Positions 1-64,000 of a stretch of 64,000 bases of DNA are shown piece by piece. Every line of letters starts with the position of its first letter. Position 1 is the first letter of the stretch. A program made the translations under genes and the position numbers. The DNA lies in contig CM106586.1 of NCBI GenBank assembly GCA_048013815.1, forward strand, positions 10,354,001 to 10,418,000, given 5' to 3'. The notes beneath the pieces are model-generated. The model was not told the origin of the DNA. It did not search any database and saw only the letters and a program-made list of their open reading frames with translations. The stretch is from Setoptus koraiensis. Taxonomy: Eukaryota; Animalia; Arthropoda.

Positions 1-32
1 ACTTATTAATTGTAATATTATTATATTTACAG

Positions 33-277
33 GTGGATTTTTCGCCCTGCCGTTGCTGTGGCTTGTTAATTTTGTCTGGTTCTTCAAGCAAGCATTCTTG
101 CGACCTCAATTCAAGCAACAAAACGCTTTGAGATTTTTCGTCATCGGCTCACTCGTTGGTTTCTTTATTTACATGGTACCAATTATTTCGTGGATAGTCT
201 ACTATCAACTTTACCGAGTTGATCTAGGAAAATGGGGCCAATCAATAGCTTTCATGACTCCGGCCGGTCGACCTTAA
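33..277 (+). CDS. PSENEN: Gamma-secretase subunit PEN-2, last coding exon (5' exon lies before the window)
   Basis: Acceptor tttacag ends at 32. Exon reads GFFALPLLWLVNFVWFFKQAF...WGQSIAFMTPAGRP*, matching PEN-2 ([22 protein letters not shown]...LSFTIPLGTP). Confidence 0.93.
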
Positions 278-1267
278 CTCTGCGATATCGTCGAGTGTTA
301 TTCTAAGTAAGGTTCTCAATTTTTCTATATTGTATCCGTTGTGGCAACTGATGGGTAATATAGAACTGATGCCCTTCTTTGAGGGGAGCTCATTGAAATG
401 TTCCAGAAATTGTGACAATTTTACATCCGACTCCTTCATATCCATCTTGTTCAGGATTACCACAGCTGGCTTTGAAAACAATAAATCATCATACAGTTCG
501 AGTTCTTTTTGAAGCAAAATCAATGTCTCTATGGCACTCCTTTGGGGGTATGAGGGCCCGATATCGAAACCATTTATGTCTATCACGAAGGCAATCAACT
601 TCGTCCTTGTTGTGTGCTTCAGAAATTTATGTCCGCAGCCTAAATTCTTGTGCGCCCCCTCGACAAGCCCTGGCAAATCGGCCAAACTTATACTTCGAAG
701 ATCTTTGAATTCCATCATTCCGATATATGGCCTCAAGGTTGTAAATGGGAAATTGGCAACTCTAGGGTTCGCTCTGGTGAGTGTCTTGAGCAATGTAGAC
801 TTACCGGCGTTTGGGAATCCCACAAGGCCTATGTCAGCAATCATCTTAAAGTCTAACCTTATCATTCTCCTTTGTCCTACTCCTCCAATACTATTATTAT
901 ATTTGTCTCCTCCTCTCCCCCCTAGCGCGACTAGAACACGGTCATTGATCTGATTAATATCACCGAGTATTTGTTTATCCTCATCTTCTATGGTTACGCC
1001 TAGTGGACAATCTATAAGTAGGTCTGGTCCAGGGTCGCCTACTAATTGATGTTTGTTTGCATTAGATCCATTCTTGGCGATATACCTCTGATCTGTATTC
1101 TTTGTCAGTACTTGCTTCAAATCTGTTAGATCTGATCCTCTCACATAAACATCTCCACCTTTGCCACCAACACCGCCGAACTGTGGGAGACCATGCCCAC
1201 CTGAACCAGCTTTGCACAAAATCCTCAATGAGTCGATAAATCGTGATCTTGCACTTGATATACCCAT
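242..1267 (-). CDS. GTPBP10: Obg-family GTPase GTPBP10 (mitoribosome assembly), intronless
   Basis: RFIDSLRILCKAGSGGHG Obg fold start, G1 GFPNAGKST, G2 PFTTL, G3 DLPGLVEGAH, G4 NKMD. First ATG at 1267 (ORF track starts at GTG 1270). Confidence 0.92.
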   Translation of the reverse strand: MGISSARSRFIDSLRILCKAGSGGHGLPQFGGVGGKGGDVYVRGSDLTDLKQVLTKNTDQRYIAKNGSNANKHQLVGDPGPDLLIDCPLGVTIEDEDKQILGDINQINDRVLVALGGRGGDKYNNSIGGVGQRRMIRLDFKMIADIGLVGFPNAGKSTLLKTLTRANPRVANFPFTTLRPYIGMMEFKDLRSISLADLPGLVEGAHKNLGCGHKFLKHTTRTKLIAFVIDINGFDIGPSYPQRSAIETLILLQKELELYDDLLFSKPAVVILNKMDMKESDVKLSQFLEHFNELPSKKGISSILPISCHNGYNIEKLRTLLRITLDDIAELRSTGRSHESY

Positions 1268-1587
1268 CACTTTGTACTAATCTTGTCTTACGGTATAAAG
1301 AGCAGATAAAACAGAAAACCACGTTGTTGTTTGCGATCTTTTTTGTATAGCATAATCAACTTTTTCTACACACACATGATTTCTTTGCACGATCAGCACA
1401 ACAGCAGCACACGTCAACAATTCCTTTTACGCAAGATATACACAGTGTCTGCTTCTTTGACTACTTCGAAACAGGATGATGCTGACCAGTGTGTCTATCT
1501 TGATGCAATGTCTTTGGACATCATTCGGATAATTCTTGTCATCGGGACATCAGAATGCACCATAAGTTTATTGCTTGAAATTTAGCA
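1268..1587. promoter_or_regulatory. Shared divergent promoter region GTPBP10 / TTLL15-like
   Basis: Head-to-head ATGs ~320 nt apart. Confidence 0.6.
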
Positions 1588-3267
1588 ATGTCCACCGCAG
1601 GAGGGGAGAAAAACGATCGATCGATCAAAAGTGCCGGTCCATCTAAAGCAAAAAAGAAAATAAAGTCAACACAAGAAGATAGCACAAGCAATGGAGATGG
1701 CATATTTGGAATCTCGTACAAATTGATTGCTGGATTTCTTGCTTGCAGCGTTCTATTAGTAGCAGTTCATATACAATTGACAAAAAAAATAAGCCAAAAT
1801 CTAATTAAAGGCTCTATCAGGACCCAAAACAAAGGCCACAGTGACGAGAACAGAGTTCTCATTGTGGCAGAGAATGTGGAGGCAGGATATTTGGAACATG
1901 TCTTTGATGCATTTGATCTGTTTGAGTTTGGTATCTCGCAACAGTCTGAGCCTACGGTGCAAGTAGAGGATTTCTACAATGTTATCTGGTCGCACAATTA
2001 CCCTTTCACTAAACTCAAAAGCCTCGGGCCACACCAAAGGATCAATCATTTCCCTGGCACTGGTTTCATAACAAACAAATTGACGTTGTCAACAACTCCG
2101 AAAGTGCCGAACCTCTTGAAAGCTTTTAGGTTGCCAGAAGAGAAAGAACGATTCCTCGATTATGCAAACAAATATCCTGACAAGTTATGGATTCAGAAAA
2201 GTAGCAGTCATCGGGGTATTAGTGTAGAGTACGTTGATAATATTAGTGTTGACAGAAACAACACCCTAGTTCAAGAGTACATGTCGAATCCATTTTTGAT
2301 CGATGGAAAGAAGTTCGATATCGGAATCTATGCCGTGCTCACTTCAGTAGAACCTCTCAGAGCATACATATATGACACTGAGTCACTGATAAGATTTTGT
2401 GCTCAGCCTTACCTAGATCCTTCCAACGGCAAATTCAATGCGTCCAATTTGGATTCTTACGTTGTGGGTGATGATTACAGTCCTATATGGCTCATGCCAA
2501 CACTATTAAAATATTATATTGGGACAAATTTAAGCATGAAGGAGACTTTGAATACTTATCTGAGGAAATTAGGTAAAGATGGTAACAAGATATGGTCCCA
2601 GATTGAAGAGACAATCAGTAGTGTCTACAAACAAAAAGAGCATCATCTTGCTAGAATGAGCAGATTTTATCAGGAGGATAATGGATACAACAACACACAT
2701 GGTGGAACTCTCAATCAATTCTTTGAGATGGTCCGATTTGATTTCATTGTGGATGACGAACTCAACGTTTATCTAATGGAAGCAAACATGTCTCCGAATT
2801 TGTCATCGAAACACTTTCCCCCCAACAGAATCCTATATGAACAAGTTCTTCATAGTTATTTCAATCTCGTGGGCATAAGGGGCAATTACAGACGATTGAC
2901 CAATGGCCTTCATGATGTAATCAAAGATAAAGAATTGTCCGTCTACGAAGATTTGTGTGTGTCAGAAGAATGTCATTTAAACTGTGTCAAGCCAGAGTGT
3001 CTTATCTGTTATTTTTGTCTCAGAGATCATGACAAATTACACATGAAACGTGCCATCTACGAGCATAATTCAAGATGGAACTTCAAGCGACTTCTTCCAT
3101 CCACTGATGACGAATATTTGCAATACCAATTAACCCATCCTGAGAATCAACAGCAACTGTTAGATTCTAATTATATTCATGTTCATTGGTTCAGAGGAAA
3201 ATGTCTACAAGACGTGAGCTGGTGCAATTATCCATCTTTTAACGATAATATCTCAAAAGGAAACTGA
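1588..3267 (+). CDS. Tubulin-tyrosine-ligase-like ATP-grasp protein, TTLL15-like, with N-terminal hydrophobic anchor
   Basis: TTL motifs INHFPGTGFITNK, VQEYMSNPFLIDGKKFDIGIY, FFEMVRFDF, LMEANMSPNL. Hydrophobic segment LIAGFLACSVLLVAVHI near the N-terminus. AATAAA at 3297-3302. Subfamily assignment is by recall. Confidence 0.85.
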   Translation: MSTAGGEKNDRSIKSAGPSKAKKKIKSTQEDSTSNGDGIFGISYKLIAGFLACSVLLVAVHIQLTKKISQNLIKGSIRTQNKGHSDENRVLIVAENVEAGYLEHVFDAFDLFEFGISQQSEPTVQVEDFYNVIWSHNYPFTKLKSLGPHQRINHFPGTGFITNKLTLSTTPKVPNLLKAFRLPEEKERFLDYANKYPDKLWIQKSSSHRGISVEYVDNISVDRNNTLVQEYMSNPFLIDGKKFDIGIYAVLTSVEPLRAYIYDTESLIRFCAQPYLDPSNGKFNASNLDSYVVGDDYSPIWLMPTLLKYYIGTNLSMKETLNTYLRKLGKDGNKIWSQIEETISSVYKQKEHHLARMSRFYQEDNGYNNTHGGTLNQFFEMVRFDFIVDDELNVYLMEANMSPNLSSKHFPPNRILYEQVLHSYFNLVGIRGNYRRLTNGLHDVIKDKELSVYEDLCVSEECHLNCVKPECLICYFCLRDHDKLHMKRAIYEHNSRWNFKRLLPSTDDEYLQYQLTHPENQQQLLDSNYIHVHWFRGKCLQDVSWCNYPSFNDNISKGN

Positions 3268-3411
3268 TCCAAATACTCAACGAAATCAAAATACTCAATA
3301 AATTTTACGAAAATACAATCGCAGTTTTGCCCTACCTCATCGATCTATCGATTCTTATATGAACACTGGATTAGTCGAAAGAACTATCTAACATGGATTT
3401 TATTTTTAATA

Positions 3412-4086
3412 TTATTTAGACTCAACTTTAGAATCCGGAAGATCCTTGACTGTGTTGTAGGTGCTATCATCTCGACTTGCTCCATCTAGAAGCAAGTTTG
3501 TTAACAGGGAACCTTTATTTATCCTGGGGGTCAAAATAGGAGGCAACGGGTTTCCTTTCAATTCTAGAACGACACGTCCATGCCGCCACCATCGCATTTG
3601 TGATTTACCTGGGCCTGATTTGTGTGCAGTCCAGTCATATGGAACTCCTAGATTGTGTATGATGGTAAACGGTCCCAAATCTTCCATGTATCTTGGTACC
3701 AAGACCTTGAATAATTTGTGAATCAATTGTTTTTCCTTGAGCCAGAAATTAGCCAACTCCATTGTTGGGCGATGACGGTCTCCGTGACGCATCGCTTCCA
3801 CTATCAAACGTTCGGCGTAACCTCGAACTTCGGTTCCTCTATTATAATTGCATTCTATTCTTTCATTGCGAATCAATTCTGTTACAGTAAAGGCTAATCC
3901 GCCTAACTGGCCACCTAGAGTATTTTCGGGTTGATACTTGATTTTGTACTTCTTGTTTCGGACGGCGAATGGTAACTTAGGGTGTAGCTCGGTGTATTCT
4001 GTATTGATGGCATCAGGTACAATCCATCTTCCGATTTTGTATCTGACAGATCGTAGAGAGAATCTGACAACAGGATGAGAGGCCAT
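3412..4086 (-). CDS. MRPL17: Mitochondrial ribosomal protein bL17m
   Basis: TELIRNERIE, EVRGYAERLI, MELANFWLKEKQLIHKLFKVLVPRY and VLELKGNPLPP match MRPL17. Confidence 0.93.
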   Translation of the reverse strand: MASHPVVRFSLRSVRYKIGRWIVPDAINTEYTELHPKLPFAVRNKKYKIKYQPENTLGGQLGGLAFTVTELIRNERIECNYNRGTEVRGYAERLIVEAMRHGDRHRPTMELANFWLKEKQLIHKLFKVLVPRYMEDLGPFTIIHNLGVPYDWTAHKSGPGKSQMRWWRHGRVVLELKGNPLPPILTPRINKGSLLTNLLLDGASRDDSTYNTVKDLPDSKVESK

Positions 4087-4457
4087 CTGCGATAACCAAT
4101 GTTCAATGTATCAATCAGCACAGAGTTGATTAATATCCGATATTATTAAATTTACAAAAAGATTGAGGGGATAGCAAACATGTTGCGATTTTCGAACGTC
4201 ACGTGTATTTTTAATCGTGTCTCGGTAGACCACCGCTAGAAGGCTCGTAACTTGGTGCCCGAAAATCACGTACGAGTCGCAGCATGTGAGCCCCCTAGTG
4301 GCGAGAAATGCATAGATATAAGTCATATGTGTGGAACACACTTTGTGGAACAGCCTCTTTTGAAAACCTTCATTATATTGGTCGGATTCAATTAATATAA
4401 GCCCTTCGGTAGGATAAAACAATACCATCGTTAATCACAAACATCAACAAAAGCACG
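4087..4457. promoter_or_regulatory. Shared divergent promoter region MRPL17 / TRAPPC6
   Basis: Head-to-head ATGs ~370 nt apart. Contains GTCACGTG at ~4198. Confidence 0.6.
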
Positions 4458-5032
4458 ATGATTGATGATTGCCTTGTCGATTTCCTTCACATGGAAGTGG
4501 TAGATACTTTCGCTAATCAGCTATGCCCACCCGATTCTAAGGTAAGATACGGCAAGAACCCCTAAACCGCTAACCCACACCTAACTCGTAGCTGACTCAA
4601 ATCTGTTCTGATCCTTTGTAATTATGTTAGGAGGCAGGATTGAACAAATTGGAGCAAGTAGGTTATACCACGGGCTACAGATACGTCGAGAAACTAACCA
4701 AAGACATGCCGAGATTCAGAAACGAAGAATTAGACATAATGAAGTTTATATGTAAAGAGTTCTGGTCCTCAATATTCAAGAAACAGATAGACAATCTCCG
4801 CACCAATAGGTCAGGCGTTTATGTCTTACATGAAAACAGGTTTAGATTCATAACGCAAATCTCTGGCAGCGAGCAATACGTCGAGATGATGCCACAGTAT
4901 CTAGCCTTCACTTGCGGCCTTATCAGAGGAGCGCTAGCTGATCTAGGTATAGAATCTTTTGTGACAGCAGAAGTTGTTTCTCCACCACAATGTCGCTTCC
5001 AGGTACAAATCCAGCGAACATTCCAAATTTAA
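4458..5032 (+). CDS. TRAPPC6: TRAPP complex subunit 6 (Trs33), exons 4458-4541 and 4631-5032
   Basis: Exon 1 MIDDCLVDFLHMEVV ends AAG|gtaaga. 89-nt intron ends ttatgttag|. Exon 2 has LEQVGYTTGYR, LDIMKFICKEFW, KQIDNLRTN, GLIRGALADLG. Confidence 0.93.
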
Positions 5033-5069
5033 TATGTAAATATATAATTAGTACAATTAAATATAGCAA

Positions 5070-8000
5070 TTATCCTGATGTCAATCTTGTTGAGAATTTT
5101 TCCGAATACAGAGGTCTAGGTCTGGATGCCGATCCCTGCGTTGGACTAGGTGTCCCCGAATGATAGTCAAATCTATTTGGCCTTGCGTTGATCGGTGTAG
5201 AAGCGAATGGGGATCCTGATATAGGACTGCTTCGCGATGGACTCTGCTGAATAAAACCTGAGTCAGTCACAAATTGACTCGACGGTTTCCTCCTACGAGC
5301 CATGTACCATTTATAAGTGAATATTGAAGCTACAGATGTAGCTATAAGGTATAAGGCAAATTTGAAGTACTCGCTAAGTCTCTGAAATAGACTAGACGTC
5401 GGGGGCCTGATATCACATTGTCCGGAAAGATCCAGTGAGACACATTGACCTTTTGGGGGAGGTATCCAATGAGCATCTTTGTTTTGAGCCACACTATCGA
5501 TCTTTGTTTCAACGCTCGACGATGGTGAAGTTTGGATATTTGGCAAATTTTTCGGCTCCTCTATGCGTTCAATCGCTGGTGATAGCGTTGTTGGAGGTGA
5601 TGGTGTGAATACTTTCGGGGATTTTGTAATAATAGGAGCTACAGAAGTTCTCGGTCGTTCAGTTGTTGTAGTTGTGGTTGTTGATGTTGTTGTTGTCGTC
5701 GGAGCTACCTTGACTGGCCTCGGTCTTGAAGGCTCGGGCACAACATTTAGATGAAGGCAAAACATGGACGAGTCTACCTCGTCACAGAATTTCATGACAC
5801 GGCTAGAAGGATGAGTTGAGAGTTCACGGTTAAATTCGGAAGCATTCATAATTGTCACATCAGAGATAACAGGAGAGCCATTAGTATCTATGCAATGATC
5901 CTCTAGACGTATAATAAATTTTCCGGGCTGCCTAGGCATAATATCAACCCTGTTTGATCCTTGCACATAAGTCACGTTTGCGTACTTCGTACCGAGAACA
6001 GATTCGATAGAGAAATGTCCAGAACCTTTCATGATTGAGAATGTGACTACGTTCTTGGGATGATTATAAATAATGGTTTTGTTTGGGTTGAAGTAAGCAT
6101 TGTCCACAAACTGTATATCTTTCTCCTCAGATAACTCTAGTTCAGGTGGTTTAGGTATGGAATTCTTCACGGAGTTCTCTAGAACAAATTGTTTGTACCC
6201 CCGAACCAACGCGTGGATCCGAGCAAATCCTTCGGACCCATTTGGACTTACTGTGATGTAATTTCTTGTTAGTTTTCTGAATCCGTGGACGGCATTAATA
6301 TCTTCCAGGACCTCGTTGCGAGAACTCAAAGTTGCAGTCCCCGTCAAAGAGAATTCGAAGTTCAGGCTGGATATATTGAAGAAGCGACGTCCTGAGTCAT
6401 CATGAATCGACACTTCGAACTTTGTAGATCCTTGAGAGCTGATAGGTATGAGATTACTTGAATACAACCCGATATCATTGAGCGGACACGAGTCTTTCAA
6501 TTGAGGTTTAAGTAAAATACTGTCTGGCTTTGCGCAGCTGAATCGAACTACAGCTTTAGTTGAAGCAGGGTTTGGTAGATTAGCTGATGGGATATTTCCT
6601 ATGCTAACGGACACATCGACATCTCCAAGACGAACACAGGTTATTCTGAACACATGTAGATCTTTGTTCAGACGATATCTATCAAGTATCGGTGTATAAG
6701 AGACAGTTTCTTCGTTAGAGAGCTCGACTTTTGTAAAGTGATCTTCAGTGCGTTGTGCAAATGGTCTTGGTCCTCCTTCAAATGCTAGTTCGAGTGAGGT
6801 TCCTAGTGCTAAAACCCCCAAGGTTTCAGGATAAACTGCCTTCAATGGTTTAAAACATGCAATAGTGGCTGTAGTCTTGAGGGGTGGTGCTAGTTTGTTT
6901 GTAGGATCTATGTAACTTATCCATACCCTACTATGACCGGGCTGGTGACATGTAAACTTGAGACTTCGACAACTTTTTGCTCGAGCGTTGGGTATGATCT
7001 CGTTTTCCTCAAAAGAAAATCTAGTCTTTTCAACTATCTCCACATTGAACTTTATCTGACTGCAATCGTCAAAGAGTCTTAAATTAGAGCTGCCCTCGGT
7101 ATCTTGTAAATCTGGTTGAGTTGATACCATGCTCGTGGTGTTCGCATAGACAGCAATTGGTAAGTAAACAATTCCACCAACCTCTGTCTCGGTCACAGAA
7201 GGCAATACATTTATATCGGCTATTCTTGTAACAGATATGAGCGCATGGCGCGTAAATACTGAGCTTTGTACGTCGGAGCAAGTTACCAAGGCAGTTCCTT
7301 CGCCCTGTGTTCGTATTTTTACGACTGATGTATCCTCGTGATCGTATTCAATATTGGCCAGATAAGTATCATTAGATAGCCACTTGTAAGTTCCAGTGCT
7401 GCCCACAGCAAAAATTTGGACACTATACTTTGGTTTAACTATTGGCAGCCATGGTAGAAGTACAGTTGAAGGTTTAATCTCGAGTGGATCATAGATATTG
7501 AGATCCTGGATCATCTCTAGAGGTAGTTCAAATTTTGCCTCTTTGGTACCAAGTAGAGTGGCTATGATTTGGCACGGGCCAGTTTTCAGGGTTCTAATTG
7601 AATGTTGAGTACCGTTTGCAGAGGAATTCTCTAAGAATATTTCAGTAGGAAATTCAACTTGAATATCAAGATTGTCCGATGGATAGATCCTGTGGTGAGC
7701 TGAGTCGAAAATTCTTATTTCTATCTCGTAATCGGTGAATTTTTGTAGCGCCCAATTGTCTCCAGGAGTGATGTGCATGGTCATGTAACTGGCCTGAACA
7801 ACATGAATGAGCGATTCTGGCTGTTTGAAGTCCTGGTCGCTCATGACATTTTTATCAACAAACCTTATTTTTGTCTCTCCTAGCTCATCGAATGCTCTCA
7901 CAGTTGACGTTGACGTCTCTAAGTCTATAAGTGATGGATTGTCCACTTCTAAATAATACTGTTCTGAGGGTATCTTGATTTTATGCGCCCTACCCTGTTT

Positions 8001-8072
8001 TATAATTCTCACATGATAGTGAATATCAGCGTAAGGCACTAGATAGACATCTTGCGATGGCACTAATTCCAG
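5070..8072 (-). CDS. NUP210: Nuclear pore glycoprotein gp210, N-terminally replaced and internally shortened; in frame with the RPN1 segment (whole ORF 8402-5070, 1110 aa)
   Basis: PSQDVYLVPYADIHYHVRIIKQG...PSEQYYL, ITPGDNWALQ, SSANGTQHSIRTLKTG, GSTGTYKWLS, LELAFEGGPRPF, KGSGHFSI match gp210 Ig-like repeats. C-terminal TM (FALYLIATSVASIFTY) is followed by an S/T-P-rich tail. Confidence 0.88.
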   Translation of the reverse strand: MELVPSQDVYLVPYADIHYHVRIIKQGRAHKIKIPSEQYYLEVDNPSLIDLETSTSTVRAFDELGETKIRFVDKNVMSDQDFKQPESLIHVVQASYMTMHITPGDNWALQKFTDYEIEIRIFDSAHHRIYPSDNLDIQVEFPTEIFLENSSANGTQHSIRTLKTGPCQIIATLLGTKEAKFELPLEMIQDLNIYDPLEIKPSTVLLPWLPIVKPKYSVQIFAVGSTGTYKWLSNDTYLANIEYDHEDTSVVKIRTQGEGTALVTCSDVQSSVFTRHALISVTRIADINVLPSVTETEVGGIVYLPIAVYANTTSMVSTQPDLQDTEGSSNLRLFDDCSQIKFNVEIVEKTRFSFEENEIIPNARAKSCRSLKFTCHQPGHSRVWISYIDPTNKLAPPLKTTATIACFKPLKAVYPETLGVLALGTSLELAFEGGPRPFAQRTEDHFTKVELSNEETVSYTPILDRYRLNKDLHVFRITCVRLGDVDVSVSIGNIPSANLPNPASTKAVVRFSCAKPDSILLKPQLKDSCPLNDIGLYSSNLIPISSQGSTKFEVSIHDDSGRRFFNISSLNFEFSLTGTATLSSRNEVLEDINAVHGFRKLTRNYITVSPNGSEGFARIHALVRGYKQFVLENSVKNSIPKPPELELSEEKDIQFVDNAYFNPNKTIIYNHPKNVVTFSIMKGSGHFSIESVLGTKYANVTYVQGSNRVDIMPRQPGKFIIRLEDHCIDTNGSPVISDVTIMNASEFNRELSTHPSSRVMKFCDEVDSSMFCLHLNVVPEPSRPRPVKVAPTTTTTSTTTTTTTERPRTSVAPIITKSPKVFTPSPPTTLSPAIERIEEPKNLPNIQTSPSSSVETKIDSVAQNKDAHWIPPPKGQCVSLDLSGQCDIRPPTSSLFQRLSEYFKFALYLIATSVASIFTYKWYMARRRKPSSQFVTDSGFIQQSPSRSSPISGSPFASTPINARPNRFDYHSGTPSPTQGSASRPRPLYSEKFSTRLTSG

Positions 8073-8402
8073 ATGGGTAAAAACTTTGGTAACTACCAAA
8101 GGTTGGGAAGTTGCACCGGCTTCAACGGGTTTAGAGGTTAGATCTATTCTCCAATGACGGCCGTCCTCTGTCTTAGAGACTGGCATCAATGCATTGGCCA
8201 GTTTTGCCTCTATGTGAGATAATCTGGACACCTGGCCTTCTTTGTCATCACAGTCAATTAAATAGGACGTCAATGGGGCAGAGCCCGTATTTTCTATAAC
8301 GATACTTGTAGTTATTTTCACCAATTGAGTACTTAATTCTGAGGTTGTTACAACTGCCACCAAGCAGCATTGTACTATTAATAGTAAGGCAGTCTCAATC
8401 AT
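8073..8402 (-). CDS. RPN1: Ribophorin I (OST subunit 1) N-terminal segment, 110 aa, forming the 5' part of a chimeric ORF
   Basis: ATG 8402, signal peptide MIETALLLIVQCCLVAV, then ELSTQLVKITTSIVIEN...RLSHIEAK...GRHWRIDL...VEAGATSQPLVVTKVFTH. This aligns with RPN1 DLSSHLAKVTAEVVL...RLAHLGV...GRFFTVKL...LDPGAKISVIVETVYTH. Confidence 0.75.
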
Positions 8403-11400
8403 GATCGCGTAATAATTATTACTAATTGTATAAATATAAAATTCCAAATGATTTGAGTGATGATATCGATGAATGGCAATGTTTTCTTGAGAAATTAAAT
8501 ATATCGTGAGGCGAACAAATGACGCACGTTTTCTGTGATCGCGCACGTAGGCCGTGAGCCATTGAAAACGATTGCGCGCCGCAACTGTAGTTTGAAGAAG
8601 GCTCAAACACATGATTCGCGTGGCTTGTGCGCCGAATCGATTCGCCATAAAGGCGCCACTTTTGAACAATTTTCGCCAATTTTGTGAGCAATGGAAGCGT
8701 TTGTCGGTGCTAGTGAAGTTGGTTTATCGGGGGCAGAGTAATTGCAGTTTATTGTGATTGGTATTAATACAAAATGGTAGCTGGATGATTCTGGTCTCTA
8801 ATGAGCTCTACAATACATACTGAAATGTAACGAGTAAATGGAGCAAGCGATGTTGCGATATAATGTGCGGTGGTCGTCTAAACGGCACTGGGCTCAATGG
8901 TCTCTCAGTGAGTTCCGGTCATCCTTTCGCCTTGTAAGTGAGAGCTGAACACTGTGATACGCGTATAATGAAGAAAATCGCACATATACAACATGGCGAC
9001 TAAGACAGGAATATTTCAAAAGTTCAATAATTGAATAGTATCGTCACAGGGTGTCAGACCTAGACGACGTGATCATCTGTGAGCTGAAGAGAGCGATCCC
9101 TGATCTGAGATCGATGATTGCTGATTACGAAAAACTTGTTATACCGACTGGTTAAAATAATCAATGATCAATTTACCCTTTAAATTGTGATTTTCATTAC
9201 ATGAGAGTTAGTCAGTAATCATGCCAAAGATACATTTTGAACCACAGCGGAAGTCAACGTAGTCGTAGTTGTTGCGTCAGTTTAGTGGATTGTTCGTCTT
9301 AGATAGAGGAAAGATAGGGCAAAAGAGAGTCTTTATAATGTATGATAATTCAATATTGCGTATCAATGAAAGTCTTCATTTGTTTGTATCTCTTTATAGG
9401 CAAAGTATTGCCATGACAAATCAAATAGGCGAAAGCGCAACGCGTTCTGTCCTATAGTCACATAATGCAATGACACACTGTCCTATTGGTGATTGATCTT
9501 CATGCAAATTGCATGATTGGATGAGTGAGTCGGATTCTTTTGACAAGATAGTTAAGATAGATAGTTTGTTGAAAAGTCACACAATATAGCAGCAATTCAT
9601 GCAACCGCCAGCAGCTTGCAGGCGGATGACATGTAAGTTTGCGATTGTGGAGATACGGCGAAACTAACAAGGAGGTCCCAAGTTGACTGGCCCTGCCACC
9701 AAAATTCACTCTCTTCATTGAATCTAGGGGAGCCCTCATATCCGAAATGTGTGTGTGTGTGTGTTGTTCCATTGTTATAATCAGATTACTATTCATCTTT
9801 TGAACTAAATCATTACATGTCTCAGTGTTCGTTTATCATTTGTACACAACAACAAAGCTCGAACAACGAGTGGTAGTAACCAACAACACCATGAACAACA
9901 ATAATAATAATAATAATAAATACAATTGACAATTGTGCCCTACTACAACCACTATATCTTGTTTTTTTTTGTACTGTATTGTGTGATTGTGCGAAGTAAC
10001 AACAACAACTTAATGGTCACGGTTAAGATGAAGGCGGCGAGAGAAAGAATTGATTTTTTCGCGCTTGAAAGAGATACACAGAGATAGTGTAGTTTTATTA
10101 TCGCTGTTGTGTGTTGTGCAACAACTATTAAAATCAAGATAGATAAGATTGTTAGTGAACTTTTTCTTTTTCTCCTTATTCTTGTTTAGTGTTGCACAGG
10201 CAGCCCATACAAATAGAGGCAAATATGAGCAAAGATATTGGTTCATTAGCATCATCAACAGCATGGCCATAACTAATGAACCTCGACTTGGCGATGGTTT
10301 GCTGCGGTTGGTGTCGCTGTTGGTGTCGCTGTTGTTGTTGTTGCTGCTGCTGTTGTTGTTTTTATTGTTGTTGTTGATCGGGGCCACCCGAGAGTGTCTC
10401 ACCAGCATCGCCAGCATAACCGGCGCAAAGCGGCGTTCGAGCGACTACCGCAACAACAACTAGTAAACTACTAGGCAAAATAGCCACTTCACGCCTCATA
10501 TTTCATCTTTATGTTAACCACAATCGCGTAATTCGCACATTGTCGTTACACACAATGTTTTGCGAAATGCAGTGTGTCGTTGCTGTTGTTGTTGTTCCAT
10601 TTGGAATTACATTATCACCGTCATTGTCATATTTGCTGCTGTTGATACAATATCGCTGCTTTCAAGTATTGCGACCATCACAGTCAGTTTTCACTTCGAC
10701 TAGCCAAAAGACGGTCGGTCCCTTTTCAATGACAATCTTCTTCTCCTTCTCCTTGCAACTTTTCTGTCTGCATGACTTTCGAACTGCAACAACCAGCCGC
10801 AACAACCAGCCGCAACAACCAGCAGCAGCGGAACATATGTATATTAGCGAGTCCTATATGGTCGTCGCACAACAATGTATGCACAATCAATAATCATCAT
10901 TCATGTTTGTTGTTGTTGTTGCTGGTTGTCACAACACACACACATACGACCTACAACTGGCAGACGATGACGATTTGTATTTTTCGGGCCAGCCACCGAT
11001 ACGAGCATGAGGAAAGCATGAGATAGAAAGAAATATGAAACACCGAGAGAAATATAAATATGAACTGAGAGTTTACACATGTATAGAGCCATGAATGAGC
11101 GTGACAATCTGCTTTGTGATCACCACCACAACCACCGGCACCACAACCACCGGCACCACAATTCACTGGCGGCACCCTCAAATAAATTAGATCGTTGTCG
11201 TTTGCCTGCCATCCAGTCATCCAGCCAGCCGAGCACAACTGTCAAACCAACTGTCTATGGCCGTTGGTCGACATAAAACAACCATCAGAAAAGAACACGA
11301 TCGTCGTGACCGAAGCCTCGCTTTTGTGGCACCAGCCAACAACAGCAACAACAACAGCAGCAACAACAACAACAGCAACAACAACAACAGCAACAACAAT

Positions 11401-12084
11401 CGAGTCAACATACTTAGACACACATCTCGGCCAAGTCGGCTTGTCTAGCCGATGGTTTGTGTGTGGATAAGCGGATGCAAACTGGCGGATTGATACAAAA
11501 CGCAAACATGCCTCAACAACAACAACCACAAACTCAGCAATCGCGTCCCCGATATTGCGACCAAGTGCAAATTGCTCGTTTTCCTTGTTCGAGTTACCCC
11601 GGGCATCTCGGACGGGTAACTCGATCTACTTATGAACTGGCCGGTACTAGTAATAATGGCCGCACTAATAATAATAATTTTGCAACAATCTCGTCTGATT
11701 ATCATGATTGCATGATGACGACGATTTATATTTGCGGCAATTTTTTTCGTTTGCTTTGTGTGCAGCAGCAAAACGTTTGCACAACACCGGTCGCTAGATG
11801 GCGCTGGCGTCCCGCTCTATATCGCGCCCCATATAGAGCCCTCGGCGAGCGGACACTCCAGCGAGATGTCATGGATATCTCTGATATCAGATACAGTAAG
11901 AGATATATAAGAGATAGTCATAGATATATTAGAGAGGGATATGTGAGCAGTGTGAATTGGTGCGATATGGGCCGTCAATGTGGCGCTGGCCACACTGACG
12001 ACACAAGAGTCTAGAGTAAACGATTAGAGTTAATAGGGTGAGAGACAATGCCGGCCCGCTCATAATAACAAGTTGTTGTTGCAT

Positions 12085-12111
12085 AACAGGCCGTCGTTGT
12101 TGTCGTTGTCG

Positions 12112-12151
<40 letters not shown>

Positions 12152-12170
12152 CGTAGTTGTTGCTGCTGCT
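12085..12170. repeat. (GTT)n microsatellite, representative of dozens of CAA/GTT tracts in 9.7-52.4 kb
   Basis: Direct reading. Comparable tracts at ~11340, 12450, 18750, 20940, 35870, 47210 and 47730. Confidence 0.95.
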
Positions 12171-15068
12171 GTTACGTAACTAACCGTCGCTCGGCTGAGA
12201 GCTGAATAACACTAATGCGTGTGTGTGTGTGTTTGCGGCCACTTGTCAAATATTTAATCTAGTCGCTGCTCATCGTGGCAGCGCTAGGCTAATTTGGGTT
12301 TGTACTTTACTTTAATATTCAATAGTTAATATTTAATATTTAGTGCTGGCTAGCATGGTTGCTGCTCTAGTAACTTTAGTGTAACCACTGTCCACTGTTC
12401 GTGTCTATGTGCTCATTAAGTATTGTGCAATATACGCACGCCTATATCGCGGTCGTCGTTGTTGTTGTCGTTGTTGTTGTTGTTGTCGTTGTTGTTGTCG
12501 TTGTCGCTGTTGTTGTCGGTGCGGCCGTTGCAAAGTATCATCTCATGAATAACAACAATGACACTGACAACCATGTTGCCGCTGCTGGCGCTGTTGTTTC
12601 AAGAGTTATTGAAGCATACAGGACAGCCAGTGGTGTGTCCATTTTTTATATTATTATCTCGGTGTGTGTACCATCACCTAACGGCCACTAGCAAGGTACT
12701 AGAAGTGATATGATGCATGGGCACGTCAATTTGTACAACAACTTTTTATTTATACATTCAACTAGCTCTATACATATATTGTTGTTGTATTCACACACCG
12801 TTACGTGGGCCTATTTCTGGTCATTTCTGGCCCAAACTTCAACTGCAGCTCCCGGCTTCAACTGCAGCCAATTGCAACTCGCAATGAGAATTGCAATTCC
12901 AACATTGGCCAACAAGATAGAGAGAGGGCAACGAAGCGTTTAATGTTGGTATTATGTCGCTACGTGTGCTGCTCGTGTGACCGCAACAGCCTATTTGCAC
13001 TGTTATTGTGCCACCTCTGTTTGTGTATTCGCATGCGAAACATGATATTATTATTATTATTATCGTGCTTTTATTATTATACAACAGCGCGTAATACATA
13101 AATACATTATGTAACAAAGCAAGCTGGCCTCTTTGCACAAGACTGCTTGTCCGGACAGATGATACCTTACTCCAAGGCACGCGATAATTTCTCGCGCTCT
13201 CTGATAACTCAACTCAAACGAACAACTCAAACACTTATTATATACCGGTATTTATCAGAATGTATCACAAAACACAGCGACACTCGATGATATAATCGCT
13301 GCGTATAATAATAATAATAATAACAACGTTAATAGAAGCAGCATCTTGCAATTACATCATACACATTACACAAGTCGGCCATACATACACACACAAGTAT
13401 GGCCACTTGCAAACAATTACCATTACTAACTAAATAGCCACCAGCTCAATAATAGCTAGCTAGGCTAGGCGTATTATTGCCAAGCTAGCCAGATATTGGT
13501 GGGCAAGCAGCGAAGGTATAAATGTATGTACAAGTATTATCAAGTGTCTCATGTATTATTCATTGATTGCCACTGTTTGTCGCATATCAAGCAGCAGCAT
13601 TTTTCATACATACATATTCGTGTTGTGGCATAATATATCCGCGCGCGCGCATTGTATTATTAAATATTTGTTTGCGTGAATATCCACAGTGAATCGTACG
13701 CTTTGACGTATTCATCATAGTCAAACAATAGATGAGCCTGTCGAGCCGGTCACAAAGAGCCGGTCAAATGAAGACAAAAGACGAGAACGCTTCAACAATC
13801 GAGTGTCTAGCCAAACGAGATGCGAGCGTGTTATAGGTGACAGGTGAGCTCAAGTTACGATAAACTTGTAACTTTAGTTTGTAATTTCAGTTTGTGGCTC
13901 TATCGGCAACATTATTCATGCAATAATATAAACATATATACGTATATACATATAAGAATGTGCATGAAATTCACACTGTCAGCCACAGACAGATACAGCC
14001 ACAACAAACATCGGTTGTGCAACAAAACATCGGCGGTTAGCTGCATGTTATTGCATAACATTGGAAAATTTCTCGTCGGAACAGCTTAATTTGTTAGTTT
14101 TTCACTTGCAGGTTGCAAATCCAAGCGAAGCAGCAAGCTACTTGGCCCGTCTACGTCGCTGACACGGGCGATACTGTACTGACAAACATTCGGATATTCA
14201 AATATTTGTCTACAACAACTGTCCCTATAATTACTGTCTGCATATTGCGCCATCGCCACCATACAAACAAATAAACAAACGTCTACACTGTTTGCTATAT
14301 GCAGTATTTGCAAGGTGCATGAACTATATTCACAAATCTAGCCGCTAGTCAATGACTTTTTCCGGGTGTCACCTCGCCAGCCATAACTGACAATTGTGAG
14401 CCATGTCGTGAGCCGTTGCGCCTGCCGACGGCGAGATCATTGTGCTCGCGAGTGACAAACAACCACCACTGAATAAACTAATTATCTCAGGTGAAACAAA
14501 ACTCACTCAGGTGAGCCTCGTTGCTTGTTGAGTCTGTTGGAGGGCCAGCAGCTGATCGGCTCGAGATGAGGCCAAGTTAGTCGTCGACGGTTGCTCACAT
14601 TGACGCGTCCGGCGTCCGGCGAACGAACCAACGGATTCAAACAGAGGGGGCGCCACAGGCCATGTACGGATGGGGTGAAAATTGAAAATTGGGTTTGAAA
14701 ATTGGTTTTATTACTACTATTTGCCTAATGCATCAACATTACAATAATTGAATGACAGTTTGTGTGCTGTCGCCCGCAATAAGCGAGCGGTCACTATAGG
14801 TCAATGATGGCATTGACGCGATAAGAATTCCTCGATCACTTTTATACATGCGCATGTTGGGTGTGTGTCTATGTTAATTATGAAGAGCTAATACGATGAT
14901 GATGATAAGAGTTTGAGATGATGAGATCCTTGATTAATTACGTCCTTCCGTCTGTCCGCTTTTCGTCGCGCGTGGGCGTACTGTTGTTGCTGTCACCGAG
15001 GAACTACTGGTTGTTGTCGGCCCACTGTGTTGTTGTTGTTGTTGTTGTCGCACCAAGACAGCGGAAAG

Positions 15069-17084
15069 TTACGGCACGAGCAGCGTCGGCGACTGGCCTT
15101 GCTCGGGCGAGCTCGCCAACCGGCCCGACTGCGACTGACTGGCGGCCAGTGCCGCCATTGCGGCCGCCTGGCGCTGCTGATTGGCGGCGGCCATTAGGGC
15201 ACAGGCGGCCGCCGGATTCAGCGAGGCCATTGCGGCCATCATGGCGGCTTGCTGCTGTTGTTGGCTCTGTTGTTGTTGTTGTTGTTGTTGTTGCTGTTGT
15301 GCACTAATCAGGCGTTGGCGGTTGGCGGCCACGGCGGCGGCCATCATGGCGGCCTGCTGCTGCTGTTGCTGCTGTTGTTGCTGGTGGTGGTGGTGCCGAT
15401 GTGATTGGTGGTTGATTAGTTGACTGAATTGATTGTTTGCCGCCGCCTGCAGCTGACTTGCTGTTGCCTGGCTCGCGGCTTGAGTGGTCAGTTGGTTTGC
15501 GCTGTTGTTGCTGCTGTGGTTGTGGTTGTTGCTGCTGTTGTGGTTGTGGTTGTTGTTGTTGTTGACTGGTGTTGCTGCTGCGGCCGCCGCCGACGCGGCG
15601 AAAATGGGCGACAAATGATTCATCAATGATTGCATATTGGCTAATTGCTGTTGCATGATCAAGGCCGAGAACGGATTTGATTGCTGCTGGCCAGACGGCG
15701 CCTGCTGCTGTTGCTGCTGTTGCTGTTGCTGCTGTTGATTCATGGCGGCCGCGGCCGCCGCTGCCGCCGCCGCAAATTCGAAGGCGGCCCACGGCTGACC
15801 GGTGGCGCCCGCCGGGTGCGGCGGCAAGGTGAGGTGTTGGGCGGCCGAGGCATAATCGGCCATGGGTAATGAGTGATGCTGCTGGTGCGGCTTGTGTAAC
15901 AGTGGCGACACTTGTGACGATGGCGCGTTATTTGTTAGCTGGTGTCGCTGTTTTTCGCTGTTGCCTAGCTGATAGTTGGGCGACCAGGGTGCTGACGCAA
16001 GGTAATTGTTGTTGTTGTTGTTGGCGTGGTTGTTGTGGTGGTGGTGGTGCTGCTGAGATCCTGCAAGTGACAATTGGTGGTTGGAGGCTGTTGTTGTTGT
16101 TGTTGTGGTTGCTTGCTGCGACTCGCTGCCGTCGAGCAGCGACGAATGGTCGGACCTGGCCGAGGGCGACGACGCTGCTGACGACGCCGCTGACGACGAC
16201 GATGACGAGGATGACGCCGACGATGTCGACGAGGGGCTCGCCGAGGGCGAAGAATTTGAGGCCTGCGAACAGTTGGACAGCTGACTAGATTGTTGGTTGG
16301 CTTGGCCAGTTTGCGCACTGTTTTCCGTTTGTTGCATCAATTGGTGGTGCTGTTGTTGTTGTTGTTGTGGTTGTTGTTTGGCGTGCGCATTCGTTTGTTG
16401 GTAGGGGTGTCGCGCCCCAATGAGACTCTCAATGCTGAAGGGCGAACACTGTTTAGTTGTTGCAGTGCCGGTTGTTGGCTTGCCGAAAGCGTTTATAGGC
16501 TGCTGCTGCTGCTGTTGTGGCGGCATGTTTATAGGCTGTTGTTGTTGTTGTTGTAGTTGTAGTTTTTGGGACGCATGTTTCGCTGAGTGCTTGTGCGAGC
16601 CCGCTTGCTGCTTTATAGGCTGCATAGGCTGCATGGGCTGCACGTCGTCGTCGTCGTCGTCGTCGCTCAGCAAATCCTCGAGATTGCCCCCCATTAATTC
16701 GGTGAATTGTTGTTTGAATTGTGCGTGCAAATGCGGATGTTTTTGTGCCAACAATTTGAAGCGTTTTCGCCGGCGCAGCAAGCTGCCGTTCTCGAACATG
16801 TCGCCCGACATGGGGTGCAGCGCCCAATAGGAGCCCTTGCCGGGCCGGTCGGGTTGCCGGGCGATCTTGATGAAGCAATCATTGAACGACAGATTGTGGC
16901 GCAGACTATTTTGCCAGCGTTGAGTATTGAGTCTATAATAGGGGAATTTGTCCATTATGAATTTGTATATATCACTTAATGTCAACATTTTGTCTTCACT
17001 ACTTTGTATGGCCATGAACGTGAGCGCGATGTAGCTATAGGGCGGCTTCTGGTCGCCGTACGTGTTTCTTCCTGGCCGCGGCAT
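15069..17084 (-). CDS. FoxB: Forkhead transcription factor FoxB (fd96Ca/b-like), intronless, 671 aa
   Basis: N-terminus [22 protein letters not shown] and forkhead domain ...[17 protein letters not shown]...[10 protein letters not shown]...[17 protein letters not shown] are diagnostic of FoxB. eh1-like [14 protein letters not shown] on the minus strand at 14707-14712. Confidence 0.95.
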
Positions 17085-18200
17085 GATAACTGTTTATACT
17101 TGCTATTTATCGTCGAAATTTTTCTATTGATATATATATCGATGCGCAATTTCTCTCAAACGGATCTGATTGGATGATGCGAAAATTCGTCGATGGCTGA
17201 TTGGATGATGCAAAAGTTCGCCGATGCCTGATTGGCTGCTTGCTGGTCGTCGAACTGTTATTCTCGTCGAGCCTGAGCGTGTGCGCTTGCTGGCCGCATA
17301 CTTGTGTGTCTGTGAGTCGCTGTTGTGAACATTCGATTCGAACTGTCGCTCTATAATGTTTGTTGTTGTTTTTAAAATGTGTGAGTGTGTGTGTGTGTGT
17401 GTGCGTGTGCATCGAGTGACTCAAGACGAATGAAACTCGCTAATGACTCGCTAATTTGGCTCCTCGATTCGATGCTGCTGCCTTCCCCCAGCTCCAGCCC
17501 CCCTCCCTCCCCGAACACACTCACAGCCTGTGAGTCACAGGCCGGGCAGCGTTGGCGCATGCGCATTGCGCCCCATTCTGAGGTTACCCCTATATTGACT
17601 TTAACTCACGCACACACACACTCACTTGTTTGCGAGTCTGCGCAAATGTTGATTTTTCTACAAGTACAACAACAACAACTACAACTACCAAAGCAACTAC
17701 ATCCAAACAACAACGGCAACTACAACCAAACAACAACAGCGACAACAAACGTTCGACAAACAACAAACACACACACACACACACACTGTTTGTGTTGAGC
17801 AACTCGACTAACAGCGCTGCTTACAACGTTGTTAGCGCTGCCTGTAGTGGTCGCATGAGACTCACTCACAATTGTCAGATCACCGCTACAGGCAGCCACA
17901 ACAAAAAAGCATCGGTGTCTGGCGTCGGGCGCATGCGCGCCGAGCGCCAACAAGAGGCGCCACAAGGTCTATGTTTGCTCAGCTTGCTCCCCCGCGCCGC
18001 CCCTCGGCCCGAAGCACTTCGGCGCACACTCGGCGCTGGGCCGAATATTCATTAGCATACTACTATTAGCAGCATCAGTAAAGTGTTGTGATTAGCCACC
18101 AGCTGACGCGTACCTGGAGCATGCTCATTGGTGCACCGCTCGAGACGGTGCTGACTTGTGAGTCACAAGTCACAAGTTGTACACAAGAGATAGTATTGAC
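17085..18200 (-). promoter_or_regulatory. FoxB 5'UTR and proximal promoter region
   Basis: Immediately upstream of the FoxB ATG. GCGCATGCGC at 17555 and 17929; palindromic TGTGAGTCACA centred at 17534 and 18162; (GT)n tract at ~17385. Confidence 0.5.
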
Positions 18201-18749
18201 AACGAGCATTCAATTTGCAGCAGGCTCACTTGTCACTGACAGTTGTCAGCGTCAGCTGATGCGCAGCGACGCACAACTGTCAAACGACAGCTGATTGCAT
18301 TGGTGCGCGGCGCGCAGCTCACAACGACAACAGTCGGCAAAATTTTATTTTATCATTCGGTTGAATATATCGGTAAAATATTCGGTTGAGATGATAAAAT
18401 ATTCTGTTGAGATGATAAAATATTCGGGGCCCCCGGCGGCCCGAGTATCGTAGGTGGCGCCCCAAGCGTGGTCAGTTGGCAATCTTGTAAGTTGGCGCCT
18501 ATCAACAGGTATCCGCTGCGCGGAGTGTTACATTTGGCCTGTCACACTCCGGCGAATGTTGTGGCTGGAGCTGGCGTTCGGCAGTCTGGGCCGAACTGGA
18601 AAAACGTTCGGCGAAAAAACTTTCCTTCTCGAAATGTTTGGCCCGTTGTGAGCCAGTCGTAGCGTCGGTAGTGACAGCGCCGACATACTTGTGAGCCGCC
18701 CATCGGACGAGCTCCGCCGCGGATGAGCCGGCGTTGTGATGCCGATGCA

Positions 18750-18786
<37 letters not shown>

Positions 18787-21700
18787 GCAACAACAACAAC
18801 GGCAACAACGACGGCAACAACGACGGCAGCAGCGACGTGACGATGAAAAGAATCCAATTGAATTGTGCGTGCCAGCGAGCGTTTGTGTGCAAAGCAAACG
18901 TTGTTATTGTTTGCTCGCTGCTCTTCAGTGAGCATTGGCTATTATAATTCTAACATTAATTGTATATAAAATGTTTCACTGTTGTCGGCAAAAGTCGCTC
19001 GCAATTGACTTCTGGCCGCCAGTGTTCGGCTGTGGACACTGCAGCCACTGGCAGCGACTGTCGAGCAGCGCGACCGTCGAACAGCGACCGTCGAACAGCG
19101 ACCGTCGAACAGCGACTGTTTAACAGTGACAGCAACAACAACAGCACCAACAACAACAACAACAACAACAAGAGAGAGATTTGTGTGTGTCAAATTGATT
19201 ATGTTTACACACTCCAGGCGTCCCCACTGGCCGCTGCCCCCTGTCTATCTGGGGTATCTCGGGCGATTGGCACTCGGGCGATTGGCACTCAGGTACGGCC
19301 GGGGCACACCGTGAGTAGAGTGAGTAGATGATGCGGCGGTGGCACGGCGCGGCATCGGTCCATTTGCATTCGAGAGGCACGTTTGTGCGTGTTTGTGCTC
19401 GCATTTCGGCCCGCTTGTTGCCGATAACTTTTCATGTGTCTCATGCGCTGCCGTTGTTGCTGTTGCCGTTGTTGTTGCTGCCGCTGTTGGCGTTGTTGTT
19501 GTTGCAAGTTAAAACGATCATGATGATGATGATCTGATTTGTTGTTGTTGATCAAAGAAGCGGAGCCGCTTCGATTGTTCGCCACCAGCTAATTGTCACT
19601 GCCACTGCCTGCCGCTCACCTGAGCCGTTTCACTCCAGACCCTGCAGTCCACAGTCAGCGTCTCTGAGCCAGTGCCTGTGGCGGTCAGCTGAGCGAGCGC
19701 CGCAAACTAGCTCAGGTGAGCCAGTGGTCAGCGCTACGTGCAGCAACACGTAGCGTAGTGGTCAGCTAGGCGCGGTAACGCGTAGTGCAGTGGTCAGCTG
19801 ACCGCAAACATAAGCAACATAGCGCCTCATTAATGTGGCACCAAACACGACACGACAAAACACAAACAAGCGGCCACCATTGACAATTCACCAGCACAAC
19901 AAAGCAACACGAGCTGCGGCCAACAATGGCCGCAGCTCGTCCATTGTCAATGGACCCGGTCGTGTCATCAACAACAACAATCATCACCTTATGATCGATT
20001 TGCAACTCGCTATCGGCGCGCTGCCAGCGCCTATCGTCGTTCGCGACGAATCCACGCCGCTCGCTCCGATCGACGCGTTTCTCAGCTCATTTTATCGCTG
20101 CTCATTTTATTTTGGCTAAAATCGTCGCACTCACTCGCACTAATTTTCACCTCCAACAAACGCGCCGTGTGTCGGCGCCACTCGTGGAACTAATTCGCGA
20201 GCCAGATCAAAAGCTCACCTGAAAACTCAACACACAAACTCGCCACTCACACTGCAACTCGAACCAATTCCGACCCAAATTCAATTGTTCATCGCGCGCA
20301 CCACCAGAGGCTCTTTGTGGGTCCCATCGGCTCGCCGGCGACTTGTTCACTTCGCGAGTCCGTTGGCTAGCACCGCTAGTCGCGGCGCTGTCCAACGGCA
20401 TTGGCCGCTGGTCAGTGGGCAGCCATTAACAAACAATTGAGTCAATTTGGGCCACTTTGGCCCGAAACTGCCTGTGTGCCTGCACTGGGCCTACTACAGC
20501 GCCCTCTGTCTCTCGGAGCGACAATCTGCTGCTGGCAGCGTGTGACTCGCGAGCTGCGAGCGCTTCCCCGCCCCGACAAGCAGCCCGATCTGGTCGGGAG
20601 CCGGGCCGGAGCCCGAGCGAGCCCGATTTCGTTTTGCAATTCGAGCTTCACGTTCAGTTGCGCTTTCGGGTTTGGCCGCTCCGATTGAGCGGTGGTCAGC
20701 GCCGGTTCGGGCGCATCGGGCTACCGTGCGGGCAATGTCAAGTGAAAAGTTACGAGAGCTTCGATGAAAGAAACTGCTCGTTGGGCTTCTTTTGTGCATT
20801 GCGTCACATTGCGGCACAGTCGACCATCGGCTACCGAACGAAGCGACTTGGGCCGGTCGGACAACGATGGTCGCCGGCTCATTCACGCCTCATCTTGGTG
20901 TTTGTTTGTGCGTCTGACGGGCCGATGTCACTGTGTCGTTGTTGTCGTTGTTGCTGCTGCTGTTGTTGTTGTTGGCGTTGCTGTTGGCGTTGCTGTTGGC
21001 GTTGCTGTTGCTGCTGTTGTTGTGCAATTGCGACACCGGCGCGATTGCAAGTCGTGTTTGTTGTCGTGTTTGTTGTCGCGTTGTTGTCGTGTTGTTGTCG
21101 CGTTGCTGTCGTGCTGCTGTCGTGTTTGTTGTTGGCAGCGGCACAAAGTTGCAAATTGCCGGCCAGCTGACGGCGGCCGCCTGCGCGAACACAGTGGCTC
21201 AAGCGCAAGAATTCGCGCGGCTGTTCCGAGGCCGTTCGCGGCCGCGAACGGTGCCAGTCTCACCGAAGCGCCGCCAGTCCGAAAAGAACGCAAACAACAG
21301 CACTCACTCGCGGCCAGCAACAGGTAGGGGGAGGGGAACGCCCACTTCTCACAAGAGCGCCAATGGTAGTGTGAATTACAAAGTGATTCGTGGTGCTGTG
21401 TTCTTTTTGTGCGATTTTTGTGCTTCTTTCGCGCCGTTCGCAGCTTCTTCGTTCGGGCTGTTGGCTGCTTCTTTTTGCTGCCTCTTCGCAGCTCGCTCGC
21501 TTCTCGGCCGCTCGTCGTTTCTCGTGGCTGCCGGGCCGCCGCTGGCACGGCGCTCGGCGCGGCCGCGAGGTGTGCAAGTTGCCAAATTATAGAGCGGCTC
21601 GCTTCCTTTTTCTTTTGCTCTCTTCCTCTGTCGCTCTCTGTCAATCGTGTCTCTTTATGCTCGTCTTTGTGCTCGTCCTTGTGCTCGGCGCGGCGCGCGA

Positions 21701-22797
21701 GACTTGCGAGCGCCGGCCGGTTGGCCGACCCACTCATACCGACTCGGCGCGAAGACCGCCCAACTGCCCGCTGCGGCTGTTCGAGGGAGACTCGCAGGCG
21801 TCGCCAGTTGCGCGGCCCGCAACAGGCGGCGCACGCGATGCGACCGCGCCGCTGGCCGGCGCGTCGTGGCCGGTCGAGCCGAGCCGGGCGCTTGCACACG
21901 GCGAAAGGCGACGGGCGATAAGAGACGGGCGAAAGGCGTCGCTCGGCCGTGCGCAAAGTGCACGCAGCCGCCAACAAGTGAACGCAGATATTGCAAATGA
22001 TGGCAAAATATGGGCTGCCGCTCCGAGATTCTCGAACCGAGAATACCGAGAATGCGCTCCGAGAACCGAGAACCGAGAATGCGCTTCGAGAATCGAAGCG
22101 CTCGGAACGCACATTGCGACGGGCGCTTGGTTGGGCTGCGAGCGCCGAAGAGCGGCCGAACGCTCGGAACGGCCGAACTCGAAGAACGCACAGCCTCGAG
22201 AGAAGCCGAGAGAAGAAGAATTGCTGGCGTGTTACCATTAGTGTGCCAAAGGCAGTGTGCGACTCGCGAGCTCGCAATCGGGCCGCGGCGCCGCCAGTCG
22301 GTCTGCCAGCGACAGCAAGTGAAACCACCGATTCATCATTTGTTTGCATCGTCGTTTGCATCGTCGTTTGCATCGGTGGTTGCATCGGTGGTTGCGTCGT
22401 CCGTTCGCGTCGCTCGATGCTCGCATTCGCCTTCGAATGGCGATTGCGGGCTCGCTTGTGGAGCTTGCGCGAAGCTCGGCCGGCCGACGGGCTTGCGAAC
22501 CTTCGAAGCGCCGCCATTCGCCGCAACTTTCGACTTTGGCAGCCAATTGTTGCGAGACCTGACTCAATGGGGGCAGCCGTGTCTTTAGCAGGTTATTAGT
22601 CGTTATTAGTGCGTGCCGAGCGCCCACTAATAACGTAATCACTTTCTCGCCGGCAGCGCCACTGGACACCCGATCAATCTCGTGTGCGCCGGCGAACCGC
22701 AACGTTTGTTTGCGAGACAACACAATGCATGCTCGACAGTGTTATGATAACACGGCCCTTCGAAGCGACGGTTGCGCGTCCGAACTCGGAATTACTT

Positions 22798-22895
22798 TCA
22801 AAATTCGAATTTCGAATTTCCAGTTGCTTTACGAAATTCGAATTTCGAATTTCCAGTTACTTTACGAAATTCGAATTTCGAATTTTCAGTTACGA
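22798..22895. repeat. 33-nt tandem repeat, ~3 copies, TTCGAA-rich
   Basis: Unit gaaattcgaatttcgaatttccagtt(g/a)ctttac. Confidence 0.9.
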
Positions 22896-23892
22896 ACGTC
22901 GAAACTCGAACTCGCGATTGCAAACTTCGAACGCGAACCTCGAACGCGAGCGTCTGCGGCGAACTGCGAACGCGAGCGTCCACAGCTCGTGCGGCTGCGG
23001 CCGATTGCGCGATCCGGAGATTCGAAGATTCGATGATTCGAAGCTTCGGAGATTGGCGAAGATTCGCAAACGCACGGCCGGTCGTGGCCTCATTTGGCGT
23101 TGCGCTCCCACAGCGGCCGCATTAGGTGGCTATTAGCGCGTTATTAGCGCAATAATTACACAAAACTGTTGGCCGGGCGTCCCGGTGTCTGGCGGTTCAT
23201 TGTGTGCACTTGCCCTACACAATGAATCGGCCCGATTGGCCGCGATCGGCGCATCGGGCGGCGCGGCGCAATTGTGTCTGCGGCGATCGCGAATCCCATT
23301 CGATGTTTGGTTTCATCGGTTCCATTCGATTGTGTTGGATTGTGTTGGATTGTGTTGGATTGTGTCGGATTGTGCCGGAGAGCGGCGCAGCACGAAGCAA
23401 CAAATGGAAGCACCTGAGGAATTTCAATTACATGTTCGTGCGGGCCGGCCGAGCCTGATCGATGTTTCGTTTGTGTGAGTGCGTCGTTTCTTTTCTCCGT
23501 TCGCCGGGCTTCTCTCAGAGAAGTTCTCTGGCTGCCGAGAAAGGCCCAAAAGTGGCTGTGAGAGCCAATGGTGCACTACAGATAATAAATTGCATGTCGT
23601 CGTTGTCGGCCGGCCGTGTTTCGTGTCAGCGTGCCGCTGGTGTCGCTGTTGATTAATCATGTTTGCGTTATCAATTGGATCGATTAGCGCCCATCATTGA
23701 ATCGCAGGGAATCGCGGCGAGAATCGCGGGGCCTAATTACTAATTAGGCGCAGCTTGTTCCCGTGTTCAAGCTGTGCCGTTTTGTTGTTCGCACCATCGT
23801 TGGCATCGCATGCAATCGTTGCATTGTTACAATGCGTGCTCCGCGTCAACTTATAGCCAACAGCGCACAATGGAGCGGTACAGGTGCGCGGC

Positions 23893-23944
23893 GGCACAGG
23901 TAACACTTCTGGGCACAGGTAACACTTCTGGGCACAGGTAACAG
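23893..23944. repeat. 19-nt tandem repeat carrying CAGGTAAC, ~2.7 copies
   Basis: Unit ggcacaggtaacacttctg. Confidence 0.9.
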
Positions 23945-24548
23945 TCGCTTGACACTTGCTCGCGATGTGTCGCCGGGCGCCGCCCGGCGCACCGAGCCGC
24001 ACCGGACCGAGCCGAGCCGGGCCGGGCCTGGCCGCTCCGCGAGTGCCCACGTGAACGCGGCGCCCGCGTGAACGGGCACCGCGGACACCAAGGTCATTGC
24101 TTCGGCGCGCCGTTCATCCGCAAAGTGGGTCAGCGCACACTGACAGATGATCCATCTGACAATTGTGAGATGAACGAGCGCTCGAAACGGTCGCGCAAAG
24201 TGCAAGCGGATGATGCTATTTTGGGCAGCGAGGCCCCCGTGTTTATTTATATTTTTTATCCATTTTATTTTTCGTTTTCACTATGAAACGAGTGACACGA
24301 AACGGGCTGATGTGTACTGTCGCTCGTCGGTGCAACTGTCAACTGTCAGCAGGGCACATGTGACACAGGTGAAAATTGGCTCGAATCATTCCTTTGCTCG
24401 GCACTCAATAATAATCAACAATAATAGTATTCGGAAAGCTGCAAAAACACGCCAGAAAGCAGCGCATATTTTTGAAAATAAATACACAAACATCTGATCA
24501 CTAACATTTGACATCTGATTGCTGTCACAAATTGAATGGACTGACCGA

Positions 24549-26114
24549 ATGGACGATCGCACAGCAATTATGGACAACAGCGGCGAGCTCGCCCGCTCGG
24601 ACGAGTCCGCCGACGGCGACCCGTCGGCCGGCGCGCACTTCCAACGGGCCGGCGGACAATTGCAACGGGCCGGAGACTCGCTGACAGAAACGGGCGACTC
24701 GCTGACAGAAACGGGCGACTCGCGGACAGAAACGGGCGAGCTAGCGAATGTCGCCGGCCAGCAGTGGCACGCGAAGCGCGACACGTTTCGAAGCACCCAG
24801 TCGAATTTCGAAGACTCCTCGCCCGAACACGACCCGTCCGACGCACATTTATCCGGCAAAAACTGGCCTGACTCATCCGGCGAACACTGGCCCGAATTGT
24901 CTGACGAAAAGTGGTCAGACTTGTCGGGCGAAAATTCGCCGGACAAGCATTCGCCGGACAAGAATACGTCGAACGAGAATTCGCCGGACAGAAATTCGCC
25001 GGACGAGAATTGTTCGGCTCGCACAAACCAAGCCAATGTAAACTTTGAGCGGGCCTGCCAGCAGCTCATCGCGAGCGCCGTCGACAAACTCAAACAGACG
25101 GGCCTCATAGACGCCAGAGACAGCCCCGAGCGGCAGCGCATCATTTTGGCCCTGGTGGCGGGACTCGTAACGACTGTTTTATTAATTGTTTTCATAGCTG
25201 TGTGTGTGTGTGTGACGGGCACCGGAAACGGCGACAACGGCGACCACAACGACGACCACAAGGTGCAACAAGAGACAGTGCGAAGGCTCGAGTCGCTAAT
25301 TGAGCGCGTCAATTTATTGGACAGTGCACTGTCGCAAGAGGGCGACAAACAGTTTTTGCAGCAACTCCAACAATTAATATCCGTGTACGCCGTTGTCAAG
25401 CTGAAAGTGAGCTCGGCAAAACAGTTCTTGTCCAGCGTAAAGGGGGCCGTGAACAGTGAAATGGTCAGACTCAACGCAACCACTGCCACCGGCCAGCAAA
25501 CGGGCGACGCAACAGGTGAGCAGCAGCAACAACAACAACATAACGGCACCATTGACGACAAATACAAATTGGCATTTTTGTTTCAGCCGTTGAACGTCAC
25601 GAGCCCCGTGCCAGCGACAACAGCTGACAGCAGCACCGATGACAGCGGGCACCAGTCGACGGGTGGAGGCGCGACGGGCGACGCCGAGACACAAGCGGAC
25701 GAACAGGCAACCATTGAAACAAAATTGTTGCTCGAGACAAAACAAAATCAACAAAAACAATTGCAGTCGCTGCTGAACGGCTACGAATCAGAGATTGGGG
25801 CCATATATGAGGCCATCGAAAAGTCGTACGACCGAAGGCATCGCGTGGGCGAATGTCTCAACGGCAACATCGACAACCACAGCAACAACAAAAACGCCCC
25901 CGTAAATGGAGAAAAAGAACAGGGAGAAAACGACGACAGTGAACTGTTTGCGCGAACAGTGGCCAAATTGCGCCAGGAGCCCATCGACTTGGACCAGTGC
26001 ATCGCGTGGCTCCAGTTGTACGACACGGGCCTCAACGGGCCGGGACAGCGGTCGACGGGCGGCCCCCACGGCAAGCAAGCCAAGGACACTTCCGGTCAGG
26101 ACGGATCGCTCTAA
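24549..26114 (+). CDS. Hypothetical single-pass (probably type II) membrane protein with repeat-rich N-terminus and helical/coiled-coil C-terminus
   Basis: ~1.57-kb stop-free frame from ATG 24549. One strong TM (IILALVAGLVTTVLLIVFIAV). Non-repetitive protein-like C-terminal half. No family recognised. Confidence 0.6.
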   Translation: MDDRTAIMDNSGELARSDESADGDPSAGAHFQRAGGQLQRAGDSLTETGDSLTETGDSRTETGELANVAGQQWHAKRDTFRSTQSNFEDSSPEHDPSDAHLSGKNWPDSSGEHWPELSDEKWSDLSGENSPDKHSPDKNTSNENSPDRNSPDENCSARTNQANVNFERACQQLIASAVDKLKQTGLIDARDSPERQRIILALVAGLVTTVLLIVFIAVCVCVTGTGNGDNGDHNDDHKVQQETVRRLESLIERVNLLDSALSQEGDKQFLQQLQQLISVYAVVKLKVSSAKQFLSSVKGAVNSEMVRLNATTATGQQTGDATGEQQQQQQHNGTIDDKYKLAFLFQPLNVTSPVPATTADSSTDDSGHQSTGGGATGDAETQADEQATIETKLLLETKQNQQKQLQSLLNGYESEIGAIYEAIEKSYDRRHRVGECLNGNIDNHSNNKNAPVNGEKEQGENDDSELFARTVAKLRQEPIDLDQCIAWLQLYDTGLNGPGQRSTGGPHGKQAKDTSGQDGSL

Positions 26115-27887
26115 TGCAACAACAACAACAACAACAATAATAATGATTACACAATCACACAATAACAATAATTGATTGCGTGTCTCGCTGGCTCGATCGA
26201 GCGCCGTTGCACCCTGGCTAACAAAGCCCTGTAAGGCAAAGTTTTTTTTTTTTAAAAGTTTATAAAATAGTTTGATAATATATTTATAATTCTGATTGCG
26301 TCATCATTGTGTTTGTGCTCAAATTGTGCCAGGCGCAAATTAAATCGAGCAGCGATGCCACAGGTAACAGGTAACAGGTTGTTGTTGTCTTTGCGGCCGT
26401 CGGTCGGCCGCACGGTCACGATGAGCAATGGCGGCCGCTGGCACGCTCGCTCGCACACACGAATTAATCATTACATAACAAACAACAATGATACACCATT
26501 CAGACTGGAACCACCTGATGATTTCGATCGATCAATCCGCTCCATTAGTGCGTCTGTTGGTCTGTCCGTCGCTCTGTCCGTCGGCCCGTCGCTCTGTCCG
26601 CCGGTCCGTCGGTGTTTGCGTCGCCGCGCGGCGGTTCTGTCCGCCGCCCGATCGCCGGCTTCTCTGGCTTCGCTGACTTGGCCGGCTTCGCTGGCCGCTC
26701 CGACTGTGCGATCGCCGGATCATGCGGGCGGCCAGTGTTGCGTCACTGTTAGCGCGACAGAGACACAGTTGGCAGCGGCAACACAAACCAACAAACGATG
26801 TTTGGGGCGCATCTTCATTGCAGACGTCGCTGGCGCAGCCGGCGCGGCTATTAGTTGGGCGATAATTGCTGCCAATTGGCGGCCGTCGCATTCGAACGCA
26901 TTCTCGTTCCAAGTCGCTCCGTCGGCCGCCGTTCGAAGTCGCTCTGTCGGCCAGCGTTCTGTTGGCCAGCGTTCGAATTGCGCCTTGTAGGCGCTGTGTT
27001 GCGAATGCGCCATTCGAACAGTGCCCATTAGTTGGCACTTTGCGAGAAATTGTTTGTTGTTGTTGCCTGTTGGCCAAAACAAATCATCAGCGCCGACCAC
27101 AATCACTGACCAACAGCGTCCACTTTTTGTGTGGTCTTGCCGTGATGCCTTTCGCCCAGCGACCCGCAACAGATTTGTGTTTTTGCTGCTGCCAAATCGA
27201 CCAATATCCAGCCAATGTCCAGCCGATAGCCGCCGATGTTGCGTTGTTGTGCCGGCCAACAGCCGACAGCCAGCGGCCGGCGCAACAAGGCAACATGCAC
27301 GCCCACCTCGCCGCGAACGCTTCTTTCAGTGCGACTGCAACATGCTCTCGAGTGTCCAGCTCACCTGTCGAACTTCATCATGCACACACAATTATAGGTA
27401 TTTGTGCGTGTGTGTGTGTGTGTGCCGAAGAAGAGCAAAACAATTTCTTGTTTTGGCCGGTTGTTGTTTTTTCGCGCTTGTCGCTGTTGTTGTTGTTGCT
27501 GTTGTTGCAATTGGCGCTTGTTGCAGCTCGAATTTGTCTGTTTATCGATTTGCAGATTGCTCCGCGGCGATAAACACACACACACATGCTGCAGCAAAGG
27601 CAAGCAAACGGTAGGCATCGGTGTCAGTGGCAACATTGGCAAGCTGTCAATTTGTTGTTGTTATGTCATATCAATGTTGCGCATCGCATTCATTGCTGAC
27701 CACTGGCGCACTCTCTTCGGCCAGCACCTGTCCGACTGACCGCGCCGGCTTACCTGTGTCCGCTTCGGCTTACCTGTGCCCACCTCGGCGCTTGCCTGCG
27801 CGCCGCAACAGTCACTGTTGAACAATGTCAATATTTATACCGAGTGCCACTGTCGGCTGGTGTGTGTGTGTCGGTTGTTGCCACCAG

Positions 27888-27971
27888 CCACAGGTGAGTC
27901 GCCGGCCACAGGTGAGTCGCCGGCCACAGGTGAGTCGCCGGCCACAGGTGAGTCGCTATCCACAGGTGAGT
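27888..27971. repeat. 18-nt tandem repeat carrying CAGGTGAGT, 5 copies
   Basis: Motif starts at 27891, 27909, 27927, 27945, 27963. Confidence 0.95.
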
Positions 27972-30854
27972 TGCTGGCGACACTTGCCCGCGTTGCGGAC
28001 GAACCTCGGGCCTCTCCCTCCGTGCCCGCGCGTCCGCACTCACCGGGCATGCGCTGCCGGTCGCTCCCGCACTCACCCGGCGGGCGCTGCAAGTCGCTTG
28101 CGGTCGCTCCCGAACGCCCCCGAGTTGCTGCCGGGTCCGAGCGACAGTCGCTGCGAACCAGGCAGCGAGCCCGGGAGGGGCCCGAAGAGGCCGATGGACG
28201 CTGTAAGTGGCAGATGACATGCCCGTACGGATGTGCGGAGCCGGCTGAGACGGGCCGCGGTGTATACGGGCAATGTGTGTACTGGCGCGGGCGGACGGGC
28301 AGGCACTCTGTTTGAAACAACTTGCGGGCCACAAGTTGTGGCCCGCAAGTGGCCCGCAAGTGGCCCGCGAGTGACTTTGTTTGGCACTGACGGGGGGCGT
28401 GGGCGAGACGGGAAATTGAGACGATACAGGCACAATGTGCGTCCGATTGGCGCAGTGTTTGCAGTGTCGCACGAGGGCCCAAAGTGTTGCGGGCGCACGA
28501 GCGCCGGCCAAAGCGGCGAGCGGCGGCCCGAGCCAAACGACAGCGACGGCGCGAAAATGGGGCGGTCCCCCGACACCTCGTGCAGCTCGTATCACCTGGC
28601 TGCGGGGGACAAAGCGAGTGATCGTGTAGCACGCATTCTTTTTGTTTGCAATTGGCACTTTGGGCCAATTTGGCCGCGTGTTGGCAGCGCGTATCTATTA
28701 TTATCTGGTGGCACTCGTGCGAACGTTTGTGTGTATAATGAGTCGCTTCGATGATGAGACGAACACAAAACAAACGAGCTGACGTTCGCGCCGAGAGCGC
28801 CGCTCGGGCGAGCCGACAATCGCCGATCGCCGATTGTCCGAACCTCGGGCTGAGAACCGCGAACCGCGAGCTGAGAGCCGAGAGCCGCGAATCGCGAATC
28901 GCCAGCCGAGAGCTGCGAATCGAGTGAGTTCCCAATCGAACGGTTCGAGTGAGAAAGTCAAATCTCTGGCCGCTTTGTTTGCGCTTGGGCACGCGCAAAC
29001 AACCTATAGACTGCACAGTGCACACGGTGCTCGTGGCATATAGGCGACACAACAATGGCGAGCAGCAACAAAAAACACACTTTCGGCGCAGTGCGACCGT
29101 TGTGGCGCAGCGCGACCGCTGTGGCGCACAGCAAACACCGGGTAACGGCGGCGACGGCAAGCGCCGGGTAGGGGGACAGACGGGCCGGCCCGGCCCGGAT
29201 TAGCGGTACCAGATGATGCGGCACCAGATGAGCGGCAGCGGCCGGCCGGCGAGAGGCGGCCCGCTAATGAGCACTTGCGAGTGGCCAGTTGGGACGCGGC
29301 AGGATGTCGGCGCAACTACGTGACCGGTGCGGCCGCCTCTCGGTCTGTCGGTCTGTCGGTCTGTCGCTCGTGTCGCGTCGCTCGGGTCGCGGCGCTCGGA
29401 TCGCCTCTTGGTCTATCTGCGGCTCGTATCGCGTTGCCCGCGACGCAGCCAGCGGCGCGATGCGAGCCGCAGATAGACTAAGAGGCGTCATAATTAACAC
29501 TATTAACGCGGTAATCACGATATGTAATTATTTGCACGTACCGGCCGCCGCGGAGGAGCTGCCGTTGTTGCAATTTGTTCCTGTTCGTGTTCTTTTGCAC
29601 AACGCACACACACACACACGCCAGCCGCACAAAGAAAAGAAGCCGCGTCACCTTTCCAGCGCGCGTCCGAATTTTCGAAAATTCGAACATTCGAGCGTCC
29701 GAGCGTCCGAGCGTCCGAACGTCCGAGCGCCCGAGCGTTCGAACTCGAAGCCGCGGCCAATTCAGCTGCCGCTCGTCGGTTGTTGCCGTTAATTGCAAAT
29801 CATAATTTGCGCCATTAGAGCCCATTAAGTCGGCCCTCTCGCCAGCTGACCGGTGCATATGCGCATGATGCAAAGTATATTTGTATTTAACAGTATACAA
29901 GTAATAAGTAAGTAAGTAATATTTGTATTATTATTGTGAGTGCACGGGCCGCCAAATGGAGCGAGCCGCGCCGCCGACCGCCTGTTGCCCGTGATCGCCC
30001 GCAACATTCAGCGCGTTCAATGTGTCGGCCCGCCGCGGCCCGCACCAGCGCCGCACCATCCGCGCTCACAAGTCAGGACTCAGTCATGACTCACAAATCC
30101 GATCAAACATGACGATGCTCAGCTGACCTCACCTGGCGGCCCGACCGGCCGACATCGGGGCGTCAGAGATGGCGCAGCGACGTGCTCAAATGGCGATACT
30201 GTAACTTGTAAATATTGTAATTGGCCGGCGGCAGCTTGCGGCTCGCTATCACAACAATCGTATGATATTGTATGTTTACAATAATTATCTGCACAATCAT
30301 TATTATATTATCGCTTTGTAAACAGTTGACTCACAGCTCACAGTTGAGCGTTTGCCCGGAAGGGGAGTGGCGCTCGCGTCGCGGCCGGTCCGCGTCGGCA
30401 CTCGGTCAGCCGGGCTCGGTGCCGATTTGCCGACCGAGTTCAGGCTTTCAGACTCACAGAGTCAGGTTACTAATCAAGTGAGGCCCAGAGAAACAACGAC
30501 GCCAAAACAGCTGAGCGGTGCAGAGCTGTCATGGCTGTCAGTGGCCGATGTTGTGCGAGTCATCAGCTGGTCGCGTTGTCGTCGCTGTCGGCGTTGTCGC
30601 TGTCGGTGTCGGTGTTGTTGTTGTCGGCGTTCCTGTGGATTTAGCCAGAGCAAAAGAAGCGAGCCGCTGCCAGAGTACGCACTTCCTGTGTTACGTCAGC
30701 CGGCTGCCGCTGTGTCGAGCAGCGGCGGCGGCGACTGTTTGCGCGGATTAGCCGCAAACATACGCCACTGGCGGCGCTGGCTGGATGGATTAGTCGGGCT
30801 CGCATGTAAATAAGCGGCTCAGCGCGGCTGCCCGATGGCGCCGGCAGAGCGCCG

Positions 30855-30925
30855 AGGTGTCTGACGAGGCGTCCGACGAGGTGTCCGACGAGGTGTCCGA
30901 CGAGGTGTCTGACGAGGTGTCTGAA
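30855..30925. repeat. 12-nt tandem repeat gaggtgtc(c/t)gac, ~5 copies
   Basis: Direct reading. Confidence 0.9.
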
Positions 30926-32953
30926 GGGCCGGCCGAGACAGTGGGATTAGTGGCTTGTGTCGGAATTCTCGCTTCGAAGCGGGCGGTTTGCGGCGAGAAT
31001 TCCGACAAGCGGAGGGCGCTGATTGGCGGCTCTCGAGCGACCGCAGCGCCGGCCCGAGCTGCGCCGCTTCTGTTGCCATTTCCAGTCGCAGCTTTTGAGC
31101 GCGAAAGAGGCCAATCAACACTTTGGCGGTCTTGTGCGGTGCGCCGGCAACTTGTTGATTGGCGCCGATTTGTTGCAATTGTTGGCGGGCGCGCGGATTA
31201 GCCGCAATCACAGGCCGCGGCGACCCGTCAGTCGGCGACCCGTCAGTTGGCGGCCCGTCAGTTGGCCGTAATTGTGACGGCCGCAGCGCCGACAAGCGCG
31301 GCCGCGACAATCGCATCGGCGCGAAGGGCGCACAAAGTGGCAGCAACAGTGGCAAAAAACGATGATCGTAATCCATCATAATTCGCATGATTCTCGCGTC
31401 GGCCCGAGTGAGCGACGATAAGTGAGAAAAGGGATTTTTTCGCACGCTTCTCATCTTTGTTTGCTCCGGCGAGCACAGCGAGTCACAAAGTCGCCACTCG
31501 GGCTCAGCCGGGTCCCGTGTAACCCGGCCGGCACAGACCGCGCACCGCAAACAACAAGACACAGTGGCAAATCTGGCCAAATCTCGACAAAATCTGTTCG
31601 GGCCAAATCTCGACAGACCGGCCCGAACGAACAATTCCGTGCCCGCCAAATTAAACCAAATTTAACCAAATTAAATGGGCTCTTGATTACGTCATCACGT
31701 CGCTGCTGTGACAAGCGTTTGTCATGCCCACAAATTGGCTCGAATTGCTCGAATTGGCCAATTGTCGCAAATTGGCCAATTTGCGACGACTGGCCAATTT
31801 GTGGAGTCGACGCTGCCAATTGGAGGCGTCGCTGTTGTTGTCGCCGTTGTTGTCGGCGACATTGAGCTGGCTAGACGGGGCGAGCAAACAACATTGTCAC
31901 CCCGATCATCAGAGCGACATGCCGACCACAACACGCCGCTGTCAGACAGGGCGCTGTCAGGCGGGCGCTGTCAAACGGGCGCTGTCAGATGAGTGCCGCC
32001 AGTCAGCTGTGGTCGGCGAGTGAAAATTTTGACAAATTCGGCCCCCATAAAGTGAACAAAATGAACAAAGTGAACGCTTGTCCGCCATCGGCCAGCGGAA
32101 AGTGTCACCCGATTGATTGACGCCTGACAGTTGCGGGACCGGCCGCTGGGCGCGCAACCGAACGGTCGCATATAGATTGTATGATATAAACATGGCGCAT
32201 GCAAACATGAATATATTTGTATTTGTAGTTGAATGTATCGCATTCCGCTCCGCCAGTCGGCCCGCGGGTATCGCAATTGTGTCTGCAGGCATTATCGGCG
32301 GGTATTATGATCGGCGGGTATTATTAGCGGCTCTGTTTGGCGTTGCGCCGGTCGCAATGATCGCCATGATGGCAACGATTGCAATGATTGCAATGATTGA
32401 GAGGCGTGACTCGGCGGCGCGTTCAGCAAATATTTGATTGCGACCATGATACAATAGTTACATTGCGCCTCAATGAGCGCTGTTGCGCCACCTCGGGCGC
32501 CCGCAACAACAACAGCAGCAACAACAACAGCAACAACAGCGATAGTTGCAAACAATTGTGCACCGATAACACCGGCCCATTGAGCTCGATCCGGCCCCGG
32601 GCTAGTCAGCTGCTGCCGCTGCGGCGACGTCTGACTCGAGCGGTCCAGGCGGCCCGGCGCGGGCCGACCGCTTGATGGGTCGGGCGCTTGGTGGGTCGGG
32701 CCTCGGTGGGTCGGGCCTCGGTGGGATGGCCGCATCGGCGACGGGAGCGGGCCCTGCGAGCGGCCCGTAGCATGAGATGATGAGCGCATGATGAGCACTC
32801 GATACGAGACTGGCCAGCGTGGACCCGCCAGCACCCATAGAGCATGTCGAATGGGCCGGCTCGGCGATTGTCGTGACTACGGGCCGGCCGAAGCGCGGCT
32901 CACCTGTGCGCGCGCGGCTATGCGCAGCACAAACATATAAACATACATAACAT

Positions 32954-33016
32954 ACAAACAGTGTTACAAACAGTGTTATAAACAGTGTTACAAACAGTGT
33001 TATAAACAGTGTTTGC
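32954..33016. repeat. 12-nt tandem repeat A(C/T)AAACAGTGTT, 5 copies
   Basis: Units start at 32954, 32966, 32978, 32990, 33002. Confidence 0.95.
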
Positions 33017-33230
33017 AGCAAAGATATGACTCACGTATCATGAGAGATGGGCAAAATATAATTGTTACGTGTGAGTGAGTGTTTGCATATTCTTCAAAAG
33101 ATAATAGGCCGCGGCGCACTTGTAAATGAGAGCGACCGCGATTGTTTGCAGAGAGCCGATACAATTGTTTGCGAGCTTATGTTTAGCCAATGTTGGCGGC
33201 CACAGCGAGCACTTTGTTGCCGCTAATAGT

Positions 33231-33335
33231 CGCACAGGTGACCGGCGGACAGGTAACCGGCGGACAGGTAACCGGCGGACAGGTAACCGGCGGACAGGTA
33301 ATGGTCGCGCAGGTAATGGTCGCACAGGTAATGGT
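33231..33335. repeat. 15-nt-period array with 7 CAGGT(A/G) motifs
   Basis: Motifs at 33235, 33250, 33265, 33280, 33295, 33310, 33325. Confidence 0.95.
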
Positions 33336-33761
33336 CAAGCGGCCTCGAGTGGCACACAGCGATGGCGGCTGACAGCGGCTGATGGCTCGATGGTGTGCCA
33401 CTCGAGGCCAATTGATCGCTCGTCGGGCCGCAAAACGCTCGCCGTGCGCCGTGTGACGGGCAACGCTTGTGGTGCAGCCGCGCTCGCGGTGCAGCCTCGA
33501 ACGCGGTGCAGCTTCGAGCGCGGTGCAGCTTCGAGCGCGGTGCAGCTTCGGAGGGCGATGATGATGCAACGCGGCACAGCACAAATGGTGTGCGCGCATA
33601 TTTGCATAAATAAACACAAGCACGACAGGTGATCATCGCGCTAACCGTTTGATGAGGGCCGATGGTGGCGGCGCAAGCCGCGCCAGCAACAATTAAGTCA
33701 TGTTTGCATTACATTGCGCGGCCACTCACAAAAGCCGCTCACGAGTCTCCTCCGCCTCGCT

Positions 33762-33860
33762 CTCACCTGTGCGCGCCTCTCACCTGAGCTCTCGATGGTG
33801 CGAACTCACCTGAGCTCTCGATGGTGCGAACTCACCTGAGCTCTCGATGGTGCAAGCTCC
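33762..33860. repeat. 26-nt tandem repeat carrying CTCACCTG
   Basis: CTCACCTG at 33762, 33779, 33805, 33831; unit ctcacctgagctctcgatggtgcgaa. Confidence 0.9.
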
Positions 33861-34187
33861 TCGATGGTGCGATCGAGAGCTCGGGCGAGCGCGTCGCATG
33901 CGATTTGGTGCTTGCGCTGCCCCTCGCTGTTGCGCTACCCTCGCCAGCCGGAATGGGCCGCTCGCTTTGGCTTGCTGCGGCCCGTTTGGGTGTCGGGTTT
34001 CGGCGGCTCGTTGCAGCGCCGGGGCGTGCCCCGGCGGCCCATTGTGTGCCCGGCCGCGCCGCTCGAGCAGCCCGGCCGGCTGGGCTCCGTCAGCGCCGGC
34101 CCATCCTCACCACAACGCGACAACCGGCGACTAGCCGGTCCTCGGAGGCCCGACGCGACGCGGGCGCGACACGAGGGCGAACCAAGA

Positions 34188-34300
34188 CGATACTTTTGCG
34201 ATATTTTTGCGATTCATGGGCGATATTTAGCGATATTTGGCGATATTTTTGCGATTCTTGGGCGATATTTCGCGATATTTGGCGATATTTCGCGATATTT
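34188..34300. repeat. 10-nt-period GCGATATTT array with ~42-nt higher-order duplication
   Basis: Nine CGATA at 34188, 34199, 34221, 34231, 34241, 34263, 34273, 34283, 34293. Confidence 0.9.
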
Positions 34301-37300
34301 TCGCTGTTTATCGGTTGCAATTGTGTCCAGTATTTCAACTGATCGCATACTGCAAACTGGCCACATTTCATGCCAAATTTGGTGTGCGCACGATGCATGC
34401 AAAACGGCCCGAATATCATGACGGACGGCACGTCGGGCATGACACCGCCGCAAACGCATCACGCTCGGGCCGCCACTCACACCGACCGCGACACCGCCGA
34501 CACAGCAAATCACGACGCTCAACAAGTGGGCGGCGCCCTGTTTTGCCGCTCGCACCTTTCTCGAGCACCGCCATGCGGGCGCACACCGAGACCCGACCCG
34601 TTTCACTGAGCAGCCGATGTTCAGCCTCTTTTCGCTCGTCCGCTGTCGGGCGCTGCGGCCCGCCGGCCGGCCGGCCGGCCGATGTTTCGACCCGCGCGGC
34701 TCATCAACTGTTGAACATCAACCGCTGAAGCGCGGTCGCCAAGGGCGGCGCACCTCGAAGGAAAGTGTCACCGGTGTCGCAACATATATCATAATCATAC
34801 TGTAATAACCGGGCCGGCCGCTCGCGCCGGGTCGCCTGCTCGGGCCGGGCGTTGTTCGGGCCGGGCGTTGCGTGAGATATGCTCGCAGCAGTCGGACAGT
34901 GTCGAGACGATTGTGGGCACATCTCGTGTGGCGGCTGCGCTGGGCAGCGATCAAATGAGGATTTGTCATTTTATTTATGTCAACTGTGATCGCGCCGCGA
35001 ATCTCAATAAAATCTCAGCAGAATAAATACGCGAAGACTCTAATTACATGTTTGCGTCTGTTGATTATGGCCATTGTTGGTCGTTGGTTGTTCAGCGACA
35101 GCCGGCCATCGCATGACCCGCAACGCCAGCCATGAGGGCTCATGTAAGGCCGGCACTTATGTAACAAATGTAACATCATCGGTTGCGAGTTGCGCAACGA
35201 CGGCCGAAACAAGTGGGAATGAGCGAGTAGAAAAGTGGCAAAATTTGTGAGTGTTTGCGCGAAATGGCAGCCAGTTTCTAGCCGAAATTGGATTTGTTCA
35301 GCGATTTGTTAGGCAATTTTTCAGCCATTTAGAGCCGGCGCTAGAGCCAACATGTCGGCGTGTTTGGATTTGAGAGAGTTTGCATTTGAAAAATTGCTCA
35401 CATTCGGAGCCGGCTCAAATCTGTTGATGATTGACACTTAATTGATATCTCGCATGACAGCGGCCGTGAGCCCAAATTAAAAAATTACATTGCATTACTT
35501 GGCTAGCTGCGGCCTGTTTCGCCAAGACCGTTACCGGCATATCTGCGCGCAGCGACAACAGTAGACAAATAATACTTTTGCGATTACCCGGTTTGCCGTC
35601 GTCGTTGTTGTCGTCGCTGTCGCTGTTGTCGTTGTCGCTGCTGTCGCTGCTGTCGTTGTTGTCGTTGTTGTCGCTGTTGCTGTTGGCATGAGAAGTCTGT
35701 CCGCAAACGTCAAAAGTGTATAAACAAGCGCGCAAACAAACGCTCGATGTTGCCTCAACCGACATGCAAAGACGGTGATTAGCTCACCTATGCGAGCCGT
35801 CGAGCGAGCGCAGCTGACTGAGACTAACAGCGACCAATTAAATCTTAATTAAGACCCCGTCTCGTTGTTGCCGTTGTTGTTGCTGTTGTTGCCGTTGTTG
35901 TTGCTGTTGTTGCCGTTGTTGTCGTTGTTGTTGTTAGTGTTGTTGTTGTTGTTGTTGATACTAATGAGCTAATGCCACTGATTAGTAGCCGCTGATGAGC
36001 TGCGCATTATCTCGCCGATTATCTCTTATTACTACATGTCGTCTCATGCATGACGCGCGGCATGCAACGACCAGACAAGCTACGCCCGGCTACCGACCGC
36101 CCGGTACCATCAACTCGCCATCATCAAGCAGTTGCCAGCAAATCCGGCCCGATCCGGCCCGACTTGAGCGAATTGCCGCTCTTGTGGACTCTGTAAACAA
36201 TGGCCGGCCAATTTCATTGACTGACACGCCGGCTGCACTGTCATCTGTCCAACTCAACTCAATTTAGTTTTTAGTTTTCTTTTTTAGATTTCTTATATTT
36301 CTTCATCTTTGCGCACTTTACTTTATACCTTTACTTTAAGCATGCATTAGACGCACAAAGATGATGTAATGGTCACTTTGTTACGTAATACGCTCAGGTA
36401 TTCACGCGTGGATACCAGCGAGTGGCCAGTGTTTCGCGCACTGCAAAGCCTTTCCAGTGCAAAGGCGCTTTTCGGTGGGCGGCCAAAAATAATTATTAGT
36501 ATTTGGAACAAACAAACAATTTCACGCGAACAAGTGGCTGCAAACAATCAGTACACATATTGCGTCACTGTGTGTGTGTGTGTTGCAACTGCATGATTAT
36601 GTAATGTTGCATAATCATCGGTCGGTCGTCTTGGTCTGGCGGGCCGGTTGGCGGCCGGGCGGCCGGGCAGCCGGCGCGCAAAGACAGTTTGCGGCCGGAC
36701 ATCAATGTTATCGGTTAATGTTGACATTGCGTGCCGGCCGGGTTTTGTTGTCGGGCGCCTCACAGCAGCACTGGTCGGTCGGGCAAGCGGTGACTCTGTC
36801 CGCTGTATGGCCGCGCATGGCCACTGCATGGCCGCCGCGATCTGCAGCGAGCAGCGGGCAGCGGGCCGGCCGGTCGCGGGTGGCGGCGCTGCCACGGACG
36901 GCGGACGGCGGCCGGGCCGGCCCGAGGCGGCCGCTGGATCAATTGATTAAGCCACGGGTGGTCAGTGTGGCCGGCGCACAAACTGCGCTCGTCCATTGGC
37001 CATCATTACCTGATGATATCAGCTGAGCGGGCCGGCGCACAATGCAGCAGCATCAAATGAAACAGAATAAAATAAAATAAATTCTCAATCATTCATCCTC
37101 ATCATTTTGTGGCACTGACACCGACGAACGAGTCACTCGGTGCCTCGGAATCAATGGCCAACAGGTAACAGCGCACAGGTAATATCACAAGGTAATAGAT
37201 CAATGGCATGAATAGCGACGCAGCGGCCAGTGGATTAGCTGACTCTTGATGGGCGATGCTGGCGCAACGAGTTTGTATTATTCAAATGTCGCTCTCGCCT

Positions 37301-38695
37301 AATAGAGATTGATAGAGCCGCTTCTCTCGCAAGCGGCCCGCAAGCGCCACCGACCGGCCAGCGACGGGCAAAGAGCGGCCAACGAGCGGCCGCACGACGG
37401 TCCGTGCGAACGCGGCGCAACCCGACGGCCAACGAGTGCGCAAATGGATAAATGGCCGGCGCGCCGAGCTGCGCAAATAGTTACAAGATGCACAGTGTCA
37501 GATAGTGTCAGTGATAATGCTTCTTTTAGGTGTAATAATGGCATGTAAGCGAACCCGCCGCAACGGGCCACTTCGGCTTGCCAAAAGGGCGCCGCGGGGC
37601 GCCCCCTCGCTCACAATTTGCACAATTTGATTTGCACAACAGCCAACACAATATTGATTCTTTGTTTGCCAGTTCGGCCGCTTTGGCCACTCTGGCCAGT
37701 TCGGCCACTTTGGCCATTTCGGCCACTTTGGCCACTTTGGCCGGTCTCGCGGTTTGGCGAGTCGCGCAGTTCGGCCAGCATCGCAGTCTCGCACTTTGGC
37801 CAGTTTCGCTAGTTGGCCCGTGTCTGCAGGCCGCTGCACATGCCCGCGCCCTCTGCACACCGGACCGCGCAACGCCGCCGACCGCACTGGCTCGCGCGGC
37901 CCGGCCCGCCCGACATCCAACAACTAAGCTAATGCCCGATATTTCGCCCCTCTGCACGCCGGGCAAACAACGAGCGGCGAGCTGAACAAACAGCGATGGC
38001 GAGCCCGACAACAACAGCGCAACAGCAGCACAACAACGGCCCAACAACAGCGCGACAACAATAACATTGCGATGGGACACAGCGACCTGTTGCATTACAA
38101 TGGCCGCAAGTGGGCGCGTGTTTGGCGCTTCCTCTGGCCGACATTCCTCTGGCGCGGCCACTCGTTCGCACTGGAGCACTGGCGCGTTCGCACACCGAAC
38201 GTTCGAACGTTCGCACACTCCAAAGTCGAACGTTCGAACACCCGAGCATTCGAAAGTCGAACGCTCGAACGTTCGAACAGGTGAGCGAGAATGTTGCGGG
38301 CTCAGAAGTGTTGCGAGTGCGTGGAATTCTTTTGAGCTGATACAAATCGGTGTGATAGTGATCGCCAAATGAACTTTATCGCGCTCTATTTGCACTGTGT
38401 TTGCGCTATGTTTGCGCGCTGTTGTGCGTTGTTGTGCGCCGGTACATGCACAAAACAGCAACAAGTTGGCGCGGTGTTCGCAGCCAATTCGCAGCCTTTG
38501 GCAGCCTTCGCCAGCAACAACAAACAACTGACTCCGCCGGTCGGCGAGAACAAAGTCGCCAGCCACTCACTTACCTGTCGGGAATGCGCGCTCGGCGCGC
38601 CGTTGCGGGCGAACGCGGCCCCGCAGCGAACCGAGCGGCGCTGAATCGAAGCCGCGCGCTGAATCGAAGCCTCGCGCTGAATCGCCGTGGAATCG

Positions 38696-38760
38696 CCAGA
38701 GAATCGCCCGAGAATCGCCCGAGAATCGCCCGAGAATCGCCCGAGAATCGCCCGAGAATG
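38696..38760. repeat. 11-nt tandem repeat gaatcgcccga, ~5 copies
   Basis: Direct reading. Confidence 0.9.
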
Positions 38761-40507
38761 GCGGCCTCGCGCAGCCCGCCAGTCGCCGCCGAGAAGGCGC
38801 TCGGCGCGTCGGAGGCGAGCCTCTAATAAGCCTCCGACGAGCGCTCATCGGGCTCGTTGGAGGTGGCGAGAGCGGCTATTCATTATCGGCGAGGCTGCCG
38901 ATCGAGCGCCGCCAGCTCAGTCTCAATAGACTCACTGGACTCACTGGACTCACTAGACTCAATAGACTCAATAGACGCATTCTCGGCCGACGATGATAGG
39001 GCCGCTAATGTTGCCGCCGTTAAAGAGACTTTGTCGGCACTTCTCGCCTCATTACAAATAGATTCGTTATGCAGATAAACCTACACACTGGCGATTGAGA
39101 GCGAGCTGCCCAGGTGAGACGGCAACCGCCCAGCGGAGCGCACAAACACAAACAAAGGCCACTTGTCGAAGCGACCGAACGAAGCCAGCCAAAAGAAGCC
39201 AGCGAACATCGAACAGCCAGAGAGCAGCCAGCGAACAGCCAGCGAACAGCCAGAGAACGGCACGCAAAACAGAGAGAACGCGGGGGACGCCGGCAGCACA
39301 GGCCACGCCAACAAGGCGGGGGACGCGGTGAGAAGCGCCGCGCGGCGGCCGCAGAATGCCAAGAATGGGAGCATATTCCGTCCATATCTATAGGCCAAGG
39401 GCTGATGGTGCGCAAGCGGCAGACAAGTGGACGCCCGGCCGCGCTGCCAGTGGCAGCAACGGCTGAGATTATCGCCATTCGCCAATGAGTCGCTTCGGCC
39501 GCTCGGTCAGTCGGTCGGCGGCTCGGTCGGTTTGCGGCTCGGTCAGTCGGTCGGTCGGCCGCTCGGGCGGTGGCATTGGCGCGAGCGGCCCGTCCGAGCG
39601 GGAACGGTCAGTGTGCACGCTGCAGTGGTCAGTTGGCGCGGTTGGTGTGGCCAAGTGGGCGCCGATCGCGACCAAAAAGAGCAAAAATGAGATAGAGACG
39701 GACAGTCGCTAGCGGCCACTAGCGACGGACAAAGCGACGCTGCCATTATTACGCGTTATTAGTCGCTTACGTAACACTCATTGGCTTACGTAACACTTGC
39801 TCTGCCGCTTGCGTAACACTTGCTAGGCCGCTTGCATAAGACACCCTGGCCGGCTCAGCGCCATGCATCCAATATAAATAGTGCTACACATATTGTAGTG
39901 TTAATATAAATAATGTTATTTCATGTATTATATACATATTATATCATGCATCATATATATTACGCAATGCAAAGCGACGCCGAGCGATGCGCAGTGCGCA
40001 CGGCACCGCAATGGCGGGCATGAATAAACATAATTGATATTCACCTGTTCAATCAAATGTGTGTGTGTGTTGAGCACATTGTGTGAACTAAATAAATTGA
40101 CCATTGTCTTTGTTGCTGCTGCCGTTGTTGTTGTCGGCGTTGTTGCTGTTGCTGTTGCTGTTGGTGTTGTTGTCAGTGTCGGTGTTGTTGTCGGTGTTGG
40201 CTAGTTCCTGTTGCCACTGCAAACAACTGTGTGTACAAACAACATCTCATTATTGTGTGTGTGTGTGTGTGTCTTTGTCTCGCTCACCTGAGCACAAACA
40301 TCGGCATCATTTTCATGGCACCACAGTGTCTGGCGCACACACTGTGGTGCCGGCCCGGCCATTCAACGCGCCGGCAAATGTTGAATCACCTGTTGCTGAC
40401 ACCGGCGCCGACAGCTCGCCGGGTCCCATTCATTAGCTTCGATTTGTTGTGTTGTTTGTTGTTTGGCAAGTGTTTGTAATTTGCTGTTTGCTGATACGCT
40501 TTCTTTG

Positions 40508-40617
40508 TTACCTGTTGTTGTTCACCTCTTACCTGTTACCTGTTACCTGTTACCTGTGCTGCCTCTATTGCCTCTGTTACCTGTGCTGCCGTGTGTTACC
40601 TGTGCTGGTGTTACCTG
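40508..40617. repeat. Cluster of 8 TTACCTG, including (TTACCTG)4
   Basis: Starts at 40508, 40529, 40536, 40543, 40550, 40577, 40596, 40611. Confidence 0.95.
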
Positions 40618-41482
40618 TGACCGCAAGCCGCTCCGCGAGCCGCTTCACAAGCGGCCCGAGCGGCAGCGCAAGCTTCACAAGCGGCCCGAGCGGCAGCGCA
40701 AAGCGCCCGACCAAACAGACGCACCGGACAGACGGGCCAGATGGACGGACCAGATAGACGGACGCAATAATGAGCGGCGAGACGGCGCAATGAAACGGCC
40801 GCAGTAATGAGATAATCGAGCCAGTGCCAGCCAAATGAAGTGATGAAATATCTCGCTTACTTGATCAATCAGCGGCAACCTGTTGTTGCTGTTGCTGTTG
40901 CTGTTGCTGTTGCAAGCAACGGCAACGGCAAACATGCAGATTAATATGGCGGAATGTTGTAATTGCGCTCGCCAGCGAGCTCGGCCAAAGTGAAACATTA
41001 TTAATGGTCGCTCGGCTTAAACTGTTGCGGTAAACGGGCGAGCGGGCGCAGTGATGACGTGATTAAATGCTCTCAATGATTAAATATTTATCTTTTAAAG
41101 AGGTGCTCACGCCCCGACCGCACTCGGCATTGAGAGCGGCCGGCCAATTACGGCCACATTGCCCACCAAATTGCGGCATGCTCGCCATAATGCAATAATG
41201 ATAATAATGATAATAATGAGTGGCGCCAGTAACGACTTGTTTATTTCGGCGTGCGTTTCTCTCATTGATACACACGCCAACTTGGGCCGGCCGGCCATAT
41301 TTAGTGTGGTGGTCAGTGTGAGCAAATATGATGATATAATATAATATAATGTGAGTGTGAGCTCAACGAGTGCTGGCCAGTTTGCGCCGATGCGCTTGTT
41401 TACGGCGAGCTCGTTTATGCGCCGCTCGACGCTTACGTAAGTGGCCAGCTCATGATGGATGGCCGTGGCAGGTGTAAGCTCG

Positions 41483-41543
41483 CTCAGGTGAGCCCAGGTG
41501 AGCCCAGGTGAGCTCAGGTGAGCTCAGGCGAGCTCAGGTGAGC
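41483..41543. repeat. 10-nt tandem repeat C(T/C)CAGGTGAG, 6 copies
   Basis: CAGGTGAG at 41485, 41495, 41505, 41515, 41535; variant CAGGCGAG at 41525. Confidence 0.95.
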
Positions 41544-44500
41544 GCAAGTAGGCGAACAGTTAGCTTGATTGGCCAGCTCACGTTGTGACGATGCACCTCG
41601 CTGCAGCTTGCAGCTCAACCGGCGGACCGGAAGTGCTGCCAACCACGCTGTTGCTGCCAAATTGCGCACTGTTGTCAGCGCAATTGTCAGCGCAATTGTC
41701 AGCGCAATTGTCGGCCGATTGGGTGAGCCGGCCAGGTGAGCGATGGCAGCGCGGCGCAGCGGCCAACGCCAACCTTAAACAGATGATGATATCGTGCATT
41801 GGGCAGGATATATAGGCCACTATGCATAATAGGCCACTATGTATGTTATTACATTGTTGATATTATGGCGCACCGCGAAAACAAAACTGCACAACAAAAC
41901 TGCCTGACCGCACCGTATAGAGGGCGCTCGATAGCGGGCGCTGTCATAAAGTTAATTTGCATGCTGCCAACGCTGTTTGATTTACAGCACTTGTTGCTGT
42001 CCGTCAAACAGCGGCTCACCTGGATTCTGTTTGCTACGTGCACAGTTGCACGCACAGCTACGTGCACATTTGCATACACAGTTATGTGCACAGTTACATG
42101 TGTACATGTGTAGTGACACGTAGTGAGGGCGAAGCGAGCACGTACAAGTTGCGACAGTGTGCGCGACCAGCGACACGACAAGTTGCACGTCGTTTATTTG
42201 TTGTTTGTCGAGTGCGATTTGCGCTAATCGGCGCGTCGTCCGCGCGCAACTGCGTGCCGCAACAGCCAGACCAACAACAGCCAGACCAACAACAGCAACA
42301 ACATTGACAGCAACGACAGCAGCAACGGCAACAACGGCAACGACAACAACAGCAACAACAGCAACGACAGCAACGCCAACGGCGAGCGTGAGAGGTCACC
42401 TGTAAATGGGCAATTGATTTTGCGCGAGGCCATTAATTGTTGCTGGCGCCCGTCGGAGCGCTCGGCCGACGTTTGTGTCATGTTATCGGCCATTTACATG
42501 TGTACTTATTTATTTTGCGCATTTATTTGGCCGCTCGGCCGACTGGTCAGTTGGCCAAACAAACGCAGTGGCCGAGCGAACGCAGTGGCCGAGCGAACGC
42601 AGTCGGCGGCACCGGCCCGCGAATCGGCGCAATCGCGAGCCGGACACACACAAACAGACGATGCTAGCAGGCAGCCGAGACACGCTTAGCGTCACCTCGA
42701 GTCACCTGAGTTACCTGTTGATTCGAACGTGCTCGTCGTCATTTGTATCGGTGGCGCAGTCATGTCGTCGTTGTCATTCATTTGTTGGCCATAAATTAGT
42801 GGTGGCCGGCAAATGCAGTCAGCGGCCAGAGTGCGCATGTAAACAGTTCGCGAACGACAACCACTGCGGCCACTGACCACTACAACTGTTTTGTTTTGTT
42901 GCAGTTGTTGCAGTTGCTGCAGTTGTTGCTGTTGCTGCAGTTGCTGCAGTTGTTGTTGCAGTTGCGGTGCTGCCACAAGCGAGGCTTCGTTTTATTGGCT
43001 GCTTCGCCCGAAAATGCTCGCCGGCCAAATCCTGCAAAACGCGTCCGTCTCTAATCTAATTCTGTTTGTTGGTTGGTAATCTAAGTCTGTTTGTACACAC
43101 GCAGTCAACAAAGTTTGCGTTACAGACACGCGAAATTGATACGACAACGACAACAACACCATTAAAGCATTTAATACATTTAGACATTCGGCCGGTCGCG
43201 AACAATCGGCGCTGCGAATTGGCCGAGTGGCGTTGTGCGCCACTTTGAAAGCCGTTGCCGGCCAACTGGCCAGTTCGGCCTGTTTGCGTCGGCTTCACGC
43301 GGCGCCGCGAACGCGATTCCACCGAAAAGTCGCTGCTCGCCATTCGAAAAAGTCGCTGCTCGCTCCTCGCGACGAGAGCGACTTTCGGCCGCTTCGGCCG
43401 CGCCGTGCCAATGGGCACTCGCACTCCGGGCGCGCATACCGCTGTTGCTACTAGCAACTTGCTAGTATCACCGGCTTGCAACTTGCCGGCCGCCGCAACC
43501 GCCCGACCGAGGCCACTGGCCAACCGTTGGCTCGCAGCCGGCAGCTGACTCGAGAGTCTCGAGTCGACACTCAGCGAGTAACGGCCCGCGGTGCTGACTG
43601 CGCCGCCGGCTCGGCACGTAATAAAACGCGTGCTCCTTCGGAGCAGCTCCAAGCCCAGTGCGGCTCGGATCGCGCCGTGCTGTATCCGCGGGCGCGGGGC
43701 GCGGCCCGGTTTGTTTAGCGTTGTTTGTTTAGCGTCTGCTGGCAGCGACTGTGCGCCGGTGCCAGTGGTCAGTCAGTGGTCAGTCGGGCATCGATCGCGT
43801 GAATAGCGCCAGTGGCGTGAATAGTGCCCAGTGGCCACAATGCAAACATTGACGGGCAAACAGAGCCGAGCAACAAGTTGGCGAGTTGTTTGTTTGCACG
43901 AGCAAGTTGCCGTTCGACAAACGATACGTGCCAGTCGAATGCGCGATTCGACTTGTTTGTTTGTCTAGGCTACGCAAACAAACAATCACTGTGTCTAGCT
44001 GCGTCTGTTTGCCTGTTTGTGTGTCGTTATCGACGCGCACGGGCGCTCATTAGCGGCGCCCGTGCGAGCACGCGCAAACGGAAGCTGCCCGTCTGTGCAC
44101 GTGCAGTCTGTTCACGTGCAGTCTGTTCACGTGCAGTCTGTTCAGGCGCTGTCCGTTGACGCGCTAGCCGGACACATGAGCCGGTTGGCGGCACAAACCC
44201 GGCCGCCCGATCCCGGCGACGGGCCGAAACGGGCTCCACCCGACAGAATCGCCCGCAAACTTGATCGGGCCGATCGCGGTATCCCGTGATAGCCCGCAAC
44301 GTCCCGCGCGACATCACGGAATACGGCGGAATGCGGCGGAACGCGGCGAAATACGACGGAATGCGGCCGAATGCCGCGGTATCTCGCGCCGATAGTGCGG
44401 CGCCGGGTATCGCCCGCGAAGGCGAGCAAGCACCCGCACGCCGGCCCGGCCGGCGGCAGCAAACCGCACTGCGTGGCACGGTTTATCACGGTTGCATCGC

Positions 44501-47285
44501 GTTATTGTTGGCATTGCGCAATGGTGCCAGCGGTCGGATTATCGCGCCCTCATTGTGCAACGCGCACGCAATCCTTCGATAACCTGACAGGTTAGCTGTT
44601 GCTGTTGCTATTGCGCAATTTGCTCGCTCGCTTGTTGTTTTAGAGCCTTACCCAGCCGCAAATTACGTATTGGCGCAACAGGTACGCACTGAAAACACAC
44701 ACACACACACAGCCGGCCGGGCCGAGCGAAAAACCAAACAAGCAGGCTATTATGCAACACACACACACACATTATACGTTATTATTTATATCATGTGATG
44801 CAATGGATGACTCAATCAATTTTGATCAACTTTTTGCTCGACGTGCCCAGCTAGAGCGAGCGACCCGCAAACAAATCGATCGATGATTAGCGTTTGCGTT
44901 GCGCATCGCCGATTCGGGCCGTCGGACGGCGAAACTTTAAACTTTTCGCTGGCAAAAAGTTTAAGGTGAGCGCCGAGATTGAGATGTGACGAGGGCAACT
45001 TGATCGCTGGAGCGGCTCGAGTCGCTCTGTTCGCTCTGTTCGCACACTCCGACAAGAATTGTCGAGTTGCGATTCTTTCAGAATTGGCGATTCGCAAATG
45101 AGCGCTCGCTTGTTGCGCCGGCCCGAGCGGCCGGCGCAACAAACGACAAGACACGACAAGTGCACAGATTACGCTGCTCAGATTAGATCCGTCTTGTCAG
45201 GCCAGAGCGTTGTCAGAGAGTCGCGGGCCGGCCGGCAAGATGGATGGGAGGCTAACGAGGCGCGCAGAAGAGTTGAGCCGACGGGGGCGAGATTCTCTCA
45301 CGCTCGCCGTGTCCAGTTTGTTGCTTGTTACAATATTTTCTTAGCCGGCTTATTATTTTACCTTTAATGTCAGTAATAGTAATAACGATAATAATAGTTA
45401 TAGTAATAACGATAATAATAGTAATAATAATAGTAATAGTTATAGTAATAATGATGCTAATAGTAATAGCAATGATAATGGTGACCCGGTCGGCCTATAA
45501 TATGATATAATTGAGCCGCGGCAAAACACACACACACTTGAAATTTCGAGTTGCATTAGCCGTTGCGTAATTGTTGCGAAATATGCAACGCCAAACAACA
45601 ATATAGGCCAGCATTGTTTGGCCAGTCTTGCCAAAGTCAGCTGACCGACGATCGCTCGCCAGGTGTCGCCCGGACGTTTGGACAAATAATTTGCTATATT
45701 TTGGCAAATAATTTGGCTGGCTGGCTGGCCGGCGTTTGGTGCGGTTTGGCGCTCACTATTCACAACTTTGACAGTGTGCTATTTAAATGGGCCCTCGCAA
45801 ATGGCGCCCGCTAATGACTGCGTGAGCCGTCATTTGCATGAAACTATTAACTATTTTCGGCAGCGGCAGCAGCCATATTTATATTCATACGTTTGCGGCA
45901 GCCGAGCGGGCGCCTCGTTCGCCACCGCGCCATGAATCATGCATGCAAAGTGGACATGACAATGGCCAAACAATGACCGTTGTGTTGAAAAGCCGGCGCT
46001 CGGGTAGCCGGCGCTCGGGTAGCCGGCTTCTCAGGTAGCCGGCGCGTCGACAGACGGCCCGTGACGCGGAGACGCGACGAGACGGGAGACGAGCCGCTTC
46101 AAAGGCTTCCCCTGAGAGACATTTCTCGCTCGGGTTCGCTCTTGTCCGGGCCGCTCGGCAGCCCGCGTTCGCCTTCGAGCGAGCCCCGGACTCGGCTTCG
46201 CGCTCGGCCCGCTCGCATTGGTCCGTTTGGGCCGGTCACTCGATGGGCGACACGGCGACCGCTGAGCGGCCAGTTGTTGTCAAAACAACAGTTGTTGTTG
46301 TTGTTGTTGTTCTCAGCAGTTGTTGTTGTTCTCAACAGTTGTTGTTGTTCTAAGGAGCAACAGCGACGGCAGCGGCAACAACCGACAAACAATAAGAACA
46401 ATCGAAGAAAAATGAGATCAAATGACAACAAAGTGCACGCTTGTGTGAGTGGCCACTCAACGGTGGTCACTCATGGGTGGTCATCACGACACTACACAAA
46501 TGATGATTTGTTGTGGCAACAGCAGTTGTTGTTGTTGTTGTTGTTGTCCCATCATTACTACTGTTCATCACCTGGTGGCTACCGCCAGTGGCCGCCAGTG
46601 GCTGCCAGTTGCTCGGCCGACTTGTCCAGTAATGATCGTAGGATGACCACTGGTCAGCAGCTAATTGATCTTGCGCAACTGGCCATTTGCGACTCGCAAC
46701 AGTGCAAATGATGCTCGCCGTTGTGTCATGATTGCGCAACGCTCACAAACGAGCGCCACTCAGTCTCATACAAACACTTGTAAATACTTGCAAAGTTAAA
46801 TAAATGCTCTCATTGGCGTTGTTGCTCTCATTGGTGTTGCTGTTGTTGCGTCATTATAGCAGCGCATTATGCCAGCGCCGTCAGCTGATGAGCCGACTTG
46901 TCAGACTCATCAGCTGTGCAGCGCTGCTGCTGGCAAGTCGGCTGTAAACAAGACAATCAGCTGTAGTTGTAGTTGTGGTAGTGGTAGTTGTGGTTGTTGT
47001 AGTTGTTCACAACTAGCAAAGTAACAGTGTCGAGGGCAAGGCAGAGTAGTGGTCAGTTTCAGAACAACAATTACACTATAGTGAGTGGTTATTATAGTGG
47101 CTGCTATAGGCTGCCGGCAGCGACTCCTGGCGCTGGCTCACCCAAACACCGATTGAAGTTTGCAAATTGCGCACGCAAGTGATACATTGATGTATTACCA
47201 CTCGGCAGCAGCAGCAACAACGACGACGGCGACAACAGCGACAACAGCGACAGCAACGACAACAACAACAACAACAACAGCAACG

Positions 47286-47319
<34 letters not shown>

Positions 47320-48145
47320 AAACAACAGCGACAGCAAAAGTCGGCAGCACTTGGTGACTTTTGCGAGTCGTTGCAACGGAATAAAAACGAAGAACGAAAC
47401 GAAAAGATATGTCAAGACTCGTCGGTGTGTGTCGTTGGCGTACAACTCGAGTCTCGGCAGAGGGAATAAACTGGCGAGAGCAACTTGCAAGATGACAGCC
47501 ATATAGGCAAAACAGGCCAGGTATGCTGGTGCTGGCAGTGGTGTAATATGTCATGGATGAAAAAGTAAATGTTAGCTCAAGAGCAACAACAACAACAACT
47601 GCTGTTGCTGCTGCTGCTGTTGCAGCAAATCAACAAGTGTCAGCGAGCCAAAACCAATCAGGTGACATGTCGTCTCGTCTGATTTGTTGCCGCTGCTGTG
47701 GCGGTTGTTGCAGTGGCAGGTCGTTGTCGTTGCTGTTGTGGTTGCTGTTGCTGTTGCTGTTGTTGTTGCTGTTGTTGTTGCTGTTGTTGTTGGTCGACTA
47801 ACAGCGGCTGGATAGGAACAAATTACATTCTTGTTGTTGTTGTCGTGCTCACCTGTGTGTGCGCCACGCAAGAGCAACAGCGACAGCGACAAATGCGAAA
47901 TCGGTTCGAGAGACAACAACAAATGGGCGAGCACTGTTACAACTGTCAGTGGCTGGTGTGAACTAGTATCAATTTGTTGTTGTTTATCATTGTTTGTGTG
48001 AAGTTATCACCAATGGCAACAGGGACAACAATTTAAAATGAGTGTCATATGGGCATGCTATCACTGTTGGGCATGTTGACATTTTTTATCTGTTTTTCCA
48101 TTGACAAAAGTGGCTTCTTTTCAGCTGATCGGCGTCGTCGTCACT

Positions 48146-48247
48146 TTTATCCAGTTGTTTTATCCAGTCGCTTTACCCAGTCGCTTTATCCAGTCGCTTT
48201 AGCCAGTCGCTTTATCCAGTCGCTTTATCCAGTCGCTTTAGCCAGTT
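48146..48247. repeat. 13-nt tandem repeat ccagtcgcttta(t/g/c), ~6-7 copies
   Basis: Direct reading. Confidence 0.9.
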
Positions 48248-50649
48248 GTTGTGCAAATGTGAATACACACAACCACTGCTACTGTCGTGTATAATTTGCA
48301 CAACACACACACACACTATATACACATTAGTTTGTTAGTTGGGCCAGATCGATCCAGATTGAATTGCTCTGCGAGCGCTTGTTGTTTTTTGGTCGCTGGT
48401 GTCGCTAGTTTGCAGCAAGTGACACTGACGAACACAAAAAGAGATCAATTCAATTGCCAGCGAGCGGTTCGAGAGCGATTCAATTCAAGTAAATATTTTG
48501 ATATCAAGGTCTCCTCACTCAATAACGATCTCATTTCATTCGCCAATGGCGACTGGCGAATTGCGACTCTCTCGCTCGCTTGTTACAGCCCAAACTGGCA
48601 GCGCACACACAATATAATCACCACTTGTTGCTGATGTTGTTGTTGCTGTTGTTGTTGTTTTAAAGCTCTGCTCCGCTCTGCAGAGTGTGACACAACAATT
48701 CCATACAAAATGTAACAAATTCTTTGCTGTAAATTATCAATTGTCAAGCAGTCAAGTGAGTCACTGTCGATGGCATCGATCGACTATAATTATCGACACA
48801 CACACACCGCATGATGACAATTGAAACAGGTTCACACAACCACCACAAGTAGCTACCAGCGCAACAGAGATTCCACAGCATGCTCGCCGATTCACGATTC
48901 GCGATTCGCGACTCGCAAATTGAACCGAACCGAACAGAGCCCAACAGAGCCCAACAACAACAGTGAGCCGCCTATTTAACTACCTGTCTATATCACACCA
49001 GCCAGTCACCTGTTGCCTGCAGCGTTGATTGTTTAGGTTAACAATTTGTTTGTCATGTTACCTGTGCTGTTCGTTACGCAAGGTTAATCACACACACACA
49101 CTGTTGCAAATAGCAAGACTCTTGCTGCAAGAGCAGATTTGGCTAGACATACAATTAATTTGTGCCTATTAATGAGCCTATATCGAGCCACTTGTTGTGC
49201 ATTGTTTGCGATTGCCGGCGCTGCAACCGCTGGCGAACCGACTGCGAACCGACTGCGAACCGACTGCCAACCAGCCAGCAGTCGCTCTATATGCTTCCAT
49301 GCTGACCACCAGTCGGCGACCGAGCCGCCGGCAGCCAGACGTAACCGGCTTATGAGAACTTAATTAAGATCCACTCCGTCTAATCAATTAGCGGCCAGTC
49401 GTGTCGCGCTAATGAGCGCTTGATGAGGCTCGCCTAAATATCGCCTCTGCTGTCCGTGGCTCGTCGTGCTCTCTCTCTCTCTCTCGCTCGCTCGCCGCGG
49501 CCACTCGGTGTTGACACATCACCTGAGCGTTGCGTGTCCACTCCGGCCAAGCCGACGATGATCTAATAATAGCCGGCTCAATCAACATGGCCAGCCAGCC
49601 ACCGGCAGCAACACTGTTTAGCCGGTCTGCTGGCCAGCAGTGTCTCAATCGTCGGGCAGTGCGTCGTGAGTAGCGCAGACTAATTTACGGCGACGGATAA
49701 TTCGTAATGAATTCACTTCTTCACACACACTCTTGCGATACGACACACACACACTCTGTCGGAATACGACGCTCGCTGTCGAAATGCGACGCTCGCCGTC
49801 GAAATGCGTCGCTCGCCGTCGGAATGCGACTGCCCGAGTGCAAGCGGCGTCATGTTTCATGAGATTATATTTAGACAATTGCTGTTCGTGCAGTCCAATC
49901 TCGACATGTCGAGAGCTCGGCGCAGCGCCAATTCAATTTGCTGAGAACCCACGAGCCGGCCGAGAAGAAGATGCGAAAAAAGAAGCCAAAACTCAGATAT
50001 CAAAATTAATCGCCTTTTCTATTCTTTTTATCCCCTCGCTGGCTCGGTGTGTGCGAATTCTCTCTATTCATCATTGCGGCCGCTTCTTATCGCTTCGCCG
50101 TGGCTCATTATTGTGTGTGTGCCCGATACTACCGACAGCTACCACTGTATCCTCATGTATGGATACAGTGGTAGCTCTATGCATGGATATAGTGGTAGCT
50201 GGATGGCCGGCTTCCTTAATCATATTTGTGTTGTTGTTGTTGTTGTTGTTGTTGTTGTGTGTATTCATTGTGCTGCCGGCCGGTCGGCTTGTTTGCTGTT
50301 GCGCCATTATGCAGATAGTCGCATGCAAATGAGACGCAATCATGACGATGATTACACAACAAAAGCTGCCAGTATCAAATATCGCACTTGTCGTTGTTAC
50401 ACACACACGCACACACACACACACACGGCCATTGTGATTGTGTCTACTCTTTTGCGGCAACTTGAACGGCACAACAACAACAACAACAACAACAATACAC
50501 CGGCCGGCAAACATGCAAACTACAGGCAACATGAATAGAGGCACGATTTTCATCTACTTTACATATTTGCGTCAAGCAATCCGCTCACTACTAAATATTT
50601 CACTCGCTATCCATCCATACGAAATACATACATGTACATGGAATACACA

Positions 50650-50750
50650 AATATACCAACGAATATACCAACGAATATACCAACGAATATACCAACGAAT
50701 ATACCAACGAATATACCAACGAATATACCGACAAATATACCAACAAATAT
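50650..50750. repeat. 12-nt tandem repeat aatataccaacg, 8 copies
   Basis: Direct reading; the last two copies are diverged. Confidence 0.95.
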
Positions 50751-52957
50751 AGTTTGCGCCGGCCACTCTCGCCTCGTCTATAACAAAGAGTGTTGCAGAC
50801 GACAGCAGCGCCATCTGGCGACCAGGTGCTGGCCGCTTGCAGTACCTGGTGCAGCAGCTTGGTTGCTGCTGCTGCGACCGACAATGAATGAAATCTTCAT
50901 CATCAAGTGTTCATCGTCCACTGTTACTGGTGCCTGTCCGTCATCATCATGTCACATAATCTGTCAAATCAGTATGCCAACAGGTTGCTGTTTTTGCATA
51001 ATCATTAGGCTTGATGTGCCGCTGCCGACGCCGCCGCCACTGCCGCAACTAGCCAATTCAAGCCAATCATACTCCTCTAAACTGTCTTGCTTCCATCTAG
51101 GTATCACTCACTCACAATGCTGCGCTCCGGTCCGCCAAACAGCCAGTTGTCTGACAGTGTCGAAAACAAAACAAAAATAGATAGAGACAGACGGATAAAA
51201 AACGCCGCATCGGCCTTCTTTTGATGACGGCCGGGCAACGGTTGTTGTTGCCGTTGGTGGTTGCTGGCCTTACTGCTGGGCTGCTTATTTAATCGCTTAA
51301 ACGGAGATGCATTCCCATATCATTAAATATGATAATTTTACCACTTTGCCGATACATAGATGGACAGCCAGGCAACCGGGCTGGCTGGCTGGCCAGTCAG
51401 TCAGAGAGAATGCGAAAAATGAGGCTATGCTTCTTTCTAAAAAAACTCCAACACACACACACACACACACATATATTGCAAACAATCTTACATATGTGTG
51501 ATGCTTCTTTATTATTTTGCCTCATCATCATTCTAGACAGATCGCAATCACGACCGCATCATTTGCGGCGTCACTCTGCACAACCACATCGGCAATCATG
51601 AGAACATATCAGCAATGTACAGGGCAAAAGAGAGAGACAGACAGACAGAGAGAAAATAGCGAGCTAGCCAGATATATTTTCTCACCTGAGCAACTGATCG
51701 ATCAATGAGCGATGATCAAATGCAGGCGTCTAATCGATCTTGATGACGTAACTGTTGTGCTCAGTTGTGCCTGTTGTGATTCATCAATTATGAATCAACA
51801 ACAACGGTAACAACAAAACGAGGCAAGAACAACAGGTTGCTAACCTCAAACTATCGATAAAGTGGTATGACTAAGTGAGTGAGACAGAGCAAAGACGAAA
51901 GTTCTGTATGGTGAGGGAGAGAGAGAGCTAATTTCCGTCCACCACCAACACCACCACCACCACCAACAACAACAATAACTCAAAAGTATTTAAAAATTCT
52001 CTTTCTCTCTCTCTCTCTCTCCCCTATTGGAATCGTCGTCCATCATTCTATGGCCTAACAGATAATCAATCGATTATCTAATCGACGATGATTGCGTCAT
52101 TAAGCGGCGTCGACGGACTATCGCTAATCGCATTTAGATTTGTTACACTGACAAACCAGCTAGAATTATTTCTTCTTTTCTTTAACACTTTTGAATAATT
52201 TGCCGGTGGCCTACCATCATTTAGGTCAAACAATTGGGTGCTTGGAGTTTGCTGTTGTTGCTCAGTTGTCGTTCGTGAAGGCTCATCATCAATCAATTTC
52301 AAACCATTCGCTATGACAACAACAGCAACAACACCAATGAACAACAGTATTACGATAACATTGTTTATCTACAAATGTCTTGTCGAGCACTTAATACCAG
52401 CTTATTTAGCAGGTAGCTCATTAACTAAACTAATTTGGTCAAATATGATTTGATAGTTTTCTTTTATGCATCAATCAATCCAGACTCAGGCTACAAAGAA
52501 AGTAGATTCTGTCAACTCTAACCAACTATTCCTACACTCCTTCACAAATGAATGCTTGATTCATGGCTCCAAAATATTCGTATCTAAACTTGAAATACTA
52601 GCTGTTATCATTAGTAGTTGGCTCATTGATAATCTATGTAATGTGAATTTACACAATAGCCTTAAACTAATTACTGTTTGTAGTTCTTTGATCATTCAAT
52701 TTGACATGACTGGAGCGAGAAACTGACTAGTTTTCTTCATTTTCATTCCAGTAAAACCTTATAAGCTTTCGATCTAACCAGCACCAAAGTTGATGAGTAA
52801 ACTTGACAACAGTTTAATCATTTGACAAGGATTGAGATTTGTTGTTGGTTCTCAAATTGAACTTAAAGGGTACCTAGAGCATATGCTATGTATTATTAGT
52901 AACAATGTAAGCTGCCATTCTAGCTGGATATTACAACATGATGCCAAGCTATAGTTA

Positions 52958-54474
52958 TTAAGGGAAATCGGCGAAAAATCTCGCCTTTTCTCTTTCCTGG
53001 TAACTACCGTAACCTAATAGTATTTTCAACCAGTTATTGTGGCGCCAGTCATGGAACTTCTTTTTATCATAACCAACAACCTATGGTTGTGATGAATGAA
53101 TGAGTAGAAAAAATGAATTGTTACCAATTAAAGTTACTTGATCGCTATGACAAAATGATGCAAAGGAGTGATTTATCACCAACTTACATGATTTTCAAGT
53201 ATACTATCTCTCAAGGTGATCTCAGGTACTGTTATTACATCACCCAATCCTGCTATATCGTAATAAGGCTGATAAAGATGATCCATGAGGTGAGATTTAC
53301 CGCTCGACACCGTTAGTCGCATCGTCGTATGCCAGTGAACGTGATCTTCATCGCCATTGTAATTCCAATTATGGAACTTTGTTCCATGTGGATATTTCGT
53401 AAAATCAAGAAGTTCAATATCGTCTATCAAATCTCGTAATTTGCCATCGTTTAATCCATCGGTATTTTCGACTTTCAGCAGATGTCCAAAGTCTTCTGCG
53501 TAAGCGAACACTTCACGTTTATAATAATCATCAATCTCTTCCAAAAACTTTAAGCTCAGAGCATTACTATTGGCTTTCACCGTGTCTTCACTAGATTTAA
53601 TTCTCTTGTGACATTCCTCTGGAGGTACGTCTAGGTATATAGTTAGGTGTGGAGCAGGCAGAGTTCTGCAAAAATTCTTTCGTATATAACTGTATCGATA
53701 ACGCCCTATATAAGAGAAAAAGACGGATATTAATTGATGCCGAGATTGATAATCGTCTATGAATATCGGTTTCTTTAGATATTGTAAACAATGATGTTAC
53801 GTCTACTTACAGTCATAGAATTCACATCCGTCTGGTCTAGTGTAGCCGATTGGTAGCCAACCCATTTTGTGCATAGCCTCTACAAACACCCTCTCTGTGA
53901 AAACAGAGCGCTCCAATATCACTCCCTGGCCTGTATTCAAAAGATGAGCAAGGGCATTGAGGTACTGATAGGCCCTCATCATCTGAAAGTAGTTTTGCAT
54001 GTGAATTACGCTGTGCCTATCAGGTTGTTCGTGAAACATCTGCAAATCGCAAATTCTGAGATGCTCAGGAAGAAACGGATTCAGTGCTCTGTAATCGAAT
54101 CCATAGGAGTTAATGTAGATGTCATCGAACTCAGGCTGGCCCATGAATTTCATGTCTAACTCCTCGGCCAATCTACGACCAAACTCTCCTTTTCCAGAGG
54201 CTACGTTTCCTTCAATAATGATTATCTTGGAGTTTTCGTTCATTTTAGGCCATGTGTATGGATCGTAGAAAAAAGTCAAATAATTATAGGGGATCTTTTC
54301 ATAAGGAAACTTGTAGGGTGGCTTGCGCTTATCACGTTCCATTTGAGCCCATAGTTTGGTTTTGTGGCATATTCCGGCCTTCTGTGTCTTATTGGTCAAC
54401 TGATTTGTTGCGACTGAAAGTATGGACTTGCCAGGCTTCGCAAAAAAGAATAATCTCTGGTTTACAGCCAGCAT
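52958..54474 (-). CDS. NDUFA10: Complex I accessory subunit NDUFA10 (42 kDa, dNK fold), exons 54474-53811, 53705-53188, 53080-52958
   Basis: IIIIEGNVASGKG, NALAHLLNTGQGVILERSVF, PHLTIYLDVPPEEC. Intron 53810-53706 (gtaagt...atatag, 105 nt) restores the frame. Intron 53187-53081 (gtaagt...ccatag, 107 nt) leads to a plausible 40-aa last exon that is less certain. Confidence 0.9.
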
Positions 54475-54919
54475 CTTGGTGATACGGTGAGACAATAGTC
54501 TAGACTGAGAACAAGCTGATATAGTGTGATTAATATAATAATAATACCAGAACCAAGGCTCTAGCCATAAATAATAATAAATAACCACATCAAGTACTTT
54601 CCCTAATTGAATTGAAGTAGTTTGCGGTCTCAATAAACAAACAACAACAAGCAGAAAGACCTGTGAATAATAAAAAATTATATAACAGATGTCCTCTAAA
54701 ACAGACACATTCCTCTTTATAGCTGTACACCTTGCGCATGCGTGCAACAATTCATATTTGGCGCACTTATGAGCAGCACAAAGTCACATGGCCCGTGTCC
54801 AATAATGTGTTTCAGTTGAGGTTTTCGCCAGAATAGGTTTAATTAACAATAGATTAGTGTAGTTTATTGTAGTATAGCAAACAAATTGATTATATGTTGA
54901 AATTGTAAATGAGTGAAAA
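54475..54919. promoter_or_regulatory. Shared divergent promoter region NDUFA10 / DNAJC2 with NRF-1/Ewg-like and E2F-like sites
   Basis: Head-to-head genes. TGCGCATGCG at 54733-54742; TTTGGCGC and TTTTCGCCA nearby. Confidence 0.55.
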
Positions 54920-56452
54920 ATGGCATCCTTAATATCTATTGAACCTCATCAGCTTTGGCTACTAAGAATTTTAAACAAATTAAGCTTGATAACCAAAACT
55001 GACTTTGAAAAACTACTGAGAGAATATTTAGAGAGACTACCCAAGACTGTCACACAATTCTATGAAAACTCAAACGCTTTGCCAATTAATAAGACCATCA
55101 GCCCAGAGGAAGAAAAAGAAAGCGATTGCTATTTAATTACGCTAGACCCCACAAAATGGAAGGATCAAGATCACTATATGGTCCTGGGTTTGCAGCGCTT
55201 GCGTTATTTAGCCGACGACGATGATATTAGGAAAGCTCACAGGCGCAAGGCACTAAAACATCATCCAGACAAGAGAGGGAAATCTGGAGAGGATGATCCA
55301 GACTCTGACTATTATGCTTGTATTACTAGAGCGATGGATATACTATCTGACCCTATAAAGAGACGCAGTTATGACTCTGTCGATCCCACATTTGATGACA
55401 CCATCCCCAATCCACTATCAGCCCAAAAATTAGAGAAAAATCCTAAATTATTTTATAGCCATTTCTTTAAGGCATTCGAGCTCAATTCGCGATGGTCAAT
55501 CAAGAAAAATGTTCCTTTATTGGGAAACGAAAATTCCGATAGAAACCACGTGGAGAGATTCTACCAATTTTGGTACGATTTTGAATCTTGGCGAGAGTAT
55601 AGTTACTTAGATGAAGAAGACAAAGAAAAAGGTGAGAATAGGGAAGAAAGAAGATGGTTGGATAAACAGAATAAATCTGTTCGTCAGCAAAGAAAGAGAG
55701 AGGAGATGCAGCGCATCAAGCAGTTGGTTGATAATGCCTTTAAATGTGATCCTAGAATAACAAAATTCAAAGAAGACGATAAAAATAAAAAATTAGAACA
55801 AAAACGAGCCAAGCAAGAGGCTATCAAGCAGAAGCATGCAAAAGAAGAAGCGGAAAGACTTCGCAAAGAAGAAGAAATCAAGAAGAGAGAGCAAGCACAG
55901 GAGGATGAAGAGAAAGCAAAACGGTTGGTCGAAAAGAAAGCTAAAGAAAGTGCCAAGAAACAATTGAAGAAAGTGGTAAAATCTTTGGAGGATTACTGCA
56001 GAGGATATGAGTATTTTATTCTCGATCTTAATGAAAAAGTTAGACATTTAGAAGAACTGGATAAGTTATGTAAACTTACACCTATCGAAGATCTTATCAA
56101 ATTTAGAGATTGTTTACAGGCATTGCCTACCGACACTGAGAAGCGGGAACTATTCTTAGACTATATTAAGAGAATGAATGACAAAATAGCTGATGAAAAT
56201 AGGCAATCTATTGAAAACAAATGTCTGACCAATGTCAATTCAGGCCAAAAGAAGAACTTGGGCTGGGACAAAGATGAAATTAAGTTACTTATTAAAGCTG
56301 TTAGCTTATTTCCGGCTGGAACCAAAGATCGGTGGGACGTTGTTTCCAAGTACCTTGCTCAACATAACCCCGAACAGCGTGAGAGAGATGCGAAGCAAGT
56401 GCTTACTAAAGTGAAAGAGTTACAACAAACTCTTGTTCGCATGAAACAATGA
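54920..56452 (+). CDS. DNAJC2: Ribosome-associated J-protein DNAJC2/MPP11 (zuotin family), intronless
   Basis: DPTKWKDQDHYMVLGL, HHPDK, FYQFWYDFESWREYSYLDEEDKEKGENREERRW, LVDNAFKCDPRI. One SANT domain (WDKDEIKLLIKAVSLFPAGTKDRW). Confidence 0.94.
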   Translation: MASLISIEPHQLWLLRILNKLSLITKTDFEKLLREYLERLPKTVTQFYENSNALPINKTISPEEEKESDCYLITLDPTKWKDQDHYMVLGLQRLRYLADDDDIRKAHRRKALKHHPDKRGKSGEDDPDSDYYACITRAMDILSDPIKRRSYDSVDPTFDDTIPNPLSAQKLEKNPKLFYSHFFKAFELNSRWSIKKNVPLLGNENSDRNHVERFYQFWYDFESWREYSYLDEEDKEKGENREERRWLDKQNKSVRQQRKREEMQRIKQLVDNAFKCDPRITKFKEDDKNKKLEQKRAKQEAIKQKHAKEEAERLRKEEEIKKREQAQEDEEKAKRLVEKKAKESAKKQLKKVVKSLEDYCRGYEYFILDLNEKVRHLEELDKLCKLTPIEDLIKFRDCLQALPTDTEKRELFLDYIKRMNDKIADENRQSIENKCLTNVNSGQKKNLGWDKDEIKLLIKAVSLFPAGTKDRWDVVSKYLAQHNPEQRERDAKQVLTKVKELQQTLVRMKQ

Positions 56453-56597
56453 TCCTACAAAATGATTGCTTTACTCGGAAAATGTTAATTTCTAGATAAT
56501 GTTGACTGTATATAAACATCCATACCTTAAGGGTTGGAAGCAGATTATCATGTCCCGAGTACTCCAGTTGATAACAACGATCCATTAACTAACCAAT

Positions 56598-57101
56598 TTA
56601 TTGACTTTTCTTTGCTTTAATATAACTATAACTATGCGGTCTTGTACCGTAAGGCAAAAACTCAAAGTCTCTCTCTTCATAAATTTCGTATGGGTCATCT
56701 ACAAAATAGGTTTTCTTTCTGTATTTTTTTTCAAACATTTGCTCTAGAATTTTCGTTTGATATTCGCTACACAAAACGTGTTGTTGAGCCCACCATTTAA
56801 TATGACCCTCCTTCCTCCACTGGCTACGATAGCGGCCTCCTCTAGCTCTGATCCAGCCACCCCAATTTAATCTGTAGAACCTCTCCTGAGCATTGGGATC
56901 ATTGTGCCTCTTGTCATCATAATATCCAACATATACTGTTTGATACTGATCTCCGGGCAGCTTGTCGTATTCTGTAAAATCCGGTTTATGGGTCAACCGA
57001 TGTGAGAGTTTCTTTTTTATGCCTCTTTCTTGTACAAGATTCAGCATGACTTTACTTTCAAACAATCGCCCTATACCGGCTATTCGACATATGCTGTCCA
57101 T
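56598..57101 (-). CDS. MRPL35: Mitochondrial ribosomal protein bL35m
   Basis: ERFYRLNWGGWIRARGGR...QHVLCSEYQTKILEQM...YFVDDPYEIYEER matches metazoan MRPL35 (RFLRL..G.W.R...FCN.TQ.KLLDKM...YVDDPY..YH.R). Confidence 0.85.
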   Translation of the reverse strand: MDSICRIAGIGRLFESKVMLNLVQERGIKKKLSHRLTHKPDFTEYDKLPGDQYQTVYVGYYDDKRHNDPNAQERFYRLNWGGWIRARGGRYRSQWRKEGHIKWWAQQHVLCSEYQTKILEQMFEKKYRKKTYFVDDPYEIYEERDFEFLPYGTRPHSYSYIKAKKSQ

Positions 57102-57814
57102 AGTGATTTCTGCCGGCTATTCAATGTTAAATGTAATAACAGTGTAAAGAAGGTGATATTTAATGTCACAACAGCAACAATGTTGAGAAATACGGGTGCA
57201 AGTGTGTGTCTAGAGCAAACATGGACACATGTGAAAATGGCCCGCTATGCGAAGGATAGAATGTATTTTGCGTGCCTTCCATAGTGCAATTTTCAATGAA
57301 CAGCAGAGATAAAGCAGCGTAGGATATTGGTCACAGGAATTGCTTTGTTTGAGGCATCTCTCAGAACAAAACAGTACTGTGTGCACCTTTTCCAATGAAC
57401 TCCAGTTGGGTTATAAAAAATTCCGACAGGGCGGCGCCATTCAGCTCTCTAGAGGCAGCGTGAGCGAGCAGCCTTCGAATATGGGGAGCAGTTATCTGCA
57501 GGACTCTGAACAAACAAGCAGTGTGCTGCTTTGCGACTGAACGCGTTCACTCGCGTCTACATTAGTGCACTCTAGAGCAAGCAATCAAAAAAAGTAAATA
57601 TTTGATGAAATAATCTGCGATCGACTGCACATTTTTTGGGCGATGACAGCGCCTCTGGCGGATAATTTTCGAAACTGGTGTAAGTTCATCGGATAAAGTG
57701 CACACAGTGCATTATACGTACACTGGGTTTAATGAATATCTTATCATTAGACTCAGTTCTAATTACTACCTTACCGTCTACCTTATCTCCATTGCAGTTG
57801 TGCTACTATTGAAA

Positions 57815-59446
57815 ATGATGGAAGAGAATAATAATAACAACAAAAATAATATTAATAGTAATAACAGTATAAGTAATAATAACAACAGCAACGATGCAAC
57901 CGAGGAAAGGGATGATGGAACAACATCCAGCAACAATGACAAAGGGGGAGATAATGATTCGCCAGCATTCCGACTCAGGCCAAGAAGATCCACGCCACGC
58001 TCAAACTCTGGCTCTGCTAAGAAACTTACATCTGGGAGCCTTCTATTCAGTCGTTTAAGGAGTCAACAACAACCGCCTGCCAACCGTCCAGCATCAAGCG
58101 CCAAAAGGAATTTATTTTCTTCTAATGATTTGATCAAGAGCGCTCATGATAACGATGTATCGAATGCACACAATCATCACGACAATGGTGAGACTGACAA
58201 TGTCAATAAAAGGACTGACCTCAAGAGGGGTATATTAGAGTCCATAACTTATGGCGTACTCATAAGTCCTTTCATGCAACGTATCTCTGTTGTTGATCTC
58301 AAGCCAAACTCAAAATATGAACACAACTATATCACCCTACAAGTGAAAGAAGTGATAACCAATCCAGCTAACTCTTTGTCTAGAGTGGATGCGTCAGACA
58401 AAGATGACACCTCCTCTAACAATAACCAAAATGTAAAAATTCAACAACGCCAATCTACAACAACATGTAGCCGAACGTCTATATTTTCAGATATTTGCTC
58501 AAGCCAAAAGAAGAATATCTCTGACGCTAGCAAAGAGAGCTCTGGTTCTTTGCTTAGGCTTATTTGCATTGAACCAAAACACCTTTTCGATAGTTCCTTC
58601 TCGGACGATGGAGACATATCCGTTGGCAGTAACGATACTATTGCGTCGAATAGTTCAACAACTAGAAGAACATCCACTAGAAAAAAGAGACGTGTTAGCA
58701 AACTATTGTCACCATATGAGTCACCTGAGCCTTATCTAAGTAGAGAAAAACTAATAGGTGATACATTAAATAGACAACTGACTAACCCTATGCCCCTGAT
58801 TGTTCAGCTATGTGGAGAGTACGCAAAAAGTCCAGTCGAACTTGGAAAGCTTATCAACATAGCGAAGTTCAAGACCGTTATGACCTCCGAAACAGATATC
58901 AAAAGTCTTAGATTACACGATGGAATGGCGGTTACTTCTGCAAAAATAAAGTCAGAAGATGTTTCTCAGATGTCACCCAAAAACATAATTGTAACTTACA
59001 AAGGATCTAACTATACCTGTTTGCCTTTCCATGTTGAAGTTAAAGCGGAAGAGTCTAACATAGAGGACACTGAACAATCTTACAATGAAACTCTCAAATC
59101 AAAAGACTCAACAGACATGAAAAGCTCTGGTTCTTGGGTGCCGTTTGTCAGCATAACTGCATCTGTCGACAAACCTACCGATCCACTAGTTGAAATTTCT
59201 AGCACTTGCTTAGATAAGAGAAACACAGACCGAGAGTTACAACAGCAGAAGGAATCCAGCAATCACAGTCGTAACCAAAATGGATCCAATGCATCACATG
59301 GTGAACTTTCGCACGGCGAAAGCAGCGATGCCAGCACAGATGAGTCCCGTCACAAAAAGTTTTTCTACAATACCCACAATACTTTGAAGCAGGCTTCAGA
59401 AAGTCCAGACATGAAAATACTTCTGAAACCTAGTTCATCGAGCTAA
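57815..59446 (+). CDS. Hypothetical Ser/Asn-rich, probably nuclear protein
   Basis: Long stop-free AT-rich ORF. Probable 5'UTR intron 57680-57797 (gtaagt...ttgcag) puts the start at ATG 57815. Basic RKKRR cluster. No family recognised. Confidence 0.65.
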   Translation: MMEENNNNNKNNINSNNSISNNNNSNDATEERDDGTTSSNNDKGGDNDSPAFRLRPRRSTPRSNSGSAKKLTSGSLLFSRLRSQQQPPANRPASSAKRNLFSSNDLIKSAHDNDVSNAHNHHDNGETDNVNKRTDLKRGILESITYGVLISPFMQRISVVDLKPNSKYEHNYITLQVKEVITNPANSLSRVDASDKDDTSSNNNQNVKIQQRQSTTTCSRTSIFSDICSSQKKNISDASKESSGSLLRLICIEPKHLFDSSFSDDGDISVGSNDTIASNSSTTRRTSTRKKRRVSKLLSPYESPEPYLSREKLIGDTLNRQLTNPMPLIVQLCGEYAKSPVELGKLINIAKFKTVMTSETDIKSLRLHDGMAVTSAKIKSEDVSQMSPKNIIVTYKGSNYTCLPFHVEVKAEESNIEDTEQSYNETLKSKDSTDMKSSGSWVPFVSITASVDKPTDPLVEISSTCLDKRNTDRELQQQKESSNHSRNQNGSNASHGELSHGESSDASTDESRHKKFFYNTHNTLKQASESPDMKILLKPSSSS

Positions 59447-61781
59447 ATCAATTATCAGTAGGAAAAAGTTGCACTTTTAACTGTAAATAGGAATCGTATC
59501 GTGGTGGATTCTGCAATAAACCATTCTGGATAACGTCACGCGATGCGGGTGACAAAACTTTTGAAGCCTACATTGCACACTGACAAGAGTCATATTTAGA
59601 TGTTTGAGAACCATTTGCTATATATTTGTTTGCTGACAACCCCTTCTTGCTCAGCGATGGTTTGTGAAGATTTGCCAAGACAGCGAGTATAGCTATAAGA
59701 GGATAAAAATATATGTACATATGTAAATGTAACTTATGATGAGGGTAGTGATGTATTCTCTAGAGAGAGCTATTGTTGTGAACTTTACAATGTAAAGCGA
59801 CGCCGGCTAACAACGACGATGACTGAAACAATAATACCGATATTGTACCGAGTAAGATCACCAACTCTAATAGTTTTACAATAGATACAAAAAGTTTAAT
59901 ATAACAATAATTATAGCAAATTAGCAAAAAGTATTAATAACTGGCGAAAGAATAAAAATAAAGATAAAAAAATTAAAACAAAAATAGCCGTCTTGAAATT
60001 GGCGCTTGAGGTTGCTGCAGGTTTCGGGCATTGATTGTCAGTTTGGGGGGGGGGTATAGAAAGAGGAGAACAAACATTTCACACATTGGTAGTGAAAACA
60101 GGCCCTAGCAATGAGCGAATGTAGAGACACAGCGCATCCAAGATGGGGGAGGAGAATTGCAATTTGCTGCTATTTAAACTTCACCACCCCCTTAACGGAA
60201 ACAAAAAGAGGTTGCACGCCCCCAGTTTGGCGAGTGCCATCTATTGTTGGATTTGTGAGCACACTGAATTGTGAGTGTTTTAATTGAGACAGCGAGTTGT
60301 GAGACGGCACAATATTTGGGATAGAGTGGGCCCGGTTTGTTGTTCGATTGGAGCGCCTGGTTGCGGCCGGCAGGCGGCGGCGCTGGACGCGCTGACAACC
60401 GGAGTGAGGCAGTTGCGAACTATAGCAGTACTATAGAAGTATATCAGTTGTTCAACAGTGTTGAATACTGTCGAGTCACTAGTGGCTCGCACACTGTTGA
60501 GCGGCGACTGTTGCGAGTCACTCGCAGCGAATGTGCCGCTGTGCGACAGACGGCGCTGGGCAGACTGGCGTGCAGATAGCAGGCAGACTGGCGTGCAGAT
60601 ATAGAGGAGGCGGCCGTTGCAGGACGGGGATGATTCAACATTGCAACAGCGGCGGCGTCGGCGGCTGGCGCGGCAGTTGAGCGGGCCGGAGCGAGCGACG
60701 ACAGCAGTCACTGGTGAGCAGCCTCTGGTGCGAGCAACGAGCGACCGAATTCACTGTCAAGAACGAAGCAGCCATACAATCGAGTGTGTGTGTGTGTGTG
60801 TGTGTGAGTGTAACATCAGTAGCTCACACAGCCTGTGCAGTGCAGGCGCACAGGCGAGCGTCGGGGGGCGCACACTGAGATGAATTCAGAAGTGAATTCA
60901 CCGAATGCTGCACCGAGTGCCGCACTGAACGCTGCACCGAATGCCGCACTGAACGCTGCAGCGCGAATCCACTGCGCTGCACAGTGTGAATAGCGCACCG
61001 AGTGACTGCTTGTGAGTTTCACAAGCAGTCACTCAATAGCCAGTTGGACGCACAGGCAGCCACACAGGCAGCATCATTCCATAGCTACGTACGAGTGTGT
61101 GCGTGTGTGTGTGTGTGTGTGTGTAGCAAGCGGAGACGACGGGCACAGAGAGGGGGAGAGAGAGCGAATCTAGTGTAACACAGCAGTGCAGTAATAGTGC
61201 AGCAGCAGCAGCAGCCTAGTGTGTGTGTGTGTTTCACTAACCGGACAGATATTGTATAATCGGCGAGCCTACAACTGCTACCACCACTACTATATCACCG
61301 ATACTATTATTATATATACTCTATTATCACCTACACATATTATCACCATTACCATTACCACTGATATAGCTATTATTATCACTATTATTATCGCCACTAT
61401 TATCGCTATTATTATTACTATTGCCACCATTATCACCGCTGAGTAACAGCAGCCACAATTGCTAGCCGAAAGACGCTGCTATTGGCCGACAGTTATTGCT
61501 AGATTCGTATATCATCGACATTACGACACCAATCGCCGTGAGATAGATCCCCAATTGAGTCAATTGAGTCAATTATTGAGTCATTCAGTGTCGAATTTGC
61601 GTTTCGATCGCCGCCGGACACACCGTACCCGCGACTAAGCCACTTACACACACACACACACACACACACACTGCTAAATATCATCACCCATTTAGATTCA
61701 CCAGACACACACCGCAGACACACACACACACACCAACGCCCGTTGACAAATTAACAAATTAACATAACAACAACCAATTAA

Positions 61782-64000
<2,219 letters not shown>

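Follow-up and report, generated by a model that had tools for sequence, protein, structure and literature searches.

A ribophorin I-NUP210 chimeric gene as a candidate miniaturised gp210 in a lineage of intron-poor mites

Within the window (the whole 64-kb stretch of DNA analysed here), one open reading frame starts like ribophorin I (RPN1), a subunit of OST, and continues like the structural nucleoporin NUP210 (gp210). Is this a genuine gene, and what would such a protein do? True fusions are hard to tell from transcript-merging artefacts when a genome is compact (PMC7738191), and annotation of a locus of this kind therefore needs a check of its conservation across species. No published report of an RPN1/NUP210 fusion was found in literature searches.

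Architecture of the chimeric protein

The coding sequence, like all the features described below, lies on the minus strand. The uninterrupted frame of the original prediction was confirmed: 1110 codons plus a stop codon form a single ORF at 5070-8402, running from the ATG at 8402, which sits within a longer ORF (5070-8669), to the stop at 5070. By tblastn across the 64 kb, RPN1 similarity is confined to 8339-8070 and NUP210 similarity to 8084-5886, with no further piece of either gene elsewhere in the window, so that no remainder of RPN1 is present, as had been noted. The product is best explained as a type I membrane glycoprotein that harbors, in this order, a signal peptide, an RPN1-derived cap, the NUP210 Ig domains 3 to 9, a short remnant containing Cys, a stalk rich in Thr, Pro and Ser, a membrane helix that is probably of NUP210 type, and a tail. 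The first segment, with the start codon and a hydrophobic signal peptide (residues 1-21; 8340-8402), includes the top Kyte-Doolittle stretch of the protein. The sequence of this segment is not conserved among homologues (20% identity), which have a hydrophobic leader at the same place.

The ribophorin I-derived beta-sandwich (residues 22-110; 8073-8339) is supported by Pfam, phmmer, BLASTP, phylogeny, the fold of its AF2 model and its level of identity. The Pfam Ribophorin_I profile matches residues 17-110 over its positions 6-105 of 437, with a score of 24.5 bits, just below the gathering cut-off of 25 bits. This sub-threshold match reflects genuine homology, since phmmer with the first 117 aa as query finds, among 1.8 billion proteins, true ribophorin I proteins, namely the 491-aa P0031 (47% identity, E 1.6e-10), P0032 and P0036. 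The ribophorin I likeness originally proposed for the first 110 residues was thus upheld. In the AF2 model the cap (pLDDT 84) is a beta-sandwich that maps onto residues 43-143 of human RPN1, and the best PDB folds retrieved by Foldseek are human RPN1 (TM 0.68) and yeast Ost1. PDB sequences searched with a profile of the cap gave no match at E<=1, and its kinship to the solved RPN1 and Ost1 structures is therefore visible at the fold level only. It is very improbable that the cap is instead a highly diverged Ig1 or Ig2 domain of NUP210, resembling ribophorin I by chance or convergence. It does take the Ig2 position in the model, and a Pfam score just under the cut-off, a profile without PDB sequence match and middling structural Z-scores (5.9-6.8 with RPN1, little above unrelated beta-sandwiches) could be read in that way; however, the phmmer matches among the 1.8 billion sequences comprise RPN1 and bacterial repeat proteins but no NUP210 Ig1 or Ig2, the cap shares indels and 43-47% identity over ~90 aa with mite RPN1, it nests within acariform RPN1 in the phylogeny, and its seven best structural matches are all RPN1 or Ost1.

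The cap is among the best-kept parts of the protein (76% mean pairwise identity across homologues, versus 26% in the linker), and it is therefore a functional module and more than a leader. The original prediction had reduced the RPN1 contribution to a promoter and a signal peptide; a leader is indeed supplied, but so is a complete and strongly conserved beta-sandwich domain. Similarity to RPN1 stops at residue 110, and neither the transmembrane helix nor the C-terminal part of RPN1 involved in OST integration is found in the protein or further on in the window.

The following segment (residues 111-840; 5883-8072) corresponds to the Ig-like domains 3 to 9 of NUP210, according to Pfam, alignment to the human protein, phylogeny and structure. 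Pfam detects the NUP210 Ig domains 3, 4, 6, 7 and 9 (E 3e-24 to 3e-11), and the 5th Ig_NUP210 domain is seen in precomputed Pfam matches of homologues. Residues 107-839 align collinearly with residues 239-964 of human NUP210 (PDB 7r5j; E 2e-78), close to the start at about residue 235 that had been predicted. The VIA-align Z-score of this part against 7r5k is 14.6, and a search of the ESM Atlas retrieved nothing besides NUP210. Ig1, Ig2 and Ig10-16, present in full-length NUP210 relatives, have no Pfam match in the protein, and NUP210 similarity ends at residue 839. The proposed truncation of gp210 is therefore right for the N-terminus but incomplete, as the C-terminal side is truncated too, with a mucin-like stalk in place of Ig10-16.

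Beyond Ig9, a segment with two near-invariant Cys (residues 841-890; 5733-5882) is conserved among homologues (53% mean pairwise identity); it has no Pfam match and may be what is left of the beginning of Ig10. It is followed by a poorly conserved Thr/Pro/Ser-rich linker (residues 891-1012; 5367-5732), recognised from its composition and identity: T, P and S account for 50 of the 110 residues at 891-1000, with 26% identity. This linker probably forms an O-glycosylated, mucin-like stalk replacing Ig10-16. An (ACN)n run at ~5662-5701 draws many unrelated contigs in searches. The single transmembrane helix (residues 1013-1033; 5304-5366) is indicated by hydrophobicity and by a modest hhalign profile-profile match (probability 88%, E 3e-6) between the helix with its juxtamembrane region and the C-termini of NUP210; pairwise similarity of the C-terminus to NUP210 is weak (E 1e-4). 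Finally, the pore-side or cytosolic tail, with the stop codon (residues 1034-1110; 5070-5303), has 58% mean pairwise identity and ends in R-P-L-Y-[ST]-E, resembling the R-P-L-W-[ST] terminus of full-length acariform NUP210.

A genuine, transcribed junction

The switch between the two parts was predicted at CAT CTG GAA TTA GTG CCA, and these codons (H110-L-E-L-V-P115) are read directly in the sequence at 8058-8075. Judged against the two parent families, the crossover lies between H110 and L111, which is the border of Ig2 and Ig3 in NUP210. In the AF2 model (pLDDT 80.6) one continuous strand runs through the junction, and the last strand of the cap leads straight into Ig3.

The original prediction had left open a real fusion or a deletion, as an allele or an assembly collapse, between tandem RPN1 and NUP210 genes. 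The junction is crossed by 16-kb contigs from two studies (X1 and X2), by a 4-kb contig from a third (X4) and by a 312-nt contig of the run X8, which covers 7848-8159; X8 is taken as RNA because the neighbouring TRAPP gene appears there in spliced form. All four bridge the junction without a joint, and those of other studies and of the RNA-like run differ at 0-3 positions. The motif TH-LE[LI]VP is moreover invariant in all 24 N-terminally complete homologues. An assembly collapse, or a deletion allele of one individual, is thus almost inconceivable: it could appeal to the unusual architecture, and the best DNA run may be the assembly's own source, but the contigs of other studies bridge the same point, the junction is identical in 24 homologues at ~50% identity, and the trees of the two halves agree. 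The same contigs and homologues support the real-fusion branch. The features of a fusion gene are all present, namely two parent families, an in-frame junction kept in orthologues and an RNA-like contig across it. The gene is genuine, transcribed and of single origin, and every folded part of its product, including the cap, is under purifying selection.

Ancestry and origin of the fusion

Around 25 homologues of 971-1171 aa were found, with 45-53% identity and 97-100% query coverage; the 24 N-terminally complete ones are each a single ORF. In the RPN1 tree the N-terminal domains of the chimeras are monophyletic (100/97) within the acariform RPN1 clade (91/97). In the tree of NUP210 Ig3-9 they form one clade (100), with a long stem branch (0.81); its sister group is the full-length NUP210 of acariforms, and the two together have a support of 100. 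Since both halves fall within their acariform parents and the internal topology of the chimera clade agrees between the two trees, these results point to one ancient fusion. What had been treated as an event of a single genome is, according to both trees, ancient and lineage-wide, and the chimera is an old feature of a whole lineage of mites whose genomes are compact and poor in introns. To judge from the style of the genomes and the position in the trees, these are probably eriophyoids. Canonical RPN1 persists on an intron-poor contig whose run accession neighbours that of one of the chimeras, and a full-length NUP210 that lies outside the chimera clade occurs in at least one acariform whose genes are intronless.

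The fusion probably arose in an ancestor of one such acariform lineage, when the 5'-terminal part of a copy of the ribophorin I gene was joined to a NUP210 gene inside coding sequence. The RPN1 piece supplies the leader and the first luminal beta-sandwich, of ~90 residues, and the join falls at the Ig2/Ig3 boundary, a point at which L-x-(x)-P comes after a beta-strand in each of the parents. The short microhomology that had been invoked is found in this form, at the protein level only. Exon shuffling at an existing NUP210 intron was considered and rejected: in a relative with the full-length gene the sole nearby intron lies ~60 codons upstream, in Ig2, and in two intron-bearing relatives the sequence equivalent to the junction lies within one exon. 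Nor did we find evidence for the tandem arrangement of the parent genes assumed originally. In sample ERZ25073694, from a relative with full-length NUP210, the two genes are on different contigs, and in loci L004, L005 and L008 they are not near each other.

A candidate reduced gp210 and its significance

Like NUP210 of human (7r5j/7r5k) and the NUP210-like protein of Leptotrombidium deliense (P0158), the chimera has Ig3-9 in canonical order, with ~730 residues aligned, and type I topology; its single C-terminal transmembrane helix and short Ser/Pro-rich tail with an RPL[WY][ST]-like end are probably of NUP210 type too. It differs by its size (1110 aa, whereas gp210 has ~1900 aa), by the RPN1-derived sandwich in place of Ig1-2 and by the Thr/Pro/Ser-rich stalk of ~120 residues in place of Ig10-16. 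With ribophorin I and Ost1 (human RPN1, 6s7o chain E; yeast Ost1, 7oci/6ezn; mite P0031 and P0032) only residues 22-110 are homologous, with the same fold. The chimera has ~100 of the 437 profile positions and lacks the other luminal domains, the transmembrane helix and the cytosolic part, which excludes a role as a conventional OST subunit. In yeast, the pore-membrane protein Pom152 carries a shorter luminal string of Ig-like repeats, which shows that fewer of them can suffice in a protein of the luminal ring; compared by architecture, Pom152 is anchored in the membrane by its N-terminal part, a topology opposite to that of the chimera, and an RPN1-derived module is absent from it.

We favour the reading, with a probability of roughly 0.62, that this ancient chimeric gene acts as the miniaturised gp210-type pore-membrane glycoprotein of its lineage, with a swapped distal cap. 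The anchor and tail, which appear to be kept from NUP210, would hold the shortened protein at the pore membrane, and the Ig3-9 array would serve as the luminal scaffold. The extended stalk would offset the length lost with six Ig domains, and the distal Ig1-2 tip would have its substitute in the RPN1-derived sandwich. The 15 Ig domains of gp210 are thought to make up the luminal ring with its arms, hubs and legs (PMC7264284); many of these domains being absent, a ring built from the chimera would have to differ.

The chimera could alternatively be a lineage-specific paralogue, with a full-length NUP210 persisting elsewhere and another ER-luminal or secretory role, for example the handling of glycoproteins by the RPN1-derived domain. 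This is a less likely but serious alternative, since the cap is conserved as much as the Ig domains, binding of glycopeptides and malectin is reported for the luminal domains of Ost1/RPN1 (PMC7226087), and the chimera clade sits on a long stem in the NUP210 tree. However, the chimera clade contains no full-length NUP210, although such intronless ORFs are retrievable from the same kinds of sources; the clade is placed as expected for an early-branching acariform orthologue, and the NUP210-type anchor, juxtamembrane region and terminal RPL[WY][ST] motif all appear to be retained. More speculatively, and with a low likelihood, the chimera may be the only gp210 left and its cap may keep a putative RPN1-type surface for glycopeptides, malectin or OST partners. 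The luminal scaffold of the pore would then be physically coupled to the N-glycosylation and quality-control machinery of the ER, and the miniaturisation of the animal would have gone with a broader reshaping of its pore and OST proteins.

The chimera represents a clean natural case of domain replacement in a structural nucleoporin, in which a domain of an OST subunit was grafted on a gp210 of half length, became fixed and has stayed under selection throughout a diverse lineage of mites. Should it be the sole gp210 of these animals, it would show how far an animal can reduce and rebuild the luminal ring of its nuclear pores, and Ig3-9 with the anchor would define a minimal functional gp210 for experiments.

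The chimeric open reading frame and its junction

The original prediction described one uninterrupted 1110-residue frame joining the start of ribophorin I (RPN1) to gp210 (NUP210), and this description of the frame and of its halves is accurate. The open frame spans 5070-8669 of the window on the minus strand, giving 1110 residues when counted from the ATG at 8402, and the junction codons were found at 8075-8058. A Pfam scan matched Ribophorin_I at residues 17-110 (profile positions 6-105 of 437) with 24.5 bits, slightly below the 25-bit cut-off, and detected NUP210 Ig-like domains 3, 4, 6, 7 and 9. The gp210 part had been placed from about residue 235 of human NUP210 onward; in a phmmer comparison with PDB sequences, residues 239-964 of that protein align with chimera residues 107-839 (E 2e-78). 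When mite proteins were compared with the whole window by tblastn, NUP210 similarity was confined to 8084-5886 and RPN1 similarity to 8339-8070, leaving no further RPN1 in the window, as predicted.

An allele or assembly collapse had been proposed as the alternative to a real fusion. Logan contigs of four sequencing runs were mapped to 4400-9600, and the junction proved continuous in all of them. The entire interval is covered, with 1-2 differences, by a 16-kb contig from each of two studies (X1, which may itself be the assembly's source, and X2), a 4-kb contig from a third study (X4) extends across 6274-9600, and a 312-nt contig of run X8 spans the junction at 7848-8159 with no joint and no mismatch. 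X8 is taken to be RNA-derived because it skips 89 nt (GT..AG, 4539 to 4629) in the adjoining TRAPP-subunit gene (4400-5032, plus strand), joining it across its intron at 4540-4628; on this basis the chimera is transcribed. The X8 contig that carries this joint also reaches the 3' end of the chimera, which lies on the other strand, so the two genes converge and almost touch. The evidence across homologues is stronger than that of the contigs: a search of 5.8 billion proteins recovered about 25 proteins of 971-1171 aa (45-53% identity, 97-100% query coverage), those looked up being single ORFs on gene-dense contigs, and T-H-L-E-[LI]-V-P occurs at the same place in 24 of the 24 N-terminally complete ones. 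Neither misassembly nor a deletion private to this genome can yield such a pattern, and both are ruled out.

Hundreds of unrelated contigs map to an (ACN)n run within the ORF (5662-5701), which encodes a poly-Thr stretch; the resulting depth spike of 20,000-30,000 was rejected as a copy-number signal, being a low-complexity mapping artefact.

Origin of the two halves

The N-terminal domain, or cap, is derived from ribophorin I. When the first 117 residues were searched by phmmer against 1.8 billion representative proteins, the chimera family came first, followed by three proteins scored as true ribophorin I (Pfam 281-473 bits). The best of these, P0031, shows 47% identity over residues 20-111 (E 1.6e-10 in the whole library, 1e-18 in pairwise BLASTP), and its nearest named relatives are the RPN1 of trombidiform and oribatid mites (Halotydeus, Leptotrombidium, Dinothrombium and Oppia). 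In an RPN1 tree of only 90 columns, whose inner forks lack resolution, the chimera N-domains are monophyletic (100/97) within the acariform clade (91/97), with ticks, spiders, scorpions, insects and outgroups outside. Modelled alone (AlphaFold2, 25-sequence alignment, pLDDT 84), the cap is a seven-strand beta-sandwich whose top four PDB matches in Foldseek are human RPN1 (TM 0.67-0.68, rmsd 2.6-3.4 Å, 22-24% identity), followed by yeast Ost1 (TM 0.66-0.67), whereas unrelated sandwiches reach 0.4-0.55. Ost1 and RPN1 also occupy ranks first to seventh in VIA-align, where the cap maps onto RPN1 residues 43-143; since these Z values (5.9-6.8) are modestly above background, the structure supports the sequence evidence and is not proof alone.

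In the search with 8052-8402, the cap also matches bacterial repeat proteins with DUF7507/DUF11/CARDB-like domains (P0030, P0033 and P0035) in several stretches each (E 1e-16 to 3e-4). A common beta-sandwich motif (I-E-N-x-G-x-x-P) may account for these matches, rather than any specific relationship.

For Ig3-9, a tree of 705 columns groups the chimeras in a single clade (100); its sister clade consists of full-length acariform NUP210, Leptotrombidium among them, and the two clades have joint support of 100. In both trees the protein encoded in the window branches as sister to the remaining chimeras, so the two halves have one history. NUP210 similarity stops after Ig9, where a conserved segment of 50 residues with two Cys is followed by a Thr/Pro/Ser-rich linker (T, P or S make up 50 of 110 residues), a hydrophobic helix (residues 1013-1033) and a 77-residue C-terminal tail. 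The membrane-spanning and juxtamembrane region matches NUP210 C-termini in a profile-profile comparison (88% probability, E 3e-6); the terminal residues are R-P-L-Y-[ST]-E in the chimeras and R-P-L-W-[ST] in full-length acariform NUP210. These likenesses argue, with moderate confidence, for an anchor and tail derived from NUP210.

Among 17 chimeras, mean pairwise identity is 76% in the cap, 79% in Ig3, 59-70% in Ig4-Ig9 and 58% in the tail, falling to 26% in the poorly conserved linker and 20% in the signal peptide. The original suggestion that an RPN1 promoter and signal peptide drive a truncated gp210 holds as to a real fusion, but the cap is conserved far beyond its leader and, judged by this conservation, is a constrained functional module rather than a leftover.

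Crossover point and genomic surroundings

Alignment of the chimeras (...T-K-V-Y-T-H / L-E-L-V-P-S-H-D-V-Y-L) with acariform RPN1 (...E-A-V-F-T-H / L-L-x-P-x-P) and NUP210 (...V-I-A-N / L-x-L-x-P-x-H-D-V-Y-L) places the crossover directly after H110, the next residue, L111, being a leucine common to both parents. The stretch just before this point is, in either parent, the final strand of a beta-sandwich, and in a 283-residue model (pLDDT 80.6) one unbroken strand runs from the cap through the junction into Ig3, the entire model superposing on NUP210 (Foldseek E 3e-14, VIA Z 14.6); the swap therefore joined structurally equivalent positions. A full-length acariform NUP210 (contig L005, 7390-13316, sample ERZ25073694) has one ~50-nt intron within Ig2 and then a single 1771-codon exon. 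Because this sole nearby intron lies about 60 codons upstream of the junction equivalent, the join is not at a known NUP210 intron. Tandem RPN1 and NUP210 genes had been proposed as the source; in this relative's sample they are not neighbours, RPN1 lying on another contig. As a candidate event, a 5' segment of RPN1 may have been duplicated, the breakpoint falling inside an exon.

The window is compact and mostly intronless, and genomes of such layout have been described (PMC7738191; bioRxiv 10.64898/2026.08.24.746826). From this layout, these descriptions and the acariform affinity of both halves, we infer that the organism is an eriophyoid-type mite. The chimera is flanked by TRAPP, MRPL17 and TTL genes, whereas in two contigs from different samples (L001, 7429-13066; L010, 623-5381) its immediate upstream neighbours are two 7tm_1 receptor genes, a local synteny absent from the window. 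Elsewhere, a ~36-kb block (14000-50000) has 51-61% GC, compared with 37-45% in its flanks. Within it are a forkhead-domain gene (15069-17084, minus strand) and, on both strands, several long ORFs without Pfam match; these could be coding sequence of low complexity or else non-coding DNA.

A probable remodelled gp210

The chimera has a type I membrane-protein layout, with a conserved RPN1-derived distal domain, an Ig array of NUP210 descent and an anchor that is probably of the same descent; it would act as a shortened gp210. The 15 Ig domains of vertebrate GP210 are thought to form elongated luminal-ring protomers (arm, hub, leg) with tips at the pore membrane (PMC7264284). In the chimera, the RPN1-derived sandwich would stand in for membrane-distal Ig1-2, and a putatively heavily O-glycosylated Thr/Pro/Ser stalk of about 110-120 residues could, by our rough estimate, bridge about as much distance as the six lost Ig domains. 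As published work connects the luminal domains of Ost1/RPN1 with glycopeptide binding and malectin (PMC7226087), a new binding function of the cap is possible.

A canonical short RPN1 (P0032, 444 aa) lies on an intron-poor, gene-dense contig of run SRR33927463, from the same accession series as run SRR33927557, which yielded a chimera (P0011); this suggests, short of proof, that the lineage keeps a normal RPN1. Neither the Ig3-9 tree nor the homologue search placed a full-length NUP210 inside the chimera clade. An acariform with an intronless full-length NUP210 exists, in the sister clade, and that the chimera is a paralogue beside a full-length gene is a tentative reading, rather unlikely in our judgement; that it is the sole, remodelled NUP210 orthologue has a probability of about 0.6.

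No account of an RPN1-NUP210 chimera turned up in full-text literature searches, and the chimeras carry no descriptive name from any source, one being labelled just 'hypothetical protein'. The chimera is probably a nucleoporin whose tip has been replaced and whose body has been shortened; alone it opens no long-standing question, and it is notable for specialists in pore evolution or gene fusion.
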